Of a stretch of DNA of 64,000 nt, positions 1 through 64,000 are shown piece by piece. The notes under the pieces were generated by a model. That model was given only the letters and a program-made list of their open reading frames with translations, was not told the DNA's origin and did no database searches. The DNA is from Minisyncoccota bacterium. Lineage in GTDB: Bacteria; Patescibacteriota; Minisyncoccia; Phycocordibacterales; UBA918. The translations under genes and the position numbers were made by a program. The stretch covers positions 2 to 64,001 of the forward strand of contig JAWKSP010000001.1 in assembly GCA_041389025.1 (NCBI GenBank), read 5' to 3'. Within the stretch, counting starts at the first letter, position 1; every line of letters starts with the position of its first letter.

Positions 1-1206
1 AGTACCTATTGCTATCTTAATAGTTTTTCCGGAACTAGCGGTAGTTACCCCTTTATCGGTATATAAAGTACCGGAAATTGTAGGATTTGTTGATATTATT
101 TCTTCGCCACCAATAGTCCAAAAACCTGCACTATCTGAAGTGTTATTATAGATAGTTGTTACATCTGCAGACGTAAGAAAACCATCATATACTCTAACAT
201 CATCTATAATAGCTGGAAAATTTCTGTCAGCCGCTCCACCAAGAGTGTGCCCTATATAAAGAATACCGTTGTCAGAAACCGAACCAGAGAACGAACCAGA
301 ACCTACAAGAACACCATCAAGGAACAAGGTCACCGTATTTTTATCCCAAGTTCCCATTATATGATGCCAATCTCGATCACTATCAGCAAAAGTAGCGGTG
401 GCTCTATCAGCTCCTTCCATGATCCAACGTATAGTATTATTTACATAATAAATATTCCAACCACCAGCCCAAGAAGTAGAGTTTGTCTTGCCTAAAAAAG
501 AATCATAATTAGAAGGTGAAGACTGTGGTTTTGTCCAAAATGAAAAAGATAAACCGGTGGTACCAATTGAATTTATAGCTCCGATAGTAACATCATCATC
601 TGTACCATCAAAATCCAAAGCTCCATCAAGATAACCATCAACCAAGTCACCTGACGTCATTGAACCGGAAGTTGTTCCATGGTAATTGTTAGATGTACTA
701 TCATTCATTTGTGGTGCGGTACCGGAAGGGTCTTGTGATAAATTCCATACTCCAACCTCGTTTAAGACTCCATATACACCATTTTCATCACTTTGATCGG
801 TTGCTGATGAATTGCCATAATAAAGCAAAACAGTTTTGTCAGTAGTAGATGATACATCCATCGCTTCAAGATGAAGTACAAATTCCCCCGTTGTACTAGC
901 GTAAGACTCAAAATAAAAATCCAACAAAGAACCGCCGTCACTATTACAATCCGTTCCATCGGTAACTACCACATCAATTGGTAAATCATTGGTGACAATT
1001 TCTATCTTTCCAGAAGAAGAAGTGGCCGCCAAACTAGAAATCGTAGAAGTCGCCACCAAAGCAAATCCAGAAGTAGTGGTAGTAGCTATTTTGCTACTAT
1101 CCATGGTAAGAACCCGACAATAATTGTAATCGGTGTCGAACCAAGCAAAACCATTTGCCGGTATTTGCAAGAAAAGAAATATGATTATTGGTAGTATTTT
1201 TTTCAT
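1..1206 (-). CDS. Partial CDS (C-terminal part runs off the window start). Secreted DUF2341/LamG-like (concanavalin-type lectin) surface protein, N-terminal ~400 aa present.
   Basis: Reverse-strand ATG at 1204-1206 gives MKKILPIIIFLFLQIPANG (signal-peptide-like). Next come a W-x-D-x-D-Y-x-Y-R motif typical of DUF2341 and an LDFDGTDD motif typical of LamG/Laminin_G_3. The frame stays open to position 1. Not in the ORF track because it is truncated by the window edge. Confidence 0.6.
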   Translation of the reverse strand, partial: MKKILPIIIFLFLQIPANGFAWFDTDYNYCRVLTMDSSKIATTTTSGFALVATSTISSLAATSSSGKIEIVTNDLPIDVVVTDGTDCNSDGGSLLDFYFESYASTTGEFVLHLEAMDVSSTTDKTVLLYYGNSSATDQSDENGVYGVLNEVGVWNLSQDPSGTAPQMNDSTSNNYHGTTSGSMTSGDLVDGYLDGALDFDGTDDDVTIGAINSIGTTGLSFSFWTKPQSSPSNYDSFLGKTNSTSWAGGWNIYYVNNTIRWIMEGADRATATFADSDRDWHHIMGTWDKNTVTLFLDGVLVGSGSFSGSVSDNGILYIGHTLGGAADRNFPAIIDDVRVYDGFLTSADVTTIYNNTSDSAGFWTIGGEEIISTNPTISGTLYTDKGVTTASSGKTIKIAIGT

Positions 1207-1269
1207 AATTAAGTAATTTTTTAATCTATTTTACTTATTGGTTTTATATCAAAAGTGTGTTTTTAGTGA

Positions 1270-4200
1270 TTAATTTTCAAGTGGTGGTATATCTTCATTA
1301 TTTTCTTTTAATTCATCTAACTTTTCCTTCCCTCCTTCCTCTTTTACTTCTACTTCTTTTTCTGACTCTATTTTTGGACTTTCCTCTTTTACTTCTATAT
1401 TTTCTATATTATTTATTTCTTCATCAACCTCATTCTTACTGATAGGAATATTGTCCTTTCCTTGTCCGGTATCAATTTTGTTTTGTCCTACATCACTATC
1501 TTGTGTCGGACTTTTTTTATTAGTATCTACTTCTAAGGTGGAAGTCGATTCACTTTCCTTAACTTCTATTTCTGGATTTTCAACCATACCCTCACCGATA
1601 TAGTTGTCAGTGACATTACTTGTACTACTGGTACTACTGGAATTATTTATATCTGTACCAACCTCATCACCATCCACTACTTCTTCATCTACATTTTCTA
1701 TGTAATCATCTTCCTTTTTATTATCATTATTACCAACTTCTTTATCTTCTGTTTTTTGATCAACTGATTCACTATCACCAGAAGACTTGTTTGTTTCTAC
1801 CGTACCATTATCCTGTGACTGGCTTTGTTCTAATAATTTTCTTAAATCATCACCATCCACACACACTCCATCCACACACAACTCATCTTTAACTTCTACC
1901 TTATCTGCTTTAAGTTTTAAAACTGACAATACGCCGTCAACAAAATTATTTGCCAATTGTACCAGTCTCTCCCAAACTGTTTCCTCAGATACACCAACCG
2001 TACTACTAGCACTAGCTTTTAGACCATCAATAACTGCCAACTGAATGTCATCTATATATCGATGTCTTATATCAACAAAAACAATCGCCTGCCCAACATT
2101 AACTATTTGTCCGTTTTCAATTACAACTGTCTGACTTGATTTTTTAGCTAGTTGCGCCAACGCTTCTAACTCATCTTCATACAATACTATAGCTTCTGTT
2201 TCTAAGTCTTCATTTTCATAATCAGAGTGGACACATTCTGCCTCATCAAAATTGCCGCCGCCGCTGTTGTAGCAACCATCATTTTGTTTTGGATCATTTT
2301 GTTTTTGTGGCACAAATACTGAATCAATTAGATCATCACCAAACTGATTTATATAGGTTTTAGAGTAAGCTTTAGTTTCATCAAAGTCTTCCAACGCCAC
2401 ACCAATAATACGTCCGGTAGAAGTAGCTTTCATCGCCACTCCAGGAACAGAAGAAAGCATAAGTTCATCACCAGCCTTAATTTCTCCATTTTCGTTGGAG
2501 AGTTTTATTGGTACACGACCAGATAAAGCCACTGGATAACCAGTCTCACCTTTGTTTAAAGACCGATCATCAAAACCAAGTAAGAGCCCTGGTTTAGTTG
2601 AGACTACTCCGATAATTTTATTTTTGTTATCACTATCAGCTCTACCGATAGACAACCCACCTTTAGTGTAAATAACATCACCTGGCTCAAGTATCTCCTT
2701 AGAAAAATACATTTCTGCCAAGTCAGAGTTGCCGGTATGATATGAAACAGCTGAAATCCGTCCGGTAGTGGAAGCATTACAGGAACCATCATTATCAACA
2801 CAAATACCCCCATAACCAACCTGAATACCGGCGTTTTGAGTAGTGGTTCCATTACCAATAGTAAGCATACCGTAAGGATCAACGGTAAACATTGAGGTAC
2901 CGGCGTTTTGTAGATCAATAAACTTAGAAGCGGTAGTAGAAGAAAATGAACCGCCACTGTTACCAAAATTCATCAATAAACCGGTGCCGGTAAAAGCTGA
3001 TGTGTCTTGGAATAATTTTAATAAAGCAGCACTGGTAATAGTGGATGAGTAACCACGAATCGCATTTCCTTGTGTACTTCCTCCTGTTTCAGCAAATACA
3101 CCGGCTGGTTCATAAGAACCTCCCGCGTCCCCAGAAGTTACTCCACGCACACCAAAAGTACGAGCAAAGCCGGACAAAGCAGTATTCTCACCAAGAGTAT
3201 TTGTCCCTTCGTCAGTTTGCACCTCAAGACCCCTAACAATATTTCCATAACTTGTACTATCATTGAGCCTAAGCATACTACCCACCATAGTAGTAGTAGC
3301 CGTGTTAGTGGCATATATATATGAACGATTAGCGTACTGAATTGCACTGGCAGTATTGTTGGTAAAGCTAAAATACTGATCAAGACCAGCAACCCCAGCT
3401 TCAGAGTAATTCAATTTTTCAATTGCTAAACGCGCCTCTGGTGTAGTGGTACCAATTCCAATGTTGCCACTTGATAAGGTAGTACCAGTACCATCTATTC
3501 CAGTACCGAAGATTAGGTTGCCGATATTTAGTTGGTTTGAACCGGTAGTGGAAGCAATATCTACGTCGTAACCGATGACGATGTTGTTAGCGCCGGTGGT
3601 TAGGTTGTCGGCGGCTTGATAACCAAGAAAGATATTGTTGGAAGCTCCGGTTTGTGCAGCATAGCCGGCGCGGTAACCGAGAGCGGTGTTGTTGACGGCT
3701 TGGAAGATACTTCCTCCATAGAAAGATTCGGCTCCGACTAAAACTGATGAGGTGGATTGTATATAAAGACCGGTTGAATAACCGATCATTTCGTTGTAAT
3801 TGCCGGTGTTGTTGTACCCAGAAAGACGACCTATAAAATTATTAGACGTACCGGTATTGTTATACCCAGCGCTTTGCCCATAAATATTATTACTATCTCC
3901 AGTATTGTTTGCTCCAGCACTGGCGCCAAAGATATTATTGTTGGCACCAGTATTGTTGGTACCAGCAAAATATCCAAATATATTGTTTGATAAACCAGTA
4001 TTATTCAACCCAGCTGAAGCTCCGATATAATTATTATAATCAGCATCGGTAGTAGAAGCATAACGACCAGCTTCATAACCAATCGCCACATTTACTAAGG
4101 TTTGGTTATTAAAGGTTGCACCAGCATTTTGACCAAACAAAATAGACCCGTTAGTACTAGAAGCGTAGAGGTAATTAGTACCACCAAAAGCTAAGTATGA

Positions 4201-6123
4201 TTGAGAGCCTAATCCTAAGTTGGTACCATCAAAAGTAAGGTTTGAAGAATCAGTCACACCAGTACCTCCACTATTAGTAAACAACAACCGGTTAGCAGTG
4301 TATGAAGAAATAGTGTCAGTGAGTCCAAGGAAAGTACCGTCTCCCAGACCTAGTCCGGAAGTCGAGATCCAGTCGGTGCCGGTGCCAGTACTGGAGAGGA
4401 TTTGACCTGCGGTGCCGGAGGCGTTGGTAGAGTCAAAGATAGCTCCGGTAATAAAAGTATCTCCAACAACTGTAAGTTTTGAAGATGGTGTAGTAGTACC
4501 AATTCCAATATTGCCACTTGATAAGGTAGTTCCGGTACCATCAATACCGGTACCGAAGATTAGGTTGCCGATATTTAGTTGGTTTGAACCGGTAGTGGAA
4601 GCAATATCTACGTCGTAACCGATGATAATGTTGTTAGCGCCGGTGGTTAGGTTGTCGGCGGCTCGGTAGCCAAGAAGGATATTGTTGGAAGCTCCGGTTT
4701 GTGCGGCATAGCCGGCGCTGTAACCGAGAGCGGTGTTGTTGACGGCTTGGAAGATTGTCGTACCAGCTCCACCACGGAAGGCTTGACCTCCGATGACAAC
4801 TGATGAAGTAGCTTGGAGGTTAAAACCAGTTTGGTAACCAATCATTTCGTTGTAATTGCCGGTATTATTAAGACCAGCCATATAACCAAACAGATTGTTA
4901 TTGATACCAGAATTATAAAAACCGGCACTTCTACCAATTATATTATTATAAGAACCCGTGTTGTTATAGCCAGCATATTGACCTATAAAATTGTTGCCAC
5001 TAAATAAAGTAGTGGAAGAAGCATACCTTCCTGCCTCAAAACCTAAAGCCACGTTATAGGTAGTGTTAGAGTCAAAACTAGCTCCAGCATTTTCTCCAAA
5101 GACTATAGAGTCATTAGTGGAAGAAGCATAAAGATAACGAGTGCCATTCCAAGCAATACCAGTAGTGGTACCAAGACCGAAATTTGTACCATCGAAAGTT
5201 AATGCTTCATCATCAGTTACTCCATTGGCTCCACTATTAGTAAACAACAACCGGTTAGCAGTGTATGAAGAAATAGTGTCAGTGAGTCCAAGGAAAGTAC
5301 CGTCTCCCAGACCTAGTCCGGAAGTCGAGATCCAGTCGGTGCCGGTGCCAGTACTGGAGAGGATTTGACCTGCGGTGCCGGAGGCGTTGCTACTATCTGC
5401 TAAAGTGCCAGCTATAGCTGCGTTGCCAGTAATAGTTAAATTACCATCAAGGTAAGAGTTTCCAACTACCGTAAGTTTATTATCTGGTGTGGTAGTAGCA
5501 ATTCCCACATTTCCATTATTTAATATAGTAAACATCTCGGTTGCACCACTAAACAAACTTATGAGTTTACCGGCACCGTTTTGAATTATTGTAAGTATGG
5601 CAGAACTACTAGTTGCTTCCATTATATCGCTATCGTCAGATCGTAAAAAAGAAGTAGTAGCTAAACCAGCAAAAGTATTTGCTGTCTCGGCCACAAATGC
5701 TGCTGGCACCGCACCCAAAACTTTTCTTGGACTCATTTCTCCATCCCAAGCCGGAGTACTAGTTCCACCAATTTCTACTCCCAAATAAAGTGTTTGATCA
5801 AAATCTAATCCATCCAAAGAAGATACTTCTCCAAGCATTACTGAAAACAAACCATTAGTAACCGAGACTTGATTCCCTCCCGTTCTTGCCTCAGACCAAA
5901 TAGCAGTTGAAGTTGCAGCAGTGCTTGAAGATAAGAGCCAGAAGTTCATATTGTAATCACCATCTGCCACTGCCACACCAGAAGAATCGGTAAGTTTTCC
6001 TTGATAATTTATTTGTTTATTAAATTGGGCTTGAGTGGAAAAAGTAGAAAATATAAAAACCAAAGTCAGCACAAATGTGCTTATGATTGAAAATTTTATT
6101 TTGTTTTTACGCAAAATTTTCAT
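1270..6123 (-). CDS. Giant (1617 aa) secreted repeat protein with a fibre/adhesin-like beta-helical repeat region and an acidic low-complexity C-terminal tail.
   Basis: N-terminal signal peptide MKILRKNKIKFSIISTFVLTLVFIFSTFSTQAQ. A long region of ~14-residue Gly/Asn/Thr repeats (NN-x-I-G-x-x-AG-x-NNTG) resembles YadA-head or tail-fibre repeats. Two large internal protein repeats are present (..SNASGTAGQILSSTGTGTDWISTSGLGLGDGTFLGLTDTISSYTANRLLFTNSG.. appears twice). The C-terminal ~220 aa are D/E/K-rich low complexity. Confidence 0.75.
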   Translation of the reverse strand: MKILRKNKIKFSIISTFVLTLVFIFSTFSTQAQFNKQINYQGKLTDSSGVAVADGDYNMNFWLLSSSTAATSTAIWSEARTGGNQVSVTNGLFSVMLGEVSSLDGLDFDQTLYLGVEIGGTSTPAWDGEMSPRKVLGAVPAAFVAETANTFAGLATTSFLRSDDSDIMEATSSSAILTIIQNGAGKLISLFSGATEMFTILNNGNVGIATTTPDNKLTVVGNSYLDGNLTITGNAAIAGTLADSSNASGTAGQILSSTGTGTDWISTSGLGLGDGTFLGLTDTISSYTANRLLFTNSGANGVTDDEALTFDGTNFGLGTTTGIAWNGTRYLYASSTNDSIVFGENAGASFDSNTTYNVALGFEAGRYASSTTLFSGNNFIGQYAGYNNTGSYNNIIGRSAGFYNSGINNNLFGYMAGLNNTGNYNEMIGYQTGFNLQATSSVVIGGQAFRGGAGTTIFQAVNNTALGYSAGYAAQTGASNNILLGYRAADNLTTGANNIIIGYDVDIASTTGSNQLNIGNLIFGTGIDGTGTTLSSGNIGIGTTTPSSKLTVVGDTFITGAIFDSTNASGTAGQILSSTGTGTDWISTSGLGLGDGTFLGLTDTISSYTANRLLFTNSGGTGVTDSSNLTFDGTNLGLGSQSYLAFGGTNYLYASSTNGSILFGQNAGATFNNQTLVNVAIGYEAGRYASTTDADYNNYIGASAGLNNTGLSNNIFGYFAGTNNTGANNNIFGASAGANNTGDSNNIYGQSAGYNNTGTSNNFIGRLSGYNNTGNYNEMIGYSTGLYIQSTSSVLVGAESFYGGSIFQAVNNTALGYRAGYAAQTGASNNIFLGYQAADNLTTGANNIVIGYDVDIASTTGSNQLNIGNLIFGTGIDGTGTTLSSGNIGIGTTTPEARLAIEKLNYSEAGVAGLDQYFSFTNNTASAIQYANRSYIYATNTATTTMVGSMLRLNDSTSYGNIVRGLEVQTDEGTNTLGENTALSGFARTFGVRGVTSGDAGGSYEPAGVFAETGGSTQGNAIRGYSSTITSAALLKLFQDTSAFTGTGLLMNFGNSGGSFSSTTASKFIDLQNAGTSMFTVDPYGMLTIGNGTTTQNAGIQVGYGGICVDNDGSCNASTTGRISAVSYHTGNSDLAEMYFSKEILEPGDVIYTKGGLSIGRADSDNKNKIIGVVSTKPGLLLGFDDRSLNKGETGYPVALSGRVPIKLSNENGEIKAGDELMLSSVPGVAMKATSTGRIIGVALEDFDETKAYSKTYINQFGDDLIDSVFVPQKQNDPKQNDGCYNSGGGNFDEAECVHSDYENEDLETEAIVLYEDELEALAQLAKKSSQTVVIENGQIVNVGQAIVFVDIRHRYIDDIQLAVIDGLKASASSTVGVSEETVWERLVQLANNFVDGVLSVLKLKADKVEVKDELCVDGVCVDGDDLRKLLEQSQSQDNGTVETNKSSGDSESVDQKTEDKEVGNNDNKKEDDYIENVDEEVVDGDEVGTDINNSSSTSSTSNVTDNYIGEGMVENPEIEVKESESTSTLEVDTNKKSPTQDSDVGQNKIDTGQGKDNIPISKNEVDEEINNIENIEVKEESPKIESEKEVEVKEEGGKEKLDELKENNEDIPPLEN
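3440..3708. repeat. Intragenic DNA repeat copy 1 (~269 nt, ~93% identical to 4487..4756).
   Basis: Direct comparison: the ggtgtagtggtaccaattccaatgttgccacttgataagg...gacggcttggaagat block recurs 1047 nt downstream. Confidence 0.8.
4225..4427. repeat. Intragenic DNA repeat copy 1 (core 4268..4427 is 100% identical to 5231..5390).
   Basis: A 160-nt exact repeat (ccactattagtaaacaacaaccgg...gcggtgccggaggcgtt). The plus-strand ORF-track artefacts 4220..4405 and 5141..5368 share an identical C-terminus, which confirms it. Confidence 0.85.
4487..4756. repeat. Intragenic DNA repeat copy 2 of 3440..3708.
   Basis: Same as above. It encodes the duplicated GIGTTTP..NLTTGANNI[IV]IGYDVDIASTTGSNQLNIGN protein segment. 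Confidence 0.8.
5188..5390. repeat. Intragenic DNA repeat copy 2 of 4225..4427.
   Basis: See above. Offset 963 nt. Confidence 0.85.
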
Positions 6124-6128
6124 AAAAG

Positions 6129-6662
6129 TTATGGAATATTTGACTTATTATCTAACTCAACCTGATTAGTTTTATCTGGGATTAACACAAAAGGAAATTC
6201 TTTCGTATCGCCATTGTCTTTTTTAAAGGTTAAAACTCCGATTCTTTGATCCAAATACTCGACAGAAATGGGGTCAGAAAATAGATCAGATACTTTATTA
6301 AAATCATCTAAGTTTGATTTTTCCAAGAGCAGTAAAATACCTTCTGCAGCTGACTTCATCGATTCAATTCTAGTTTCATCTACAAATAATGGATAATCTG
6401 TAATGGTGGTAGTTTCTAAAATATTGTCGTTGTTATATGCAATAGTATTGTCATCTTTTTTATCAGCATAATCTTCATAATCAGATAAATTATCAGTATT
6501 CTCTAACACAGCTAACAAAGACACCATTTCTGTACCACGAACAACTTTTGTTAAATCAGTGAAGTTAGGAAAACTATAAAAAATTACTCCGACAAAGAGT
6601 CCTATTGTCACAACTGAAAAAGATTTTGTTAAAGACTCAATAGCTTGTTTATTTTTTTTCAT
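6129..6662 (-). CDS. Hypothetical membrane-anchored protein (N-terminal TM, acidic extracytoplasmic region).
   Basis: 177-aa ORF with a hydrophobic segment SFSVVTIGLFVGVIFYSF. It overlaps the next gene by 14 nt, which suggests an operon. Confidence 0.45.
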   Translation of the reverse strand: MKKNKQAIESLTKSFSVVTIGLFVGVIFYSFPNFTDLTKVVRGTEMVSLLAVLENTDNLSDYEDYADKKDDNTIAYNNDNILETTTITDYPLFVDETRIESMKSAAEGILLLLEKSNLDDFNKVSDLFSDPISVEYLDQRIGVLTFKKDNGDTKEFPFVLIPDKTNQVELDNKSNIP

Positions 6663-6948
6663 AATGAACTTTATTTTTCAGCTCTGTCATTTTTTGACTA
6701 ATAAACATTTCCCTCTTTCTTTCGCTACGAAGTTTATGTTTTCTATTTATCTGCTCTAAGTTTACCCTTTCAATAAATTTGGAAAGTGAGTCAGGTTCAA
6801 TAAACCACTGCCTGCCAACTTGCACACTTAACACTTTTTTATCACGAGCTAACTTAGCTAAATAATCACGAGTATAAGGAACCCGCTTAGCAGCTTCTTT
6901 AAGAGAAAGATATGTATTATTTTTTATTTTGATTTGAGCAGTAGACAT
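6649..6948 (-). CDS. Small DNA-binding protein, excisionase/HTH_17-family-like helix-turn-helix.
   Basis: TYLSLKEAAKRVPYTRDYLAKLARDKKVLSVQVGRQWFIEPDSL fits the HTH_17 pattern (..eaA..lgvs..t.y.l...g.l.....Grrw.i....l). Confidence 0.5.
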   Translation of the reverse strand: MSTAQIKIKNNTYLSLKEAAKRVPYTRDYLAKLARDKKVLSVQVGRQWFIEPDSLSKFIERVNLEQINRKHKLRSERKREMFISQKMTELKNKVHYEKK

Positions 6949-7010
6949 GACTGATATAACTTTAATTATAAAGCCAAATCAGCTAAAAATCAGAATAAAA
7001 TGTTAATAAG

Positions 7011-7841
7011 TTATCGTCCTAAAATAATTTTTAGTTTATTAAAAAAATCAAAAGAAAAAATCGTTTTTTTAGTTAAAGAGTCATCAGTCACGGAAATAGA
7101 AAAATCAAAAAAAAGTATTGCTAAAAGTAATAAAAACAAAAGTAATAATACTAAAAAAGAAAAAAGCTTAAGTAAATAATTTTTTTTATGAACTAATTGC
7201 TTTTCCTTCACTGCATTTGGGGTTAAAGTTGAATTATTAGACGTAATTTTTTCTTTTTCAATAGATTTATTATTTTCAACTATAAAATCAGCTTTATTGT
7301 GGTCATTTTCTATAAAGTCATGGTCTTCAGATGAAATTTTTACCGGTCCTTTCATTAAAACCTCAGGCAAGTCTTCAGATGAAAAATCAGTAGTTTCGTC
7401 TTGTGAAAAACCATTTACTTTAACCGAAACGGCATCAGCCAAATCTATATTAATCTTTTTATTATCTAACTTTGGTAATAAATCTGATTCATCAATTTCA
7501 TATTTGACTGGTTTCCAATCAATTCTATTTATAAAATTTTTACTTTTTTCTTTAGCAAACTTAGTTGCTCTATTTGTTATTACAGGATTAACGTTTATAC
7601 GAGTTTTTGTTATTTTAGAATCTTCCTTAGCAATTTTATCGTTCTCACGAACTTTTTTGTAACGTGACTTTTTATGTTTTTCTAAAGAATCTAAATTTAC
7701 ATACCAACTACGGCCAACTAACTCAGCCTCTACCTTATTTTTACGGCAAAGTTGTCCAACGTAGTCAGTGGTATATTTAAACTTCTTAGCTAAAACGGTA
7801 GCTTTAATATACTCTTTACCATTTACTGTTACAGTATCCAT
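7011..7841 (-). CDS. Paralogous HTH_17-like DNA-binding domain protein with a C-terminal transmembrane anchor.
   Basis: N-terminus KEYIKATVLAKKFKYTTDYVGQLCRKNKVEAELVGRSWYVNLDSL has the same HTH pattern as 6649..6948. C-terminal TM is LLKLFSFLVLLLLFLLLLAILFF. Start is taken at the internal M (MDTVTV); the ORF track extends to 7865. Confidence 0.45.
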   Translation of the reverse strand: MDTVTVNGKEYIKATVLAKKFKYTTDYVGQLCRKNKVEAELVGRSWYVNLDSLEKHKKSRYKKVRENDKIAKEDSKITKTRINVNPVITNRATKFAKEKSKNFINRIDWKPVKYEIDESDLLPKLDNKKINIDLADAVSVKVNGFSQDETTDFSSEDLPEVLMKGPVKISSEDHDFIENDHNKADFIVENNKSIEKEKITSNNSTLTPNAVKEKQLVHKKNYLLKLFSFLVLLLLFLLLLAILFFDFSISVTDDSLTKKTIFSFDFFNKLKIILGR

Positions 7842-7910
7842 GTTAAATACAGTATAACAAAACACTAACAGTAAATACTGTTAGTGTTAACAGGGTTGTT
7901 TATAAATGCA

Positions 7911-9329
7911 CTACTTAGACAACTCTCTCCTTAAAAGATCTGCCAGTAAATTTGGATTAGCTGTTCCCTTTGTTTTTTTCATACCTTGACCAATTAGAAA
8001 CTGTAGCGAATTTTCTTTGCCAGAACGATATTCGCTTATAATATCTGGAAATTCACTAATTATCTCGGAAATAATAGGCAATATATCATCAGGGTTAGAG
8101 CTCTGTAACAAACCTCTACTTTCAGCTTCTTGTCTAGGATTAAAATCTGATTTAAATAATTCCTGAAGCAAATCTTTAGCTACTCTTGAATTAATTAAAC
8201 CTTCATCTATCATCGACATTAATTTGTAGAAATTTTCACTACTAAATTCTATCTTTAGATCATCATTCAATATTGACAAAACATCTGAAGTTAAATAATT
8301 GGCAGCCAACTTAATTATGTTACTAGAGTCTACTTCATTGCTTTCCACTAACATTTTTGAAAAAATTTTATCGAGCTCAGGTGTAGATATTAAAATTTCT
8401 ATCTGTTTACTAGGTATACCGATATCTTTATATTTTAAACGCTTATTATGTGGTAATTCTGGTAAAATATCGCTTAAACGAGATTTAAAAAAGTAAGGGT
8501 ATTCAGCAATTTTCATTTTTACAATATCTGGATCTGGAAAATATCTATAGTCCTTAGCACTTTCTTTAGTTCGCTGACTATAAGTTCTCAACTTTACCTC
8601 ATCCCAACCTCTAGTTTCTTGTTTTACAGTATCATTATTTTCAATAAGCGTAATCTGTCTTTTGATTTCATAATCTATTGCTAACTCAACAGATCGAAAA
8701 GAATTTAGATTTTTTACTTCAACTTTTGTGCCTAAATCTTCAGTTTTACTGACAGATATATTTGCCTCGACCCGCATCTCTCCTTTATTCATTTGTGCGT
8801 TTGATATATTTATTGTTTGCAAAATTAGTTGTAATTCTCTAGCAAATTTGCCAGCTAGGTTAGAATCATGAATGACTGGCTCAGTAACCAATTCCATCAA
8901 AGGCACTCCAGCTCTATTAAAATCAATCAAACTCACTCCGTCATGGTCATGTTGACTACGAGCAGTATCTTCTTCAAGATGTACTCTAGTTAATTCCACA
9001 CCACAAACAGAACCGCCAATTAAAAATGGATAAGCATATTGACTAATCTGATAGGCTTTCGGTATATCGGGATAAAAATAATTTTTACGATCAAACTCAG
9101 AATAGTTGGCTACTTTAGAATTAACCGCTTCACCAAATAAAAGTACCTTAGCAATTGCCTCCTCATTTGGCACAGGTAGTGTACCCGGATGTGCTAGGCA
9201 CACCGGACACACATTACTATTTGGAATGTTATCATGTGGATCATTTTTGCAACCACAAAACATTTTGCTTTTTGTTTTTAACTCAGCATGAACCTCAAGT
9301 CCGATTGTGGCAATATAGTTTGAACTCAT
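7911..9329 (-). CDS. gatB: Asp/Glu-tRNA(Asn/Gln) amidotransferase subunit B
   Basis: 472 aa. The N-terminus IGLEVHAELKTKSKMFCGC and the overall length and architecture are typical of GatB. Confidence 0.9.
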   Translation of the reverse strand: MSSNYIATIGLEVHAELKTKSKMFCGCKNDPHDNIPNSNVCPVCLAHPGTLPVPNEEAIAKVLLFGEAVNSKVANYSEFDRKNYFYPDIPKAYQISQYAYPFLIGGSVCGVELTRVHLEEDTARSQHDHDGVSLIDFNRAGVPLMELVTEPVIHDSNLAGKFARELQLILQTINISNAQMNKGEMRVEANISVSKTEDLGTKVEVKNLNSFRSVELAIDYEIKRQITLIENNDTVKQETRGWDEVKLRTYSQRTKESAKDYRYFPDPDIVKMKIAEYPYFFKSRLSDILPELPHNKRLKYKDIGIPSKQIEILISTPELDKIFSKMLVESNEVDSSNIIKLAANYLTSDVLSILNDDLKIEFSSENFYKLMSMIDEGLINSRVAKDLLQELFKSDFNPRQEAESRGLLQSSNPDDILPIISEIISEFPDIISEYRSGKENSLQFLIGQGMKKTKGTANPNLLADLLRRELSK

Positions 9330-9606
9330 AATTATTTTTATTTATTTAATTTAACAGTCTAAGGTTAATAAATTTAATTTAATGTTTAAAAATATTTTAC
9401 TATATTTAACTTTAATTAAAATACAAGACATATATTATACGATATTGTAGATAATATTGTGTATATGATGTTTTATTTTTCTTTTTATAAAGAATTCTCC
9501 TGTAAACAGTAGCTATTATATTGATTTATTTTTTTAGATATCAATACAAATTAAGTAAAAAATTATCTTTAATTCTCTATAATACTTACTATATTGTAGA
9601 TTAAAG

Positions 9607-10580
9607 TTATTTTTTAGATTGACGAAGATATTTAATTAACTCATCATTGAGATTTTTAATACCATAACCTGTTTTTGTAGATATAACAAATACACGATTC
9701 TCAATTTTGTCAAACTTATTTTTAATACCGTCAATTAAGTCTTTATTTACAACGTCTTTTTTAGTTAAAATAATCCATTGTTCCTTATCTTTTAGCGACA
9801 TATCATAGCTACTTAACTCTTTGATTATGGTCTGGTAACGTTTAAAAACGTCTTTTTCATCTAACGCAATCAAATGAAGTAGCATTTTTGTATGAGTAAC
9901 ATGACGTAAGAAAGTGTGCCCCAAACCTTTACCTGTAGCCGCTCCTTCAATTAAACCCGGTATATCAGCTAATACAAAACCATAAAAATCTCCCAAGTGT
10001 GGTTCAGTTGTAGTGAACGGATAAGAACCGATTTTTGATTTTGAGTTTGTTAAGGTATTTAATAAAGTTGATTTACCAGCATTAGGAAAACCGACCAATC
10101 CAACATCCACAACTAAAGAGAGTTTTATTTCTAACTCCCCTTCTTCCCCTTTGTTACCTTTAGTTGACTCGATTGGGGCACGATTAGTTGATGATTTGAA
10201 GTATTCATTTCCTATCCCCCCTTTTCCACCCTTAAATATTTTTTCAGATTGATTATCTTCAGTAAACTCATATACTCTTCCTCTTTTTAAGTCGGTTACA
10301 ATAGAGCCAACTGGTACTTCTATGACTAGATCTTCACCATTTTTACCAAAACGGCTAAGTGACCCTCCACTCTCTCCGTCACTAGCAGAAAATTTTTTTA
10401 CTCCTGTATATTTAGAAAGTCGATTTACATCTCTAACTGCTGTCATTAATACACTACCACCGTTGCCACCGTTGCCACCAGCTGGACCAGCTTTGGGTTT
10501 AAATTTTTCATGACGCCACCTAACCACACCGTCACCACCATCACCGGCTTTTGCATATATCTTTATTTGGTCTACAAACA
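9607..10580 (-). CDS. obg: GTPase Obg/CgtA
   Basis: MFVDQIKIYAKAGDGGDGVVRWRHEKFKPKAGPAGGNGGNGGSV (Obg fold glycine-rich N-domain), G1 motif GLVGFPNAGKST, DIPGLIEGA. Start is taken at the internal MFVDQ; the track ORF extends to 10638. Confidence 0.9.
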
Positions 10581-10944
10581 TTCGTACAGTAATAGCACAA
10601 AAAAAAGTGATTGTACATATCCAAGCTTCGGTACTCATATATGAAGATTAGTATTCGATCTATCAATAAAAATCTTTACGTATGAATCCTACATATTAGT
10701 AACATCTTTCCTAAAATGAGGAGCCTACAACTTACTACCAAGAATCTTTTATTAGTAATTTTTAGTAAGCCATTGATTTTAATGTTAATAGATTATTATA
10801 AATAAACTACTGCTGATATTAAAATCAATAGTATCGCTAGTTGTAAATATACCAATATTACTCTACTTTGATAGTTTACTTAACATATAAATATTATAGA
10901 TATACAGTAAATCATTTACTGAGGTTAATCTGTTTGTCTTAAAA

Positions 10945-10980
10945 AGAAAAACACCTGAATTTCGTCAGGTGTTTTTCTCG
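10945..10980 (-). terminator. Rho-independent terminator-like hairpin with flanking A/T runs (bidirectional).
   Basis: aaaaacacctga-atttcg-tcaggtgttttt, 12-bp stem followed by a U-run on either strand. Lies between obg and the holin-family gene. Confidence 0.55.
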
Positions 10981-11014
10981 TTTATTAGGAATATCTATAT
11001 TTAACAACCTTAAT

Positions 11015-11350
11015 TTACTGTATATATTTATTTCCAATCGCGCTAATTACGGAAACAATAAGCGATCCTAATAGGGCATGCCAGAAAGTTTGAACTGAAA
11101 AACCGTCAATAAAAGAGGCGGCAAACCAAAATAGAAACGCATTTATAACAATCATAAATAACCCTAATGTAAGTACAGTTATAGGTAAGGTTAAAATAAA
11201 TAAAATTGGTCTTACAAATAGATTAAGTAGACCGATAGTTATCGCAGCTATAATTGCTGGGTAGAACCCGTCTACATTAATTCCTGGGATATAAGCCGCT
11301 ACTACTAGTAAGGTTAGTGCTGTTAGTAGTAACTTAGTTATAAGCTTCAT
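11015..11350 (-). CDS. Small 4-TM membrane protein, Phage_holin_4_2 (YvlD/YqfA-like) family
   Basis: 111 aa, four hydrophobic helices. GFxVDGFxxALxxAxxIGLLNxFVRP-type pattern (YIPGINVDGFYPAIIAAITIGLLNLFVRPIL). Confidence 0.55.
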   Translation of the reverse strand: MKLITKLLLTALTLLVVAAYIPGINVDGFYPAIIAAITIGLLNLFVRPILFILTLPITVLTLGLFMIVINAFLFWFAASFIDGFSVQTFWHALLGSLIVSVISAIGNKYIQ

Positions 11351-11357
11351 AAAAATT

Positions 11358-13880
11358 TTATTTTTTATCTATTATGTTCCAACCTGAACTTAATAAAGCT
11401 TCTGCTTTTTTATATTTTACTTCTTTTGTTTCTCTCCCATCAGTAATAGTCACTAGATCATTTCTACCGTATTGCTTATCACTTTTGACTGGCTGTTTGG
11501 ACCTTTGATCAATACCAGCATTATTGCCAGCTGACTTTTGAGCTGCTTCAGATTGTTTTTTCATTTCTTCTTCTTCCTTTTCCACCAAGACCGGTTGAAG
11601 TTTTGGTAATACTTCTAAAATCCTTATCAATACTGTCTGTTGCATTTCACCAAACAATCTTATTCCTTCTTTTTTATACTCAATCAATGGATCGCGTTGT
11701 CCATAAGCTCTTAGATTTACACTTGATCTGGTGTAATTCATTACTTCTAAATGTTCTACCCAAAGCATATCTATCATCTGAAGAGCTAGTCGTCTAAACA
11801 AACCCCTGAACTCCTCTTCCCCTAATTCAGTTCTTTTGTTTTCTATTATCTCTTTCGCTCCTTCAAATTGACTAATTTCACTCAACACTTCATCCACCTC
11901 TTCACGGTCACCTAAAAGCAATTTATACCTTCTTTCATAAATAACCATCCTTTGTTTGTTTAAAACATCATCATATGCCAATACTTGTTTTCTAGAATCA
12001 AAATGGAAACCTTCAATTCTAGTTTGAGCATTCTCTAGTGCATTAGAAAGCATCTTCATCTCAATCGGTTGATCTTCGGGTATTTTAAAAGTGCCCATTA
12101 GCTTTTTTACTCTATCACCACCAAAGACTCGCATTAGACTGTCGTCCATTGACACATAGAATTGAGTCTCTCCTGGATCACCCTGCCGACCAGATCGCCC
12201 CCTTAGCTGATTATCGATTCTTCTAGCCTCATGTCTCTCTGTACCTAAGACAAACAAGCCTCCTAGCTCTTTTACTTTATCTGAGTCTTCTTTGGACGCC
12301 TCCGGTCCACCAAGTTTAATATCCACTCCACGACCAGCCATGTTAGTAGCTAAAGTTACAGCACCAATTTTTCCAGCATTAGCAATTATTTCTCCTTCAC
12401 TTTCATGATTTTTGGCATTTAGCATTTGATGTTTGACTCCAGCCGTCAACAAAGCCTTGGATAGACGTTCGTTACTTTCAATCGAAGCTGTACCTATCAA
12501 AATAGGCTGTTTTTTATCATGTATTTCTTTTACTTTATTTATTATTGCAGCAAACTTTCCTTTTTCATTTTGAAAAATTAAATCAGTATGATCAATTCTA
12601 GCTACCGGTTTATTAGTCGGTACTGGTATCACTTCTAAATTATAGACCGTAAAAAACTCCTCTTGTGATGTTAGAGCGGTACCAGTCATGCCTGCCAATT
12701 TCTTGTACATACGGAAATAATTTTGGTAAGTAATAGAAGCAAAGGTCTTTGACTCACGCTGAATCGAAACCCCTTCTTTTGCTTCGATTGCTTGATGTAG
12801 ACCTTCTGACCACCGACGTCCCGGTTGTAATCTACCAGTAAATTCGTCTACTATAACCACTTCTCCATCTCTAACTACATATTCTTTGTCTTTAGTAAAA
12901 ATCGCCTTAGCCCGCACCGCGGTTTCTAAGTGGTGGACATACTTTATTCCTTTTTCAGTATAAATATTTTCTATACCTAACATCTTTTCAGCAGCCTCTA
13001 TCCCGGCATCTGTTAAGGCTATGGTTTTAAGCTTTTCATCGATTGAATAGTGTTCTTCTGGTTTTAAGCTGCGAGCAATGTTAGCAAATACTGTGTATAG
13101 ATTTTCAGAATCGTTAGCTGGAGCAGAGATAATTAGCGGAGTTCTTGCCTCATCAATTAAAATAGAGTCTATCTCATCAACAATTGCAAAATTGTGTTGT
13201 TTTTGTCTTAGGTTATCAGACTCATACTCTATATTGTCGCGCAAAAAATCGAAACCAAACTCACTATTAGTACCGTAAGTTATATCAGCAGCGTAAGCTT
13301 CTTGTCTAGTACAAGGACGAAGAAAATCATAGACTACTTTGTAAGCTCCCACCTCATCTCTTTCTTCATCTTTATCTTGATGACTAGGATCATACAAGTA
13401 AGAAGCTCCGTTATTTATTACTCCAACAGTCAAGCCTAAAATGGAATAAATTTGCCCCATCCAAACAGCGTCACGTCGAGACAAATAATCGTTAACAGTC
13501 ACTACATGTACACCTTTTTGGCTCAAGGCATTTAAATATGCTGGCAAGGTACCCACCAAGGTCTTTCCTTCACCAGTACGCATCTCAGTAATTTTACCTC
13601 TATGTAAAATTACTCCACCAATCATCTGAACGTCATAATGACGAATATTTAAGGTTCTCTTAGCAGCTTCTCTAACCAAAGCGAACGCATCTACTAAAAC
13701 ATCGTCTAAACTAGCACCAGAACCAACAACTTCCTTTAACTCTACAGTCTTAGCCTGTAATTGTTCATCTGAAAAATCCTTATAAAAATCCTCTTTTTCG
13801 TTAATAGCCGTAACGATTGGCCTGATTGACTTTAATTCCTTATCATAGGATGGGCCAAAAAATCTATCTAAAAATGACAT
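11358..13880 (-). CDS. secA: Preprotein translocase ATPase SecA
   Basis: MSFLDRFFGPSYDKELK.. N-terminus, DEAD-like motor motifs (MRTGEGKTL, VDEIDSILIDEARTPLIIS), TGRLQPGRRWSEGLHQAIEAKEGV. Start is taken at the internal MSFLDRF; the track ORF extends to 13916. Confidence 0.92.
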   Translation of the reverse strand: MSFLDRFFGPSYDKELKSIRPIVTAINEKEDFYKDFSDEQLQAKTVELKEVVGSGASLDDVLVDAFALVREAAKRTLNIRHYDVQMIGGVILHRGKITEMRTGEGKTLVGTLPAYLNALSQKGVHVVTVNDYLSRRDAVWMGQIYSILGLTVGVINNGASYLYDPSHQDKDEERDEVGAYKVVYDFLRPCTRQEAYAADITYGTNSEFGFDFLRDNIEYESDNLRQKQHNFAIVDEIDSILIDEARTPLIISAPANDSENLYTVFANIARSLKPEEHYSIDEKLKTIALTDAGIEAAEKMLGIENIYTEKGIKYVHHLETAVRAKAIFTKDKEYVVRDGEVVIVDEFTGRLQPGRRWSEGLHQAIEAKEGVSIQRESKTFASITYQNYFRMYKKLAGMTGTALTSQEEFFTVYNLEVIPVPTNKPVARIDHTDLIFQNEKGKFAAIINKVKEIHDKKQPILIGTASIESNERLSKALLTAGVKHQMLNAKNHESEGEIIANAGKIGAVTLATNMAGRGVDIKLGGPEASKEDSDKVKELGGLFVLGTERHEARRIDNQLRGRSGRQGDPGETQFYVSMDDSLMRVFGGDRVKKLMGTFKIPEDQPIEMKMLSNALENAQTRIEGFHFDSRKQVLAYDDVLNKQRMVIYERRYKLLLGDREEVDEVLSEISQFEGAKEIIENKRTELGEEEFRGLFRRLALQMIDMLWVEHLEVMNYTRSSVNLRAYGQRDPLIEYKKEGIRLFGEMQQTVLIRILEVLPKLQPVLVEKEEEEMKKQSEAAQKSAGNNAGIDQRSKQPVKSDKQYGRNDLVTITDGRETKEVKYKKAEALLSSGWNIIDKK

Positions 13881-13909
13881 GAAGCCTAGTATATACGCTA
13901 TTTGGTTTA

Positions 13910-13953
13910 ATTTCAAAAAAAAGAATAACCGTCACATGAAGTGACGGTTATTC
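13910..13953 (-). terminator. Terminator hairpin downstream of the histone-like gene.
   Basis: gaataaccgtcac-atgaa-gtgacggttattc, 13-bp stem, followed on the minus strand by an 8-nt U-run. Confidence 0.5.
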
Positions 13954-13994
13954 TATAAGCTTTACCGGTAAATGGTACGTACCATTTATCAGAG

Positions 13995-14192
13995 TTACTT
14001 TTTTTTGGTAGTGCGTTTTTTAGCAGTAGACTTTTTAGCTGTCTTCTTTACAGCTTTTTTCTTTGTTGTCTTCTTAGCTGTTTTTCGAGCTACCTTCTTT
14101 ACAGCCTTCTTCTTTGGAGCCGCTTTTTTAGTAGTCTTTCGAACCACTTTCTTTGCGGTCTTCTTAGCTGCTGGTTTTTTCTTTGTTGGCAT
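13995..14192 (-). CDS. Small lysine/alanine-rich basic protein (histone H1-like / Hc1- or AlgP-tail-like nucleoid protein).
   Basis: 65 aa, MPTKKKPAAKKTAKKVVRKTTKKAAPKKKAVKK... with KKxAxKK repeats. Composition only. Confidence 0.5.
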   Translation of the reverse strand: MPTKKKPAAKKTAKKVVRKTTKKAAPKKKAVKKVARKTAKKTTKKKAVKKTAKKSTAKKRTTKKK

Positions 14193-14413
14193 TTTTATTT
14201 GCGAGAAATTTTAGTGAATAATATTCGACCGCAAGACCTTCTCTTTTCAAAGAACTATCAGGTGAGAAAGTTTTTGCTTAACACTATTATTGCTTGTAAT
14301 TTTTTTTAATACAATAATTTTTGTAAAAAGAATTTGTGGATAAAAAAATTACTGAAAAAATTTTTGTAAAAATTTTTTCAGTAATTTTTTTTATTTATTT
14401 TATTTTTACTAAA

Positions 14414-15439
14414 TTATTTTAAGTAAAAAACTTCTGGAGTAATTTTTATTTTTGTTTTTTCATAAACTATCTTAATTATTTCATCAGCAAATCTTTTTAT
14501 TTCTTTTGAATTTTTTTCTTTATAATTAACCAAAACCAAAGCTTGTTCACTATAAAGTCCAACATTACCATCTTTACAGCCTTTTAAATTACATATTTTA
14601 TCTAAAATGTAACCTAGCGATAATTTAAATTTACCATTAATCATTTTGTAATTAGGCAAGCCTGGATACATTTCAATCAAACTATCTACAGTCTCTTTAC
14701 TAACAATTGGGTTTTTAAAAAAAGAACCGGCGGTCCCAACCTTTTTCCAATTAGGAAATTTATTTTCTCTTATCTTAATAACGGCTTCTCTAATATCTTT
14801 TTGATCGACTACAACATTATTAAATTTATTTTTTAAATCTCTATACTCTAATTTAGGAGTTGGATTTTTATTAAGTAAAAATGACACACTTAAGATAATA
14901 TAATTCTTACCTTTTTCAGTCTTAAAAAAAGAATCCCTGTAACCGAAGTCACAATCTTTGTTAGTGAAGGTTTCTGTCTGACCAGTAAGCATATTGAAAC
15001 ATGTAACTTCTTTTATTAAATCCTTAACCTCTACTCCATAAGCCCCAACGTTCTGTACTGGTGTAGCCCCTACCGTACCTGGTATGGCAGACAAATTCTC
15101 CAAACCCCAATACCCTTTTCTTACTGTATCAGCAATAACCTCATCCAAAACCTCTCCAGACTTGCAAACTAGTAACACTTTATCATTTTCAATATCTTTG
15201 TACTGAAAACCTTTTATATTATTATGTATCGCCAAACCTTCGTATCCACTATCATCAGCCAGAATATTTGATCCACCACCAAACACAAACCAAGATAAGG
15301 CGGTTTGCGAAGCAAACCGCCTTATCTTCTCCAAATCCTCAACTTCACTAATCATAGCAAAATACTTTGCTTCACCACCGACTTTAAGAGTTGTATATTT
15401 ATAAAGGAGAACTTTTTCCTTAATAAAGCTATCATTCAT
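14414..15439 (-). CDS. murB: UDP-N-acetylenolpyruvoylglucosamine reductase MurB
   Basis: YTTLKVGGEAKYFAMISEVEDL...FGGGSNIL FAD-binding N-domain, ~340 aa. Confidence 0.85.
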   Translation of the reverse strand: MNDSFIKEKVLLYKYTTLKVGGEAKYFAMISEVEDLEKIRRFASQTALSWFVFGGGSNILADDSGYEGLAIHNNIKGFQYKDIENDKVLLVCKSGEVLDEVIADTVRKGYWGLENLSAIPGTVGATPVQNVGAYGVEVKDLIKEVTCFNMLTGQTETFTNKDCDFGYRDSFFKTEKGKNYIILSVSFLLNKNPTPKLEYRDLKNKFNNVVVDQKDIREAVIKIRENKFPNWKKVGTAGSFFKNPIVSKETVDSLIEMYPGLPNYKMINGKFKLSLGYILDKICNLKGCKDGNVGLYSEQALVLVNYKEKNSKEIKRFADEIIKIVYEKTKIKITPEVFYLK

Positions 15440-15441
15440 GA

Positions 15442-17694
15442 CTATTCTTCTTTATTAGGTACACAACCGATTTGTGGATCATTACCAGCCTCAATATTAC
15501 CAATAAAACAATTAGCGGTTTTAGCAAAAGTTGGCTTAGCTTCAATACTACCTCGTAAAGTTTCAACTGCTTTCTCTAACTCGCCATTTTGATAATATAA
15601 GAAAGAAAGCGATACCCAATTCTGTTCATTCTCTGGATCGTTTTTGGTTCTAGCTTCATAAGCTCTAACCAAGAAATCACTATCTCCAGCTTTGTTTGCA
15701 GCGCTTAATAAGAAATCATTACCGGCTAGATTTTGTACATAAGAATCTTCTTTCAACAATTCTTTAGCCTCTTCGTTCTTGTTTTGCATATAAAGAACGG
15801 CAGCATAAAAACCTCTAGCTTCAGTATTCCTGTGATCCAACTCAAAAGCTTCTTTAAAATATTCTTCAGCCTGCTCAACATTACCTTGACTATAAGCAAT
15901 AATGGCTTGTTGAGATATGATTGATTGTTTATTTGGTGACAATTCCCTAGCCGTCTCCATTTGCTCCTTAGCCTTAGATAAGTCACCAACAGCTCGATAG
16001 AAACTTGAGAAGAAAACATGTATGCGAGCATCACCAGGCTTCCACTCTACCAACCGCTTCAATTCTTCCTCTGCAGTCTTTATATAATCCTGTCTAATTT
16101 CTTCAGGAACGTTCGTATTAGATGCTATATTCATAGCCTGTTGAGCCAACTGTTCAGTTATCTCTTGGTAAGCAAATGAATCACGGCTAAGTGCCCTCTT
16201 AAAAGCTTCTAACCTAATTTCTGGATCATTAGAACCATAACCATCAATGATGTCTGACGCAGCATTCATACCAGGAAGATGTAAAGTATAAACAAGAACA
16301 ATAGCAAGTACCAAAGCCACTGGTGCTGCAAATTGATTAATTAAACTTTTCTCAACCTTAACATTTTCAATAGTTTCCACAGGCTTAGCCACCCGACTGT
16401 GTATCAAGGCTAAAATAACTGCAAAGAAAATGTAACTGATAATATTATCGAATACCACCAGATTGTGAGTAAAATATCCAGCTAAAATACCGACCAACAC
16501 AGCTCTTTCCAATACAGTAAATGACTCGTCTTCTTTATTGCGTAAAGGAACTACTACTAGATAATATAAACAAGTTGCAAACACACTCATGTAAGCAATG
16601 AAACCAAGAATACCACCAGTTGTAAGCCAGTCCATTACTATGTTGTGTGAACGATCAAACCATTGCTCTTGATCAAATAAGAAAGGATCGTACTGCTCGT
16701 TAAATATATAATTGAAATTGCTCTGACCCCAGCCAAGAATCGGACGTTCCTTCACCCCTTCAAAGGCCATACCCCAAATAGTCATACGGACCTTTAAGTC
16801 TTCGGCTAAGTTAATATTAGCAATTCGAGATAAGTTAGGATTGTCTTGTATAAAAGCCGAGTCTTTACCTAAAACAAAACCCCCCACCCCAATTGCTAAT
16901 AAAATAAAGAAACCAACCGCTACTTTTCTTAACTCTTTATACCGAGCTCCAAAAATAGCTATATAAGCAACCATAATAGTAATACCGACCCCTAAACCTA
17001 AAGTTGTACCTCTTGTACCAGTCTCAACTAAAGTAAAAATAAACATTAGAGTTAAAAGTCCATATATCACACGGTATAAATTCACCTTACTTTCAACCAA
17101 CATCCAAAGGGCAATAAAGATATGAAAGAACATGTAAATAGCCAAATAAGCAGCGTTACCCAAGTAACTTTCAATACGATTCTTGCCAAAATTAACATCA
17201 CCCAATTGAGCAAGACCATTTAAGGCTACGATAAAAGCTACTACTAAAGTAGTGTGTAAAAAATAACTCCAGAGTTTTTTGGTAGTAAGCACACTACCCA
17301 GCACCAAAACATAAAGAAAGACGTGAACAAGCGTGATATATCCATCCATCCGTTCAAAATTACTCCAAAAACTAGATGGTGGATGTTGTCCAAATAAATT
17401 AGCAAAAAACATTACGACCAAGAGTGAAATTAAACTCAACAGTACCCACGAAAATTTTGGACGATATCTAACTTCAGACAAAGCCAAAACTACCCACGCC
17501 AAAAACGACATTTCAACTAAAATGCGAAAAGCAAAATTTTTACCGGTAATATAAGGAAAGAAATAATCATTAGCGACATAAAGCGTCAAAAAAGGTACAG
17601 CAAAAAGACCGCCGTACACCACTACTTTTAAAAAACTATTCATATGGCAGTCAATATAACATATTTCAAAATTAGTACCCCTATAGACAAACAA
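15442..17694 (-). CDS. O-antigen ligase (Wzy_C) family polytopic membrane protein with C-terminal TPR-repeat domain. Candidate O-antigen ligase, polymerase or O-oligosaccharyltransferase.
   Basis: ~12 TM helices in the first ~470 aa, followed by a ~270-aa soluble helical-repeat (TPR-like) region. Alternative start MNSFLK at 17643. Confidence 0.65.
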   Translation of the reverse strand: MFVYRGTNFEICYIDCHMNSFLKVVVYGGLFAVPFLTLYVANDYFFPYITGKNFAFRILVEMSFLAWVVLALSEVRYRPKFSWVLLSLISLLVVMFFANLFGQHPPSSFWSNFERMDGYITLVHVFLYVLVLGSVLTTKKLWSYFLHTTLVVAFIVALNGLAQLGDVNFGKNRIESYLGNAAYLAIYMFFHIFIALWMLVESKVNLYRVIYGLLTLMFIFTLVETGTRGTTLGLGVGITIMVAYIAIFGARYKELRKVAVGFFILLAIGVGGFVLGKDSAFIQDNPNLSRIANINLAEDLKVRMTIWGMAFEGVKERPILGWGQSNFNYIFNEQYDPFLFDQEQWFDRSHNIVMDWLTTGGILGFIAYMSVFATCLYYLVVVPLRNKEDESFTVLERAVLVGILAGYFTHNLVVFDNIISYIFFAVILALIHSRVAKPVETIENVKVEKSLINQFAAPVALVLAIVLVYTLHLPGMNAASDIIDGYGSNDPEIRLEAFKRALSRDSFAYQEITEQLAQQAMNIASNTNVPEEIRQDYIKTAEEELKRLVEWKPGDARIHVFFSSFYRAVGDLSKAKEQMETARELSPNKQSIISQQAIIAYSQGNVEQAEEYFKEAFELDHRNTEARGFYAAVLYMQNKNEEAKELLKEDSYVQNLAGNDFLLSAANKAGDSDFLVRAYEARTKNDPENEQNWVSLSFLYYQNGELEKAVETLRGSIEAKPTFAKTANCFIGNIEAGNDPQIGCVPNKEE

Positions 17695-17786
17695 AAAGTA
17701 GCAAGGTACAAAGTTGAAAAAATCGCTTAAATAAGAAACCTTTCACTTAAAAGACCTGTTATACTCATATACACAAATTTGCACAC

Positions 17787-19034
17787 ATGAAAAATCACAT
17801 TGTTGGATGGTTAAGACAAACTGAAAAATATACCCGAACCGATATGGTGTACTTGGTCGGTCAAAGTGGCTGGCTTATTGTAGGCCAAGCTGTGGCATTA
17901 ATCAGTTCCCTTACACTAGCTTGGGTATTTGCTAATTTTGTTGAACCTAGTGACTACGGTATATATAGATATGTATTAACATTAGCAATCATTGCCTCTG
18001 TTACTGCACTTACTGGTTTTGGAGTTGCTATAGCTAGAACGGTATCACAAAATTACGAGGTAAATTTAAACAAAATTATGAAAATCAAAATCAAATTTGG
18101 TTTTCTCGGTACAGTAGCTTTTCTCGGTATATCTTTATATTACCTTTGGCAAGAGAATACCATGCTAGCCACTATTTTTGCCACTATAGCTATCTGGATT
18201 CCATTCTATGAATCTCTATCGGATTACCAGTTTGTGTTACAAGGAAAAAAAGACTTCAAACTACAAACCGTCATTCGAACCTTACAGAGAACTTTTGTTA
18301 CCGTTATTGTAATTTTAACTATTTTTATAACAAAAAATATTATTGTAGTTACTTTTACTTATTTTCTAGCCACTACCTTGTCACAATATTTATCTAATCG
18401 TTATACACAAAAAAAATATTTCACCGGAAACGATACAAAAACTCCATACAAAACCATGACTACTTACGCTAAACATTTATCAGTACAAAATATATTTTTC
18501 ATAGGAGTTACACAACTTGATAAAGTTCTTTTGTTTAAATTTCTTGGACCAACTAAATTAGCTATCTATCTATTTGCTATCTCTATCCCAAACGAAATAC
18601 AAGGTATTCTAGGCAACATAAATTCAGTCGCTTTTCCAAAATTAGTAGATCGTGATAGTCGACACTTCAAGATCGCTCTTCTTAAAAAAATCGGAGTTTT
18701 TACTCTAATTCTTCTAATCCCAGTTGCTTTGTATTGGTTAGCTGCTCCTTATATATTTAAATTACTGTTCCCAGTTTATGTAGATTCGATACTTATATCA
18801 CAATTATTCGTCGGCACTATCCTCTTTATTCCGATTAGTTTAATTTGGCATTATTTCTATGCCGTAGAAGATAAGAAAGTTTTATGGTTTGGAACATTCG
18901 TTGGTCCCTTGACTCTTATTTTTAGTATTATCATTCTTGTCCCTATACTAGATTTAGTTGGAGCAGTTCTAGCCGTATACATAAGAGGTTTTGTAGACTT
19001 ACTCTTTGGACTGTATTTCTTTTTGAGAAAATGA
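17787..19034 (+). CDS. Polysaccharide/oligosaccharide flippase (Wzx/MOP superfamily-like), 12-14 TM
   Basis: 415 aa, highly hydrophobic, flippase-like architecture. Divergently transcribed from the Wzy_C-TPR gene. Confidence 0.65.
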   Translation: MKNHIVGWLRQTEKYTRTDMVYLVGQSGWLIVGQAVALISSLTLAWVFANFVEPSDYGIYRYVLTLAIIASVTALTGFGVAIARTVSQNYEVNLNKIMKIKIKFGFLGTVAFLGISLYYLWQENTMLATIFATIAIWIPFYESLSDYQFVLQGKKDFKLQTVIRTLQRTFVTVIVILTIFITKNIIVVTFTYFLATTLSQYLSNRYTQKKYFTGNDTKTPYKTMTTYAKHLSVQNIFFIGVTQLDKVLLFKFLGPTKLAIYLFAISIPNEIQGILGNINSVAFPKLVDRDSRHFKIALLKKIGVFTLILLIPVALYWLAAPYIFKLLFPVYVDSILISQLFVGTILFIPISLIWHYFYAVEDKKVLWFGTFVGPLTLIFSIIILVPILDLVGAVLAVYIRGFVDLLFGLYFFLRK

Positions 19035-19096
19035 AAAGCGGCAAAACATTATAGTCATACCGCTTTTAAAGGCTATTTATTAATAGCCGAATAAAA

Positions 19097-19894
19097 CTAA
19101 TTATTAATAAAGAACTCGTGCTCGGCCAGCCACAAGCAATAATCTCGAACTTCTTCCAGTGAGGCCACATCATCTGTGTAGGCTAAAACTTTTGCAAACT
19201 CACTGGTATGAAAATCTACCTGACTAATTAAACAATCCTTAGAAGAATCTTGGCATGAAATCATCATCAATTCTTTAAACGGACTTATGGCGTGCGGCAC
19301 AGGTATAATTGGAATCTTAACACCTCGCTTGATAAATGCTTTCAGTTGCGTACAAAACGCTCGTGGAAACAGATGTCCAGGAGCTGCCATCAAAGCAATT
19401 GCTTCAATATTATGCTCGACTACCATATCAGTGACCCATTTGGCCTGCTCACCAGTGTGTCTTGCGTGTACTTGAGTGAAAAACTGTGTAGCACCACTCA
19501 AGTCAGCTGCCGCTATAGCATTACCAATCTTATCGACTGAATAATAAGCTCGTGTTCGACCCTTATACCCACCATCAGAACCAGAGTAGGCCAAATGATG
19601 ACCAGCCACCAAGAAATGTGGACTCTCCAACTCATACACAAGATCTATCGCGTCAGATAAGGGATCTTCCGGAATAATTCCCGGATACAAAACTGTAGAT
19701 ATACAACCTTGCGGCGCCGGTCTGTATAAAGAAGCGAGTCCAGACACTGCCATGGTAAGCTTCTGTAAATAATCAATTTCTCGACCAATCTGATCAGCAA
19801 CCGTCTGGTCACCAATCAGTTTTGTAAACTTACCATCAGGACCAAAAATACTGTCTTTGTAAGGTACAACAACATAAGGTTTTTCTGCTGCCAT
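19097..19894 (-). CDS. Hypothetical protein of probable foreign origin. Weak, speculative resemblance of an AGHHLAYSG segment to MEMO/LigB-type PHAGY-YSG motifs.
   Basis: Local GC ~48% versus ~30% for its surroundings. Strong SD taggagggaactta-ATG, which native genes in this window lack. No confident family assignment. Confidence 0.5.
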   Translation of the reverse strand: MAAEKPYVVVPYKDSIFGPDGKFTKLIGDQTVADQIGREIDYLQKLTMAVSGLASLYRPAPQGCISTVLYPGIIPEDPLSDAIDLVYELESPHFLVAGHHLAYSGSDGGYKGRTRAYYSVDKIGNAIAAADLSGATQFFTQVHARHTGEQAKWVTDMVVEHNIEAIALMAAPGHLFPRAFCTQLKAFIKRGVKIPIIPVPHAISPFKELMMISCQDSSKDCLISQVDFHTSEFAKVLAYTDDVASLEEVRDYCLWLAEHEFFINN

Positions 19895-19991
19895 TTAAGT
19901 TCCCTCCTATACATAAATTAATTTAAATGCAGGTTAAAAAATATTGCCCCATGAAAATACCACTTAAGTACCTGTTAGTCAATATTTTCGT

Positions 19992-20888
19992 CCCTGAATC
20001 CATAAACTCAAATAATCTTATTCAAAGCCATGATCTGATAACTCAGTAACACTCGTACATAATGAAGAGCATACCCTGATACAGAACGAGGAAAAGAAGT
20101 AACCAAGTGTAGATGCTCTTTAAGGTAATCAAACACACATTCAACTTTGGAACGTAGGTTAAGTAACCGTAGCTGCTGTGAGGTAGCGATTTTTTTCTTT
20201 TGACTTGGCCACGGTGGAGCGATAATGGCGGTACCATAATTTTCATAAACAATCCTGCTACGACACAATGTTCATTTAAAATATCAGTCATGACCTGAGC
20301 ATCGTGGATGTTAGCTAGTGTGAAAGCCATTCCACACAGTCTACCATCCAAAGCAACACTGGCATGAAGTTTAAATCCATAGTGCCAACCTTGCCAATTC
20401 TTGCCAAAATCAGCTATATTCTTAGCCACTTTATACCTATCTACTCGATGGTTCTTGCAGACCGGTAACATAGTGGAGTCTATTAGTCTGATAGCTTCGG
20501 TGGTACCAAGTAGTTGGTTTAACAGGTAATACATTTGTGGTAATGCCTTATGGCAGTGATTAACAAAGGCTGAGTATTTGGGTAATTTAAAGTCATTGTT
20601 GTGATAAACCAGAATAGTGTCATGAATATCCTTCAGGGTTTTTTGTTTAAGAACAATAGTGTTCCAAATCAATATGGTTATCACTTCAGATTCGGATAAC
20701 AAAGCCGGTCTACCGGTAACATAGGGCTTGGTATCAATCTGTTGGTCTACCCAATAATATAAATCTACTATATGATGTGAATACAAAAAGAGCATAGTAC
20801 GTTATTTATGTTGGTATATAGATATCGTACGTGCTCTTTTTGTGTTTTAAGGGTTTAATTGGGGATACTTGAGTTTATGGATTCAGGG
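19992..20888 (-). mobile_element. IS982-family insertion sequence (~0.9 kb) with 20-bp terminal inverted repeats and a 6-bp target-site duplication.
   Basis: Left IR CCCTGAATCCATAAACTCAA (19992-20011) and right IR TTGAGTTTATGGATTCAGGG (20869-20888) are perfect reverse complements. A flanking direct repeat TTTCGT lies at 19986-19991 and 20889-20894. The internal ORF has IS982 transposase motifs. Confidence 0.75.
20008..20795 (-). pseudogene. IS982-family DDE transposase, frameshifted. The 250-aa and 86-aa ORF-track entries are two frames of one gene.
   Basis: N-terminal frame has IDSTMLPVCKNHRVDRYKVAKNIADFGKNWQGWHYGFKLHASVALDGRL. C-terminal frame has VECVFDYLKEHLHLVTSFPRSVSGYALHYVRVLLSYQI. 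The frames overlap near a T7 homopolymer at about 20200-20210. Confidence 0.7.
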
Positions 20889-20925
20889 TTTCGTTGGTTG
20901 TATTTTAAAAGTTTACTTTTGTAAA

Positions 20926-20969
20926 AAACAAAAGCGCACTTAGCCAACATATCTGGCTAAGTGCTTATT
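20926..20969 (-). terminator. Terminator hairpin downstream of 20970..21440.
   Basis: gcacttagcca-acatatc-tggctaagtgc (11-bp stem), followed on the minus strand by ttttgtttttt. Confidence 0.55.
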
Positions 20970-21440
20970 TTAAGTTTTTCTTGGAGATTGGTTTAACCGA
21001 ATTAACTCTTCTCTCATTCGACTCAAAATATTTTCAACTAATTGTTTATCTCTTGAGTCGTTAAATCTGAAGTCAGCTGATTCTGGCTTTCTTTCTAAAT
21101 CACTTAAATCAAAAATTGCAACAAAAAACTCTTCAGTAGACAAAAGACCTGTAGACTTTTTAGCATAGATTCCTCTACCACTTACATTTGAATAAGACCC
21201 CCCAGCAATAATACGCTCACGAATAACTAAAGGATCTTTGTAATGTGGTTGCAAGACTACAATCATCTCTTTCAAGTATTTATCAAGAACCTTTTTTATT
21301 CTCTTATTATCATCATCAATATAAGCTAGTAAATGTGCTCCACAATATAAAACTACAAATACTAACAATAGTAATAATAATGAATGTGAAACTGAAAATA
21401 AAAATTCTATTACTGGATTTGACATTATCCCTGAAAACAT
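20970..21440 (-). CDS. Hypothetical membrane-anchored protein
   Basis: 156 aa, N-terminal TM LLLLLLVFVVLYCGAHLLAYI. Confidence 0.4.
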   Translation of the reverse strand: MFSGIMSNPVIEFLFSVSHSLLLLLLVFVVLYCGAHLLAYIDDDNKRIKKVLDKYLKEMIVVLQPHYKDPLVIRERIIAGGSYSNVSGRGIYAKKSTGLLSTEEFFVAIFDLSDLERKPESADFRFNDSRDKQLVENILSRMREELIRLNQSPRKT

Positions 21441-21515
21441 ATTTATCCCCTAACAAAAATATAAAAATCTGCTACTATTGAAGCATAAAAGCTTTATTAT
21501 GTCAATATCTAAATT

Positions 21516-22340
21516 TTATCCTCCCTTAATCCGACTTAAAGCCAAATCAAAAAATTGTCCAGTGTCCCACACTGTATAACCTTCCCTAACTAGGTCCAGA
21601 GTCATAACCTTAGAAGTTGGGCCAAGTGAGGTCATGATCAAAGTATCAGCTTTTGGTAGAGTCGAGACCACATTCCTCACCTCTTTCATTAACTGGTCAT
21701 ATTGTAGCCAGGCATCACTCGAAGGACCTTCGACATAAAAAGTTTTTAAGCCGAGCTGTTGGTCTTGAAAGCGAGCTGTGTTACTAGCTACTATCACCAA
21801 ATTCTTAGTCTTTAGGTGATCGATTAAATTATCGTAAGGCAGACCTTTGTTATAGCGACCATGAAAAGTTAGAGCGCTACCGTAGACCTGATCTTTGTTT
21901 ATGTAATCCTTTAGATAAATCTTGCTGTTGGTCCAAAAATGATGTTGCTCCCCGATTCCCTCGGCTTCAAATCCGGCTTTGGTTTTTAGAATAAATTCCG
22001 GGTTAAAACAAACCAGTAAATCTGGGTGGTCGGAAGACAGAACTTCTTTTAGACGCTCGGCCAAAAGCGGATGGTAAGTCTGGTGCCAGTTATCAAAGTA
22101 AAGTCCAACCCCGAGGAGCATATCAAAAACTTCATCACCAAACCGCACGATCGACTTGTTGTTATTTAAAATCTCATTTACTGTCTCGTCGTAGTTAAGA
22201 AACCTGACATCTTTATAATGATCAATATAAGAATCAGCGACTTGATTGTAATACAAATACTTCTTTACAAACGGCACCAAAGCTGGCGGATGGTCAATAA
22301 ATTTCCGCAACCGATTTTTCCATATATATAAAGTCGACAT
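21516..22340 (-). CDS. Hypothetical protein, paralogue of 26940..27782. Tentatively a DUF1792/GT-D-like glycosyltransferase.
   Basis: Shares the S-I-[IV]-R-F-G-D-(G)-E-V motif (NKSIVRFGDEVFDML) with 26940..27782 (GRSIIRFGDGEVYLM). Confidence 0.4.
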   Translation of the reverse strand: MSTLYIWKNRLRKFIDHPPALVPFVKKYLYYNQVADSYIDHYKDVRFLNYDETVNEILNNNKSIVRFGDEVFDMLLGVGLYFDNWHQTYHPLLAERLKEVLSSDHPDLLVCFNPEFILKTKAGFEAEGIGEQHHFWTNSKIYLKDYINKDQVYGSALTFHGRYNKGLPYDNLIDHLKTKNLVIVASNTARFQDQQLGLKTFYVEGPSSDAWLQYDQLMKEVRNVVSTLPKADTLIMTSLGPTSKVMTLDLVREGYTVWDTGQFFDLALSRIKGG

Positions 22341-22372
22341 ATTGTCTGGTATTATACTGATAAATATATTTT

Positions 22373-23164
22373 ATGACCAACAAAGCTACTGAGTTCTCCA
22401 TCATACTACCGACTTATAATCGACCACTTTTGATAAGTAATAGTATTAACAGTGTGATAAAACAAGAATATCAAAATTGGCATCTATACGTAGTGATTGA
22501 TGACATCAATGAGGAATACGCTGTAGCCAAAGAAACCTATGCCGACGAATCAAGGATCACTTTTATTCAAAACGCTGAAAACGTTGGTAAAAATAAATCA
22601 TTAAACCGCGCTCTTGACCAACTAAAGAAGATAAACTTTCTAGGCTATATAGTCTACCTTGATGACGATGATTGGCTATCACCACACTGCCTGACTTATT
22701 TTGTTAGTGCCATAAAAAACGACCCTTACCAAAACTGGTTCGTATCAGAAAGAGTAAATAGTAAGACCAATCTATCCTTTACTACTAATAGAACCGGTAA
22801 AGATGTAATCAGCTACCAATACGACATGTTGCTCCGACGAAAATTTACCGGCGATACCACCCAATGTCTAAACTTCCAAACCATATCCAACGTACGCTTC
22901 CCCACCACTATCAAAAACGCTGAGGAGTGGGTATATTACGCAGAAATATCAACCAAACAAAAAACCTTCAAATACCTACCGGTTGCCGGCACTTACTCTG
23001 AAGGTTATGCGGAAGACGGTCTAACTGATGTGTACCATAGTCAGAACGAGCGCTGGAAAAACAATAAAGCAGTCATAATAGAAATCTGGCAGCGAAAGAT
23101 GTTTTCTCCTTTCATCATATTTTATTTACTTGGACGTCTTGTTAAATCACTAATATCTAGATAA
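22373..23164 (+). CDS. Family 2 glycosyltransferase
   Basis: FSIILPTYNRPLLISNSINSVIKQEYQNWHLYVVIDD...YLDDDD (GT-A N-terminal motif and DxD). Confidence 0.7.
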   Translation: MTNKATEFSIILPTYNRPLLISNSINSVIKQEYQNWHLYVVIDDINEEYAVAKETYADESRITFIQNAENVGKNKSLNRALDQLKKINFLGYIVYLDDDDWLSPHCLTYFVSAIKNDPYQNWFVSERVNSKTNLSFTTNRTGKDVISYQYDMLLRRKFTGDTTQCLNFQTISNVRFPTTIKNAEEWVYYAEISTKQKTFKYLPVAGTYSEGYAEDGLTDVYHSQNERWKNNKAVIIEIWQRKMFSPFIIFYLLGRLVKSLISR

Positions 23165-23165
23165 T

Positions 23166-23198
23166 AAAAAACCGCCGACTAAAGTCGGCGGTTTTTTA
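23166..23198. terminator. Bidirectional rho-independent terminator between convergent genes.
   Basis: aaaaaaccgccgac-taaa-gtcggcggtttttt, GC-rich 8-bp stem flanked by A6 and T6. Confidence 0.7.
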
Positions 23199-23209
23199 TT
23201 ATCTAGATA

Positions 23210-24223
23210 TTACTTTGGAGTCACTACACTTTTTGGCATTGGTGTCTCTGGTACAAATCCAGTATACAAAGCCCTAGCTATCAACCAAGCTCTACCTAAG
23301 TAAGTTCGACTAGGACCCCACTTAATAAGACCAATGAGACAAAGTCCGACGTACCACACCACTACATTTAAAATTAACACAATAAGCCATTGGTCGGTGT
23401 GTCGCTTAGATATTCTAACGGCGTTACGCATCCGATAGTAGACTTTGTAGGTTGGAGTATCAGGATCAAAAAGACCAAAGATATGATAACCGTAACTCGG
23501 AAAAGTCATATCAATATCTGTAATAATTGGCCGAGCACAAGCGTAGGATTGATAGCCAAGCTTACGAATACGCCAAGCATAATCAAGATCTTCTCCATAA
23601 ATAAACATACTAGCGTCTGGCGGCTCAACCTCTCGCACTACCTCAATCGGTAAAAAAGTACCGCCGGTTACAAAAGCTTCTGTTGGTACAATCGGTATAA
23701 AAGGATTTTTAGTTGAAGGTTTTATACCGAGTATCAGCTTAAAAGCATTGATAAGTTTACGAAAACTAAAAACCTCAAATAAAGTTCCGCGTGGTGGTTT
23801 GTCTTGAAGTGGTCTAGAAGTAAAAATATCCTTGTTACCCGGCACATTCACCCGATTACCAACCAATATTACTTTCCTATCCTTAAAGAATTGTAGATTG
23901 GTCACAAAATGATCAATCGCTCCTTCCTCTGGCACCGAATCATCATCCAACACAAACACAAAGTCACAGTCCGTCTCCTGAGCATAAACAATACCTTTGT
24001 TAATCGCCCCCGAATAACCGATGTTTTTCTCCTGTCGCAAAATCACTACCCGTTCTCCATGTTGCCTAACATACTCATCCATAGCTTCCGCATCCTTACA
24101 ACCATTATCGACAATCACAAAAGTGATTACCTGTGAATCGCTAAGACAAGCGTCTGCCACTTGCTTTAAAAGCGGCCAACGAGTACCATATACCACCGTA
24201 ATTACCGTGACTTTGACTTTCAT
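23210..24223 (-). CDS. Family 2 glycosyltransferase with C-terminal membrane segment
   Basis: KVTVITVVYGTRWPLLKQVADACL...VIVDNGCKD, DDD motif, C-terminal TM LIVLILNVVVWYVGLCLIGLI. Confidence 0.7.
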   Translation of the reverse strand: MKVKVTVITVVYGTRWPLLKQVADACLSDSQVITFVIVDNGCKDAEAMDEYVRQHGERVVILRQEKNIGYSGAINKGIVYAQETDCDFVFVLDDDSVPEEGAIDHFVTNLQFFKDRKVILVGNRVNVPGNKDIFTSRPLQDKPPRGTLFEVFSFRKLINAFKLILGIKPSTKNPFIPIVPTEAFVTGGTFLPIEVVREVEPPDASMFIYGEDLDYAWRIRKLGYQSYACARPIITDIDMTFPSYGYHIFGLFDPDTPTYKVYYRMRNAVRISKRHTDQWLIVLILNVVVWYVGLCLIGLIKWGPSRTYLGRAWLIARALYTGFVPETPMPKSVVTPK

Positions 24224-24306
24224 ATTTTTTCAATTTTTACTTGCTTTTGAGGCCATAATAGCATACATTATCACCAAACACAGGGTTGTGTTGGACTGTA
24301 TTTATC

Positions 24307-25245
24307 ATGTTAAATGACGAGAAAATATTCATAACCGGAGGAGCTGGATACCTAGGAAGGAACTTGATCAAGCGTTATTATGATGATAACGAAATCACCA
24401 TCTTTAGTCGTGATGAATCAAAACATTATTATCTAAAAAAACAGTTTCCAAAGATAAGATGCATCATTGGTGACATCCGTAATTACCAACTACTCAAAGA
24501 AGCTTCACGTGGTCATACCATCGGTATTTTTGCTGCCTCATTAAAACAAATTGAAGCAGTTGACCAGAATGTTGAGGAATCTTTACAAGTCATCGTTCAC
24601 GGTGCTATTAACTCTCGCCGCGCTGCTTCTGAAAATGGTTTTAAGGCTGCCACTTTTATTTCGACTGACAAAAGCCGTGGTGCCACCACTATCTATGGTG
24701 CTATGAAGTATGTTGCTGGTGAAGCCTTTATAGCTAATGCAGACGAAACACCAACTCGACTGACTTCAGTTATTTACGGTAACGTATTAAATTCAACTGG
24801 CTCAATAATTCCATTGATCTGGGATTCAATAAAAAATAATTACGAACTAACTCTATACGGTGAAGAAATGACTAGATTCATGATTGACATTGAACAAGCT
24901 ATTGACTGTATTGAATATGCACTCAAAAAAGATAATTTCAATATTATACCAAATTTAAAATCTTTAAAGATCAAAGATCTATTTGAAATATTCGAAGAAG
25001 AATTTCGCTTAAAATGGAAAATGGGGACACCACGCATTTCAGAAAAATTCCACGAACAAATGATTTCTCCTTACGAACGTGAACGAGTAACTTATGACCG
25101 CGAGCACAATATGTTTTTACTTCATAACAAAAATGTCTATTACGAAACAATTCTTTCACCTAAAGGTCTTACTTCAGAAGAATGCCTAGTCACCAAAGAA
25201 GAGTTGCATGATATACTTAAGAAATATAATTATTTTTCTAACTAA
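24307..25245 (+). CDS. NAD-dependent sugar-nucleotide epimerase/dehydratase (CapD/PseB/FlaA1-like 4,6-dehydratase family)
   Basis: KIFITGGAGYLGRNLIKRY Rossmann GxxGxxG, YxxxK region. Start at ATG 24307; the track ORF starts at 24286. Confidence 0.65.
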   Translation: MLNDEKIFITGGAGYLGRNLIKRYYDDNEITIFSRDESKHYYLKKQFPKIRCIIGDIRNYQLLKEASRGHTIGIFAASLKQIEAVDQNVEESLQVIVHGAINSRRAASENGFKAATFISTDKSRGATTIYGAMKYVAGEAFIANADETPTRLTSVIYGNVLNSTGSIIPLIWDSIKNNYELTLYGEEMTRFMIDIEQAIDCIEYALKKDNFNIIPNLKSLKIKDLFEIFEEEFRLKWKMGTPRISEKFHEQMISPYERERVTYDREHNMFLLHNKNVYYETILSPKGLTSEECLVTKEELHDILKKYNYFSN

Positions 25246-25254
25246 GAATCTATA

Positions 25255-26043
25255 ATGAAAATATTAGTTTTAGGTCAAAGAGGAATGCTAGGCCGTACAG
25301 TTATACGTTTTCTAACAGAAAAAACTAACCACGAAGTCTTAACTATAAATAGCCATTGGGGTAAACCAGCTTTTAATGACGAAATCAAAAGTTTGAGAGC
25401 GGAATTTATTATTAACGGGATTGGTAAAATACCTCAAAAAAAACCAGCGCTATTTGACTATAATTTTGTTAATGTTGAGTTACCACGTTTTCTAGAGACT
25501 CTTAATATACCAACCCTCCATCCATCAACTGACTGCGAATTTAAAGGTGATATTCCAATCGGAGAAAGTTACGATAAAAATTCTGTCCGTGATGCTGATG
25601 ACGACTACGGAAAAAGTAAAGCGATCATCTCTGCCGAAATAGAAGATAGTTACAAAAACACCAAAATTATTCGCACTTCGATAATTGGACATGAAGAAAA
25701 TACTAGCCTAGCATTACTAGACTGGTTTCTTGCTCAAACGGAGAGTGTCAAAGGATACAGTAACCATTATTGGAACGGTATAACTACCCTAGAGTGGATC
25801 AAACAAGCTCTACCAATAATCGAAAACTGGCAAGATTATCCAACCCTAAACCAAATCGCCGTCACCGAACATTACTCAAAATTTGATATTTTAAATATTA
25901 CTAGAGAAATCTACGAAAAAGAAATTAAGATAACTCCCTTTGAAACCGAAACTACTGTAAACAAATGTTTAACCCCTGAAATTGAAGCATCAAACCTAAA
26001 AATCCAATTAGTTGAGTTAAGAAATTTTTTTAAAAATAGATGA
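25255..26043 (+). CDS. RmlD-like sugar-nucleotide reductase (dTDP-4-dehydrorhamnose reductase family)
   Basis: MKILVLGQRGMLGRTVIRFL N-terminus typical of RmlD/NAD(P)-binding SDR. ~260 aa. Confidence 0.55.
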   Translation: MKILVLGQRGMLGRTVIRFLTEKTNHEVLTINSHWGKPAFNDEIKSLRAEFIINGIGKIPQKKPALFDYNFVNVELPRFLETLNIPTLHPSTDCEFKGDIPIGESYDKNSVRDADDDYGKSKAIISAEIEDSYKNTKIIRTSIIGHEENTSLALLDWFLAQTESVKGYSNHYWNGITTLEWIKQALPIIENWQDYPTLNQIAVTEHYSKFDILNITREIYEKEIKITPFETETTVNKCLTPEIEASNLKIQLVELRNFFKNR

Positions 26044-26047
26044 ATCT

Positions 26048-26923
26048 TTAAGGTATTAAACAAAGCAGATTAGTATGTAAGTCCTTGAAATCACCATAAT
26101 TTATTTTTTCCTCAAGATTTATATTATTATTGTCTATAACGGTAATTTTATAGCCGAAACTTTTCAAAAAATTGTATAAGTCTTTTGTTTTACCACTAAA
26201 ATCTTGTTCGTAAATATTTGGACTGAATTCAAGAATTATAACTGGTTTAAATTTTTGCAGTAACTCTTTACTACCACGTAATGCTTCAACCTCATTACCT
26301 TCTATATCAATTTTTATTACATCGAGCTTCTCAATAGTTTTAGTAAAATTATCCAATTTATTCACTTCCACCAAAACCTTATCATCAACAATTCTTTCGT
26401 GTTCTATTGTTTTAATAGACGATGCACCAATATTTTCTGAAACCAAAGATAAATCGGCCTGCCCCACCTTATCTGATAATGCAGTTTCATATATTCTTAC
26501 ATTATCTATACGGTTTACCTCTAAACTTTTTTTGATTTGCTTACTTAACCTTGGCAACGGTTCAAAGGAAAAAACTTTTCCTTTATTACCAACAATCAAG
26601 GCAGCATATAGGGTGTGATAACCAATATTGGCGCCAATATCTAGAAAAATACCACCTTCTGGTAAGTATTTTTCAATTACCGCACTAATCTCTGGCTCCC
26701 ATTTACCTAATTTGTAAATTTCATCATCAACTCCACCATTCAAAAAAGGATTTACATAGATGGAAAATTTTTTGTCTCCAACTAAAATATCCACCAAAAT
26801 ATCTTTACCGTTATTGATAGCAAGGCGTGTTTGTTGACGATTTTTTTTTCGCCAAGCTTTAACTTTATCCACTAGAGTTTGAGGTAATATTTTTTTAACA
26901 AAATTTATTAAGGCTTGTTTCAT
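26048..26923 (-). CDS. FkbM-family methyltransferase
   Basis: FLDIGANIGYHTLYAA...FSFEP signature of the FkbM MTase family. Confidence 0.7.
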   Translation of the reverse strand: MKQALINFVKKILPQTLVDKVKAWRKKNRQQTRLAINNGKDILVDILVGDKKFSIYVNPFLNGGVDDEIYKLGKWEPEISAVIEKYLPEGGIFLDIGANIGYHTLYAALIVGNKGKVFSFEPLPRLSKQIKKSLEVNRIDNVRIYETALSDKVGQADLSLVSENIGASSIKTIEHERIVDDKVLVEVNKLDNFTKTIEKLDVIKIDIEGNEVEALRGSKELLQKFKPVIILEFSPNIYEQDFSGKTKDLYNFLKSFGYKITVIDNNNINLEEKINYGDFKDLHTNLLCLIP

Positions 26924-26939
26924 ATTAAAAAATAATTAA

Positions 26940-27782
26940 CTATAACACATTTAAAGTGTCTGTTATAATATGATCCTTATCTTTGTAAGCTACCTCAATC
27001 CCTTGACCAACATCAATTACCTGTATACCATCTTTAGCCAACTCAAAAGCTATCGCCTTACCGGCCGGTCCAAAAGACACCAACACCACAGAATTCTCTC
27101 TACCGTTCTTCACGACCAACTTTTGTATTTGAGCTTTAATAGATTCGTATTCAGAATAAGCATCTGTAGGAGGTGTGTTTACATATTTAATATTTTTAAA
27201 AGGAATATTATTATCTTGACTCAACATATCTATATAATTTTTATTAGCCACAAAAATAAGTTTTTTGCCTAATAGATAAGACTCAAAATATTTTGGTATT
27301 GAATCTCTATAATAAAAAAAGGAAGCATCAAAATAATTTACCTTCTTGTTAAAATATAGGTGGTAATAAATTTTCGACGGTAACCAACAGCTTAGTAGCT
27401 TATGTTTCTTTAGTTCTCTGTTAGTTTTAGATAAAGGGAGACGATTAAGACCTAAAACATAAGGTGAATCCTCTTCATATTCATCAATTATTTTGAAAAA
27501 CAGATCACGTAAACTGACTTCGTATTTTTGAAAAGACAGCCCTCCCCTATTCATTAAATACACCTCACCATCACCAAAACGAATAATAGAACGACCAGTC
27601 TCAAGTATGGAGTTGATATTATCAGCTTCAAAATATTTTATATCCAATTTAAAATAAGGATCAAAATACCTGATGATATAAGAAAAAAAATACTTAGGGT
27701 TATTAAACAAATGTAATCTAATATAACGAATCAGTCGGCCTAATAGCTTCATACCTAAAGCATAACCGTTTATAAAAAACAA
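26940..27782 (-). CDS. DUF1792 / GT-D-type glycosyltransferase-like protein (tentative)
   Basis: GRSIIRFGDGEVYLM motif. Paralogue of 21516..22340. Confidence 0.45.
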   Translation of the reverse strand: MFFINGYALGMKLLGRLIRYIRLHLFNNPKYFFSYIIRYFDPYFKLDIKYFEADNINSILETGRSIIRFGDGEVYLMNRGGLSFQKYEVSLRDLFFKIIDEYEEDSPYVLGLNRLPLSKTNRELKKHKLLSCWLPSKIYYHLYFNKKVNYFDASFFYYRDSIPKYFESYLLGKKLIFVANKNYIDMLSQDNNIPFKNIKYVNTPPTDAYSEYESIKAQIQKLVVKNGRENSVVLVSFGPAGKAIAFELAKDGIQVIDVGQGIEVAYKDKDHIITDTLNVL

Positions 27783-27875
27783 AGCAAATTAAAGCCAAAT
27801 TACGATATAACATGTATTGTCTTATTGTTTAAAAATTATATTAATCTCTATAAAAGTTCAATGTAATAAATTTAA

Positions 27876-28751
27876 TTAAACCTTAAACTTACTACTAATT
27901 ACCAAAGCATAACCATCGCTAACAGGTATTGCCAAAGACTTCACATCCAACCCCAAACCTTTTGTATTTGAACTCAACAAAACAACATCTTTGGTAATAA
28001 TTTTTCTTTGCCGTACCGCCTGAAGATAAAGAACTCCATCAGATAGAACTATGTAAGCATTTGGATAAGGGTCAGTAAGACCTCTAACTAAGTTATAGAT
28101 CTCCACATAAGGTCGATTTTTGACTTTTTCCAAATCTATCTGACCATCATCTTGTTTGCGTCTTTTTAGAGGAGGATGATTTTCTAAGTCAGACTGTGAT
28201 GTAAAGACAATTTGATCATTTATCATATCCTCTAAAAAATTTCGAGTAATCACTGTACCAATATCAATTATTCTGAATAGTATTTCATCTAGAGTACCAG
28301 CCAATGAAAAAGGTATTTGTTCATATATATCACCGCTATCTATACCTTCATTCATTTTTATCACACTAACAGCCGACATGGTTTCTCCTGCCACTATTTG
28401 ATGTTGAATCGGAGTACCACCCCTATATTTAGGTAGCGGTGAAGGGTGAAGGCAAAGACAGATATAATTTGATAAAATTGGTTCTTTCACGATCCATGAC
28501 CAACCATAGAACATAACAACGTCTATCTTATACTTGGCCAACAAAATACTTATTCCTTCTTGATTTTTTCCGTCCAAAATTTCTACCATTAAATTAGGAT
28601 TTATAGACGATAAAGAAAATTCATGTTTAGATGTGGTTATGAGTAAAGGAATTGAATATTCATCGTATTTTGTCATTTGATCAAAAATGGATTGATAAAT
28701 ATCAAACGCCCATTGTCTATAAACAACAAAAGCTACTCTTATCATAATCAA
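27876..28751 (-). CDS. Formyltransferase-domain protein (Fmt/ArnA-N-like). Candidate sugar N-formyltransferase.
   Basis: LCLHPSPLPKYRGGTPIQHQIVAGETMSAVSVIKMNEGIDSGDIY matches the formyl_transferase motif HxSLLPxxRG..PI. Confidence 0.7.
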   Translation of the reverse strand: MIMIRVAFVVYRQWAFDIYQSIFDQMTKYDEYSIPLLITTSKHEFSLSSINPNLMVEILDGKNQEGISILLAKYKIDVVMFYGWSWIVKEPILSNYICLCLHPSPLPKYRGGTPIQHQIVAGETMSAVSVIKMNEGIDSGDIYEQIPFSLAGTLDEILFRIIDIGTVITRNFLEDMINDQIVFTSQSDLENHPPLKRRKQDDGQIDLEKVKNRPYVEIYNLVRGLTDPYPNAYIVLSDGVLYLQAVRQRKIITKDVVLLSSNTKGLGLDVKSLAIPVSDGYALVISSKFKV

Positions 28752-29620
28752 TGTTTTATACTTACTGCCCCAACATCAGACAGAATTTTAAATGTTTTAC
28801 GCAGCATATTCCTAACTTCAGAACGGGCAAATTCATATTCATGTGAATAAACAATTATATAACCATATTTTTTCAACGAATCTAAAAATATTGCTCGCAA
28901 ATCTTCCTCACTATATCTACTATTGGTAAACACCTCAATTCTATATTGTGTTCTAATAAAATCAACATCTTGATATGATGCATGTCCTAACTCTAACAAA
29001 AATTTAGCTGTCTTTTCACACATACGATGACTGCCTATTTCTCGGTCAGTTGTAAAAAGAGCGGTGATATCCTTTTTTTTAAAGTATGACGCTAATTCAT
29101 ATGATTCTGAATAATAATGTAAACGTATCCATTTAGCATAATATTCCCTACCAGCAAATCTATCTATCTCATTATAGATTTTATCAAAGACCAATTCTTG
29201 TTCCTCTGGAGTCTGTTCGAATGGAGCTGTCATATAATTTTTTGCATGAGGACCAAATCGTAACCAATTACCATCTTTTGCCAACTCCCCCCGCAGATCT
29301 CTTACGTCTTTAAGGGTATACAAAACTCCATCGATATCCTTTTCATAAAACAATTCTAAATCTATCTGAGCTCCGTATTCATCATGAATCTCTTTCATTA
29401 AAGCAAAAAAGGGATTATCAAACAAAGGAGTTTTTTTTATAGTTAAGTCTATCAGACTGTCAAAAACATCATCAACAGAAAAATGATACCAAGGTATATT
29501 ATGAAACTCTAAAGGAACTAATTTTCCTATAGGCTCAGTACTTATATTTTTTAAATTCATTGCGGTGATTGTAACATAAAGCTCATATAGAGATAGACAA
29601 ATGATGAAATCATAATCCAC
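28748..29620 (-). CDS. Hypothetical protein within the glycan locus
   Basis: 290-aa ORF with a 4-nt overlap to the formyltransferase gene. No family recognised. Confidence 0.4.
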   Translation of the reverse strand: MDYDFIICLSLYELYVTITAMNLKNISTEPIGKLVPLEFHNIPWYHFSVDDVFDSLIDLTIKKTPLFDNPFFALMKEIHDEYGAQIDLELFYEKDIDGVLYTLKDVRDLRGELAKDGNWLRFGPHAKNYMTAPFEQTPEEQELVFDKIYNEIDRFAGREYYAKWIRLHYYSESYELASYFKKKDITALFTTDREIGSHRMCEKTAKFLLELGHASYQDVDFIRTQYRIEVFTNSRYSEEDLRAIFLDSLKKYGYIIVYSHEYEFARSEVRNMLRKTFKILSDVGAVSIKH

Positions 29621-29884
29621 CTACCTCCTTGTTGTCAAGATATTATAAATTTCAACTTTTTAATACATCTAATTATAATAAAAGGGAAATCAAAAAATAA
29701 AACCCTCCCCGCAATGACTAACTTGAGTATACTAGAATATATTCAGTACTTATAAATACCTTACTAATATGAGTTTAAAAACAAATAAAATGACGGTAGG
29801 CAACCTTAAAGGGAAGTAAAATGACAAAAAATTTGGTTATTCTATATAAATTAAACTTTTACTGTTATAATATATACTTAAACA

Positions 29885-30931
29885 ATGCAAAAAAATATTA
29901 TTGAAAAGAAACCTTTACCATGTTGCCCAGCTTGTAAAGCCTTTGGTATAGAGATGTACACCAACCTTACTGATGACCTATCTAAAACAGATGGTATTTG
30001 GCAAATGAAAAAATGTAGCAACTCCAATTGCGGGACTTACTGGCTTGATCCTACACCAGACCCAGATAATCTATACTTATTATACAAAGATTATACAACT
30101 CACACGGATCCCTTACCGATACAAAATAACAACAAAAGATCAGGTCTAAAGAAACTACTGGATCAAACAAGACAATCTATACTAAACCAAGAACTGGGTT
30201 ACCCAAGCCCTCTTTCTAAAGTAAGAAAGAAATTATTGAACACAATATCATTGATACATCCTGGCTGGCGTAATGAACAACTTAACCAAGTACTATATAT
30301 ACCTTATGTAAATAATGGACACTTATTAGATGTTGGTTGTGGCAGTGGAGCAGCTATGATTGATTTACAGAAAATGGGTTGGAAAGTGACAGGTATCGAT
30401 TTTGACCCAAACGCCATACACAACGCTAAACAGAAAGGACTAAACGTGTATCTTGGTGACTTAAAACAGATTAATTTTCCCGATAATTCATTTGATGCGA
30501 TTCTTATGAGTCATGTAATAGAACACGTACCAAACCCAATAGAAACATTAAAAGAATGTCACCGTATTCTAAAACACAACGGACACTTAATAGCAATCAC
30601 TCCCAACGCTGATTCTCGCGGACATAGACGTTTTAAAGATCATTGGCGAGGACTTGAAGTTCCAAGACATTTGCAAATATTCACTCCAAACTCCTTGAAA
30701 AACATTGGACTAAAAGCTGGTTTCAGAATATCAGAAGAAAAAAATTGTATGCAAGGTATTTACTACATTTGGGACGCTTCTGCTGCACATGAAATGACCG
30801 GTACTTATGAATTACCACCACAAAACACAAAAACTAAGCTAATGGCAAAGCTACGATTATTTGTAGCAGGTATCAGAATGTCGATCAGTCCAAACAAAGA
30901 AGAAACTGCTATACTACACTGTCAAAAATAA
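29885..30931 (+). CDS. Class I SAM-dependent methyltransferase with N-terminal Cys4 zinc-ribbon
   Basis: CCPACKAF...CSNSNC, then LLDVGCGSGAAMIDLQKMGWKVTGIDFDPNAI (motif I), then AILMSHVIEHV. Confidence 0.7.
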   Translation: MQKNIIEKKPLPCCPACKAFGIEMYTNLTDDLSKTDGIWQMKKCSNSNCGTYWLDPTPDPDNLYLLYKDYTTHTDPLPIQNNNKRSGLKKLLDQTRQSILNQELGYPSPLSKVRKKLLNTISLIHPGWRNEQLNQVLYIPYVNNGHLLDVGCGSGAAMIDLQKMGWKVTGIDFDPNAIHNAKQKGLNVYLGDLKQINFPDNSFDAILMSHVIEHVPNPIETLKECHRILKHNGHLIAITPNADSRGHRRFKDHWRGLEVPRHLQIFTPNSLKNIGLKAGFRISEEKNCMQGIYYIWDASAAHEMTGTYELPPQNTKTKLMAKLRLFVAGIRMSISPNKEETAILHCQK

Positions 30932-30953
30932 AGTTAGCTTCAATTTATAACCT

Positions 30954-31802
30954 TCATATTCCAATTCCAACAAATTTACGCCACCAACCTCTAATCAATT
31001 TTGCGTAATACACCATCAGTAGAAAAGATCTCTTTTTAAATGACAAAACTCCATTTCCGGAAAGAAGTTTTAAATACTTCATATTTTCTTCTATTGCTTC
31101 TTTTTCTCTAGTTTTTAAAGCAATCAAATCATCTCTAGTTGAAAATCCCACCATATTATTCTGATGTTGACGATAAGTATTAGTTACTTTATCAATAAAA
31201 AATGGTTTAGCTGGATAGATTGCTAATTGGATCCACGAATCATGAGCTGGACAATAATCTGGTACTGGCATTACACTTTTAAGTAAATCTGTACGGTACG
31301 ATGTCTGAGCCGCTCCAATACAAGTACCCCAAGTATTTTCTAATACGGTTTTATGACGATAATAATCAGATAGAGTATCTTCAATGTAGCCAGTTTCATT
31401 TCCATCACTATCAGTCAACACACATCGATTGAAAGCCCACATTATCGAAGGATCCCTATACGCATCAACGTGACTCTGGATCTTATTTTCAAACCATATA
31501 TCATCCTGATCACAAAGAATAATAATTTCTCCTTTGCACAATAAAATTGCATTTTCAGTATTTTTTCTGAAACCTCGTTCAAGTGGACTTCGTGACCACC
31601 TAAAGCGTTTATCTTTTGCGCAATACTCATTCAAAATAGCCACTGTATCTGGCTCACTGCCGTCATCACTTATTACCACCTCATAATTCTGATAAGTTTG
31701 AACCAATATGGAGTCAAGCTGTTCTTTTAATAATTGACCACCATTAAAGGTAGTGAGAGCAATAGATACAAGTGGACTAAAATCTGTGAAACTAGAATTC
31801 AT
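30954..31802 (-). CDS. Family 2 glycosyltransferase
   Basis: VSIALTTFNGGQLLKEQLDSILVQTYQNYEVVISDDGSEPDT, CDQDDIW. Confidence 0.7.
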   Translation of the reverse strand: MNSSFTDFSPLVSIALTTFNGGQLLKEQLDSILVQTYQNYEVVISDDGSEPDTVAILNEYCAKDKRFRWSRSPLERGFRKNTENAILLCKGEIIILCDQDDIWFENKIQSHVDAYRDPSIMWAFNRCVLTDSDGNETGYIEDTLSDYYRHKTVLENTWGTCIGAAQTSYRTDLLKSVMPVPDYCPAHDSWIQLAIYPAKPFFIDKVTNTYRQHQNNMVGFSTRDDLIALKTREKEAIEENMKYLKLLSGNGVLSFKKRSFLLMVYYAKLIRGWWRKFVGIGI

Positions 31803-31889
31803 ATAAATGTAAATATTTAATTAAACTTTGTTTTATTATAAATATAATTTATATTTATAAGCGTTATCCAATATGTTATCATCACAATC

Positions 31890-32675
31890 ATGAAAAATAA
31901 AATACTAAAGATACTTAAATATCTACCCAATATTCCTAAAGTATTTTTGGAAATTAAAAATCCTGCAACTTTTTTTCTAGGATATTTTAAAACAACAGAT
32001 AATAACATTAATCTATTTGGTGATATTACTCTAAAAACAAAAAATCCAGACGACATTAGTTCTATAAGTGCCATAGTAGTTAAAAATGAATATGGTAAAG
32101 ATTTTAACAAAAATAATAATTGGACCATAATAGACATAGGAGCTAATAAGGGTTTTTTCTCACTGTATGCATCTAAAAACCCTTCAAATATAATATTTTC
32201 TTATGAACCAATAACAGAAACTTACAACGAGCTTCGTGACAATATTGATTTAAACAAAAAAAATAATGTTTATACTTTTAATCTTGGCGTGGCTGGAAAA
32301 GACGGTTATAGAGATTTTTCATATGAGGATGATAAAAGTATCCTATCTTCCATGATTTTTGATGTTGGTAGTGAGTCAAAAAGTGCAAAAGTGCAATGTA
32401 TTACACTTAAAAATTTATTCACCTCCAACAATCTAGAAAAAGTAGATCTATTGAAGATGGATTGTGAAGGGTCAGAGTTTGAAATACTATATGGTACAGA
32501 CAATAGTATCCTCAGTAGAATCAAACGTATCAGAATGGAGTACCACAATTCACCAAAAGAAGAGGCCTATAATATTGATAAGTTGTCTTTATATTTGAAT
32601 AAAAATGGATTTAGATTAACAAAGAAAATTCAATCGAATCAAACACTTGGCATTGCTTGGTTCGAATTAGTTTAA
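31890..32675 (+). CDS. FkbM-family methyltransferase (second copy)
   Basis: IIDIGANKGFFSLYASK...FSYEP. Confidence 0.7.
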   Translation: MKNKILKILKYLPNIPKVFLEIKNPATFFLGYFKTTDNNINLFGDITLKTKNPDDISSISAIVVKNEYGKDFNKNNNWTIIDIGANKGFFSLYASKNPSNIIFSYEPITETYNELRDNIDLNKKNNVYTFNLGVAGKDGYRDFSYEDDKSILSSMIFDVGSESKSAKVQCITLKNLFTSNNLEKVDLLKMDCEGSEFEILYGTDNSILSRIKRIRMEYHNSPKEEAYNIDKLSLYLNKNGFRLTKKIQSNQTLGIAWFELV

Positions 32676-33463
32676 AGTTTACCACCTTCTAGATCCAAAA
32701 TGCTAGACCCGAATTCTTGCTTTAGTTGTCTAACCGATTGCGGAGCATAACCACGAAACTTCAATCCTTTTAAAATCCTAGCTCTATTTGGCAAATGATC
32801 GGCTGTGTATATTATTGGCCTAGTCAATGAATACAATTTTTCTGCTCCTCCTAAACTAACCAAATATGCTCCGGCAAAATATACTGGTCTAAAAAATCTA
32901 ACTGGCCCTGGTGAAAGTTTTTTATATTTATTTCTCATTCCCTCAAATAAACTTAGCGGTATAATGTAAAAAGCCTTAAATATTGCATATAAAGAAAAAG
33001 CTATAGATTTAATCGGTTTATCCTGCCAGAGTTTTTTAACATTTTCAAAAACTCCCTTAACCCATTGTTTTATAAAAGGTATACCTACCACCACATAATC
33101 AAACAACAAATACTCCCAATCCTGATTTTTATTTTTTCCTATCTCTTTTTCTATAATAGTCTTAAAGTTAGACGGAAAGGCGATGTCGTCTTCCAAAACT
33201 AAAGCATAGGATATCCTTTCTTTTACTATGGTTTCAATCACCCGAGCATGTGATAAAGCACAACCTACTTCACCAGGTATTAATGCATGACCACCTTTTT
33301 TTATCGCTTGCTCTTCGTCATATTCATCTTTGGAAGGAGTATACTCTCTACCCGACACCCCTGCTTGTCTACGATAATCAATACTAAGTTTTGTAAGTTC
33401 ATGACGCATGTGATCCATTCGATCTTTGTCTTTATCAAGATTTATAACAAATGTAGTAAACAT
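32672..33463 (-). CDS. Family 25 glycosyltransferase (LPS/LOS-type)
   Basis: FVINLDKDKDRMDHMRHELTKLSIDYRRQAGVSG and GEVGCALSHARVIE are characteristic Glyco_transf_25 motifs. Confidence 0.7.
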   Translation of the reverse strand: MFTTFVINLDKDKDRMDHMRHELTKLSIDYRRQAGVSGREYTPSKDEYDEEQAIKKGGHALIPGEVGCALSHARVIETIVKERISYALVLEDDIAFPSNFKTIIEKEIGKNKNQDWEYLLFDYVVVGIPFIKQWVKGVFENVKKLWQDKPIKSIAFSLYAIFKAFYIIPLSLFEGMRNKYKKLSPGPVRFFRPVYFAGAYLVSLGGAEKLYSLTRPIIYTADHLPNRARILKGLKFRGYAPQSVRQLKQEFGSSILDLEGGKL

Positions 33464-33468
33464 AAAAA

Positions 33469-34167
33469 TTAATAACTATTTCCTTTAATTTTCTTTAAAA
33501 ATTTCATTAACCCTAACCGTCTCAATGCCTTCCTTACATAAGCCAATGGTACCCATGATTCAGCCCAGTGATTCCTAGCATAGGCTACCGCCAACTTTTC
33601 ATCAGTACAATTCTCACCGTCATTACAAGGATTGAAATAACGATAATCATAAACCTCAACCCCTTCATAATTTCCCTTACTCAAAACATCAGTCACCGTC
33701 CTTGGGGAAGTACGTTTCATAGAATATTCACGGTCATTGTCATACACTGCTAAAATAGCTCTTATCGCTGAATGGTATGGTATCGAACCTATAACACCAG
33801 CAGCTGTTACATCATCCTTAGTCTGGCCAAAAAATGCCTCGTGTTTAAGCAACGGGTCAAACGATTGTAAAACCTCCGTATCGGTATCTAAATAAATACC
33901 TCCCTCCTTTTCCAACACCCAAAATCTTATATAGTCTGCCACAAATGCCCATTTCTTTCTCTCATACATCACCTTTACATAATGATGACTCATAGGACTA
34001 TTACTCTCATTCCAAAGCTTTATCTCATAATCAGGTAAGTATCTTTTCCAGCTCTCAATACAACGCTCAGCTAGCGGAGTTAGTGGCTGTTTACCAACCC
34101 AAATGTAATGAATCGTTTTAGGAATTTTATTTTCTTTATCTAACATAAATAACCCATACCCTGTCAC
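33469..34167 (-). CDS. GT32-like glycosyltransferase (Gly_transf_sug, DxD-containing)
   Basis: IPKTIHYIWVGKQPLTPLAERCIESWKRYLPDYEIKLWNE and YLDTDTEVL. Confidence 0.6.
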   Translation of the reverse strand: MTGYGLFMLDKENKIPKTIHYIWVGKQPLTPLAERCIESWKRYLPDYEIKLWNESNSPMSHHYVKVMYERKKWAFVADYIRFWVLEKEGGIYLDTDTEVLQSFDPLLKHEAFFGQTKDDVTAAGVIGSIPYHSAIRAILAVYDNDREYSMKRTSPRTVTDVLSKGNYEGVEVYDYRYFNPCNDGENCTDEKLAVAYARNHWAESWVPLAYVRKALRRLGLMKFLKKIKGNSY

Positions 34168-34220
34168 CCAATCACTTTATCAAAAGCAAGCTATATAATA
34201 AAGTAGTATGCCAATAGATG

Positions 34221-35060
34221 CTAACCCCACTCCTCCGCAAAATCCCTATGTAAAAGATTTGATATGACTTTGATATCTTGTTTATAATATTCTTTTAACT
34301 CCACTTCCAGTTCTTTTGAAATTATTAAACGATTGGCTTTATCTATATCTGAAAGTGTAATTTTCTTAGGTTTTAATTTATCGTTTAAAAAATTTAATAG
34401 AGTCTTGATTTTTTCTTTTATGTAAGAAGTCATTCTTTTAATTAATCCTTTATGGCCTGAATCAGCCTCATCATCAATCATTAAATGTTTCAAGTCGGCT
34501 GGGACAAAACCCGAATCAACTCCTATATGCTCATAAACAGATTTTAATTCTTCTAAGGGTCTATCATTTAAGTCAGAAAGTATAATTACTTTTAAGTTTA
34601 TACTTGAATAAAAACTAAAAAAACTCACCAATTGTTGTCCATACAAAAAATTTTTAAGTAAATTTTTATTAACTGAAATAAACTGCTCAAAGGTATAATT
34701 ATCTCTTTTTTTCCTATCTTTACTTCTTATATATTCCAATTTTAAAGCCAAAATAGGGTTATCAATCACAGCGATCAGATTGGCATCGGGATAAGTTTTA
34801 GCAATCAATTCAGCCGAATCATAATTTTGTAAATAATGGTTAGATAGTTCTCCTTGTTTTTTATCTTCATCTTTTTGAAAAAAACCTTCATACCAATCGA
34901 CTCCTTTTGTATACTTTTCATGGTTACAGAAAAAATCAATAGCTTCTTCCGGTACAGATACTTCTGGATGAACCCTAATATAATTATAAATTTTTTCGGA
35001 AAAACTACCAGTCCCGATACCAATAAACGAAAGTAATTCTCTTTTCTTAATCATAAACAA
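34221..35060 (-). CDS. Hypothetical protein, possibly sulfotransferase-family-like
   Basis: N-terminus FIGIGTGSFSEKIYNYIRVHPEV loosely resembles the 5'-PSB region of Sulfotransfer_3 proteins. Weak. Confidence 0.3.
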   Translation of the reverse strand: MFMIKKRELLSFIGIGTGSFSEKIYNYIRVHPEVSVPEEAIDFFCNHEKYTKGVDWYEGFFQKDEDKKQGELSNHYLQNYDSAELIAKTYPDANLIAVIDNPILALKLEYIRSKDRKKRDNYTFEQFISVNKNLLKNFLYGQQLVSFFSFYSSINLKVIILSDLNDRPLEELKSVYEHIGVDSGFVPADLKHLMIDDEADSGHKGLIKRMTSYIKEKIKTLLNFLNDKLKPKKITLSDIDKANRLIISKELEVELKEYYKQDIKVISNLLHRDFAEEWG

Positions 35061-35092
35061 ATTATTTCTATACTGTATACATTAGTTGAAAA

Positions 35093-36406
35093 TTAATTAT
35101 CTATAATCAAGGCTTTCTCAACTGAATTACGGTAGGCAGTTTTATACTTTTCCGGATCATCATGAAAATGTTTGCGAATCATATTTTGGGCTGACTCTAC
35201 CAAACGACGTCGTAAAGATACGTCATTCATAATCATATTTAACTTAAGACTAAATTCATCTGTATTATCCGGCTCACACAGTAAAGCTGATTCACCATCA
35301 ACAAAAATATCTTCTCTAGCTGGTGTTCTTGATATTACCATTGGTATACCGGCCGCTGCCCCTTTAAGTGCCAACTCATCACCGACAGCGTTAGTATCAG
35401 TAATCACAAGTACACTAGCTGACTTAAGATAAGGTATTGTGTCTTTTACTTTAGGTTCAAAAACTACTTGTTTTTTAATCTCCAAAATTTCTGCCCTCTT
35501 CTCAAACTCTCTTCTGGCCGGACCATCACCCAAAACGACGAGACCAATATGTGGATTTCTGAGCCCAAACCGTCCAGCGTCAATCGCTCTAAAGAGAGTA
35601 CTATCATGACCTAGTCGTCCGATATATAACATAATAAAAACAAAAGGTCGATACTTATCCTTTAAATCGATAGTTGGTTTTACTGATATCAGAGGTTCAT
35701 AGTTGTTAAATTTAGGTAAAATAGCCAAATCTTTTATTTTAAAATTTTTGTTAACACAATCATAAATACCATCGGTTATTACTCTAACACTATCTACTCT
35801 AGATAAAGTATATTTAGCTAAAAGCCGACGCCAACGATTATGTTTTTCTTTTTTTAAAAAAACTGGTTTGGTATAGTCTTCAAGTACATGTACTTGAACT
35901 GAACATTTGAATTTTTTACCAATACGAATAGCTAAAAAAGCGCTTTCAAACGGATCGCGTGCTACCACTAAATCCGGCCTGAAACCTTCGGCAAAAATTA
36001 GTTGTTCCTTTACTAATTTCATCCCAGCGTTTGGTGTAGACCACCAGTCGTCGCTACTAGCTGTATACAACCACACATTATCAGCCACCCGCAAAACTGG
36101 TGTCTTTGACTTAATTCCTTCTCTTAGAATCAAGATATGCACCTCATCAAATAAATCAGATAAATTAGTATAACCATCAAGCGATTGTTTTGAGGGATTA
36201 AGTAATGATTCGTCTCTAGAAATAAATAAAACTCTTGTTTCCTCTCGGTCAGATTTAGCTTGAAATAAAGCCTCTTCATTTACCGCTTCTTCAACCGAAA
36301 CGTACTTAGTATCATCTTTATTCTTCTCTTCTTTCTTTAAAATATAATCAAGATTATATCGCTCAGATTCAGAAGCATCTATTTGTGACAGATCTTTTCT
36401 TGCCAT
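35093..36406 (-). CDS. Family 4 (GT-B) glycosyltransferase
   Basis: C-terminal EDIFVDGESALLCEPDNTDEFSLKL (GT4 EX7E-like region). 437 aa. Confidence 0.6.
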   Translation of the reverse strand: MARKDLSQIDASESERYNLDYILKKEEKNKDDTKYVSVEEAVNEEALFQAKSDREETRVLFISRDESLLNPSKQSLDGYTNLSDLFDEVHILILREGIKSKTPVLRVADNVWLYTASSDDWWSTPNAGMKLVKEQLIFAEGFRPDLVVARDPFESAFLAIRIGKKFKCSVQVHVLEDYTKPVFLKKEKHNRWRRLLAKYTLSRVDSVRVITDGIYDCVNKNFKIKDLAILPKFNNYEPLISVKPTIDLKDKYRPFVFIMLYIGRLGHDSTLFRAIDAGRFGLRNPHIGLVVLGDGPARREFEKRAEILEIKKQVVFEPKVKDTIPYLKSASVLVITDTNAVGDELALKGAAAGIPMVISRTPAREDIFVDGESALLCEPDNTDEFSLKLNMIMNDVSLRRRLVESAQNMIRKHFHDDPEKYKTAYRNSVEKALIIDN

Positions 36407-36476
36407 GACAGATATAAGTATACTAGTTTAAAAAGAAGAATAAACGGTTTTTATCAAGAGTTTTACTGGATAATAT

Positions 36477-37490
36477 TTAGATTTGTTCCAGTATAACATT
36501 AGCTAATTTAGCTGGATCATGTCGCACCAAGCTTCGTTTCAGCATATCACCTTCAGATTTTTTAATTGTAGCTCTTGAAACTAGAGGTTGAGCACTGATT
36601 TCGTATAATTCATTTTTAGTACAATTATTTAATACCGGAAAATTACCTTCCTTCTTATATTCTAAAACTTCTTCTTCACTGAAATTTGTAGAATTTACTA
36701 TTACTATATCTGGAGTATGTTTTGCATACTTAATTATTTCCTCTACATGTTCTTTAGCGTTTAAACCTACTGTCTGTCCTTTCTTAGACATCAGATTACA
36801 CACATAAATTAGTTTGGCTTGACTTTTGTCTAGAGCTTCACAAAAACCATCCACTATAAAATTAGCGATTACACTGGTATACAAATCTCCTGGACCAAGC
36901 ACTATCAAATCAGCTTCACATAAGGCCTCTCTGGCACCTTCATATAATTTAGCTTTTGGTTTTAAAATCAGGTCAATGATGCGTAAGTTATTATATTTTT
37001 CAATTACTTCATCTATTTCATGTTCTCCCACCAATATTTCACCATTCTCATATCTTGCTTCTAAATGTGTTTGATCAGTAGTAACCGGCACAACCTTACC
37101 AGCCACCCTAAGTAAATTAGAGGTAGCCTCAATCGCCAAAACCTCACTACCTAAAATATCAGTAAGAGCCGTCATTAATAAATTTCCAAAATTATGCCCA
37201 CTAAGTCCTTCGCCTTTATTGAATCGATAAGAAAATAATTCTCTTAACAACTTATCATACTCATCACCCTCAGCTGCTAAAGCAGTAAGGGCATTACGAA
37301 CATCACCAATCGGTAAAAAACCAAATTCATCTCTAAGCCTACCAGTCGATCCACCAGAGTCGGCCATACTAACAATTGCGGTTATATCTAAAATATCCGC
37401 ATACGGCCTCAAACCTCGTAAAACTGTGTGAGTACCGGTCCCACCCCCAACCACAACCACCTTTTTCTTTACAGTCACTATTTTTTTCAT
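36477..37490 (-). CDS. yvcK: YvcK/gluconeogenesis-factor family protein (UPF0052, CofD-like)
   Basis: VVVGGGTGTHTVLRGLRP...IVSMADSGGSTGRLRDEFGFLPIGDVRNAL. Confidence 0.8.
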   Translation of the reverse strand: MKKIVTVKKKVVVVGGGTGTHTVLRGLRPYADILDITAIVSMADSGGSTGRLRDEFGFLPIGDVRNALTALAAEGDEYDKLLRELFSYRFNKGEGLSGHNFGNLLMTALTDILGSEVLAIEATSNLLRVAGKVVPVTTDQTHLEARYENGEILVGEHEIDEVIEKYNNLRIIDLILKPKAKLYEGAREALCEADLIVLGPGDLYTSVIANFIVDGFCEALDKSQAKLIYVCNLMSKKGQTVGLNAKEHVEEIIKYAKHTPDIVIVNSTNFSEEEVLEYKKEGNFPVLNNCTKNELYEISAQPLVSRATIKKSEGDMLKRSLVRHDPAKLANVILEQI

Positions 37491-37511
37491 ACCTTTAACC
37501 CATTTAAAAAA

Positions 37512-38963
37512 TCACTTCGGTTTTTTCCCTATAATTAAAATTAAAACTAAAAACAACATTGCAAAAAATACCCAATAAGTCCAATCGTTGGTATTGGTAT
37601 TATTTTCCTCTTTTTCATTATTGTTTAACTTCTCTTTTGAATCAAAAGTAACGTACTCTTGTGCCGTACCGGTAACGTTGTTTATTTTTGTATCATTACT
37701 CTCATTAAAATTTGTGTTAACAAAACCAAAACCATCATTAGCCACAACCGAAACTGACGATGATCTTACTGAATCTTCATAATTTGTTGTCGGTAATATG
37801 TTAGTTTCATTTTTTCTGTCAGCAGAAGAAAAATAAACTTCTGAATCAGATTCAGGTAAATCATAAAAGGTCGAAGTTAGAAGATTATTTTTTCCATCAA
37901 AAAGCGCTACCAGATTGTCTGAACCACCTAATCGTTCTTTAGCAACAGTTATAGTTCCTCTATTTAAAATAAAAGTTTCAGCTGGAAAAACTATCTCCTT
38001 CACTCCTTTAATACTATATCCAGAAATATCAATCTCATAAGGTGAGTTATTATTTATTTGAATATCACCCTCAATGTTTTTGCTTAAAGAAAATTGTACC
38101 GGAAGAACCGTCACTTCTTTTCTAAAAGAAACATTACGGTCGGCATAAGAAGCGTTGACTGACACTACATAATTACCTGGATAATTATAAGTATGACTCA
38201 CCTCTTTACCTTTTGCCGTGTAAGTATCACCAAAATTCCAAGTGAATACCAAAGAATTAGCTACGGTCTTCCCTACTCCTTTAGTAGTTACTAAAAAAGA
38301 TGTGGTTTTATTTACATATAACTGATCAGGAATATCAATCAGTAACTCTAACGGTGTATCTGAAGTCATCAAGCTAACTGACTTCGTATTAGATCTATTT
38401 TTACTAGCCTTACTTGACTGATTCTTAATTTCTTCTTTTTCTTTTGACTCAAAAACTTCTTCCTCTTTTATTTTCACTCGCCCTACACCGTTAACTCTCC
38501 CTGGAGTAGCTGTGTCTGTTACCCAACCAGAGGAAGTGTATTGAGCTGTTTCTTTAGTATCATTATCGCCTCCAATATTCTCCCAATTTTCACCACCTAC
38601 CACCTGATCAATGATTTGCCCATTATTATCTTTCAAAGTCAAAGTGGTTCCGGTATTTACCAAAGCTCCGGTGTAAATCAAAAAAGCTGCTCCGGACACT
38701 GTCTCATCGCTAGTTCTTTCTAAGACCGCGTAAGTTCCGGCTTTTAGTGTACCTGATAAATTGATATTTAAGTTATTATTGTCGGTCAGTACCCAACCAC
38801 TTAAATCAATTGAACCATCAGCTGAATTGTATAACTCCACCCATTCATGGTTTGGAGAAAGTTCGTTCCCCATCCAAGCAACTTCATTTATTATGACAGA
38901 AGCCATAACCGGCATCGGCAAACCAAAGATTAATATCACTAAAAGTATACATCGGTATAACAT
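37512..38963 (-). CDS. Lamin-tail-domain (LTD) plus PKD-domain surface protein with C-terminal TM anchor
   Basis: N-terminal signal sequence followed by INEVAWMGNELSPNHEWVELYN (LTD signature). PKD-like TWNFGDTYTAKGKEVSHTYNYPGNYVVSV. C-terminal TM WTYWVFFAMLFLVLILIIG. Confidence 0.6.
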   Translation of the reverse strand: MLYRCILLVILIFGLPMPVMASVIINEVAWMGNELSPNHEWVELYNSADGSIDLSGWVLTDNNNLNINLSGTLKAGTYAVLERTSDETVSGAAFLIYTGALVNTGTTLTLKDNNGQIIDQVVGGENWENIGGDNDTKETAQYTSSGWVTDTATPGRVNGVGRVKIKEEEVFESKEKEEIKNQSSKASKNRSNTKSVSLMTSDTPLELLIDIPDQLYVNKTTSFLVTTKGVGKTVANSLVFTWNFGDTYTAKGKEVSHTYNYPGNYVVSVNASYADRNVSFRKEVTVLPVQFSLSKNIEGDIQINNNSPYEIDISGYSIKGVKEIVFPAETFILNRGTITVAKERLGGSDNLVALFDGKNNLLTSTFYDLPESDSEVYFSSADRKNETNILPTTNYEDSVRSSSVSVVANDGFGFVNTNFNESNDTKINNVTGTAQEYVTFDSKEKLNNNEKEENNTNTNDWTYWVFFAMLFLVLILIIGKKPK

Positions 38964-38966
38964 AAA

Positions 38967-41126
38967 TCAAGCAGCAAACGGCGATCGCTCATTCCCCCGT
39001 GATTGACGCAACTTTTTTTTAATTTTATCAGCTGATAAAGGATCATCATATTCCCAATCATTACGATTAGCGACTGATCTTGGAATAAATTGATTTACCC
39101 TTTTGTGACTTATATTTGTGTCATAAGTTTGTACTAGGTTTTCTTTACTGTCTGTCATTGAGGTAGTTACAGGATTTTTTGTATCAATACCACTAAAAGC
39201 AGTTTCTACTTCTGCTGATAATTTTTCCAGTTCTAATTTTTCTTGATTTTTTTTGTGAGTATTGAAAGAAAGATTTCTTTTCTCTTTAATTTCCGAATGA
39301 ACATCTATATTTTTAACATCCTTATTATTTACCAATAAAGAAGACAGGGCTCTTTTTAAGTCATCTGATTTTTTCTCTCTGTCATTATTTTGACTTGGTT
39401 CATTTTTTTCTTTTTCCCTAGGTTTTGGTTTGTCATCTCCCCTTTCACTTTTACCCTTATCATTTCCTCCACTTATACCTTTAAGCACCTCACGTAAATC
39501 AGCTACTGACTTTTTTGGATAAATATTCTCATTTCTATTTTGTTTATCATTAAACTTTTGTTTTTGTTCACCTTGATACTTATCTCTATTTATAAACACC
39601 TCATCCATCGCATTTGTCTTTTCATTTTTTAAAGAAAAGTTATTACCTCCATTACGTTTTAATGCACTCTCATTGAAATTTCCTTCTTTATTTTTCTCTA
39701 CCAACCTTTTTCCTTGATCGTAAAAGTTATTTTGCTCTGTTTCGGGTCTAGATTTTCTTTTAAAGTCAGGATTTTTATTAATATTGTTACCATGATTATT
39801 ATTCAAGGCTTTCTTTTTTGATGCCTCAACTTTTACCGGAGTATGAAGATCAGCCACTATCTTCTCCACCTCATCTCGATTTTTTGTATAATTTTTCCGA
39901 CTAGCAGTAACAGCTATCTCTTTATAAGAAATTTGTGGACGTTGAATTGGCGGTAAGGTTATTGCCGAAAAAGGCTGAGAGCCAATCCCGTCAATCATCA
40001 AAGTTAAATAAATCTGAGCAAAACCAAGATTGACCAAATCAGTAGCAGTAAAACGTGGAGCAAACACTGTCTCTAAGACCTCAGCATCAAAAGGCCCGAC
40101 CCGAAAAGCAATGGTGGTACCGACGTTTCCAAATACCGCATTGCGAACATCTTCTTCCATTTGTTCGATATACTGATGAGCGATAATTAAATTTAAGTGG
40201 TACTTACGAGCTTCTGACAAAATATTAGCAAAAGTAGCGTTAGCGAATGACTGAAATTCATCAACATAAAAATAGAAATTTGGCATAGTTCGCATTTTTT
40301 CTACCGGTAAATCAGCCCGACTCATTGCTCCTAAATAAATACGGGTAGTAAGCATCGACCCGAGCAAATTGGCATTAGTCTCACCAACTAGACCTTTAGA
40401 CAGATTCATAATCAAAATCTTTTTCTCATCCATTATTTGTCTAATGTCAAAACTAGAATGGGGTTGACCGATAATATTTCTAATCAAAGGATTACCGGTA
40501 AACTGTCCAATCTTATTTTGAATAGCCGGTAATGCTTCAGCCATAAAACGGTCTGTATAACCTGCAAACTCTTCGGTCCAGAAAGCTTTCACTGCCGGAT
40601 CTTTGATATAGTCAACTACTTTTGCTCGATAAGCCTTATCAGAAAAAAGCCTATTTACTGAAAGTAAAGTTGTATCCGGATATTCAATCAAAGCCAACAA
40701 AGCATTGGTCAAAATATATTCCATTCTGGCACTCCAAGCATCTACCCAAATCTTTTTAAAAGTAGACATCAAACCAGACACTACTAAATGCCTCTTATCT
40801 GGACCAACATCTTCCATTACATTAAAAGAAATTGGATTATTTAAATCAAAAGGAGCAAAATAAATAACATCATTTATCCTATGCTCAGGTACATATTCAA
40901 GCAAAGTTTCAGCGGCTGATCCGTGTGGATCAATAAAAGCCATTCCTTCACCATTTTGAATATCCTGAGCCGCCATATTCTCAAGTAAAGTGGACTTACC
41001 CATACCAGTTTTACCAACCACATACATATGTCGTTGCCTATCTTTAGCTTTAATACCAAAAGGTACCTGTTGCCCACGAGCATCAGTTTTGGCGAAAAAA
41101 GTAATTTTTTCCGGATCAAAGCTCAT
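38967..41126 (-). CDS. VirD4/TraD/TraG-like type IV secretion coupling-protein ATPase (FtsK/HerA superfamily) with basic low-complexity C-terminal tail
   Basis: Walker A VVGKTGMGKST, Walker B-like LIIAHQYIEQM. The C-terminal ~280 aa are K/R/N-rich. Confidence 0.55.
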   Translation of the reverse strand: MSFDPEKITFFAKTDARGQQVPFGIKAKDRQRHMYVVGKTGMGKSTLLENMAAQDIQNGEGMAFIDPHGSAAETLLEYVPEHRINDVIYFAPFDLNNPISFNVMEDVGPDKRHLVVSGLMSTFKKIWVDAWSARMEYILTNALLALIEYPDTTLLSVNRLFSDKAYRAKVVDYIKDPAVKAFWTEEFAGYTDRFMAEALPAIQNKIGQFTGNPLIRNIIGQPHSSFDIRQIMDEKKILIMNLSKGLVGETNANLLGSMLTTRIYLGAMSRADLPVEKMRTMPNFYFYVDEFQSFANATFANILSEARKYHLNLIIAHQYIEQMEEDVRNAVFGNVGTTIAFRVGPFDAEVLETVFAPRFTATDLVNLGFAQIYLTLMIDGIGSQPFSAITLPPIQRPQISYKEIAVTASRKNYTKNRDEVEKIVADLHTPVKVEASKKKALNNNHGNNINKNPDFKRKSRPETEQNNFYDQGKRLVEKNKEGNFNESALKRNGGNNFSLKNEKTNAMDEVFINRDKYQGEQKQKFNDKQNRNENIYPKKSVADLREVLKGISGGNDKGKSERGDDKPKPREKEKNEPSQNNDREKKSDDLKRALSSLLVNNKDVKNIDVHSEIKEKRNLSFNTHKKNQEKLELEKLSAEVETAFSGIDTKNPVTTSMTDSKENLVQTYDTNISHKRVNQFIPRSVANRNDWEYDDPLSADKIKKKLRQSRGNERSPFAA

Positions 41127-41145
41127 ACTAAAACAGTATAACAGA

Positions 41146-42627
41146 CTAATTACTAAAACTTTCCTCAGCGTGCCTTAAAAGACGTTTAACATCATCATTA
41201 CGTCCTTCAGAACCAAGAATAATTATTGCTACCACCCTTTTTGTTCCCTTGACAGTTAAGTGATGTAGACTGATTGATGTCTGCCCAGCTGCCCTAGTCT
41301 CTCCTACCTTACCGCCAATAAAATTATCATTACCGGATATTTCATTAAAATTCTCCAACTTACCGAATTCATCTTTAACATAAGCGGTAGACAAGTCTTG
41401 ATTAGCAGTAATCTCAAATATAAATTTTTTATTAGTGTAAATATAGCGAGTCAAACGAAGTAAATCACTTAGGGTAGAGGTATTTTCAGCCCCCAAACCG
41501 GAAGGATCGATAAAGTGTGTATTATTCATTCCAATTTCAACGGCTTTTCGGTTCATTAAATCAATAAATTTATCCCGTCCAAATTCTGAAGCTATCACTT
41601 CCGCTGCTTCATTTGATGACTCAACCAATAGAAGTTGTAACAGACTGTACATAGATACCTGTTTTCGTTCCTGCAGTCGCGGGATTAAAGACTGTACAAA
41701 AGTCGGTTTGGTTACACTAACATTTTTATCTAAATTTATGTTTTCTGTCATTACCACCGCCGTCATGAGCTTTGTTAATGAAGCGATGGAAGCCACTATA
41801 TCCAAATCACTAGCCGCCAAAACCGTACTACTTTCTATATCGGCAATTAAATAATGCGGGGTTTTCATATCAGGAATTTTTGGTTCATAAAGAAAATCAC
41901 TGGTATTCATATTTTCTTCATGCACTAAAACTGGTGTGTTTATTCTAACTAGATCAAAAAGCTCCTCAGCGGCTTGATCTTTCAGACGAATACAATCACC
42001 AGTAAAGTCATTAGTTACCATCTCATCATTGGCATAAGTTGGTTGGCCATGAATAAAAAAATTACTTTGAAAAGAAAAACTCCAAGGCTGATAAACTTGT
42101 CCCAAACCAGAAAAATGATTTTTTTTCTTACTCTCTACCTTATAAATACCGGACGGTGTCTGACACCAAGAACCGTTTTTGCCCTTAGACAAAATATCTG
42201 ACATTTGCTTCAACACACCCTCCTCAAAATACCTGAGCTTCATTTCTATTAAATCCACATCAACAAAAGTTAGTTGATTATCAATAAAAGCTTCTCTGGT
42301 TTCTTGATAAAAATTTGGTTCTGATAAAGCTATTTGCACTCCATAATTTAATGGCTCCACCGCTGAAGTGAAAGGGTTAACAATTGACATCTGTGTCACT
42401 GAAGCAGTATTAAAAGAAGCCACTGCCCCTACACTAAATACTCCAAGACCAAATAATATAAACACCAACAGTGCCGGAAAAGTCAAAAGTGGGGTGAAAT
42501 GACTAGAAATAAAACTTTTTTTCTTAGCTTGTTTTAAAGGTGGAATCAGCAAACCTCGGGCCGTATTAGGGTGATCATCCTCATGTCTAACAGCATAAAA
42601 TTTTCTTTTACCTGAATCATCAATCAT
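41146..42627 (-). CDS. Fusion protein: N-terminal TM, YkuD-type L,D-transpeptidase domain, and C-terminal serine-type D-Ala-D-Ala carboxypeptidase (peptidase S11/PBP5-like) domain
   Basis: LDT catalytic region FIHGQPTY...TGDCIRL (H...C[IV]R motif). DD-CPase SxxK ASLTKLMTAVV plus SGN-like and KTG-like motifs (VESSNE, IGGKVGET). Confidence 0.6.
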   Translation of the reverse strand: MIDDSGKRKFYAVRHEDDHPNTARGLLIPPLKQAKKKSFISSHFTPLLTFPALLVFILFGLGVFSVGAVASFNTASVTQMSIVNPFTSAVEPLNYGVQIALSEPNFYQETREAFIDNQLTFVDVDLIEMKLRYFEEGVLKQMSDILSKGKNGSWCQTPSGIYKVESKKKNHFSGLGQVYQPWSFSFQSNFFIHGQPTYANDEMVTNDFTGDCIRLKDQAAEELFDLVRINTPVLVHEENMNTSDFLYEPKIPDMKTPHYLIADIESSTVLAASDLDIVASIASLTKLMTAVVMTENINLDKNVSVTKPTFVQSLIPRLQERKQVSMYSLLQLLLVESSNEAAEVIASEFGRDKFIDLMNRKAVEIGMNNTHFIDPSGLGAENTSTLSDLLRLTRYIYTNKKFIFEITANQDLSTAYVKDEFGKLENFNEISGNDNFIGGKVGETRAAGQTSISLHHLTVKGTKRVVAIIILGSEGRNDDVKRLLRHAEESFSN

Positions 42628-42653
42628 GACAAATATAATAACGTAATTTAATC

Positions 42654-44033
42654 TTAATTTTCATCATTAACCACAGAACTGGTAGCGGATCTTCCAGACA
42701 AAGCTACCTCAAAAACAGACGGACCAAGCAGAGCTGATTTAGTGTAGATATTTGATGGTGCCCAAATCATAAAACTCATTACTCCAGCATCATAACTGGC
42801 CTGTATTTGATCTCTAACTTCCTTTGGACCATAATCACCACCGTAATCAAAATCCTGAATCCAAGTTCTCAGTTTATCCGCTGTATAAACAGGTTTTCTG
42901 TAAACTGCCGGAGTACTAGTACCAACTCGTTCGTGCAAAAAACCTTTAACAGATGTAGTGGTAGCCGTCATACGCTCTACTCCTGAAGACATCGCATAAT
43001 TAACAATCTTGTACGGGTATAGATTTGGATTTCCTAAGCCTAAGAAATTCTTAGGATAATGTGACGGATAAACCATCGGAGCAATAAAATCAAAATACGG
43101 AGCCGCTCGTTCGATCACTTGCCCAATCGACAAGTCATCATGATTGGTGGTAGTCATCCCAAACAAATCAACTGATGTCCAAGGCGTGGAAGAAGACCGA
43201 CCAGTATTTTCATGACGATAAGCTGAAAATTTTTCCTCTTTATCCAGATCCTCATTTAGATACTTAAAGAAAGCCTCTAAGTTTGCCTGTTTGTCATTTG
43301 GCCACTCTGAGCCAGCAGTATGTGGAAATGAAATATCTTGCATATTACCGTCACTAGGATAACGCACATAATCAAAATTAAGTTCGTCAAAACCAATATT
43401 ATAGGAATCGACCGAAAGCTTAATTATGTAATCCCAGTATTCACTAGCCGCTACGTCGATAAAAGATAAACCTTTATGGTCTTTCCAGACAGTGTTACCA
43501 TCTAATTTCTTAACAGCTAAATGGGGGAAACGCATCGAATAAAAAGGGTCTTGAAAAACAGTTACACGACCGATGACAAAAATATCTAAATCATGCAGAT
43601 AAGAAATAAAGTCCTTCATGTCTCTAGCTCCACATCGTGCATTTTGCCAAGCTGGTAACCATTCTTCATGCTCTGGATTAAATGAAATAGTACCGGAATA
43701 ATCTTTTATATCAATAACAACACTATTTATCTCAGTTTCCTCAATCAACTTAACCACTCTTGCTCGAAAGTCCGGAGTACCAGCCACGCATGAAGTCATA
43801 TAAATAGCTTTAACTTGCGGCGGTAGTGGTACATGATTTATAACTTCTCTGGTATCAACAATCTCAGGAATCGACTCTTCTACAACAGATGCTGTTTTTT
43901 CTTCTGCTGCCATTAAATCGTTTGATTCTAATCCTCTTTGATAAGCCAAATCAGTCTTGGGAATGTAAGCATAACTAAACACGGCCGCTGTGCCGGCTAT
44001 AACAATTAAAGCTAAGCTTATGTACTTAGACAT
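42654..44033 (-). CDS. Putative extracytoplasmic glycoside-hydrolase-like TIM-barrel protein (GHL/DUF4015-like), N-terminal TM anchor
   Basis: VKAIYMTSCVAGTPDFRARVVKLIEETEINSVVIDIKDYSGTISF resembles glycoside-hydrolase-like family proteins. Tentative. Confidence 0.4.
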   Translation of the reverse strand: MSKYISLALIVIAGTAAVFSYAYIPKTDLAYQRGLESNDLMAAEEKTASVVEESIPEIVDTREVINHVPLPPQVKAIYMTSCVAGTPDFRARVVKLIEETEINSVVIDIKDYSGTISFNPEHEEWLPAWQNARCGARDMKDFISYLHDLDIFVIGRVTVFQDPFYSMRFPHLAVKKLDGNTVWKDHKGLSFIDVAASEYWDYIIKLSVDSYNIGFDELNFDYVRYPSDGNMQDISFPHTAGSEWPNDKQANLEAFFKYLNEDLDKEEKFSAYRHENTGRSSSTPWTSVDLFGMTTTNHDDLSIGQVIERAAPYFDFIAPMVYPSHYPKNFLGLGNPNLYPYKIVNYAMSSGVERMTATTTSVKGFLHERVGTSTPAVYRKPVYTADKLRTWIQDFDYGGDYGPKEVRDQIQASYDAGVMSFMIWAPSNIYTKSALLGPSVFEVALSGRSATSSVVNDEN

Positions 44034-44038
44034 AATTA

Positions 44039-44305
44039 CTATTTTAGCTCATTTTCATCAAAGAGTTGCGGGGTTGTCTCCACAAACGAGTCTACACCTC
44101 TTTCTCCATTTCCTCGATCAATCCTAGATAGATACAAGGCACGCCTCAACATATAACCAATAATAACCAGTACTGCTCCAGCTCCGGCAATAAGGTACTG
44201 TTTCAAAACTTCAGGTAAACCAAAAAACGGTAGTACTGTCAAAAATATACCAATAATAAATACGAGAGTCTCTTTTGACATAGGTTGTACGGTAGTATAC
44301 CGCAT
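44039..44305 (-). CDS. Small 2-TM membrane protein
   Basis: 88 aa, two hydrophobic helices. Confidence 0.35.
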   Translation of the reverse strand: MRYTTVQPMSKETLVFIIGIFLTVLPFFGLPEVLKQYLIAGAGAVLVIIGYMLRRALYLSRIDRGNGERGVDSFVETTPQLFDENELK

Positions 44306-44400
44306 TAAGTGTGATATTCAAAAAACACTGAGAATTTAAGAAAAAACCAATATATAAAGATCACCCTTACCCCTTGCTCTTAATAAAAGTCATCACAATT

Positions 44401-44475
44401 TAAGTAAAGAAACGAGCGCAGCGACTATTCTGAACTTATGTCAGAATTTGTTCTGTCCTTGGGCAAATTCTGACC
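44401..44475 (+). repeat. Structured repeat family, copy A (solo unit)
   Basis: taagtaaagaaacgagcgcagcgactattctgaacttatgtCAGAATTTGttctgtccttgggCAAATTCTG. 9-bp stem with a conserved loop. Related to copies B and D. Confidence 0.65.
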
Positions 44476-45144
44476 CCCTGTTTGTAAAATTACTACAAAC
44501 TCCCCTTTTTGTTTAACCGGCTCCTCGGTCAAAATATTCAAAAGCTCAGTTGGTGTACCCACCAACATTTCCTCATGCAACTTAGTGAGTTCACGTGCTA
44601 ATACCACCTTCCCCTCAGGATTTGTTTTTACTAGTGCTTCTAAAGTTTTTAAAATACGGTGAGTAGACTCAAAAAAAATAGTTGGTTGCGGAAAGGTCGC
44701 GAGACTTTTTAAAAAAGTCTCGCCACCTTTCTTCTGTGGCACAAACCCCAGAAAAGTAAATTGATTGCCAACAATACCAGCAATTGAGAAAGCTGCCGTC
44801 ACCGCTGACGCTCCAGGTATAACATCTATTCGCGCGCCCGCTATGCGGGCGCGCGAGACCAACATCACCCCCGGATCACTCACCCCTGGCGTACCAGCAT
44901 CGCTCACAAGTGCTATATTCTTCCCCTCCCCTAAATCAGTCAAAATCGCTTCATGCACCTTCTCACTAGTATGCGCATCATAGCGCTTCATTGTCGTCTT
45001 GATATCGTAGTGCGACAAAAGTTTACCGGTCACTCGCGTATCTTCACATAAAACATAATCAACCTCACCCAAAATACGAATAGCCCGCAAGGTAATATCT
45101 TCCAGGTTTCCAATCGGTGTCGCTACTATATATAGTGTTCCCAT
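44425..45144 (-). CDS. rsmI: 16S rRNA (cytidine1402-2'-O)-methyltransferase RsmI
   Basis: GTLYIVATPIGNLEDITLRAIRILGEVDYVLCEDTRVTGKLL, tetrapyrrole-methylase fold. The last 17 codons are encoded by repeat element A (see repeats). Confidence 0.8.
   Translation of the reverse strand: MGTLYIVATPIGNLEDITLRAIRILGEVDYVLCEDTRVTGKLLSHYDIKTTMKRYDAHTSEKVHEAILTDLGEGKNIALVSDAGTPGVSDPGVMLVSRARIAGARIDVIPGASAVTAAFSIAGIVGNQFTFLGFVPQKKGGETFLKSLATFPQPTIFFESTHRILKTLEALVKTNPEGKVVLARELTKLHEEMLVGTPTELLNILTEEPVKQKGEFVVILQTGGQNLPKDRTNSDISSE
44826..44860. repeat. Perfect GC-only 12-bp inverted repeat inside the rsmI coding region
   Basis: tcgcgcgcccgc-tat-gcgggcgcgcga. It encodes SRARIAGAR in an otherwise ~30% GC genome. 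Confidence 0.6.
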
Positions 45145-45205
45145 AACCAAGCATGGTAACAGAAAACCTAAAAAAAGAAACCGAGCGCATGCGCCCGGCA
45201 AAATT

Positions 45206-45655
45206 TCAATCCTTATTAGGATTTATTAGAGGTTTAGGTTTAAAGTAAATAGAGATATAACTTATTCCATGTTGAAAATACATCAGATCCCATTCACCAT
45301 CTTTTATCAAGTTTGGTTTCTCACACTGTTCGAAACCAAAATCATGGTTACTTTGTCCTTTGATACTTAAGGTCAACTTAAGTCCGGTTTTTGTCGCTTC
45401 AACTGCCACAAATTTACCCATCAAAATATTGTCTTCTGGAAGACCTCTTTCTTTATTCCATTTTAAAGGCAAAGTAATCTCAACCACATGTGAAGCCAGA
45501 CATTTCTCTACCAACTCCTCAGTCCAACCAATTGGTAAACTAACGAGTTTTTCTACCACTATTTCTTCTCTTAACATCCCCAAAGTTCCGCTTATAAATT
45601 TTCTAATTTTTCCTAAGACAGTATCTGCATTAGGTATATTATAAGAGATGGTAAA
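45206..45655 (-). CDS. Hypothetical protein
   Basis: 150-aa ORF with a 4-nt gap to rsmI. No family recognised. Confidence 0.35.
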   Translation of the reverse strand, partial: FTISYNIPNADTVLGKIRKFISGTLGMLREEIVVEKLVSLPIGWTEELVEKCLASHVVEITLPLKWNKERGLPEDNILMGKFVAVEATKTGLKLTLSIKGQSNHDFGFEQCEKPNLIKDGEWDLMYFQHGISYISIYFKPKPLINPNKD

Positions 45656-45830
45656 CATAAACACCCCCACTTATTTGATTTTCAAAAAAATCCGCCAACA
45701 GCAATTCTGTTGCGGACAAATAGCTTCTAAAAACTAACTATAGCATCTTTAACTAAAAAATCACAACCAAAGTTCGATATAAAATAGAACAACCGCAAAT
45801 CCGTTAGGTTTTGCGGTCAAAAATCAACCT

Positions 45831-46802
45831 TCAATCTTTTTTAAACTTAAAGGCAGGCAGAGTCAATCTGTCCAAGAACTTTTGAAACCACCATCTTTCA
45901 GATTGTAACATTAGTTTTTTTATCTCATTATTTACTTTTAACTCCTCTACTCTTTCCCTCACTCTGATGCACTCAATTAGTGATCTTATCCTGAAGGCGA
46001 GCACATACTCCACAACAATCAGTAACAAACCAACACCAACTGCCCACACACGTGTTTCTAGAGTCATCTCTACGGCAGTAGTATGGTATGTTGCAAGTGC
46101 AAAAATTATACTTGCAAAAAATACCAGTCCACCATCCCCTTTGAACACTTCATGTGAAGAAGAAAATTTCATGACTATATAGAATACAAATATGGACGCA
46201 AGTAAAGGAGTATGTACCCCAAATACCATTACCAAAATAATGTAAGCTGTCACACGATGGAAAGATTCTGCAAAAAGATTTGCAGTCACTATCACCGACG
46301 AAAGTAAGAGTAGTATAATAAATATTGGCCCTGGAGTATCCTCTGTAAAAGGATCTAATTCTATTACCTTAAACTCACCACCTGAATAAGTTAATTTATA
46401 ATAATTGACTAACTTCCAGCCCCATAAACTAGATATCACTTCCTTATAAGGACGGAGAACTCCATCTTCTCCAACTTTTTCAGCTCTAAGAAAATCACTG
46501 TCAGAAAAAACAGGATATTCTCTCTGTAACCCTTCCTTTGTCATGGAAAACCAAGTTTTCTTCCTTACCCTTGTTTCAGTTAAGTTACCATTTTCACGTA
46601 CAGTAGTGGTGATTGTTTTCAAACAATGAATATAGGCATTATTCACCACCTCAGAACAAATTTCGTCCTTTACCGTTACATTACCCTCCTCTTCGTTTGC
46701 TAATGATACAGATGAAACAAAGATAGTAATCAGAAAGAAAAAACCAAAGAATTTATTTTTAAAAGACCACATATCACCCTCCTTTGGTGAAGTTAATTTC
46801 AC
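45831..46802 (-). CDS. Hypothetical polytopic membrane protein with N-terminal extracytoplasmic domain
   Basis: Signal/TM at N-terminus, then ~150-aa soluble region, then 4-5 TM helices. Confidence 0.4.
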   Translation of the reverse strand: MKLTSPKEGDMWSFKNKFFGFFFLITIFVSSVSLANEEEGNVTVKDEICSEVVNNAYIHCLKTITTTVRENGNLTETRVRKKTWFSMTKEGLQREYPVFSDSDFLRAEKVGEDGVLRPYKEVISSLWGWKLVNYYKLTYSGGEFKVIELDPFTEDTPGPIFIILLLLSSVIVTANLFAESFHRVTAYIILVMVFGVHTPLLASIFVFYIVMKFSSSHEVFKGDGGLVFFASIIFALATYHTTAVEMTLETRVWAVGVGLLLIVVEYVLAFRIRSLIECIRVRERVEELKVNNEIKKLMLQSERWWFQKFLDRLTLPAFKFKKD

Positions 46803-46929
46803 TCATCATAAAAGCAATATAATAGATTTATGTCAATATTGACTCAATTGTAATTCGTGCTATTGTATAAAGCAAATAAGTGTTCTTTACTTATTGATCG
46901 TTTCATTCACAACAAAAAAGGAGAGTCTT

Positions 46930-47742
46930 GTGGATATTACAAACTTTTGGATTCCTTGTATTCTGATGGGTTTTGGTATAGCAATTGATGTAACAATCGC
47001 TACTTTGGCGAAATTTCGTGATAGAGAATTATCATTAAGAACTTGGACGATACCTATTACTATTACACATATTGTATTTCCAGCAGTCGGATATTATTTC
47101 TTCTGGGGAATGAGTACATGGATGCCAGGTTTACAAACCATCTTAGGAATTACAGGCTTCCTATTGGTCGCATTATTTTTATATGAAGTATTATGTGAAT
47201 CAATGGGTAAAGAACCTGTTTTTGGCATCTCTAGTTTTGTGGCAAAACTATTTGGGCTTCAAGAAGACGATACTCGACGTTTCATTGCTATCTTAGCAGT
47301 TAGTTGGGATGCACTTTGGAGCGGACCAGCCAAAGAATCACAGGCTGAAGTTGAAAAGTGGACGAATAACGAAGTGTTTTTATCGTTTTTTATAGCAGGT
47401 ATAGCTGTAGCGGTAATTGCTCAAATAGCACTAGCAGCTGCTTATTGGTTGCGCAAAATACGCTTCCATGACCCAGAAAAGCTTTCTAGATTTACATATT
47501 GGGGTAAATACGTAGAACTCTCAGTTATTGGTGGTTTTGGTGTTTTGTCATTATGGTATGGAATCGTCGGAGGTGGTGATTTATACGTCTCAATTGCTGT
47601 AACCTTTGGCATAATGTGGTTTGTTTTCTCAAAATTCAGAGAAGAACTTATGGAAAATGAACTAACTGAAGCCAAAGATGCAGTTGAATACGAAGACAAT
47701 ACCACTGAACAAGAAGTAGTTCTGCCAAGAGAAACGTCTTGA
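46930..47742 (+). CDS. Hypothetical polytopic membrane protein with an SD-GTG start. Possibly horizontally acquired.
   Basis: aaaaaggagag-N4-GTG start at 46930 (the track ORF begins at TTG 46894). Locally higher GC (~38-40%). 6-7 TM helices. Confidence 0.45.
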   Translation: MDITNFWIPCILMGFGIAIDVTIATLAKFRDRELSLRTWTIPITITHIVFPAVGYYFFWGMSTWMPGLQTILGITGFLLVALFLYEVLCESMGKEPVFGISSFVAKLFGLQEDDTRRFIAILAVSWDALWSGPAKESQAEVEKWTNNEVFLSFFIAGIAVAVIAQIALAAAYWLRKIRFHDPEKLSRFTYWGKYVELSVIGGFGVLSLWYGIVGGGDLYVSIAVTFGIMWFVFSKFREELMENELTEAKDAVEYEDNTTEQEVVLPRETS

Positions 47743-47763
47743 CCTAAAATCCAAAAAGCTTAC

Positions 47764-47801
47764 AGCGGGAAATTTCTTCAGAAATTTCCCGCTTTTTTTT
47801 A
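47764..47801 (+). terminator. Rho-independent terminator
   Basis: agcgggaaatttc-ttca-gaaatttcccgct followed by T8. Confidence 0.75.
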
Positions 47802-47879
47802 TTTTTAGTACGAGCTCTTGACTTTTATATTCAATCAAGGGTATAATTTTTACATCACGACGAGAAGGGGCCCAAACGG

Positions 47880-48404
47880 TTAACTACCTAAGGCCCCCTT
47901 TTCTTTTTCTATTTTATGTCTAATATCCTTCTTTCCCAAATCATCAAAATACTTACGGGTTATTTGTTTATATAGGGATGATGCCCTTTTTCCGTCTGGA
48001 AACAATATCTTTTCCAATTTATTTTCTTCAATTAAAAAATCAATCAACATTTTGTAATCACCATCTCCTGAAACGAGAACTATTTTGTTAAATTCCTCAG
48101 CTTTATAAAGCCTTTTCATAATTGAGAAAATAATATCAGAATCTACATTTCCTTTCTTTTTTCCAAGCATAGCTGAATTATGTTCGCGAAATACAAGAAT
48201 AAAACCTGCGCTCTGGATTTCTTCATATAGCGATTCATACTTTTGTCCATCTTGTACAAAACCCAAGTAATAATATGCTTTAGCTACATGGTACTTTTTT
48301 TCTAAATAAATTCTAAACCTAGACAAATCAACCTCCCAAGCATTGTCACAATTTTTAATTCCTAAAAATAGATTTTGACCATCCACATAAGCAATATTTT
48401 CCAT
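47880..48404 (-). CDS. NYN-domain (LabA/PIN-like) protein
   Basis: IAYVDGQNLFLGIK...VLVSGDGDYKMLIDFL, typical NYN motifs. Confidence 0.6.
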   Translation of the reverse strand: MENIAYVDGQNLFLGIKNCDNAWEVDLSRFRIYLEKKYHVAKAYYYLGFVQDGQKYESLYEEIQSAGFILVFREHNSAMLGKKKGNVDSDIIFSIMKRLYKAEEFNKIVLVSGDGDYKMLIDFLIEENKLEKILFPDGKRASSLYKQITRKYFDDLGKKDIRHKIEKEKGALGS

Positions 48405-48547
48405 GTAAAAAATTATAACAAATATTATTCCTATTTATTAACCAACCCCTCCGCCACCATCGTCGTCATGTCCCCTACCCATATATATCCAAAGAGGAAC
48501 CCTTCGTACACACGGAGGGTTCCTCTTTGGAAACTTTGGAAATACTT

Positions 48548-49132
48548 TTACCCTAAGTAATATCGTTTATACTCCACACTATCCATATTCCCCACCCCGT
48601 AACATTCAGTCAGTGAAAAATGTGGAATGTTTACATCCAAAGAAAAATCCTTTAGAGAATTCGCATAATCCAATCCTTTCTGGTACCCAGCTTCATCTAA
48701 ATCAGCAAAGGCTAGCGTGATATGTGGCTTATAGTCTTCAATTCTCGGTAGCCAAACTTCAAATCCATCAGTCACCTCACTCTTTAGTAAATCAAACAAT
48801 CCCTGCAACTCATCATTCACCTCTACTTTTAAGTAGATTACATACGGGGTTATCTTTCCTTCTATCGCTCCTTTCCAATTATCCCAACCACCAAATCCTC
48901 CGGCTTTAATCGAAAAACTTTTAGGCTTATCAGCCACCTCTTTAAATAATTTATCCGCTACCAATAGCTGTTCTTCACCTAATATTATCCCAGTACCAAC
49001 AGTGAGATGCGGTAGCCAATCCACCAAACACTTTTCTGAACCGGTTAGTTTCGATAATTCCTTTTGTATACTTCTTACCTTTTTAAAGTCCTCCTCACTT
49101 AAGTAACTAACTATGGAATAATTCTTTGTCAT
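48548..49132 (-). CDS. 2H phosphoesterase superfamily protein (LigT/2'-5' RNA ligase-like)
   Basis: Two H-x-T/S-x motifs: HLTVGTG and HITLAF. Confidence 0.55.
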   Translation of the reverse strand: MTKNYSIVSYLSEEDFKKVRSIQKELSKLTGSEKCLVDWLPHLTVGTGIILGEEQLLVADKLFKEVADKPKSFSIKAGGFGGWDNWKGAIEGKITPYVIYLKVEVNDELQGLFDLLKSEVTDGFEVWLPRIEDYKPHITLAFADLDEAGYQKGLDYANSLKDFSLDVNIPHFSLTECYGVGNMDSVEYKRYYLG

Positions 49133-49140
49133 AAATATCG

Positions 49141-49455
49141 TTAAGTTAAAGCTAAATATCGAAGATAATCAGACACAGAATCAAAGCCAGCTTTTACAGC
49201 CTTTTGCTCAATTTTACTTTTATCATGAGCTGATACCCGAAAACGCAGTGTCTCACTCTGTTTGGCCTTATGCTCTTTTTCAGCCAAAATAAGACTTGGT
49301 AAATCAAGCAAAAGATTTGGCACATCCTCTGACAAAAAATCCTGATTGATCTTAGCCGCTTCACAAATTACTCTCACTGTATCATTATTCTTCTTTTTTA
49401 TGATATAGCTATATTTTTTATTTTGAACTGTTATGGTAGAAGATATTTCTTTCAT
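49141..49455 (-). CDS. hicB: HicB-like antitoxin with C-terminal ribbon-helix-helix
   Basis: Immediately downstream of hicA. C-terminus ETLRFRVSAHDKSKIEQKAVKAGFDSVSDYLRYLAL (CopG/RHH-like). Confidence 0.5.
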   Translation of the reverse strand: MKEISSTITVQNKKYSYIIKKKNNDTVRVICEAAKINQDFLSEDVPNLLLDLPSLILAEKEHKAKQSETLRFRVSAHDKSKIEQKAVKAGFDSVSDYLRYLALT

Positions 49456-49460
49456 ATTTT

Positions 49461-49697
49461 TTACATTATTTCTCTAATAAATGATTTCGCTTGCTCCTTA
49501 TAAAAATCTTTACATTCATTATTATGTACCGGTATTATTAAATCTTTGGTTAATTTGTAGTGTTTGAACTTAACATGACTGCCTTTTGCTTGTATCTTTT
49601 CAAACTCCAAATATTCAAGAATCATAAGTAGTTGACTATACTTAACAGACTTTGGATTATTTAAAAACTTCTCAACTAACTTGTCTTTCTTAGACAT
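49461..49697 (-). CDS. hicA: HicA-family mRNA interferase toxin
   Basis: AKGSHVKFKH...IIPVHNN matches the HicA GSH..F.H...(I/V)PxH pattern. 78 aa. Confidence 0.6.
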   Translation of the reverse strand: MSKKDKLVEKFLNNPKSVKYSQLLMILEYLEFEKIQAKGSHVKFKHYKLTKDLIIPVHNNECKDFYKEQAKSFIREIM

Positions 49698-49755
49698 TAT
49701 TATATATATTTTTTAATGTAGCTACATTATATATTAATGTAGCTACATGTCAAAC

Positions 49756-51075
49756 CTAATTACCTACCAACCCTTCTGCCACCTCGCTTGTCATATCACC
49801 TGCTCCCATAGTCACCACTACTCCGTTAGTTGGAGTGTTTTTTAGCACTTCCTCTATTGCCTCTTCTGGGCTGGATACAGCAGTCGCCTGACCCCCAGCC
49901 TTCTCAATAGCTTGTGACAATTTTTCACTGGAAACATCTGAGGTATTTTCTTCACGAGCAGCGTAAATAGGCAACAATATTACACAATCAGCCTTACTCA
50001 AAGCTTCCACAAAATCATCAAATAACTCACTGGTCCTAGAATATGTATGCGACTGAAAAACTACCGTTGTTTTATGTTTATTGTACAACTCTCTCGTACC
50101 GTTTATCGTCGCTAATATTTCAGTAGGATGATGTCCATAATCGTCATAAACTGGAACTCTTCCACCTTTCTCTCCCATAAAAGTACCTTTATACTCAAAT
50201 CGACGCCATGTACCAGAAAAATTTTCTAACGCTTGTTTTATAACTTCTTTATCCACACCAACAAATGTGGCGGCGGCGGACGCCGCCGCCGCATTTGTCT
50301 GATTATGAACTCCAGGTTGATGGAGCTTCAAGGACAAATCAATTTTATCTTTATAATCAATCACCTTAGCTGATATTTCTTTAAGTACTGGTAAAACCTT
50401 AGCGTCACTAGTATCAGCTATTACCACACCAGTCTCAGGTACCTTCAAAGCTAATTCACGAAAAGCCGACTGCACATCCGCCAAATCTTTATAATAATCA
50501 ACATGTTCAAATTCAACATTAGTAATCACCAGCACATCTGGTTGTAAAGACAAAAAATCTCGCTTATATTCACAGGCTTCCACCACCGCATACTTACTTT
50601 TTCCTGCTCGAAAATTACTACCGGTCTTCGCTCGTAAAGATCCGATAATAGCCGTTGGATCAAGTTCAGCTTGTTCTAAAATATCAGTAAGCATAGCGGT
50701 GGTGGTAGTCTTACCATGGGTACCTGCCACAGCAATAAGGTAATATTCATTAGCCACTGCTCCTAAAGCTTCAAAGTAACTAACTGACTCAATACCCAAC
50801 TCACGCGCTTTTAAAAGTTCAACGTACCCTTCACTTTTTTCATTAACCGCCATCGTATATACTACCAAATCAATATCTTTAGTAATATTTTCTGCTTGTT
50901 GCGGTGAAAGAACCTCTACTCCTTCATTAGCCAAAGCTTCCGTAATTTTAGATAACTCTCGATCAGAACCACTAACCTCCTTACCTTCGTGTAAGAAAAA
51001 ACGTGCTAGAGCCGACATCCCAATGCCTCCGACACCAATAAAATGTATTTTTTTAATTTCTTTCATATTAAACAT
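49756..51075 (-). CDS. murC: UDP-N-acetylmuramate--L-alanine ligase MurC
   Basis: KKIHFIGVGGIGMSALARFFLHEGKEVSGSD, GTHGKTTTTAM. Confidence 0.9.
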   Translation of the reverse strand: MFNMKEIKKIHFIGVGGIGMSALARFFLHEGKEVSGSDRELSKITEALANEGVEVLSPQQAENITKDIDLVVYTMAVNEKSEGYVELLKARELGIESVSYFEALGAVANEYYLIAVAGTHGKTTTTAMLTDILEQAELDPTAIIGSLRAKTGSNFRAGKSKYAVVEACEYKRDFLSLQPDVLVITNVEFEHVDYYKDLADVQSAFRELALKVPETGVVIADTSDAKVLPVLKEISAKVIDYKDKIDLSLKLHQPGVHNQTNAAAASAAATFVGVDKEVIKQALENFSGTWRRFEYKGTFMGEKGGRVPVYDDYGHHPTEILATINGTRELYNKHKTTVVFQSHTYSRTSELFDDFVEALSKADCVILLPIYAAREENTSDVSSEKLSQAIEKAGGQATAVSSPEEAIEEVLKNTPTNGVVVTMGAGDMTSEVAEGLVGN

Positions 51076-52834
51076 AATTTTCTATAAAAAATTTCAAATC
51101 CTTTTTAGTAAGAGAGGTTAAATCAAGATCAAAAACTTTGTCTAATGGTATCCAGTCAAAATCCGCTCCTTCTCTTAATTTCATTTCACTTTTTTGCATT
51201 ATGGATTTTATATAAAAGACGTTTCTATAAGTTTTCTTTTCTTCATTCAAATAATCACACAAAGGTATTACTTCAGTCTCATCTAACATTACTGTCAACT
51301 CTTCTTTTATTTCACGCAGAAAAGTTTCTAATGGACTTTCATTAAATTCACTTAGACCACCAAAAAAAGCCCACTTGTTTGGATTTATTTCTGTATCACC
51401 GTCTCTCTTGTGAAGTAAGACAGATTTAGTTTCTTCGTTATATAAAAAACCTCCAGACCAGAAATTGTCTTCTTTTTTATATTCTTCTAACAAGTCCAAA
51501 AACTCATCGTTCCTTTCGTACTCATTTTTATATTGAGCAAAAGAAGAGAAAGCTGGAGAAAATAATATAATATCACCATTTTTAGCAACCTCTCTAGCTT
51601 TTACAAAAGCTTGTTTTAAACCTTCTGTAACTACTATATTTACATTGCCATTCATCTCGTCAACCAATTTATCGGTACCATTACCCGGAGTTAGAAAAAC
51701 CTGTTTACAATGTTCCTTTATCGCCTCAGTCAATGAAATTAAGTCGATATTTTTATCTGCCCCACCTGCTATCAAAATTATATTTTTGTTACCAATATCC
51801 AAAGCTTCCAAAGCTACTTTAGTAGCTTGTGGTGTAGTAGCGTTGTTGTCATTATATATCCGAACATTATCTATGGTCTTTACTAGTTGTAGTCTACCCT
51901 CTACTCCCGAAAAACTAGTTAGTCCTTCAAAAATTTCTTCATCACTTAAAGACAAAGACTTTAGAGCTTCATAAGCCAGAGCTGCATTAAGGCGATTATG
52001 CTCACCTGGCATAGCCAACAAGCAATCCTCGGGAATCACCGAAGAGTCGGTTAATCTTATTTCTTGTTTTAAATGTAAATCAGGAAAAATTTTTTTTATC
52101 CACTCAAACACTTCCGGGGTTGTAATCAGAGTTCCGCTTTCATCTTGATGTAAAAATATTTGCGCCTTATCTTTAAAATATAATTCCATCGCTTCTTCTT
52201 TTGTCTTGCCCCCAACGCCATAATAATTTAAATGGTCCTCCATAAAGTTAGTAAAAACTGCTACTTGTGGCGAAAGCCCCGACCAACCAAAACCTTGCAA
52301 TTGCCAAGAATCTAACTCCATCACACAAAGCGAATCTTCCTTAACTTCATTAAGTAACTTTAAATTTGATACTCCTCGTACATTACCACCAAGGAGTATT
52401 TTTTCACCGGTAACAACCGAGAGTACGTGATGAACCATGCCTGTCACGGTACTTTTACCGCGAGTGCCGGTCACACCTATAATGGGGATTTTTGAAAGTT
52501 CGGCAAATAAAGAGGCGGATTGTTTTAGAGGCACGCCAGCTTCGCTGGCGTGCCTTAAATACTCAGAATCCTGAGGAACACCAGCTGACACCAAAACTAA
52601 ATCAACATTTTCAAAATCTTCTTTCTCATGCTTTCCCAAGACAAACTTAATATTCGGTAAATCTTTTAGTTTTGAAACAGAAACTGCCAATTCTTTTTCA
52701 GACTTTAAATCGGTCACAATTACCTCCTTTGCTCCCGATTCAGCAATAAAAAGAGCGTCTCCAACACCACGCCCCAAGAGACCCAATCCCATCACAGTCA
52801 CTTTTTTTCCTTTAAAATAATCTTGAAAATTCAT
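51068..52834 (-). CDS. murD: UDP-N-acetylmuramoylalanine--D-glutamate ligase MurD fused to a C-terminal NUDIX hydrolase domain
   Basis: N-terminus KVTVMGLGLLGRGVGDALFIAESGA and GTRGKSTVTGM (Mur ligase). Residues ~450-588 carry a Nudix box GGLSEFNESPLETFLREIKEELTV. 8-nt overlap with murC. Confidence 0.85.
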   Translation of the reverse strand: MNFQDYFKGKKVTVMGLGLLGRGVGDALFIAESGAKEVIVTDLKSEKELAVSVSKLKDLPNIKFVLGKHEKEDFENVDLVLVSAGVPQDSEYLRHASEAGVPLKQSASLFAELSKIPIIGVTGTRGKSTVTGMVHHVLSVVTGEKILLGGNVRGVSNLKLLNEVKEDSLCVMELDSWQLQGFGWSGLSPQVAVFTNFMEDHLNYYGVGGKTKEEAMELYFKDKAQIFLHQDESGTLITTPEVFEWIKKIFPDLHLKQEIRLTDSSVIPEDCLLAMPGEHNRLNAALAYEALKSLSLSDEEIFEGLTSFSGVEGRLQLVKTIDNVRIYNDNNATTPQATKVALEALDIGNKNIILIAGGADKNIDLISLTEAIKEHCKQVFLTPGNGTDKLVDEMNGNVNIVVTEGLKQAFVKAREVAKNGDIILFSPAFSSFAQYKNEYERNDEFLDLLEEYKKEDNFWSGGFLYNEETKSVLLHKRDGDTEINPNKWAFFGGLSEFNESPLETFLREIKEELTVMLDETEVIPLCDYLNEEKKTYRNVFYIKSIMQKSEMKLREGADFDWIPLDKVFDLDLTSLTKKDLKFFIENYV

Positions 52835-52900
52835 ACTGTTATCATACGCAAATTTTACTACTTTACCACCCCCTAAACATGTTACACTCTAAATAAGGTC

Positions 52901-53485
52901 ATGTTTAGGATAACCAAAAAAATTATACATTTTATTTTCATACTGTTAGCGATCAGTGGTTTCCTTTTGATGTCATTTTATCTAACTCAGTTTGTTATAA
53001 ATAATAGTGAAACCCAAATATTTGTACAAGATTATGGATATGTTGGGATCTTTATCTTAAGCTTTATCGCTGGTTTAAATTTATTTATACCAGTCCCAGC
53101 TGCTACTTTCACCTCTGTTTTTACCGCCGGCGGTATCTCCTTACCAATAATTATAACTATTCTTGTTATCGGGACTATGTGCGCTAATTTTGTTGCTTAT
53201 GGACTAGGTCGACTAGGTCACCGTTTCACTGAAAGTCATTATCCTAAACTTGAAGAAAAGATAAATAAATTATATTTAGAAAAAAGAAAGTGGCTTCCTT
53301 ATTTTGTTTTTTCTTTTGCCGCTTTTGTACCCTTCCCCGATGAAATATACATAATTCCACTTGGACTAATGGGGGTAAAAATAAAAGAATTTATTATTCC
53401 CTTAACCTTAGGCACCATCACTTTCCAGACCCTAACTGCTTTAGGTTTTCAAAACATATTCCAAACTTTAATCAGTATGAATTAA
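52901..53485 (+). CDS. Hypothetical 5-6 TM membrane protein
   Basis: 194 aa, hydrophobic. Confidence 0.4.
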   Translation: MFRITKKIIHFIFILLAISGFLLMSFYLTQFVINNSETQIFVQDYGYVGIFILSFIAGLNLFIPVPAATFTSVFTAGGISLPIIITILVIGTMCANFVAYGLGRLGHRFTESHYPKLEEKINKLYLEKRKWLPYFVFSFAAFVPFPDEIYIIPLGLMGVKIKEFIIPLTLGTITFQTLTALGFQNIFQTLISMN

Positions 53486-53535
53486 ATGGTGGAAAACAGT
53501 CACTATAAGAAAAGTACTTGTTATAATTTAGTTGT

Positions 53536-53724
53536 ATGCAACCAAAGAAACTTGAGGAATATCGTTTTTTTCAACCAATTGCTTGGATAATTTGTTTATC
53601 TTTTGCTGGCTTTGTAGGCTTGCTATCATTACAACTACAGACAGTTGTAGACGACCTACAAGCCTCAAATCTGAACATAGAGGAACGCCTCGATAAACTG
53701 GAAAAAGAAATTTATTCAAATTAA
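53536..53724 (+). CDS. Possible small single-TM protein
   Basis: 62 aa with one TM (IAWIICLSFAGFVGLLSL), followed by a strong terminator. The overlapping minus-strand 63-aa ORF is less plausible. Confidence 0.3.
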   Translation: MQPKKLEEYRFFQPIAWIICLSFAGFVGLLSLQLQTVVDDLQASNLNIEERLDKLEKEIYSN

Positions 53725-53732
53725 TTCATTGA

Positions 53733-53770
53733 AAAACACACCGGTCACTTTAGTGACCGGTGTGTTTTTC
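53733..53770 (+). terminator. Rho-independent terminator
   Basis: aaaaacacaccggtcac-ttta-gtgaccggtgtgttttt. Confidence 0.7.
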
Positions 53771-53800
53771 AATTTGTTCGGTCAAAATTTAGTTAAATAC

Positions 53801-53820
53801 TTTGTCCGCGCTCTAGGATT
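53801..53820 (-). repeat. 20-nt direct repeat of the tRNA-Ile 3' end (att-like partial duplicate)
   Basis: tttgtccgcgctctaggatt matches ttagtccgcgctctaggatt at 54170-54189 (19/20). Confidence 0.6.
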
Positions 53821-53896
53821 AAATGAAGAAAGGAGTATAACGACTATTCTGAATTTATGTCCCAATTTTGTCCTTTCCTAGACAAAATTGCTGGAC
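53821..53896 (+). repeat. Structured repeat family, copy B (type 1)
   Basis: aaatgaagaaaggagtataacgactattctgaatttatgtcCCAATTTTGtcctttcctagaCAAAATTGctgga. Confidence 0.65.
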
Positions 53897-53952
53897 GAAC
53901 AGACTCTAAAATTACATAAAACTTTTGAGATATTTTGTCGTTTGCGTAATTT

Positions 53953-54030
53953 TAAATGAGCAAATGATCAAAGACCATATTGCGAATTTAGTTCCGAATT
54001 CTCCCCTTCCTAGGGCGAATTCTTGGAACA
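53953..54030 (+). repeat. Structured repeat family, copy C (type 2)
   Basis: taaatgagcaaatgatcaaagaccatattgcgaatttagttccGAATTCtccccttcctagggcGAATTCttgg. Confidence 0.6.
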
Positions 54031-54173
54031 GGTTAAGTTCTCACACGGTTTTCAAATAATCCAGCCAACCCTCAAGTATCGTAAACATCGACTTGTTCCT
54101 CCCTATGGTCGGAAACGGAAAAAATGCTACACGCATTTTTTAGCTCGCGCGGACGCAAAAGTCCTCCCCTTAG

Positions 54174-54247
54174 TCCGCGCTCTAGGATTCGAACCTAGGA
54201 CCTTTCGAGTATCAGTCGAATGCTCTAGCCAACTGAGCTAAGCGCGG
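54174..54247 (-). tRNA. tRNA-Ile (anticodon GAU). CCA not encoded.
   Basis: Manual fold: acceptor CCGCGCU/AGCGCGG, D-arm GCUC-AGUUGGCUA-GAGC, anticodon arm UUCGA-CUGAUAC-UCGAA, variable loop AGGUC, T-arm CUAGG-UUCGAAU-CCUAG, discriminator A. Confidence 0.85.
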
Positions 54248-54391
54248 ACTAAGGGGAGGACAAACTAAAACCTCTCTTTAAGTGACCGCTACTATAGCAG
54301 AAAACAAAGAAAAATGTAAGAGTCTCGCATATAAAAATCAAAGGCCTAAAGCATTATAGCAATAGGCCCTTTTGCAAGATAGAAAGATAAA

Positions 54392-54598
54392 TCAATATTT
54401 TCTACCCACCTTGCAATAGTCAACATAATTTTTTTTATTTTTGCCGAGTAATAACAAAACACCCGGCAAGATTAAAAACAAACCTGACAGCTTTATCAAC
54501 AAAAGCTCTAAGTTTGTTAGTTTGTTTGCTGGATCGTCTCCTAATAAAATGAGACAACCCAAAATAAAAAGTACCCCAACTGCGATTTTCATTTTCAT
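54392..54598 (-). CDS. Possible small 2-TM membrane protein
   Basis: 68 aa, hydrophobic. Confidence 0.3.
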   Translation of the reverse strand: MKMKIAVGVLFILGCLILLGDDPANKLTNLELLLIKLSGLFLILPGVLLLLGKNKKNYVDYCKVGRKY

Positions 54599-54705
54599 AT
54601 CAATCTCCAGTATTTAAAGGTGTATACATTAAATCATATTTAATATGTATTGTCAAATGTAAATAGCCTTATTTTGCACGCACTTCATGGGGTATAATTA
54701 TACTA

Positions 54706-55071
54706 ATGAAACAATACAAAATACTGCTAGCTCTGCTTGCTTTGCCACAATTAGCCTTTGCTCAAGCCTCCCTGCAAACTTTCATCCCAAACCTAGTTAA
54801 ATTTGTCAGTAATGTTTTAATTCCTTTCCTTTTTGCGATTGCCTTTTTTATTTTTGTTTTTGCTGCTTTTAAATACTTTGTTTTAGAAAGTGCCAATGAA
54901 GAAGGTCGCGAGAAAGCCAAAAACCTTGCCCTTTACACCATACTAGCCTTCCTTTTCTTAATAATATTTTGGGGATTAATAAATGTTATCGCTAATTCTG
55001 TTGGTCTACAAGGAACCGACCAGCCCTGTCCTGATTATATAATGACAATAGATCCAACCAAATGCCCATAA
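54706..55071 (+). CDS. Small secreted/membrane protein with signal peptide plus two TM helices (VirB2/TrbC-pilin-like topology, speculative)
   Basis: MKQYKILLALLALPQLAFAQA signal sequence, two hydrophobic helices, C-terminal CPDY...CP. Confidence 0.4.
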   Translation: MKQYKILLALLALPQLAFAQASLQTFIPNLVKFVSNVLIPFLFAIAFFIFVFAAFKYFVLESANEEGREKAKNLALYTILAFLFLIIFWGLINVIANSVGLQGTDQPCPDYIMTIDPTKCP

Positions 55072-55101
55072 AAAATATCCCAGTCATATTGACTGGGACT
55101 A

Positions 55102-55647
55102 TCATGTAGGTAAGTCTAGCTCTTCGCTCAACTCTTTGTATACCACTTGATTATTTTTATCTCTTTTACCTAAATAAACGTCCCATACCAACTTCTCTTC
55201 TTTAAGTATTCGAGGAAGAAAAATTCTATCCACCGGTAATAAGTTTAAATTCAAAATATCATCCGGCGCAAAAAAATGTGGTGTTCGCATTTCTTTTTTG
55301 CCTTGAGGTATTCCCTTGTACTTGATAAGAGTGAAGAAATAGACAGTCATGTCAGCTTGGCTATCCTCACTATCAGGCCAAAAGAAATTTATTTTTGCTA
55401 CCAGACACAAATCCTCTTCATACGCCCTAACCCCCGACTCCTCGAATAGTTCTCTTATAGCAGTTTGCAACAAACTTTCATTTGGTAACTTTTTACCACC
55501 ATAACCGTTCCAGACATTTGCGCTGTTTTTAAGCTGGATTCCTTGCTTGTGGATATTACTTACCTTCTGCGCCAAACAAACTCTTCCTCTTTCATCCAAT
55601 AAATAAACTACCGTGGCCAATTCTGTCTTAGCATTCATTGTATTCAT
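55102..55647 (-). CDS. NUDIX hydrolase
   Basis: Nudix box GGKKLPNESLLQTAIRELFEESGV. Confidence 0.7.
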   Translation of the reverse strand: MNTMNAKTELATVVYLLDERGRVCLAQKVSNIHKQGIQLKNSANVWNGYGGKKLPNESLLQTAIRELFEESGVRAYEEDLCLVAKINFFWPDSEDSQADMTVYFFTLIKYKGIPQGKKEMRTPHFFAPDDILNLNLLPVDRIFLPRILKEEKLVWDVYLGKRDKNNQVVYKELSEELDLPT

Positions 55648-55704
55648 AGCAAAATCCTCCTTCAGACTCTTCTTTGCTTAGTATACTTTTATACGACAAT
55701 AAAG

Positions 55705-55740
55705 AAAAGGCACCCTGCTTCGCGTGGTGCCTTTTCTTTT
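55705..55740 (-). terminator. Terminator hairpin just downstream of the 16S rRNA 3' end
   Basis: aaaaggcacc-ctgcttcgcgt-ggtgcctttt. On the minus strand it is followed by ttttctttatt. Confidence 0.55.
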
Positions 55741-57199
55741 AGACAAAACTCTCTTTTGTCTTATCCTTAAAGGTCCGGTCTTTCCCTGGGGTCTGATACC
55801 ATTTCAGAGAATTGAGTATCATCTCTCGTTGCGTGCTCAATTGATACACACAACATCGACCAATTAGCTGTCATTGCAGTTCTGTTACCAGAGTGCGACA
55901 ACGTGTCCAATTGGAATTAATCCACGACCAGCTTCCGCTAGCCGTGCCTTGTTACGACTTAGTCCTTGTTATCGAGTTTACCGTCGGCCCACGCTAGGTG
56001 GGACTTCGGGCACTCCCGACTCCCCTGACTTGACGGGCGGTGAGTACAAGGCTCGGGAACGTATTCACCGCGGCGTTGCTGATCCGCGATTACTAGCGAT
56101 TCCGGCTTCATGAGGGCGAGTTGCAGCCCTCAATCCGAACTGAGGATGGTTTTATTAGGATTTGCTCCACATTACTGTATTGCGTCCCGTTGTACTACCC
56201 ATTGTATCACGTGTGCAGCCCAAGGCATCAAGGGACATGCTGACCTGGCGTCATCCTCACCTTCCTCTCCCGTGAGGGAGCAGTCTCGTCTGACACTTAT
56301 AACAGACAACGAGGGTTGCGTTCGTTTCCCCACTTAAGGGAACAGCTCAAGCCACGAACTGACGACGGCCATGCATCACCTGCCATACACCCTCGAAGGC
56401 TTCTTCGGTTTCCCGAAGCGTGCAGTATGGTTTCTAGCCTTGGTAAGGTTCTTCGCTTAGCTACGAATTAAGCCACATGATCCACCGCTTGTGCGAGCCC
56501 CCGTCTATTCCTTTGAGTTTTAAGCTTGCGCTCGTACTACCCAGGCGGTCTGTTTAACGCGTTAGCTTCGCCACTAAGAGGGTCGATACTCCTAATAGCC
56601 AACAGACAGCGTTTAGGGCGTGGACTACTCGGGTATCTAATCCGATTCGCTACCCACGCTTTCGTGCCTCAGCGTCAAGAATGTGCCAGTAAGCTGCCTT
56701 CGCATTTGGTATTCCCCATGATATCAACGGATTTCACCCCTACACCATGAGTTCTGCTTACCTCTCACACCTTCTAGTTATACCGTTTCGAATGCGGCTG
56801 TAAGGTTGAGCCCTACAATTTAACATCCGACTAATATAACCGCCTACGCACCCTTTACGCCCAGTAAATCCGGATAATGCTCGGGGCCTCTGTATTACCG
56901 CTCCTGCTGGCACAGAGTTGGGAGCCCCTTATTCATGAGGTAACGTCAATAAACTTCCTCCCTCATAAAAGGTGTTTACGTCCCGAAGGACTTCATCCAC
57001 CACGCGGCGTCGCTCCGTCAGGCTTTCGCCCATTGCGGAAGATTCTCGACTGCAGCCTCCCGTAGGAGTATGGACCGTGTCGCAGTTCCATCGGTGGGGG
57101 TCAGGCTCTCACCTCCCCTAGCCGTCGTAGCCTTGGTAAGCCGTTACCTTACCAACAAGCTGATAGCCCGCAGGCCGTTCCAAGAGCGATAAATCTTTA

Positions 57200-57513
57200 C
57201 CCAGCCCTACTTTTTATCTTCAAGCCAACTGGTCTCAATTCTTTTTTTGAGACCTTGTATCGCACTACCATGTTGCTTAAGTTTGTTTTCACGAACTCGT
57301 GCATCACGTTCATTACGATAAGCTTCTGCGTATATCAAAATCCATTTACCTCGCTCTCTCCTAGTAGCTTTATTACTATTAGAATTATGAGAATTTAAAC
57401 GATTTCCTAAATTCTTAGTGAAACCAATATAAATCTCTTTTGTAAGTGAGTGTTGAATCAGATAAACAATAAACATTACCTTGATTGTATCAAAGATAAA
57501 AAGTAGAGCTGGG
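57200..57513 (-). other. Intervening sequence / intron-like insertion in the 16S helix-10 (V2) region, closed by a 21-bp perfect helix
   Basis: Stem strands CCCAGCTCTACTTTTTATCTT (57493-57513, rRNA sense) and AAGATAAAAAGTAGGGCTGGG (57200-57220) pair over 21 bp. They enclose 272 nt that carry an ORF. Confidence 0.7.
57207..57476 (-). CDS. GIY-YIG nuclease-domain protein (homing-endonuclease-like) encoded inside the 16S insertion
   Basis: MFIVYLIQHSLTKEIYIGFTKNLGNRLNSHN fits GIY-x10-YIG...R...H...N. AAGG lies 3 nt upstream of the ATG. Start is taken at M16 of the track ORF 57207..57521. Confidence 0.65.
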   Translation of the reverse strand: MFIVYLIQHSLTKEIYIGFTKNLGNRLNSHNSNSNKATRRERGKWILIYAEAYRNERDARVRENKLKQHGSAIQGLKKRIETSWLEDKK

Positions 57514-57789
57514 ACCATCAAGTATTATTCCGACTTTCGCCGGGTTATCCCTGACTCTTGGGTACGTACCTACGTGTTCCTACCTCGTCTGCCATGAATC
57601 TAAATTCATTCGACTTGCATGCCTCATCCACGCCGCCAGCATTCATCCTGAGCTAGGATCAAACTCTAATTGAAGACAGGTACTGAAAGAAAAAATCTTT
57701 CTGTGTATCTGCGTCTTCTGAGCAATGCGCTTGTACTATTGCGCGCTCGAAGAAGACGATTTACCTAAAGGATAAGACAAAAGAAAGCT

Positions 57790-57865
57790 AAATGAAACAA
57801 GGAGTGAAACTCCTATGTTGAATTTACGTCTCAATTTTTCCTTTCCTAGAAAAAATTGCTAGACG
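57790..57865 (+). repeat. Structured repeat family, copy D (type 1), in the 16S leader
   Basis: aaatgaaacaaggagtgaaactcctatgttgaatttacgtctCAATTTTTcctttcctagAAAAATTGctaga. Confidence 0.65.
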
Positions 57866-57900
57866 CAAACACATTTAGAAATTTTTGTCTTAAAAATTGT

Positions 57901-57978
57901 GCTGATGCATTAAATGAACAAATGTCCGAAGGACATATTGTGAATTTACTTCTCAATTTTTTCCTTTCCTAGAAAAAA
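57901..57978 (+). repeat. Structured repeat family, copy E (type 2), in the 16S leader
   Basis: taaatgaacaaatgtccgaaggacatattgtgaatttacttctCAATTTTTTcctttcctagAAAAAATTGctaga. Confidence 0.6.
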
Positions 57979-58174
57979 TTGCTAGAAGGCTTATCACAAA
58001 TATTCATTCATTTAAAATGCTTACGTCATACATAATGTTGGGCATTATGTATGAATATTTAATTTTCAAATTTCTATGTTCCGTATTGGTGGTAATTCTT
58101 TTTTTCTATTAACCTTACTTTTTAGCAAAGTGCACAAAAGCAAAGTTACTTACCTCCAACGAACAGTGCTGAGC

Positions 58175-58202
58175 ATTATACAGATATAGAAGAATTATGC
58201 AA
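58175..58202 (-). promoter_or_regulatory. Candidate sigma70-type promoter for the 16S rRNA transcript (TTGCAT-N16-TATAAT on minus strand)
   Basis: Minus-strand sequence cTTGCATaattcttctatatctgTATAATgctc. It lies ~500 nt upstream of the 16S 5' end and downstream of the terminators of the preceding gene. Confidence 0.45.
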
Positions 58203-58221
58203 GCACCTAAAGTGAAAAAGA

Positions 58222-58257
58222 GTAAAAGAAAAAGCCACCGAGTATAACCGGTGGCTA
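58222..58257 (-). terminator. Terminator hairpin (second of two downstream of the lipoprotein LDT gene)
   Basis: agccaccg-agtataac-cggtggct followed on the minus strand by ttttctttt. Confidence 0.45.
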
Positions 58258-58260
58258 AAT

Positions 58261-58300
58261 GTACTTGTGTCGGACGAGCAAGCTCGTCCGACACAAGTAC
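58261..58300 (-). terminator. Long perfect hairpin (19-bp stem) immediately downstream of the LDT gene
   Basis: gtacttgtgtcggacgagc-aa-gctcgtccgacacaagtac. Confidence 0.55.
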
Positions 58301-58328
58301 TACCCCTTTACGAAGTGATCTTATAATT

Positions 58329-59069
58329 TTATTTATAAACAATCACTTCTATATCTTCCGGTTCCACATCCGGTCCTAACAATTCTACCAAATTTTTAAT
58401 GGCTCTATTTTGGAGCCTGGTACAACCAAAAGTTTCAATTTCCCAGAAACGACCGTTGTCAGCATACCCTTCCGTACCGTGAATACGATGTAGCTCCCAA
58501 CCTTTAACATCCCACTTGATTTCAAATTTTACTTCACCCATCGCATTAAGTGGATGACCATAAGGTAAACAACCGAGTGGTAAATGAGCCATAACACGAC
58601 GAATGTTTGATGTCGGACACCAAGTCGGCATCGTGTCTATTTTGGTAACAATTCCTCGCACTACATCTTTTGGTAAAGTATCTGGAGAAGGCGTTACTAC
58701 AGCAAAGCCGATGACAGGCTCATACCCATCAAGTCCACGCCTATAATACGCCAATTCTTTGGTGGTGTAGTTTACCGTTATCACATGCTTTTTGTTAGAC
58801 CAAAAAGACAATTCTTCCTTTGGTACAAACTGACCACCGTAAATTTTTCTTTCACCATTCGGTAAAAGTTCTACAGTAAAACGGCCATACTTTTCCATCG
58901 GGTTTTCAGTTTTTTTTACAGTCCTTACCTCTTTAACTTCTGGTCGGTAAGGTTTTGTCTCAATCGGAGTATCTGCAGAACCAAAATGCATCGTTCCACA
59001 GCCAATTAAAGAAATTATAATTATTAAAAAACAAACTATGCGCCAACAAAGCACAAGAATTTTTTTCAC
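58329..59069 (-). CDS. Lipoprotein L,D-transpeptidase (YkuD domain)
   Basis: Lipobox LIGCG. Catalytic region HRIHGTEGYADNGRFWEIETFGCTRLQNRAI (H-x-n-[ST]-x-GC-x-R). Confidence 0.65.
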   Translation of the reverse strand: MKKILVLCWRIVCFLIIIISLIGCGTMHFGSADTPIETKPYRPEVKEVRTVKKTENPMEKYGRFTVELLPNGERKIYGGQFVPKEELSFWSNKKHVITVNYTTKELAYYRRGLDGYEPVIGFAVVTPSPDTLPKDVVRGIVTKIDTMPTWCPTSNIRRVMAHLPLGCLPYGHPLNAMGEVKFEIKWDVKGWELHRIHGTEGYADNGRFWEIETFGCTRLQNRAIKNLVELLGPDVEPEDIEVIVYK

Positions 59070-59380
59070 GAGAAATTCCCCCTACTAAAAAATTGAACCA
59101 ATCAAAACTATACCACATTTATATAAAAAAGCAAAAACCCTACCGAAGTAGAGTTGCATCTTTTTCTCATATAGATTATACGAGAAAATTTTAAATTTAA
59201 GAACAAACAATATGCAAAGATCAAAAGACGGCAAGTTATGTATAAATAAGGCACGGCAGACAGTCCAGCTGTGGCGGTGCGTTAATTTATAATATAGCGG
59301 CGATTTGATTTATCGGTACAATCTCGGCAGACAGTCTTATTTTAAGCTGTGGCGGAGAGACGGATAGTATGCATATTTTG

Positions 59381-59430
59381 GTTTTGAAAAGAAAAAGTTT
59401 TGATGACGAGCGAGCAAGCTCGCTCGTCAT
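59381..59430 (-). terminator. Rho-independent terminator downstream of 59449..60732
   Basis: atgacgagcgagc-aa-gctcgctcgtcat, 13-bp stem, followed on the minus strand by a T-rich run. Confidence 0.65.
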
Positions 59431-59448
59431 TTGTTGCAATTGCTATTT

Positions 59449-60732
59449 TTAAGACACTTGCTTTAACCTAACTGGAAATAACAGGTCTTGCTTATCAGCT
59501 TTTTTAATCATCTTAACAAGACTTCGGGTATTAATGTCAACAATACGCTCTCTTTTTTCACCAGCGTTTCGCGGTATGTTTACCTTAAGCTGATTTTTAT
59601 TGATGCGAGTAACAGTCACCGTTATTTCAGCAGTATCACTACCAAAAGGTTTAGTGACAAGAACGCTGACACTATTAGTGTCACTATCTTTGTCATAACT
59701 TAAGGAATTGATATTTTCTTTACTAAGTAGATGTTTGTCATGTATGACGATCCCAGATAAATCAACAACCTCCTCATCAACCAACTCTTCCAGATCATCA
59801 ACCTGCTCTTCCAGATCATCAAACCGACCATTTACCGAAGCAAATTTTCTTTTGGTTGATATATTAAATCGCCACAAAGCAATCAAAATACCGATAATAA
59901 TAAGAGACAAAGTACCGAACCCTACAAGACCCCAAATTGGGTATCTCTGCATTTTTCTTAGCTCAGCCTCAACCCTTTGCAGCCCACGAGTAGCCTCACC
60001 AAGTAACTTCTGATGACCTTCTTGCACGCCGACGTTAGTAGAATGACCAAGAGCTAATTCCCTTTGCGCTTGCTCAAGCTTTCCCATCAAAGAGCGTAAC
60101 GACTCCAACTCACCCTCAAGTTCATTAATTTTCTGAACCTTAGTGGCGTTATCAGAGTTTTGTTCTCGCAAACGAGCTATTTCAGCTTCTTGCCTCTTTA
60201 TCCGCTCTTGATTGTCCTGAAACTGCTTGGCAAACAAGTAAGCTGGATCTACTTCAGGTTTGGAGCTGGGTTTGATAATTTTTGTTTCCGTTTTTTCAAC
60301 AGAAACAGGTTCATTATTTGACCCAGCTTGTGAAAAAAAACCTGGTGCAATATGAAACAGTCCTCGGTTATCACGAATCTGAAAAAACTCCTCCACAGTG
60401 AGTTGGGCCGGCAGATTATTGTACTTAACCCACGCTTCCGCACACTTAAGAGGGTTATCCCTTATTCGCTCAGGCAATTTATCGAATGCATAAAACGCTC
60501 GAGTTTCAGCATTCGCACCCATCGTCTCACAGGCAGCCACTCCAAGTGCAAAAGCAAGTCCGTATTGCTGAATCACTTTCGGCACATCTGCATAGTTTAC
60601 AAATTGCTTCATAGCTTCTGGTGTCATTTTAGTAAAAGCTGGTTTTGGCTCAAAGACCTCTTCCGCCACTACCAACAAACTACACGTCAAAAAATAAAAC
60701 AAAATAGCAATTTTAGTGAATTTTTTCATCAC
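59449..60732 (-). CDS. Hypothetical secreted/membrane protein with coiled-coil region and one internal TM
   Basis: Signal peptide MMKKFTKIAILFYFLTCSLLVVA. Coiled coil around EAEIARLREQ...ELESLRSL. TM is IWGLVGFGTLSLIIIGILIALW. Confidence 0.45.
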   Translation of the reverse strand: MMKKFTKIAILFYFLTCSLLVVAEEVFEPKPAFTKMTPEAMKQFVNYADVPKVIQQYGLAFALGVAACETMGANAETRAFYAFDKLPERIRDNPLKCAEAWVKYNNLPAQLTVEEFFQIRDNRGLFHIAPGFFSQAGSNNEPVSVEKTETKIIKPSSKPEVDPAYLFAKQFQDNQERIKRQEAEIARLREQNSDNATKVQKINELEGELESLRSLMGKLEQAQRELALGHSTNVGVQEGHQKLLGEATRGLQRVEAELRKMQRYPIWGLVGFGTLSLIIIGILIALWRFNISTKRKFASVNGRFDDLEEQVDDLEELVDEEVVDLSGIVIHDKHLLSKENINSLSYDKDSDTNSVSVLVTKPFGSDTAEITVTVTRINKNQLKVNIPRNAGEKRERIVDINTRSLVKMIKKADKQDLLFPVRLKQVS

Positions 60733-60883
60733 TTTTTCTCCTTTTCAAAGTTTCAAAGTTCTTCACGAGCTATTCTCGTGTTGGCAATCTTGTACCATAT
60801 TTTTTACAAAAATGCAAGCGTATGGTGTTTGAAATAGAAAAAAGCGGGATGTAAGCGTCCCGCTTTAGTTTTGCAAAATTTTT

Positions 60884-61318
60884 TTACATTTGTTTAGCTG
60901 GCAATCGAAAACCAACTTCGCTTCGGCCAATTTTTAGAAATTGGTCAATTGAAATCAATTCAACGATTCCCACCAAATTCCCGTTGCGATCAATCCTTGC
61001 TAATTCTTCATGTAAGCCGGCATTATAACCAAGGAAAGCATCAGTATAGCCATCGATTGTTCTATACTCTTCTGGTACAAACTTAAGACAATCATTTTTT
61101 TCAGCTTCTTGTCTGGCAAATACACCGAGAATTCTCGGCGAGAATTTGTTGTCATTAATATAATTAGCAAATTTTGCCAGAAAGTCACCCCTACCGAGAC
61201 CGGTCTCAACTATAAATATTTTCTCAAAACAAACGTTATTCTGAGTATTTTGTGCTAAAACTGGTTGAACGAACAATAGTAATGTACAAATCGAAAATAT
61301 AAAAAATACCTTCTTCAT
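60884..61318 (-). CDS. Small secreted hypothetical protein
   Basis: Start at the internal MKKVFFIFSICTLLLFVQPVLAQ (signal peptide). The track ORF extends to 61369. Confidence 0.4.
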   Translation of the reverse strand: MKKVFFIFSICTLLLFVQPVLAQNTQNNVCFEKIFIVETGLGRGDFLAKFANYINDNKFSPRILGVFARQEAEKNDCLKFVPEEYRTIDGYTDAFLGYNAGLHEELARIDRNGNLVGIVELISIDQFLKIGRSEVGFRLPAKQM

Positions 61319-61443
61319 TTCAATACTCCTACTCAAATTAAAAAGTTGGCCTTCTATTTTATAACACATTTTTCACAAAAAAGCAAGAAAAACAGGTGTA
61401 ATGTTTCTACATCACACCTGTTGTTTGTAGTAGGACTAAAAGT

Positions 61444-61956
61444 TTATTTTGCCCACAATATTTGACCACCTGAACCCATAGTGTTACTCATTTCAGTTAT
61501 AGATTCAGACATAGATCCAGATTGAGCCATAGGATTACTAACATTGAACAGACCACAGTTAAATCCACGACACGCTTTAGCTGCCATAGCTTCTCTGAAG
61601 AAGTGACCTTGAATAGCCGCCGCTCCAGTACCACCTAGCACTGCCAGAATGGCTCTGTCGAGAATAGAATCAGATTCAAGTATATGAACAGTCCTCTTCC
61701 AATTACCACTAAGCTGTTCACCGGTTTCAGGATTAACTCCGCCTAAATTTTCGCCAGTAACAGGATCAATTCCTCGCCAGTCGGCAACAACCAGAGTTAC
61801 CACCTTGCCATTCAAATGAGTCCGGTTAGTAACTGTCTCCAGTCTAGCAGAATCAGTTTCTGTACTTGATTTTTTTGTGTAGATGTTTGACGCACATCCT
61901 GACAAAAATAACATCAAAGCTAAAAACAGTAGCAATAGAAACTTATTTCTATTCAT
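61444..61956 (-). CDS. Putative lipoprotein
   Basis: MNRNKFLLLLFLALMLFLSGCASN lipobox. Confidence 0.45.
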   Translation of the reverse strand: MNRNKFLLLLFLALMLFLSGCASNIYTKKSSTETDSARLETVTNRTHLNGKVVTLVVADWRGIDPVTGENLGGVNPETGEQLSGNWKRTVHILESDSILDRAILAVLGGTGAAAIQGHFFREAMAAKACRGFNCGLFNVSNPMAQSGSMSESITEMSNTMGSGGQILWAK

Positions 61957-62314
61957 TTTCTTTTACCTCCTCTTCAATGTAGTATGGTGGTGGACAATCA
62001 GGGTATATATCAACCCTAAGATGTGAAGTTGATGTCGGAAAATATCCAGCACCACCAATACCACCGCCACCATCACAGTTACAAAAACCAACCATGACCG
62101 GTGTAATAAAACCACCACCGCCACTCTGAGTATAATACTTCTCTTCTCTTACTTTACACTCAGGTATTACCAAGACCTGTCTCATAACAACTTCTTTTGG
62201 TGCAGGATCAACTGACAACAAAGTAGACTTTGAACTAATTTTGTTATCAGCCAAAACTAAAGAAGAAAGGCTCAAGAAAACAATTGAAACTAAAACAAAA
62301 ATTTTAATCTTCAT
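61949..62314 (-). CDS. Small secreted Cys/Gly-rich protein
   Basis: Signal peptide MKIKIFVLVSIVFLSLSSLVLA. GGGG runs, CxC motifs. Confidence 0.4.
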   Translation of the reverse strand: MKIKIFVLVSIVFLSLSSLVLADNKISSKSTLLSVDPAPKEVVMRQVLVIPECKVREEKYYTQSGGGGFITPVMVGFCNCDGGGGIGGAGYFPTSTSHLRVDIYPDCPPPYYIEEEVKENE

Positions 62315-62484
62315 TTAAATAACTCCTTCTTTGCAAAGAACACAAAAATAACTGTGTGCCAACCTTTTACCATATTTTTTACAAAAAAGCAACTATGTGG
62401 TGACAAAAAAACGTTGGCCGAATTACTGTGGCCAACGTTTTAATAATACTTATTATTTTGTTTGAAGAAAATTTCCGAAAATTT

Positions 62485-62949
62485 TTACGGCTGATAATTC
62501 TGCCAGAATGCACCTACACCAGCATCAAATATACCATGTGAGCTGGTTACAGCAGTAGACCCAGCCGGACCACCTTCAGTCATTGACTGATTAAAGGCAC
62601 CGGAGTGCGAAGATACGAAGCCTTCAAATCCAACAACCGCTTGGTTATTAGCGCAGTCAGCTGTGCAATCAGAATTTGGCGCAAAAATTGTCCCAGTCGT
62701 ATCGGTGCGAAGTTTCATATTTTCCTCCACTTTGGCAAAGGTTTCAGTTTTAGTGAAATCACCATAACCCCAACCTTCAGAATCAGATTGAACATTGGAA
62801 TTGAATTCTCCAAACCCCACAACTCCAAAAGCTGATTCTCCGGTATTTCCTCCCATGTCCGAACACCCGTATACACAGGTAGCAGAAGCGGTCGCTGAAA
62901 AGAAAAACAGAACAGAAACAACGATAGACAAAAAAATGGTTTTCATCTC
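62485..62949 (-). CDS. Small secreted Cys-containing protein
   Basis: Start at the internal MKTIFLSIVVSVLFFFSATASA. The track ORF extends to 63015. Confidence 0.4.
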   Translation of the reverse strand, partial: EMKTIFLSIVVSVLFFFSATASATCVYGCSDMGGNTGESAFGVVGFGEFNSNVQSDSEGWGYGDFTKTETFAKVEENMKLRTDTTGTIFAPNSDCTADCANNQAVVGFEGFVSSHSGAFNQSMTEGGPAGSTAVTSSHGIFDAGVGAFWQNYQP

Positions 62950-63202
62950 AATTTCCTTTTTAAAAAATTTATTTAAAATAACAAAGTTGGAGTGATGTTG
63001 AGTAACAAAAGTCACCCAACATCGATTTTTGCCCCGCCGAAGCGGGGAGTTTGGCGAATTGTCTAACTAATTTGACTATCCCCACTCCAACGGAACTGGC
63101 ACTAATATACATGGATTTAAAAATATGTCAAGCAAGTAATTGTGAACTTTTGTCAATGTCTAAATTTGCAAAACTTTTAGACTTTTTAAATACTTTTCTA
63201 AT

Positions 63203-63745
63203 TTAGTTGCATAAAAAGTACACAATATTATCATCATCATAAGCACAGGCATTTGAAGAAGTGTTTCCATTTGGTCCACACGAAACCAACACACTAGAGT
63301 TTGTAGCTCCGCCGTCATCTATACCTCGACAACCTCTAGTGTTAGGTCTACACTCGTAATCTTCATCTAGATAATATGGTTCACCCCATGGATCAATTGC
63401 ATTTTTTATATACGGACCTCTCCAACTAGAACCAAAACTTCCATCTGTACCAACAAGACCTGAAGTATTCAAAGATAAATCTTTTTCATTATTACCAGGA
63501 AGAGGGGGTGAAAACGGTGGACAGTAATTAGAGTTTCCATTTGGATATATATTTGTATCTAAATTTAGCATTGTCATAGCTTTAAAGATACTATTAAGTT
63601 CAGCTTGTGCCTTAGCTATTTTGGCTTGCTCCCTCGCATCATTTAGAGATGCTAATACTACCGCTGCTAAAATACCAATAATCGCGATCACTACCAAAAG
63701 TTCTATTAGAGTAAAGCCTTTTATTGAAAAGCTATTTTTTTTCAT
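63203..63745 (-). CDS. Type IV pilin / pseudopilin (prepilin-type N-terminal cleavage/methylation domain)
   Basis: MKKNSFSIKG|FTLIELLVVIAIIGILAA, canonical class III signal (G-1, F+1, E+5). Confidence 0.75.
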   Translation of the reverse strand: MKKNSFSIKGFTLIELLVVIAIIGILAAVVLASLNDAREQAKIAKAQAELNSIFKAMTMLNLDTNIYPNGNSNYCPPFSPPLPGNNEKDLSLNTSGLVGTDGSFGSSWRGPYIKNAIDPWGEPYYLDEDYECRPNTRGCRGIDDGGATNSSVLVSCGPNGNTSSNACAYDDDNIVYFLCN

Positions 63746-63843
63746 AACACTATAAAAATAATTCCTTAAATTATAACATCCTCTGTTACCTAACTAAGCT
63801 TAGTTTTACTATTCCCTAATTATTGGTTGAAATTGATGTAAAA

Positions 63844-64000
63844 ATGGGTACAATGCCAAATACTATGTCTAAAATCGAAACCATTGTTATATCAGTTGGT
63901 GGTTCACTGATAGTACCGGATCAGATTGATACGGCTTTTTTAACCAAACTTAAAAATTTTATTACTGAAGAAACGACCAATAATGGTCGTCGTTTTATTA
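63844..64000 (+). CDS. Partial CDS (N-terminus only): amino-acid kinase family, probably UMP kinase (PyrH-like)
   Basis: ..MSKIETIVISVGGSLIVPDQIDTAFLTKLKNFI resembles the N-terminus of UMP kinases (ISLGGS..). Runs off the window end. Confidence 0.45.
   Translation, partial: MGTMPNTMSKIETIVISVGGSLIVPDQIDTAFLTKLKNFITEETTNNGRRFI

Follow-up and report, generated by a model that had tools for sequence, protein, structure and literature searches.

Why should a bacterial tRNA gene be bordered by flanks that are exact reverse complements of one another, and does the pairing that they allow belong to the DNA or to the RNA? The question is raised by a tRNA-Ile(GAU) gene in the 64-kb stretch of DNA analyzed here (the window), which comes from a CPR bacterium with a very small genome, annotated as a 'Candidatus Paceibacterota bacterium' MAG. 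On the plus strand the gene is bordered by two 13-mers, TCCTCCCCTTAGT (54162-54174) and ACTAAGGGGAGGA (54248-54260), which are exact reverse complements; both were found at the coordinates given in an initial annotation of this DNA, and their complementarity was verified in the sequence. No other copy of the 13-mers with fewer than two mismatches exists in the 64-kb window. The initial annotation had claimed a perfect 20-bp helix with 13 bp of flank pairing. The helix is indeed perfect, but it is longer than stated, since a 14th pair (G-C, 54161/54261) brings the flank complementarity to 14 bp (54161-54174 / 54248-54261), which together with the 7-bp acceptor stem forms a continuous 21-bp helix that is 100% complementary and without interruption (inverted-repeat search, I2).

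The tRNA itself lies on the minus strand, where ARAGORN delimits it at 54173-54247 and Rfam at 54174-54247. It forms a cloverleaf with anticodon, and its 72.2 bits against an Rfam gathering score of 29 identify it as a canonical bacterial elongator tRNA; it has a C1-G72 pair and CCA is not encoded. Position 54174 is the discriminator A73, so that the first pair of the extension is U(-1):A73. In the minus-strand transcript, a leader ending in GUCCUCCCCUUAGU is followed by the tRNA (CCGCGCU...AGCGCGG, A73), by CUAAGGGGAGGAC and finally by UUUUG. When the region is folded, as had been proposed, the helix does form: a 141-nt precursor (54140-54280, minus strand) has a predicted energy of -66.4 kcal/mol (z = -5.99, none of 200 shuffles as stable), with the 21-bp helix present in both the minimum-free-energy and the centroid folds. 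The window sequence over 53826-55946 is reproduced without any difference in an independent assembly (Logan SRR28338157, contig L001), and the helix locus is therefore not an assembly artefact. The features of the locus are collected in Table 1; those that the initial annotation had missed are the strand of the tRNA, the 14th pair, the U-run past the 3' arm, for which a terminator role is suggested, and a decayed tRNA-Ile copy situated just downstream.

Table 1. Features of the tRNA-Ile locus and of the neighbouring 16S rRNA region, in minus-strand order.
Feature	Position	Strand	Evidence
16S leader-trailer processing stem, arms 57768-57787 / 55749-55768 (20 nt, 95% complementary)	55749-57787	-	inverted repeat
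16S rRNA gene with 293-nt insertion	55910-57674	-	Rfam 1361.5 bits and alignment
21-bp helix at base of 16S insertion	57200-57220 / 57493-57513	-	inverted repeat I3/I11
Hairpin with U-run behind 16S stem	55701-55739	-	inverted repeat I21; sequence
Promoter: -35 CTTACA (54315-54320), 18-nt spacer, extended -10 TGcTATAGT (54291-54299)	54291-54320	-	consensus scan
5' arm (leader strand) GUCCUCCCCUUAGU, pairs with 54161-54174	54248-54261	-	sequence, fold, inverted repeat, covariation
tRNA-Ile(GAU), 73 nt plus discriminator A73 (54174)	54174-54247	-	ARAGORN; Rfam RF00005 72.2 bits
3' arm (trailer strand) ACUAAGGGGAGGAC, first base is the discriminator	54161-54174	-	sequence, inverted repeat
U-run UUUUG, directly past G/C-rich helix end	54156-54160	-	sequence; terminator-like geometry
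Decayed second tRNA-Ile copy	53804-54154	-	direct repeat D5, D1 family; homologous modules in 20 other loci
Decayed copy: 5' fragment GUCCGCGCG.AGCU	54142-54154	-	
Decayed copy: ins1, three-hairpin structured insertion	54073-54141	-	
Decayed copy: D-loop fragment GGGUUGGCUGGA	54060-54071	-	
Decayed copy: D1 repeats	53949-54026, 53815-53895	-	
Decayed copy: relic of 3' arm	53940-53953	-	
Decayed copy: T-arm/acceptor 3' fragment AUCCUAGAGCGCGGAC	53804-53819	-	
Perfect 22-bp hairpin, strong bidirectional terminator closing the region	53728-53773	.	inverted repeat, terminator scan

Flank pairing in other genomes was compared by counting pairs in register outwards from -1:73. This count replaced the unanchored duplex energy of 40-nt flanks, which gave no discrimination, as G+C-rich genomes yield strong chance duplexes. 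A background set was gathered with a broad tRNA-Ile(GAU) pattern on genome contigs and comprised at least 120 loci across Bacteria. The in-register extension was 0-3 bp in 275 of 279 measurable tRNAs, chiefly from at least 120 diverse bacterial loci, with 0 bp in 141 tRNAs, 1 bp in 118, 2 bp in 14 and 3 bp in two among the matches listed; among these matches, extensions of 8-14 bp occurred only in the window (counted twice, contig L001 being a repeat of it) and in two other CPR loci. A Kaiserbacteria MAG in this set has a 14-bp extension of different sequence, and a MAG designated 'Patescibacteria group' has 8-9 contiguous bp, or about 16 bp with one mismatch. A further Paceibacteria MAG (L086) carries an imperfect helix with 3 contiguous pairs but 12/14 in register. 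Other CPR lineages (Saccharibacteria, Yonathbacteria and others) were without the extension among the matches listed in the background set. The neighbouring tRNA-Leu(CAG) genes likewise have no extension in 19 of 20 cases. Synteny via the neighbouring NUDIX protein led to relatives of ∼50% identity in a different context, where no orthologous tRNA loci were found.

Relatives were instead collected with an exact 43-nt tRNA-body pattern on metagenome contigs, which gave 99 loci with 67 distinct flank pairs, and 56 distinct cassettes with a shared tRNA body were placed in an ungapped alignment (A2). At least 12 of the 14 pairs can form in 47 of the 56 cassettes, and all of them in 18, while the arm sequences fall into eight unrelated clusters. 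Double (both-side) compensatory changes were detected at 13 of 16 tested extension pairs; the covariation score is 0.294, compared with 0.096 ± 0.007 for shuffled alignments (0/500 reach it) and 0.04-0.11 for slid controls, and RNAalifold predicts the extension independently. Past pair 14, pairing falls to about 40-50%, and the extension is therefore defined as 14 bp. The initial annotation had named absence of the flank complementarity from orthologous loci as the finding that would reduce it to a chance palindrome. The opposite was found in related Paceibacteria, where the helix is conserved with abundant compensatory changes. Judged by these comparisons, the helix is a conserved, lineage-specific RNA feature and not a chance palindrome. 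The suggestion that it might represent an archaeal-type bulge-helix-bulge site was likewise not borne out, as the helix is uninterrupted and lacks the two 3-nt bulges around a 4-bp helix; for practical purposes both a chance palindrome and a bulge-helix-bulge site can be dismissed.

The substitutions also indicate the level at which the pairing acts. Helix-bearing sequences contain 41 G·U/U·G cells against seven A·C/C·A cells, counts that exceed the number of independent events because the relatives, picked by an exact tRNA-body match, form a fairly close clade. This bias points to an RNA helix on the tRNA sense strand and not to a DNA palindrome. It bears directly on the proposal that the arms serve a mobile tRNA cassette as terminal inverted repeats or as a site of recombination, any RNA pairing being incidental. 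Such a proposal would accommodate the differing positions that the cassette occupies relative to decayed tRNA-Ile copies and the 21-nt direct repeat of the tRNA 3' end (53800-53820 / 54169-54189, 369 bp apart; D5). However, DNA symmetry cannot explain the preference for G·U over A·C, the arm sequences covary instead of being conserved as the terminal inverted repeats of a transposon or MITE would be, and a target-site duplication was not seen. We consider a DNA-level role very unlikely.

The surroundings of the helix suggest an involvement in transcription. A consensus scan identified a sigma-70-type promoter (9/12 matches, with TG) from which transcription is predicted to start at ∼54284, giving a leader of ∼35 nt. 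The promoter motif CCCTTACATTTT...TGCTATAGT is conserved in 38 related loci, where it precedes the cassette by 24-58 nt. At the other end, GGGGAGGAC is followed by UUUUG, so that the G/C-rich stem and U-run of an intrinsic terminator are both present; the short loop (about 3-8 nt) is not, since the arms are 59 nt apart with the tRNA cloverleaf between them. The U-run behind the helix in the window consists of four U only, and a terminator consensus scan does not call the helix and U-run as a terminator.

Two architectures can be distinguished among the relatives. In 38 loci, the window included, the cassette is promoter-proximal, and in 18 it is nested within a disrupted tRNA-Ile-like copy, the promoter being 110-202 nt upstream. 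Of the 38 promoter-proximal cassettes, 36 have a run of three or more U, preceded by a G-rich block, at the distal end of the 3' arm or close to it, compared with 3 of the 18 nested ones for a U-run of this length at or near the end of the arm. The extension has on average 13.1 of 14 pairs in the promoter-proximal group and 11.6 of 14 in the nested group. Cassettes that lack the U-run often have a canonical terminator 0-11 nt past the arm, whereas promoter-proximal cassettes rarely have one within 150 nt (at least 6 of the 38), these canonical-terminator counts being lower bounds. In the subtype to which the window belongs (with L160, L194, L213, and L132) the U-run stands directly behind the complete helix. 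In the main subtype, covariation extends to pairs distal to the U-run (columns 3:103 and 4:102).

The extension and U-run could accordingly be thought to form an intrinsic terminator and nothing else, with the tRNA as a giant loop and the duplex resolved by RNase P, exonucleases, or helicases without any dsRNA-specific cut. The near restriction of the G-run and U-run to promoter-proximal cassettes, the small number of these with a separate canonical terminator, the frequent adjacency of such a terminator where the U-run is lacking, and the position of the U-run behind the whole helix in the window's subtype are all in keeping with this. A terminator alone would not, however, explain why nested cassettes without any U-run retain the helix or why pairs beyond the U-run in the main subtype covary; its loop would be far outside the canonical size, and the paired leader should block RNase P. 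On balance we think it unlikely that the helix is a terminator only. That the helix and U-run end transcription in stand-alone genes, with the trailer zipping onto the emerging leader, is what we infer as one part of a broader role.

A second indication of function comes from the 16S rRNA gene, which lies 1.66 kb upstream of the tRNA-Ile gene on the same strand. Apart from the tRNA-Ile helix, the 16S gene and its insertion are flanked by the only long-range helices in the 64-kb window that reach 20 bp or more with a complementarity of 95% or more. Read along the minus strand, the region begins with two D1 repeats (∼70 nt, two hairpins) and continues with the 5' arm of the 16S stem, the 16S gene, and the 3' arm of the stem; then follow the U-run hairpin, which probably ends the 16S transcript ahead of the NUDIX gene, the NUDIX gene itself, a T4SS-pilin-like gene on the other strand, and a small ORF; and the order closes with the promoter, the helix-flanked tRNA-Ile, its decayed copy, and the 22-bp terminator (53728-53773). 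Neither a 23S nor a 5S gene was found in the 64-kb window. The tRNA is therefore not part of a linked rRNA operon, as shown by the 16S stem and U-run hairpin, the genes in between, its own promoter and the lack of a 23S gene in the window, and it does not qualify as the spacer tRNA of a linked 16S-tRNA-23S operon. An origin by capture from an rRNA-spacer context, which the initial annotation had offered as an alternative, is thus only loosely right: the 16S gene upstream on the same strand agrees with it, but a U-run hairpin and protein genes intervene, the promoter is the tRNA's own and is conserved, and no 23S gene follows. The tRNA-Ile is a classical spacer species that here forms a separate transcription unit beside an unlinked 16S gene.

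The tRNA-Ile helix is akin to the leader-trailer stems of stable-RNA precursors. The nearest comparison is with the rRNA stems that carry the RNase III sites flanking 16S and 23S, in which the 5' and 3' flanks likewise pair over a long range and place ∼20 bp of dsRNA around a stable RNA, as in the window's own 16S stem (20 bp) and the 21-bp helix at the base of the 16S insertion. Unlike these stems, the tRNA-Ile helix encloses a single tRNA, is coaxial with the acceptor stem with the discriminator included, and belongs to a transcription unit with its own promoter. At least ∼20 bp of near-continuous dsRNA from 5' and 3' flanks and compensatory change at the RNA level in relatives, as expected of a processing stem, are both found here, and the reading of the helix as such a stem in the initial annotation is plausible. 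A length of ∼21 bp corresponds to roughly two helical turns, the minimum usually quoted for RNase III. No RNase III gene (rnc) was found within the 64-kb window; CPR bacteria are reported to retain rnc (PMC12641178).

Our preferred reading, to which we give about an even chance, is that the helix combines a leader-trailer clamp, a terminator stem, and a dsRNA (RNase III-type) processing stem. Transcription would begin at the gene's own extended -10 promoter ∼35 nt upstream, and the emerging trailer would zip onto the leader, so that the distal G/C-rich end of the helix and the UUUU make it also the stem of an intrinsic terminator. The released precursor would have both ends held in about two turns of dsRNA, which a dsRNA endonuclease (RNase III) may then cut, as for the 16S precursor encoded nearby, leaving RNase P, 3' trimming, and CCA addition to complete the tRNA. 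Termination, RNase III cleavage, and the order of the steps are all putative in this scheme. The clamp would make the tRNA an autonomous folding and excision unit amid tRNA-Ile-derived fragments and small structured inserts. Leader pairing that lengthens the acceptor stem inhibits bacterial RNase P (PMC9433436), and sets of pre-tRNAs appear to evolve away from stable extensions (PMC12439589). The model therefore requires an extra, hypothetical opening step, as RNase P should be inhibited by a leader that is paired throughout.

The fragments in question are seen most clearly in the decayed copy, whose module of 5' fragment and ins1 recurs in 20 other loci, with hairpin stems that covary around a conserved loop, CGAUGUUUACGA. 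A second type of element, ins2, is ∼95 nt long and has three helices, and occupies the anticodon and T loops of such copies in relatives; of its 29 predicted pairs, 22 show compensatory changes. A search with an HMM of this element recovered 51 copies, all of them from loci of related Paceibacteria and lying a median 196 nt from the intact tRNA-Ile; 38 share the orientation of the tRNA and 13 are inverted relative to it. The window and 0.8 Mb of sequence from other bacteria yielded no copy. In several relatives (L208, L152, L086, L167, and L153) an intact cassette of helix and tRNA is carried by an ins2-type element, at the tip of its long stem, within a disrupted copy. With respect to decayed copies, three positions of the cassette are seen: close to the promoter, in the region of the D-loop, and, within the anticodon loop, at the tip of an inserted element.

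Identification of the inserts as group I introns or other ribozymes was rejected for want of Rfam support: no intron or ribozyme family was matched at E ≤1 in window positions 53000-58500, at E ≤0.1 in five related loci, or at E ≤10 in L214 3900-4760. The intron reading is weakened further by the failure of excision to restore a canonical tRNA (U8, U36, and G57 are lost) and by the occurrence of inserts in both orientations. We regard the inserts as small structured repeats that are probably mobile at the DNA level, and the interrupted tRNA-Ile copies as pseudogenes.

Competition from such fragments could suggest that the helix is a folding and stability clamp without any role in nuclease recognition, one that keeps the tRNA in register, shields its ends from RNase J and PNPase amid competing tRNA-Ile-like fragments, and is opened passively or by a helicase. 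The downstream fragment 54142-54154 can pair with the 3' acceptor strand of the tRNA, and 20 or more loci have fragments like it; the helix is specific to tRNA-Ile; and CPR bacteria are reported to retain rnj and pnp (PMC12641178). Against this, loci without a decayed copy (e.g., L022, L141, L155, and L194) keep the full helix, and the constant ∼14 bp with a sharp boundary suggest a measured substrate instead of generic stability; a role confined to stability seems to us rather improbable.

The combined clamp, terminator, and processing stem that we prefer can be taken a step further, if only tentatively. The helix might act as the adaptor of a self-contained tRNA cassette, through which an essential tRNA survives in a locus repeatedly invaded by small structured mobile elements: a nested tRNA would be freed from a long transcript by dsRNA cleavage, and in stand-alone genes the same helix would double as the terminator, with the tRNA as its loop. 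We hold this extended version to be possible but doubtful. If it is true, the nested cassettes would represent a way in which bacteria make a tRNA from a 'gene within its pseudogene'.

Several known systems share parts of this arrangement. The Bacillus subtilis scRNA (SRP RNA) is a small stable RNA matured from a precursor whose stem is cut on both, opposite sides by Bs-RNase III (PMC1935012); unlike the present case it is not a tRNA and poses no conflict with the need of RNase P for a single-stranded leader. Short extensions of pre-tRNAs, such as G-1:C73 of tRNA-His or the pairing of leaders with 3' RCCA, also join position -1 and upstream bases to position 73 and downstream ones, but the known cases span 1-4 bp and slow or shift RNase P cleavage (PMC9433436), whereas the 14 bp of tRNA-Ile are positively conserved. 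Stable G-C or C-G pairs immediately upstream of the cleavage site are lacking in Aquifex pre-tRNAs (PMC12439589). Rho-independent terminators of monocistronic tRNA genes, of which Escherichia coli leuX (PMC2811032) is an example, combine a G/C-rich stem with a U-run and are removed during maturation; the canonical terminator of a tRNA gene is, however, a separate short-loop hairpin located 3' of the tRNA, whereas in tRNA-Ile the leader provides one strand of the stem and the tRNA lies in the 'loop'.

Archaea offer a further parallel in the bulge-helix-bulge helices, split-tRNA leader pairing, and multi-intron tRNAs studied by the Kanai laboratory (summarized in PMC10714607), which include long helices formed by tRNA or rRNA flanks and tRNA genes interrupted at the D-, anticodon-, and T-loops by short mobile inserts. 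The present system differs in belonging to a bacterium and in the lack of bulge-helix-bulge geometry; moreover, its interrupted copies give no canonical tRNA and its inserts occur in both orientations. [quoted passage not shown]

In bacteria, selection generally disfavours pre-tRNAs that pair stably upstream of the RNase P site, and here a 14-bp extension is positively conserved. It implies either an extra maturation step, by a dsRNA cut or by unwinding before RNase P, or an undescribed leader-trailer design of terminator. For the fields of tRNA processing and CPR biology, the helix offers a concrete RNA-processing substrate in bacteria whose ribonuclease set is reduced, and the locus illustrates the fate of the classical spacer tRNA-Ile once the rRNA genes have become unlinked. 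Small structured inserts of three families occur at tRNA and rRNA loci, and together with the nested cassettes they suggest that these genomes contain a mobile or repetitive element of an unexplored kind.

Two other candidate features of the region were set aside. The 21-nt direct repeat could be taken for an integrase att site, but the ∼350-bp interval consists of the decayed tRNA copy and repeats and contains no island. A Shine-Dalgarno reading of AAGGGGAGGA was rejected, the apparent 'SD' being a helix arm, as was a 15-aa ORF at 54087 whose start falls inside the conserved loop CGAUGUUUACGA of a covarying hairpin. Since the ins1 stems covary around this loop, the strong 'SD' and the 15-codon ORF are spurious.

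The tRNA-Ile of the window opens with a C1-G72 pair (54247 / 54175), which is probably unusual among bacterial elongator tRNAs. In an ungapped alignment of 56 distinct cassettes (the tRNA together with its leader-trailer helix arms) from relatives that share the tRNA-Ile body, exactly half carry C1-G72 and the other half G1-C72. Most cassettes have C at position 74 despite CCA not being encoded, and this base is paired as G(-2):C74 in 47 of the 56. The few relatives that do encode CCA (L058, L165, and L204, with ACCA after the acceptor stem) all lack the leader-trailer helix, and in its place have a small hairpin inside the leader, located 4-5 nt upstream of the tRNA.

A second, decayed copy of tRNA-Ile that has been broken up by structured inserts was also found in the window (see table). 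By our own reading of the relatives, the 5′ fragment of the decayed copy tends to match the intact tRNA in its G1/C1 variant (roughly 17 of 21 loci), and this sequence correspondence suggests either gene conversion or pairing of the fragment with the 3′ acceptor strand. Among relatives, copies of tRNA-Ile and tRNA-Leu carry, inserted in their anticodon and T loops, an ∼95-nt element, here termed ins2-type, which occurs in both orientations and consists of three helices with invariant CUUACAG, UCUUGC, and UCAC motifs; it matched no Rfam family. An intact tRNA-Ile lies within a few hundred nucleotides of nearly all 51 copies, and the tip of the long stem sometimes bears the intact tRNA cassette itself. 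A different repeat, D1 (∼70 nt), is present within the decayed copy of the window as well as upstream of the 16S rRNA gene and at the end of a methylase gene, and homologues were found in several related loci. It contains two covarying hairpins, the loop of the first being CUAGGAAAGG, and has a boxA-like end, UGUUCAUUUA.

Coordinates of rRNA, tRNA, and repeat features in the window and, where a locus is named, in relatives
Feature	Position	Strand	Remarks
16S rRNA gene	55910-57674	minus	
16S leader-trailer stem, then hairpin with U-run	57768-57787 and 55701-55768		20-bp stem
Basal helix of 16S insertion	57200-57220 / 57493-57513	minus	21 bp, 95% complementary
Decayed second tRNA-Ile copy	53804-54154	minus	
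D1 upstream of 16S	57907-57986, 57785-57862	minus	n = 2
D1 inside decayed tRNA-Ile copy	53949-54026, 53815-53895	minus	n = 2
D1 at 3′ end of methylase gene	44399-44469	minus	n = 1
ins2-type element, L214	4185-4531	plus	
ins2-type element, L208	3911-4463		Also in L163, L175, L179

The rRNA genes are unlinked, since neither 23S nor 5S is found within the 64-kb window; tRNA-Ile located 0.6-2.4 kb downstream of 16S, without 23S, is likewise seen in related CPR loci. The 16S rRNA of the window is interrupted after approximately model position 188 by a 293-nt insertion, and in the insertion region (57200-57513) neither an ORF nor an Rfam intron match was detected. The 515 region of this 16S rRNA reads CAGCAGGAGCGGUAAUAC, where the Rfam consensus has the usual CAGCAGCCGCGGUAAUAC.

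Some 5-6 kb from the tRNA, a gene for an NYN-domain protein (putative RNase fold) adjoins one for a LigT / 2′-5′ RNA ligase-like phosphoesterase (47880-49132, minus strand), and the pair could possibly function in RNA processing or repair. A stand-alone NUDIX gene (55102-55647) is situated between 16S and the tRNA, and another NUDIX domain forms the C-terminus of a 588-aa fusion with a MurD-like ligase (51068-52834, minus strand). The window also contains an insertion sequence (19992-20888), in which 38-nt inverted repeats (79% complementary) flank an ORF (20043-20795) for a DDE transposase (PF13612 and PF01609).

Follow-up and report, generated by a model that had tools for sequence, protein, structure and literature searches.

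A GIY-YIG nuclease gene flanked by terminal inverted repeats in place of helix 9 of a Patescibacteria 16S rRNA gene: a probable copy of a small selfish DNA element

The 16S rRNA gene located in the DNA stretch analyzed in this study (64 kb, referred to below as the window) contains a large insertion with a reading frame for a GIY-YIG protein, which raises the question of whether the insertion is an intron, an intervening sequence (IVS), an expansion of a variable region or a mobile element. The host belongs to the CPR/Patescibacteria: two proteins exactly matching those of the window (MEZ4103706.1 and MEZ4103694.1) are named 'Candidatus Paceibacterota bacterium', a name corresponding to Minisyncoccota. 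The explanation that we favor, with a probability of roughly two in three, is that the insert is an autonomous copy from a family of small selfish CPR DNA elements composed of terminal inverted repeats and a minimal GIY-YIG nuclease.

The 16S gene and the position of the insert within it are defined by the following features:

55910-57674, minus strand: 16S rRNA gene, full length (Rfam RF00177 SSU_rRNA_bacteria, 1361.5 bits)
57200-57513, minus strand: complete element, probably mobile, 314 nt between the repeat ends, occupying the place of 16S h9
57189-57199, minus strand: UAAAG linker and then a vestigial h10 (AUUUAU, 57194-57189), which pins the insertion to h9

The Rfam match covers model positions 1-1533 and, in the covariance-model alignment, includes only one large insertion, which confirmed the statement of the first-pass annotation that this minus-strand 16S gene is collinear with the standard one apart from a single insert. 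The size proposed there (about 272 nt) has to be corrected to 314 nt, measured between the outer ends of the repeats, or 293 nt by the covariance-model alignment, and its placement in helix 10 has to be corrected too. The flanks of the insertion correspond to E. coli 16S positions 66 and 243, between which h9 comprises positions 184-193, CAAAG 194-198 and h10 199-219. In the covariance-model alignment the insertion lies in the hairpin located 5' of the conserved UAAAG, the linker between h9 and h10; as the insert precedes this linker, it occupies h9 and not h10, and the gene retains an h10 of its own. Within the 64-kb window no 23S gene was found downstream of the 16S gene. The 3' end of the 16S is GGAUUAAUUCC, without the CCUCC anti-Shine-Dalgarno sequence.

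The insert is closed by a long stem, whose arms are at the same time the terminal inverted repeats of the element:

57493-57513, minus strand: 5' terminal inverted repeat and 5' stem arm, CCCAGCTCTACTTTTTATCTT, with the core CCAGC.C.A.TTT conserved in the family
57200-57220, minus strand: 3' terminal inverted repeat and 3' stem arm, AAGATAAAAAGTAGGGCTGGG

The 5' arm CCCAGCUCUACUUUUUAUCUU (57513-57493) pairs with the 3' arm AAGAUAAAAAGUAGGGCUGGG (57220-57200), with one U-G pair, just as had been claimed, and the stem may be counted as 21 perfect pairs or as 30 pairs with 2 mismatches. Folding of the region 57190-57525 gave -101.8 kcal/mol, compared with -64.8 +/- 5.1 kcal/mol for shuffled sequences (z = -7.3; none of 100 shuffles was as good). 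A stem of about 20 bp or more is characteristic of IVSs, and the insert is also IVS-like in its apical position on a variable rRNA helix (h9), on the sense strand.

An alternative of very different consequences is that the nuclease is a homing endonuclease encoded within a self-splicing group I or group II intron, after whose removal the mature 16S would be re-joined. Most of the ORF-bearing CPR rRNA insertions are indeed of the intron type, yet this possibility is effectively refuted here, as the Intron_gpI and group II models gave no match to the region even at E <= 10 and the ORF takes up nearly the whole loop, so that a ribozyme core could not be accommodated. The Rfam scan of 57150-57560 returned only chance snoRNA- and CRISPR-like matches. 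Moreover, all GIY-YIG ORFs catalogued in CPR rRNA insertions, i.e., 15 in 16S and 15 in 23S, were found outside group I/II introns, in insertions unlike either intron class (Tsurumaki 2024, PMC11270868). The earlier description of a stem-closed, non-intron, IVS-type insertion in 16S is therefore supported, whereas the opinion that a GIY-YIG ORF in such an insertion is unusual was overstated, since these ORFs had already been catalogued by Tsurumaki 2024 (PMC11270868), where the first report of GIY-YIG-encoding CPR rRNA insertions is credited to Brown 2015. The window element belongs to the class so catalogued: it has a CPR host, is longer than 100 nt compared with the E. coli rRNA (293 nt, the definition of Tsurumaki 2024 requiring >=100 nt), carries a PF01541 ORF, is unlike introns and is located at a stem-loop in a poorly conserved rRNA region.

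The reading frame itself was then characterized:

57207-57476, minus strand: gene of a predicted GIY-YIG nuclease of the Slx1/YhbQ (UPF0213) type, 89 aa (Pfam, alignment, dN/dS, PDB profile, AlphaFold)

The ORF starts with ATG at 57476 and ends with TAG at 57209-57207, thus coding for 89 and not 90 aa as first annotated; its final residues (EDKK) and the stop codon are encoded by the 3' repeat. The GIY-YIG assignment made at that stage was borne out by a match to PF01541 (E 5.3e-17, 62 bits, with a cut-off of 22.6). The catalytic residues conserved in the nuclease family are present as Y5, Y16, R26, H30, and E63; in an alignment of 35 sequences (alignment A1), Y5, Y16, and E63 are invariant, and R26 and H30 occur in at least 90% of the sequences. 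The dN/dS ratio is 0.15 between the window ORF and that of the related locus L010, and 0.06-0.47 among family pairs, substitution ratios which show that the ORF is maintained by purifying selection. Together with the Pfam match, this identifies it as a real gene and not a fortuitous frame. The same element was found in independent assemblies, i.e., with 100% identity in P0001 (another data source), and also in L090, L010, L011, L091, and L093. An ordinary lineage-specific expansion of V2 whose ORF arose by chance, or an artefact of assembly, in favor of which only the variability of V2 could be cited, is refuted by the strength of the Pfam match, the low dN/dS and this recurrence, as well as by the evidence from the wider family presented below, which supports a mobile element rather than such an expansion.

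As regards the type of nuclease, a PDB profile search retrieved 1zg2 (E 3.9e-12), 1ywl (4.9e-7), and Slx1 (3e-5 to 7e-4). In the AlphaFold model (pLDDT 90) the whole chain forms a single domain (beta-beta-alpha-beta-alpha-alpha), and the top 12 Foldseek matches were all UPF0213/Slx1 proteins (probability of about 1.0), with I-TevI lower (0.47). The 89-aa single-domain protein has no linker or C-terminal DNA-binding domain (NUMOD/HTH), as judged from Pfam and the AlphaFold model, and alignment A1 contains no invariant or near-invariant Asn after E63, i.e., no counterpart of the conserved C-terminal Asn used as a criterion for the UvrC+/HEase lineage (Dunin-Horkawicz 2006). By both sequence and modeled structure, the protein is a predicted minimal Slx1/YhbQ-type nuclease and not an I-TevI-like one. 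With the I-TevI/Seg homing endonucleases it shares the catalytic fold and residues and a selfish life in an essential conserved gene, but it differs from them in lacking the linker, the DNA-binding domain, the C-terminal Asn and an intron, and in the multiplicity of its target sites. Its best sequence and structure matches are the prokaryotic Slx1/YhbQ/UPF0213 proteins (PDB 1zg2, 1ywl), which consist of the same minimal domain of about 90 aa and were regarded by Dunin-Horkawicz 2006 as mostly vertically inherited repair proteins, not as nucleases of selfish elements. Eukaryotic Slx1 is a structure-specific endonuclease (Dunin-Horkawicz 2006; PDB titles 'branched DNA substrates' and '5'flap DNA'), and by analogy such structure-specific cutting, predicted here, is the kind of activity that a hairpin-bounded element would need.

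The search for related sequences revealed about 90 relatives, sharing 50-83% amino-acid identity, in MAGs of Paceibacteria, Nomurabacteria, Moraniibacteriota, and Parcubacteria. They are inserted in sense orientation at at least nine hairpin sites of 16S and 23S, in RNase P RNA, or between genes, and the rRNA copies are sense-oriented in every case with mappable flanks. About 61 of them are found in 23S H63, and the other rRNA sites are 16S h9, h10, and h6, 23S positions ~130, ~228, ~270, and ~545, and the 23S leader. Copies in RNase P RNA are those of L005 (E 9e-26) and L019 (recognized by flank sequence), with further copies being intergenic. The ORF-bearing copies alone occupy at least nine rRNA sites besides RNase P RNA and intergenic positions, so that no single cognate site exists, and members of the same protein/repeat clade are located at different sites, namely 16S h9 and 23S ~130, 23S ~228 and H63, and RNase P RNA and 23S ~270.

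The repeats share the core CCAGC.C.A.TTTT / AAAA.T.G.GCTGG and form terminal inverted repeats of about 18-30 bp within the family, and the element ends CCCAGC...GCUGGG are common to the window element and relatives at other sites. Of 54 distinct elements, 53-54 possess the CCAGC core, and the inner pairs covary; the percentage of paired positions is partly circular, since the repeat sequences were selected as paired stems. At least three repeat classes may be distinguished, and the variant carried by an element agrees with its protein clade rather than with its place of insertion. The comparison shows that ORF and repeats are mobile jointly, as a single unit that passes from one apical hairpin to another in stable-RNA genes.

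Besides the ORF-bearing copies, at least 30 ORF-less mini copies sharing the repeats were identified in related loci (36-137 nt, most of about 100 nt), i.e., non-autonomous derivatives of about 100 nt that retain the repeats only and are scattered through the genes that also harbor ORF copies. Their repeats matched those of ORF-bearing copies at 11.3 of 13 positions within the same locus and at 8.7 of 13 between loci, and two mini copies located at different sites of one 23S gene are about 93% identical. No mini copies were found in the window. No target-site duplication was seen next to the ORF copies or next to 15 mini copies; judging from the sequence, the element apparently takes the place of the original tip of the hairpin.

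Comparison of close relatives revealed filled and empty sites, the best example being another hairpin of the same 16S gene:

57594-57609, minus strand: native h6 hairpin, ATGAATTTAGATTCAT, an empty site at which L090 holds a second, related element

At h6, the window, L010, L011, and L091 have no element, L090 carries an ORF copy, and L093 carries a mini copy; the 16S of L090 is almost identical to that of the window apart from the h6 element. A resemblance of the window h6 loop to the 3' end of the L090 h6 ORF was judged coincidental, as the resembling part falls within the reading frame. Close relatives yielded no empty h9 allele, insert-free h9 being obtained only from the distant L029, L037, and L057, and synteny offered no route to such alleles because the NUDIX and YkuD-like neighbors are not syntenic in L010. 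In the clade of the window, L010, L011, and L090 the element has stayed at one site while the host 16S diverged by 9-15%, a pattern as compatible with prolonged vertical inheritance as with activity.

On sequence comparison, the family shares with inverted-repeat DNA transposons and their MITE-like derivatives the terminal inverted repeats conserved across sites, the non-autonomous copies at the same locus, and the filled and empty sites. None of the known transposase classes (DDE, HUH, serine, or tyrosine) is encoded, the sole ORF being that of the GIY-YIG nuclease. To our knowledge, GIY-YIG nucleases do not act as transposases, which counts against the mobile-element explanation.

These data also bear on a second reading, site-specific homing without transposition, in which the free-standing gene would cut the empty allele in other cells, the break would be repaired from the filled copy, and the stem would serve RNA processing only. 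The large site-specific groups (above all the copies in 23S H63), the long persistence at 16S h9 in the clade of the window, the status of GIY-YIG domains as classical homing nucleases, and a weak N-terminal match of the protein to the group I intron endonuclease model TIGR01453 (NCBIfam, E 6e-4) are in agreement with it. We nevertheless consider it unlikely, as the protein has neither a DNA-binding domain nor the C-terminal Asn of the homing-endonuclease/UvrC lineage and is structurally nearest to Slx1 and UPF0213, one protein/repeat clade spans different sites (e.g., 16S h9 and 23S ~130), mini copies are spread over numerous additional sites, with some copies lying between genes, and the outer repeat sequence is invariant although an RNA stem could freely covary. 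Of the homing element first proposed, mobility is retained, whereas strict homing is not supported, given the lack of a DNA-binding domain and the many unrelated sites.

A third reading assumes that the hairpin and the nuclease are a domesticated module serving the host, e.g., by maturing or degrading rRNA, the RNA hairpin being cut by the protein, or by stabilizing rDNA as Slx1 does in eukaryotes. Strong purifying selection, retention across hosts with a 9-15% difference in 16S, uniform sense orientation and the bias of non-Watson-Crick repeat pairs toward those that are G-U on the sense strand (30 versus 10) could be explained in this way, and an Slx1-like domain fused to a tRNA methyltransferase hints at RNA roles (Dunin-Horkawicz 2006). 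Patchy distribution, with presence and absence between near-identical 16S genes, degenerate copies (L006, L008, and L032) and the proliferation of mini copies make domestication distinctly improbable. We also know of no GIY-YIG RNA nuclease, which is another argument against it.

Returning to the selfish element, we presume that the nuclease, having no DNA-binding domain, recognizes its cognate repeats or the hairpin/cruciform DNA formed by them, and that the breaks it makes would allow the element to be moved or copied to further DNA that encodes hairpins. In the pre-rRNA, the repeats would pair into a long helix extending the peripheral h9, which would be removed by RNase III as in a classical IVS, leaving the 16S in two pieces; its retention as an expansion segment is a less likely alternative. 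The element may be tolerated in a single-copy 16S gene because the repeats would merely prolong the peripheral h9 and then be cut out. A motif search found no RNase III in the 64-kb window, a result confined to the window and of little bearing on the whole genome. Among the indications at the RNA level is the G-U bias of the repeats on the sense strand, counted here for the selfish element as well. The removal of CPR rRNA insertions from transcripts is mentioned by Tsurumaki 2024 (PMC11270868) as a general statement referring to Brown 2015.

The classical IVSs (in 23S of Salmonella, Leptospira, and Coxiella and in 16S of Helicobacter and Campylobacter) have for a long time been suspected of being remnants of transposition. 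They resemble the window element in their location at the apex of a variable helix, inverted repeats, a stem of 21-28 bp, sense orientation and AT-richness, in the presence of an ORF in some of them (S23p in some 23S IVSs), and in the occurrence of related sequences in both 16S and 23S. The IVS of Coxiella is excised by RNase III without re-ligation, and its S23p ORF, coding for a four-helix protein with no function assigned, was reported as decaying and probably untranslated. In contrast to the Coxiella S23p, the ORF described here encodes a predicted nuclease under purifying selection; the elements differ from classical IVSs also in that their repeats are conserved in sequence across sites and hosts and that autonomous and miniature copies coexist, while RNase III processing is putative.

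Small palindromic repeats provide another parallel. RNase III cuts the Correia elements of Neisseria, and the palindromic elements of Rickettsia insert into genes. Like the mini copies, both are palindromes of about 100 nt, present in many copies per genome and tolerated in expressed genes through their position or folding. We know of no cognate nuclease gene with matching repeats for either of them, nor of any specialization for stable-RNA hairpins.

The insert thus adds one example to a known CPR class, while the transposon-like anatomy of the family appears to be undescribed in the literature searched. The published CPR account is a catalogue, and inverted repeats, ORF-less derivatives, RNase P RNA and intergenic copies, the concentration in H63 and the Slx1-type protein are not part of it. 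The literature searched yielded no account of such elements in terms of inverted repeats or MITEs, nor of insertions in Patescibacteria RNase P RNA, which is no proof of novelty. What is newly assembled is the combination of conserved repeats with a cognate nuclease, miniatures, empty and filled sites, and RNase P RNA targets. If this anatomy holds, it provides a testable origin for bacterial rRNA IVSs, unexplained since 1990, and for numerous 'short unclassified' insertions in the rRNA of CPR bacteria, as well as a selfish role for the Slx1/YhbQ branch, previously thought to be housekeeping. It would also bear on 16S-based surveys, as the inserts alter the length of V2 amplicons. A bolder proposal, which we make tentatively and with the odds somewhat against it, is that these elements represent an unrecognized class of prokaryotic mobile DNA, hairpin-bounded and equipped with a lone structure-specific Slx1-type nuclease that would cut the bases of hairpins or cruciforms and exchange apical hairpins of highly transcribed stable-RNA genes (16S, 23S, RNase P RNA) for the element or its ORF-less miniatures, and that this class is the active ancestor-type of rRNA IVSs and one source of the many short unclassified CPR rRNA insertions.

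Finally, the region upstream of the ORF was inspected for signals by which the nuclease gene might be expressed from within an rRNA gene:

57484-57492, minus strand: extended -10-like box, TGATACAAT, 7 nt upstream of the ATG, a putative internal promoter

The pattern TGnTAnnnT occurs in 37 of 86 family copies, compared with 6% in shuffles, and in 22 of 25 copies TAYAAT is separated from the ATG by 6-7 nt; a -10 box placed in this way relative to the ATG is also seen in host genes. A box of the form TGnTAnAAT located 6-7 nt 5' of the ATG suggests a leaderless mRNA. The protein would then be produced from a transcript that starts at the ATG and is directed by the internal extended -10 box, and not from the rRNA precursor. 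The extended -10 box was not flagged by the two-hexamer promoter scan, which gave for a classical -35/-10 promoter a single weak match (TTGATA-16-TATTGT), no better than those in shuffles. The AAGG noted earlier as preceding the ORF is not credible as a Shine-Dalgarno (SD) sequence, because just 2 nt separate it from the ATG and the host 16S has no CCUCC anti-SD; SD motifs are not enriched upstream of the family ORFs either, as anti-SD pairing or purine motifs were found in 8 of 87. The uniform sense orientation of the rRNA copies could mean that the ORF relies on host transcription. In one relative from a different host, a GGAGG SD is present instead.

The bacterial 16S rRNA gene of the window is full-length and, as the first-pass annotation had read this minus-strand gene, contains one large insertion, which spans 293 nt in the Rfam covariance-model alignment and 314 nt from outer repeat end to outer repeat end (about 272 nt had been estimated). 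Its features are as follows:

55910-57674, minus strand: full-length bacterial 16S rRNA gene (Rfam, 1361.5 bits)
57513-57493, minus strand: 5' arm of the closing stem, CCCAGCUCUACUUUUUAUCUU
57220-57200, minus strand: 3' arm of the closing stem, AAGAUAAAAAGUAGGGCUGGG
57476 (ATG) to 57209-57207 (TAG), minus strand: GIY-YIG ORF, 89 aa

The two arms form 21 pairs, one of them U-G, exactly as previously described, and the insert region folds at -101.8 kcal/mol, compared with -64.8 +/- 5.1 for shuffled sequences (z = -7.3). The ORF matches the Pfam GIY-YIG family (E 5.3e-17), its length being 89 and not 90 aa. No group I or group II intron model, or any other Rfam family, matched the insert at E <= 10, and a homing-endonuclease intron was rejected on this ground; an ordinary 16S expansion was also rejected as the identity of the insert. 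Taken together, the Rfam assignment, the stem, the fold, the Pfam match and the lack of an intron match demonstrate that the stem-closed GIY-YIG insert is real, well beyond chance.

The insertion site had been assigned to h10, which has to be corrected. In E. coli 16S, h9 covers positions 184-193, the linker CAAAG 194-198 and h10 199-219. The window junctions (slashes mark element ends) read ...GAUGGU/CCCAGC...GCUGGG/UAAAG-AUUUAU-CGCUCUUGG; since the insert precedes the conserved UAAAG, it occupies h9, and h10 is reduced to a vestigial AUUUAU.

The description of such an insert as unusual was overstated, because the class is already catalogued. Tsurumaki et al. (2024; PMC11270868), who surveyed CPR bacteria (380 16S and 348 23S genes), found GIY-YIG ORFs in 15 16S and 15 23S insertions, all of them unlike group I or group II introns. 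The first report is credited there to Brown et al. 2015, who, by the same account, showed that insertions are removed from transcripts. The window element is a genuine member of this class.

Relatives of the window protein and their loci (L-numbers for DNA loci, P-numbers for proteins) were gathered by a protein search (35 found), a DNA scan of CPR MAGs (8 loci), a metagenome DNA scan (at least 80 loci; 583 of the 600 listed pattern matches confirmed) and a full phmmer scan of 1.84 billion cluster representatives (117 at E <= 1e-10). Flanks were mapped onto E. coli rRNA, and Rfam was run on the loci. Among the matches listed, the ORF of every copy with mappable flanks is embedded in an rRNA gene in sense orientation. 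Flank mapping placed at least about 61 copies in 23S helix H63 (E. coli 1704-1770) and at least 11, the window included, in the 16S 5' domain, where the matches listed fall into three sites:

16S h9: the window, L002, L010, L011, L016, L021, L033, L036
16S h10: L037, L057
16S h6: L029

Further ORF copies among the matches listed occupy 23S positions ~130, ~228, ~270 and ~545, and the 23S 5' leader contains one. Two loci, L065 and L071, carry two GIY-YIG elements per 23S gene (at ~270 and in H63) that differ in clade and repeat type, and L071 has ORF-less miniature copies of both types as well.

Six copies among the matches listed lie outside rRNA. That of L005 is located in RNase P RNA at the expected position of helix P3 (RF00010, E 9e-26), and the flanks of L019 are the same (GGAUAA.../element/AGGAAAGUCCGAAC). 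The other four (L018, L035, L044, L064) are intergenic or at the 3' end of a gene, in the orientation of their neighbours. Both RNase P genes, which belong to two CPR bacteria, combine the GIY-YIG element at the expected P3 position with an ORF-less hairpin sharing its repeats:

L005, 2968-3280 and 3692-3786: hairpin elements of the RNase P gene
L019, 1147-1468, then ~47 nt directly after: elements of the RNase P gene

A C-A mismatch is common to both L005 copies, and owing to the inserts this RNase P gene scores 88 bits, below the Rfam gathering threshold of 100.

Copies at all these rRNA and non-rRNA sites have a stem-arm sequence in common. Among the matches listed, 54 distinct elements form a main class with the 5' arm consensus N-C-C-A-G-C-N-C-Y-A-S-T-T-T-T, in which CCAGC is kept in 53-54 of 54, and repeat positions 7-11 and 15-18 vary jointly on both arms. 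Of 18 pairs, 14 showed double changes, and covariation scored 0.566 (shuffles: 0.145); the input sequences were preselected as paired stems, which makes the percentage paired partly circular. Further repeat classes begin with CCCTCCC, CCGAGC and CCACACC.

In a neighbour-joining protein tree, the repeat variant follows protein clade and not insertion site. The 23S ~130 and 16S h9 copies group together (all with CCCAGCTTCACT), as do the 23S ~228 copies and one H63 copy (all with CCAGCACCACT), the L019 RNase P copy and the 23S ~270 copies (all with CCGAGC), and the 23S-leader copy and H63 copies (all with CCCTCC), while h9 copies split into three separate groups. This distribution indicates that the ORF and its cognate repeats have moved jointly between sites.

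The family alignment revealed invariant Y5, Y16, G18, T20, E63 and K67 and near-invariant R26, H30 and N31; no C-terminal Asn is conserved, and a second domain is absent. Among solved structures, UPF0213 proteins match best (1zg2, E 3.9e-12; 1ywl), followed by Slx1. The AlphaFold model (pLDDT 90.1) likewise gave 1zg2 and Slx1 as top structural matches (probability ~1.0, TM 0.53-0.68), with I-TevI (0.47) and UvrC (0.2) ranked lower. According to Dunin-Horkawicz et al. (2006), 1zg2 and 1ywl belong to the bacterial Slx1 family, a minimal GIY-YIG form without the Asn, and selfish homing and restriction enzymes derive from the other (UvrC+) lineage. The dN/dS ratio is 0.15 for the window and L010 and 0.06-0.47 for other family pairs. 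An N-terminal GIY-YIG domain also occurs in some longer relatives (200-600 aa, 45-50% identity; e.g., P0055, P0094, P0107, P0132), which represent either domain fusions or gene calls reading into flanks.

At least 30 ORF-less hairpins of 36-137 nt (mostly ~100 nt) were found in the same genes; their repeats are those of the ORF copies, and their AT-rich interiors are unrelated. The L001 23S gene has four or five of them and L056 has five:

L001, 938-1040, 1604-1711, 2253-2354, 3393-3494: miniature copies
L056, 466-567, 615-717, 1800-1901, 2897-2997, 4263-4386: miniature copies

Further sites are 23S ~1106-1245, ~1854-1888 and ~2094-2212 and both RNase P genes. In L001, two copies from separate 23S sites share ~93% identity. 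Miniature repeats agree with those of ORF copies at 11.3 of 13 positions within a locus and at 8.7 of 13 between loci; exact matches occur in six cases, including the rarer repeat type of L071. Many of the "short unclassified insertions" known from CPR rRNA may be hairpins of this kind.

The element copies show no target-site duplication. Insert-free relatives have a small native hairpin at the insertion position, and the element thus appears to stand in for the native hairpin tip. The closest relative found, L090 (protein 83% identical to that of the window), shares the h9 element and a nearly identical 16S 5' region except for the h8 loop, and carries a second, divergent GIY-YIG element (36% identity):

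L090, 2102-2413: 16S h6 element with CCACACC-type repeats, GAAUG/CCACACCUUUCAG...CUGAAAGGUGUGG/CAUGG

In the window this site (57594-57609) is empty, a plain hairpin GAAUG-AAUUUAGAUU-CAUGG, as it is in L010, L011 and L091, and in L093 it holds a 55-nt ORF-less copy of the same repeat type (~2255-2309). Such a range of states at one site, from empty through autonomous to decayed, is what a mobile element is expected to show. Broken copies, with split or truncated ORFs in still recognisable elements, are present in L006, L008 (degenerate copy at 3001-3335) and L032; elsewhere in the L008 23S gene there is, in addition, a group I intron. The window and L010 are 91% identical in 16S and 82% in the element (L011: 85% and 72%), and this divergence of the element alongside the host 16S points to long residence at h9 in the window's clade.

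Regarding expression, the AAGG previously pointed out before the ORF was not upheld as a signal: it is 2 nt from the ATG, and the window 16S 3' end (55910-55925, minus strand; ...GGAUUAAUUCC) has no CCUCC anti-Shine-Dalgarno. The 3' ends of the window and L010 (...GUCGUGGAUUAAUUCCAAUU) both lack CCUCC; that of the related L002 reads GGAUCACCUCCUUU. Shine-Dalgarno enrichment was absent upstream of family ORFs. Of 86 listed copies, 37 have TGnTAnnnT within 30 nt upstream of the ORF (6% in shuffles) and 25 have TAYAAT (4.5% in shuffles); in 22 of the latter 25, the motif stops 6-7 nt short of the ATG. The window ORF is preceded by TGATACAAT-CAAGGTA-ATG, and many ordinary window genes share this layout: they lack a Shine-Dalgarno and have a TAnAAT/TATACT box 6-10 nt ahead of the ATG. 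Given this layout and the missing anti-Shine-Dalgarno, most mRNAs of the host seem to be leaderless. The simplest reading is that an internal extended -10 promoter would produce a leaderless mRNA for the nuclease; a two-hexamer promoter scan did not flag this box in the window element. One intergenic relative from a different host has GGAGG in place of the -10-type box.

In precursor RNA, the repeats would form a 21-30-bp helix atop h9, a geometry shared with classical IVSs. RNase III excises the ORF-bearing 23S IVS of Coxiella, whose repeat stem measures 28 bp; in Helicobacter fennelliae, a 16S IVS located in roughly the same 16S region has a 24-bp stem, no ORF, and sequence shared with a 23S IVS. 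Among the matches listed, non-Watson-Crick repeat pairs are G-U on the sense strand in 30 cases and on the opposite strand in 10, a bias consistent with selection acting on the fold of the sense RNA.

A family with cognate inverted repeats, an Slx1-type nuclease and miniature derivatives, targeting the tips of hairpins in 16S, 23S and RNase P RNA, was not found in the papers searched and does not appear to have been described. It is this family-level picture that is worth pursuing, as it would provide a concrete mobile ancestor for bacterial rRNA intervening sequences.

Two proteins of the window are identical to NCBI entries on a 623-kb contig of a "Candidatus Paceibacterota bacterium" MAG; this name corresponds to the phylum Minisyncoccota (CPR/Patescibacteria). 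No 23S gene lies within the window, the rRNA genes of this genome region being unlinked; downstream of the 16S gene come a NUDIX hydrolase gene and then a tRNA (features at 55102-55647 and 54174-54247). In the covariance-model alignment, the universal GUGCCAGCAGCCGCGGUAA at ~56893-56915 (E. coli 16S 515-533) is replaced by GUGCCAGCAGGAGCGGUAA, owing to which the common 515F primer site is mismatched.
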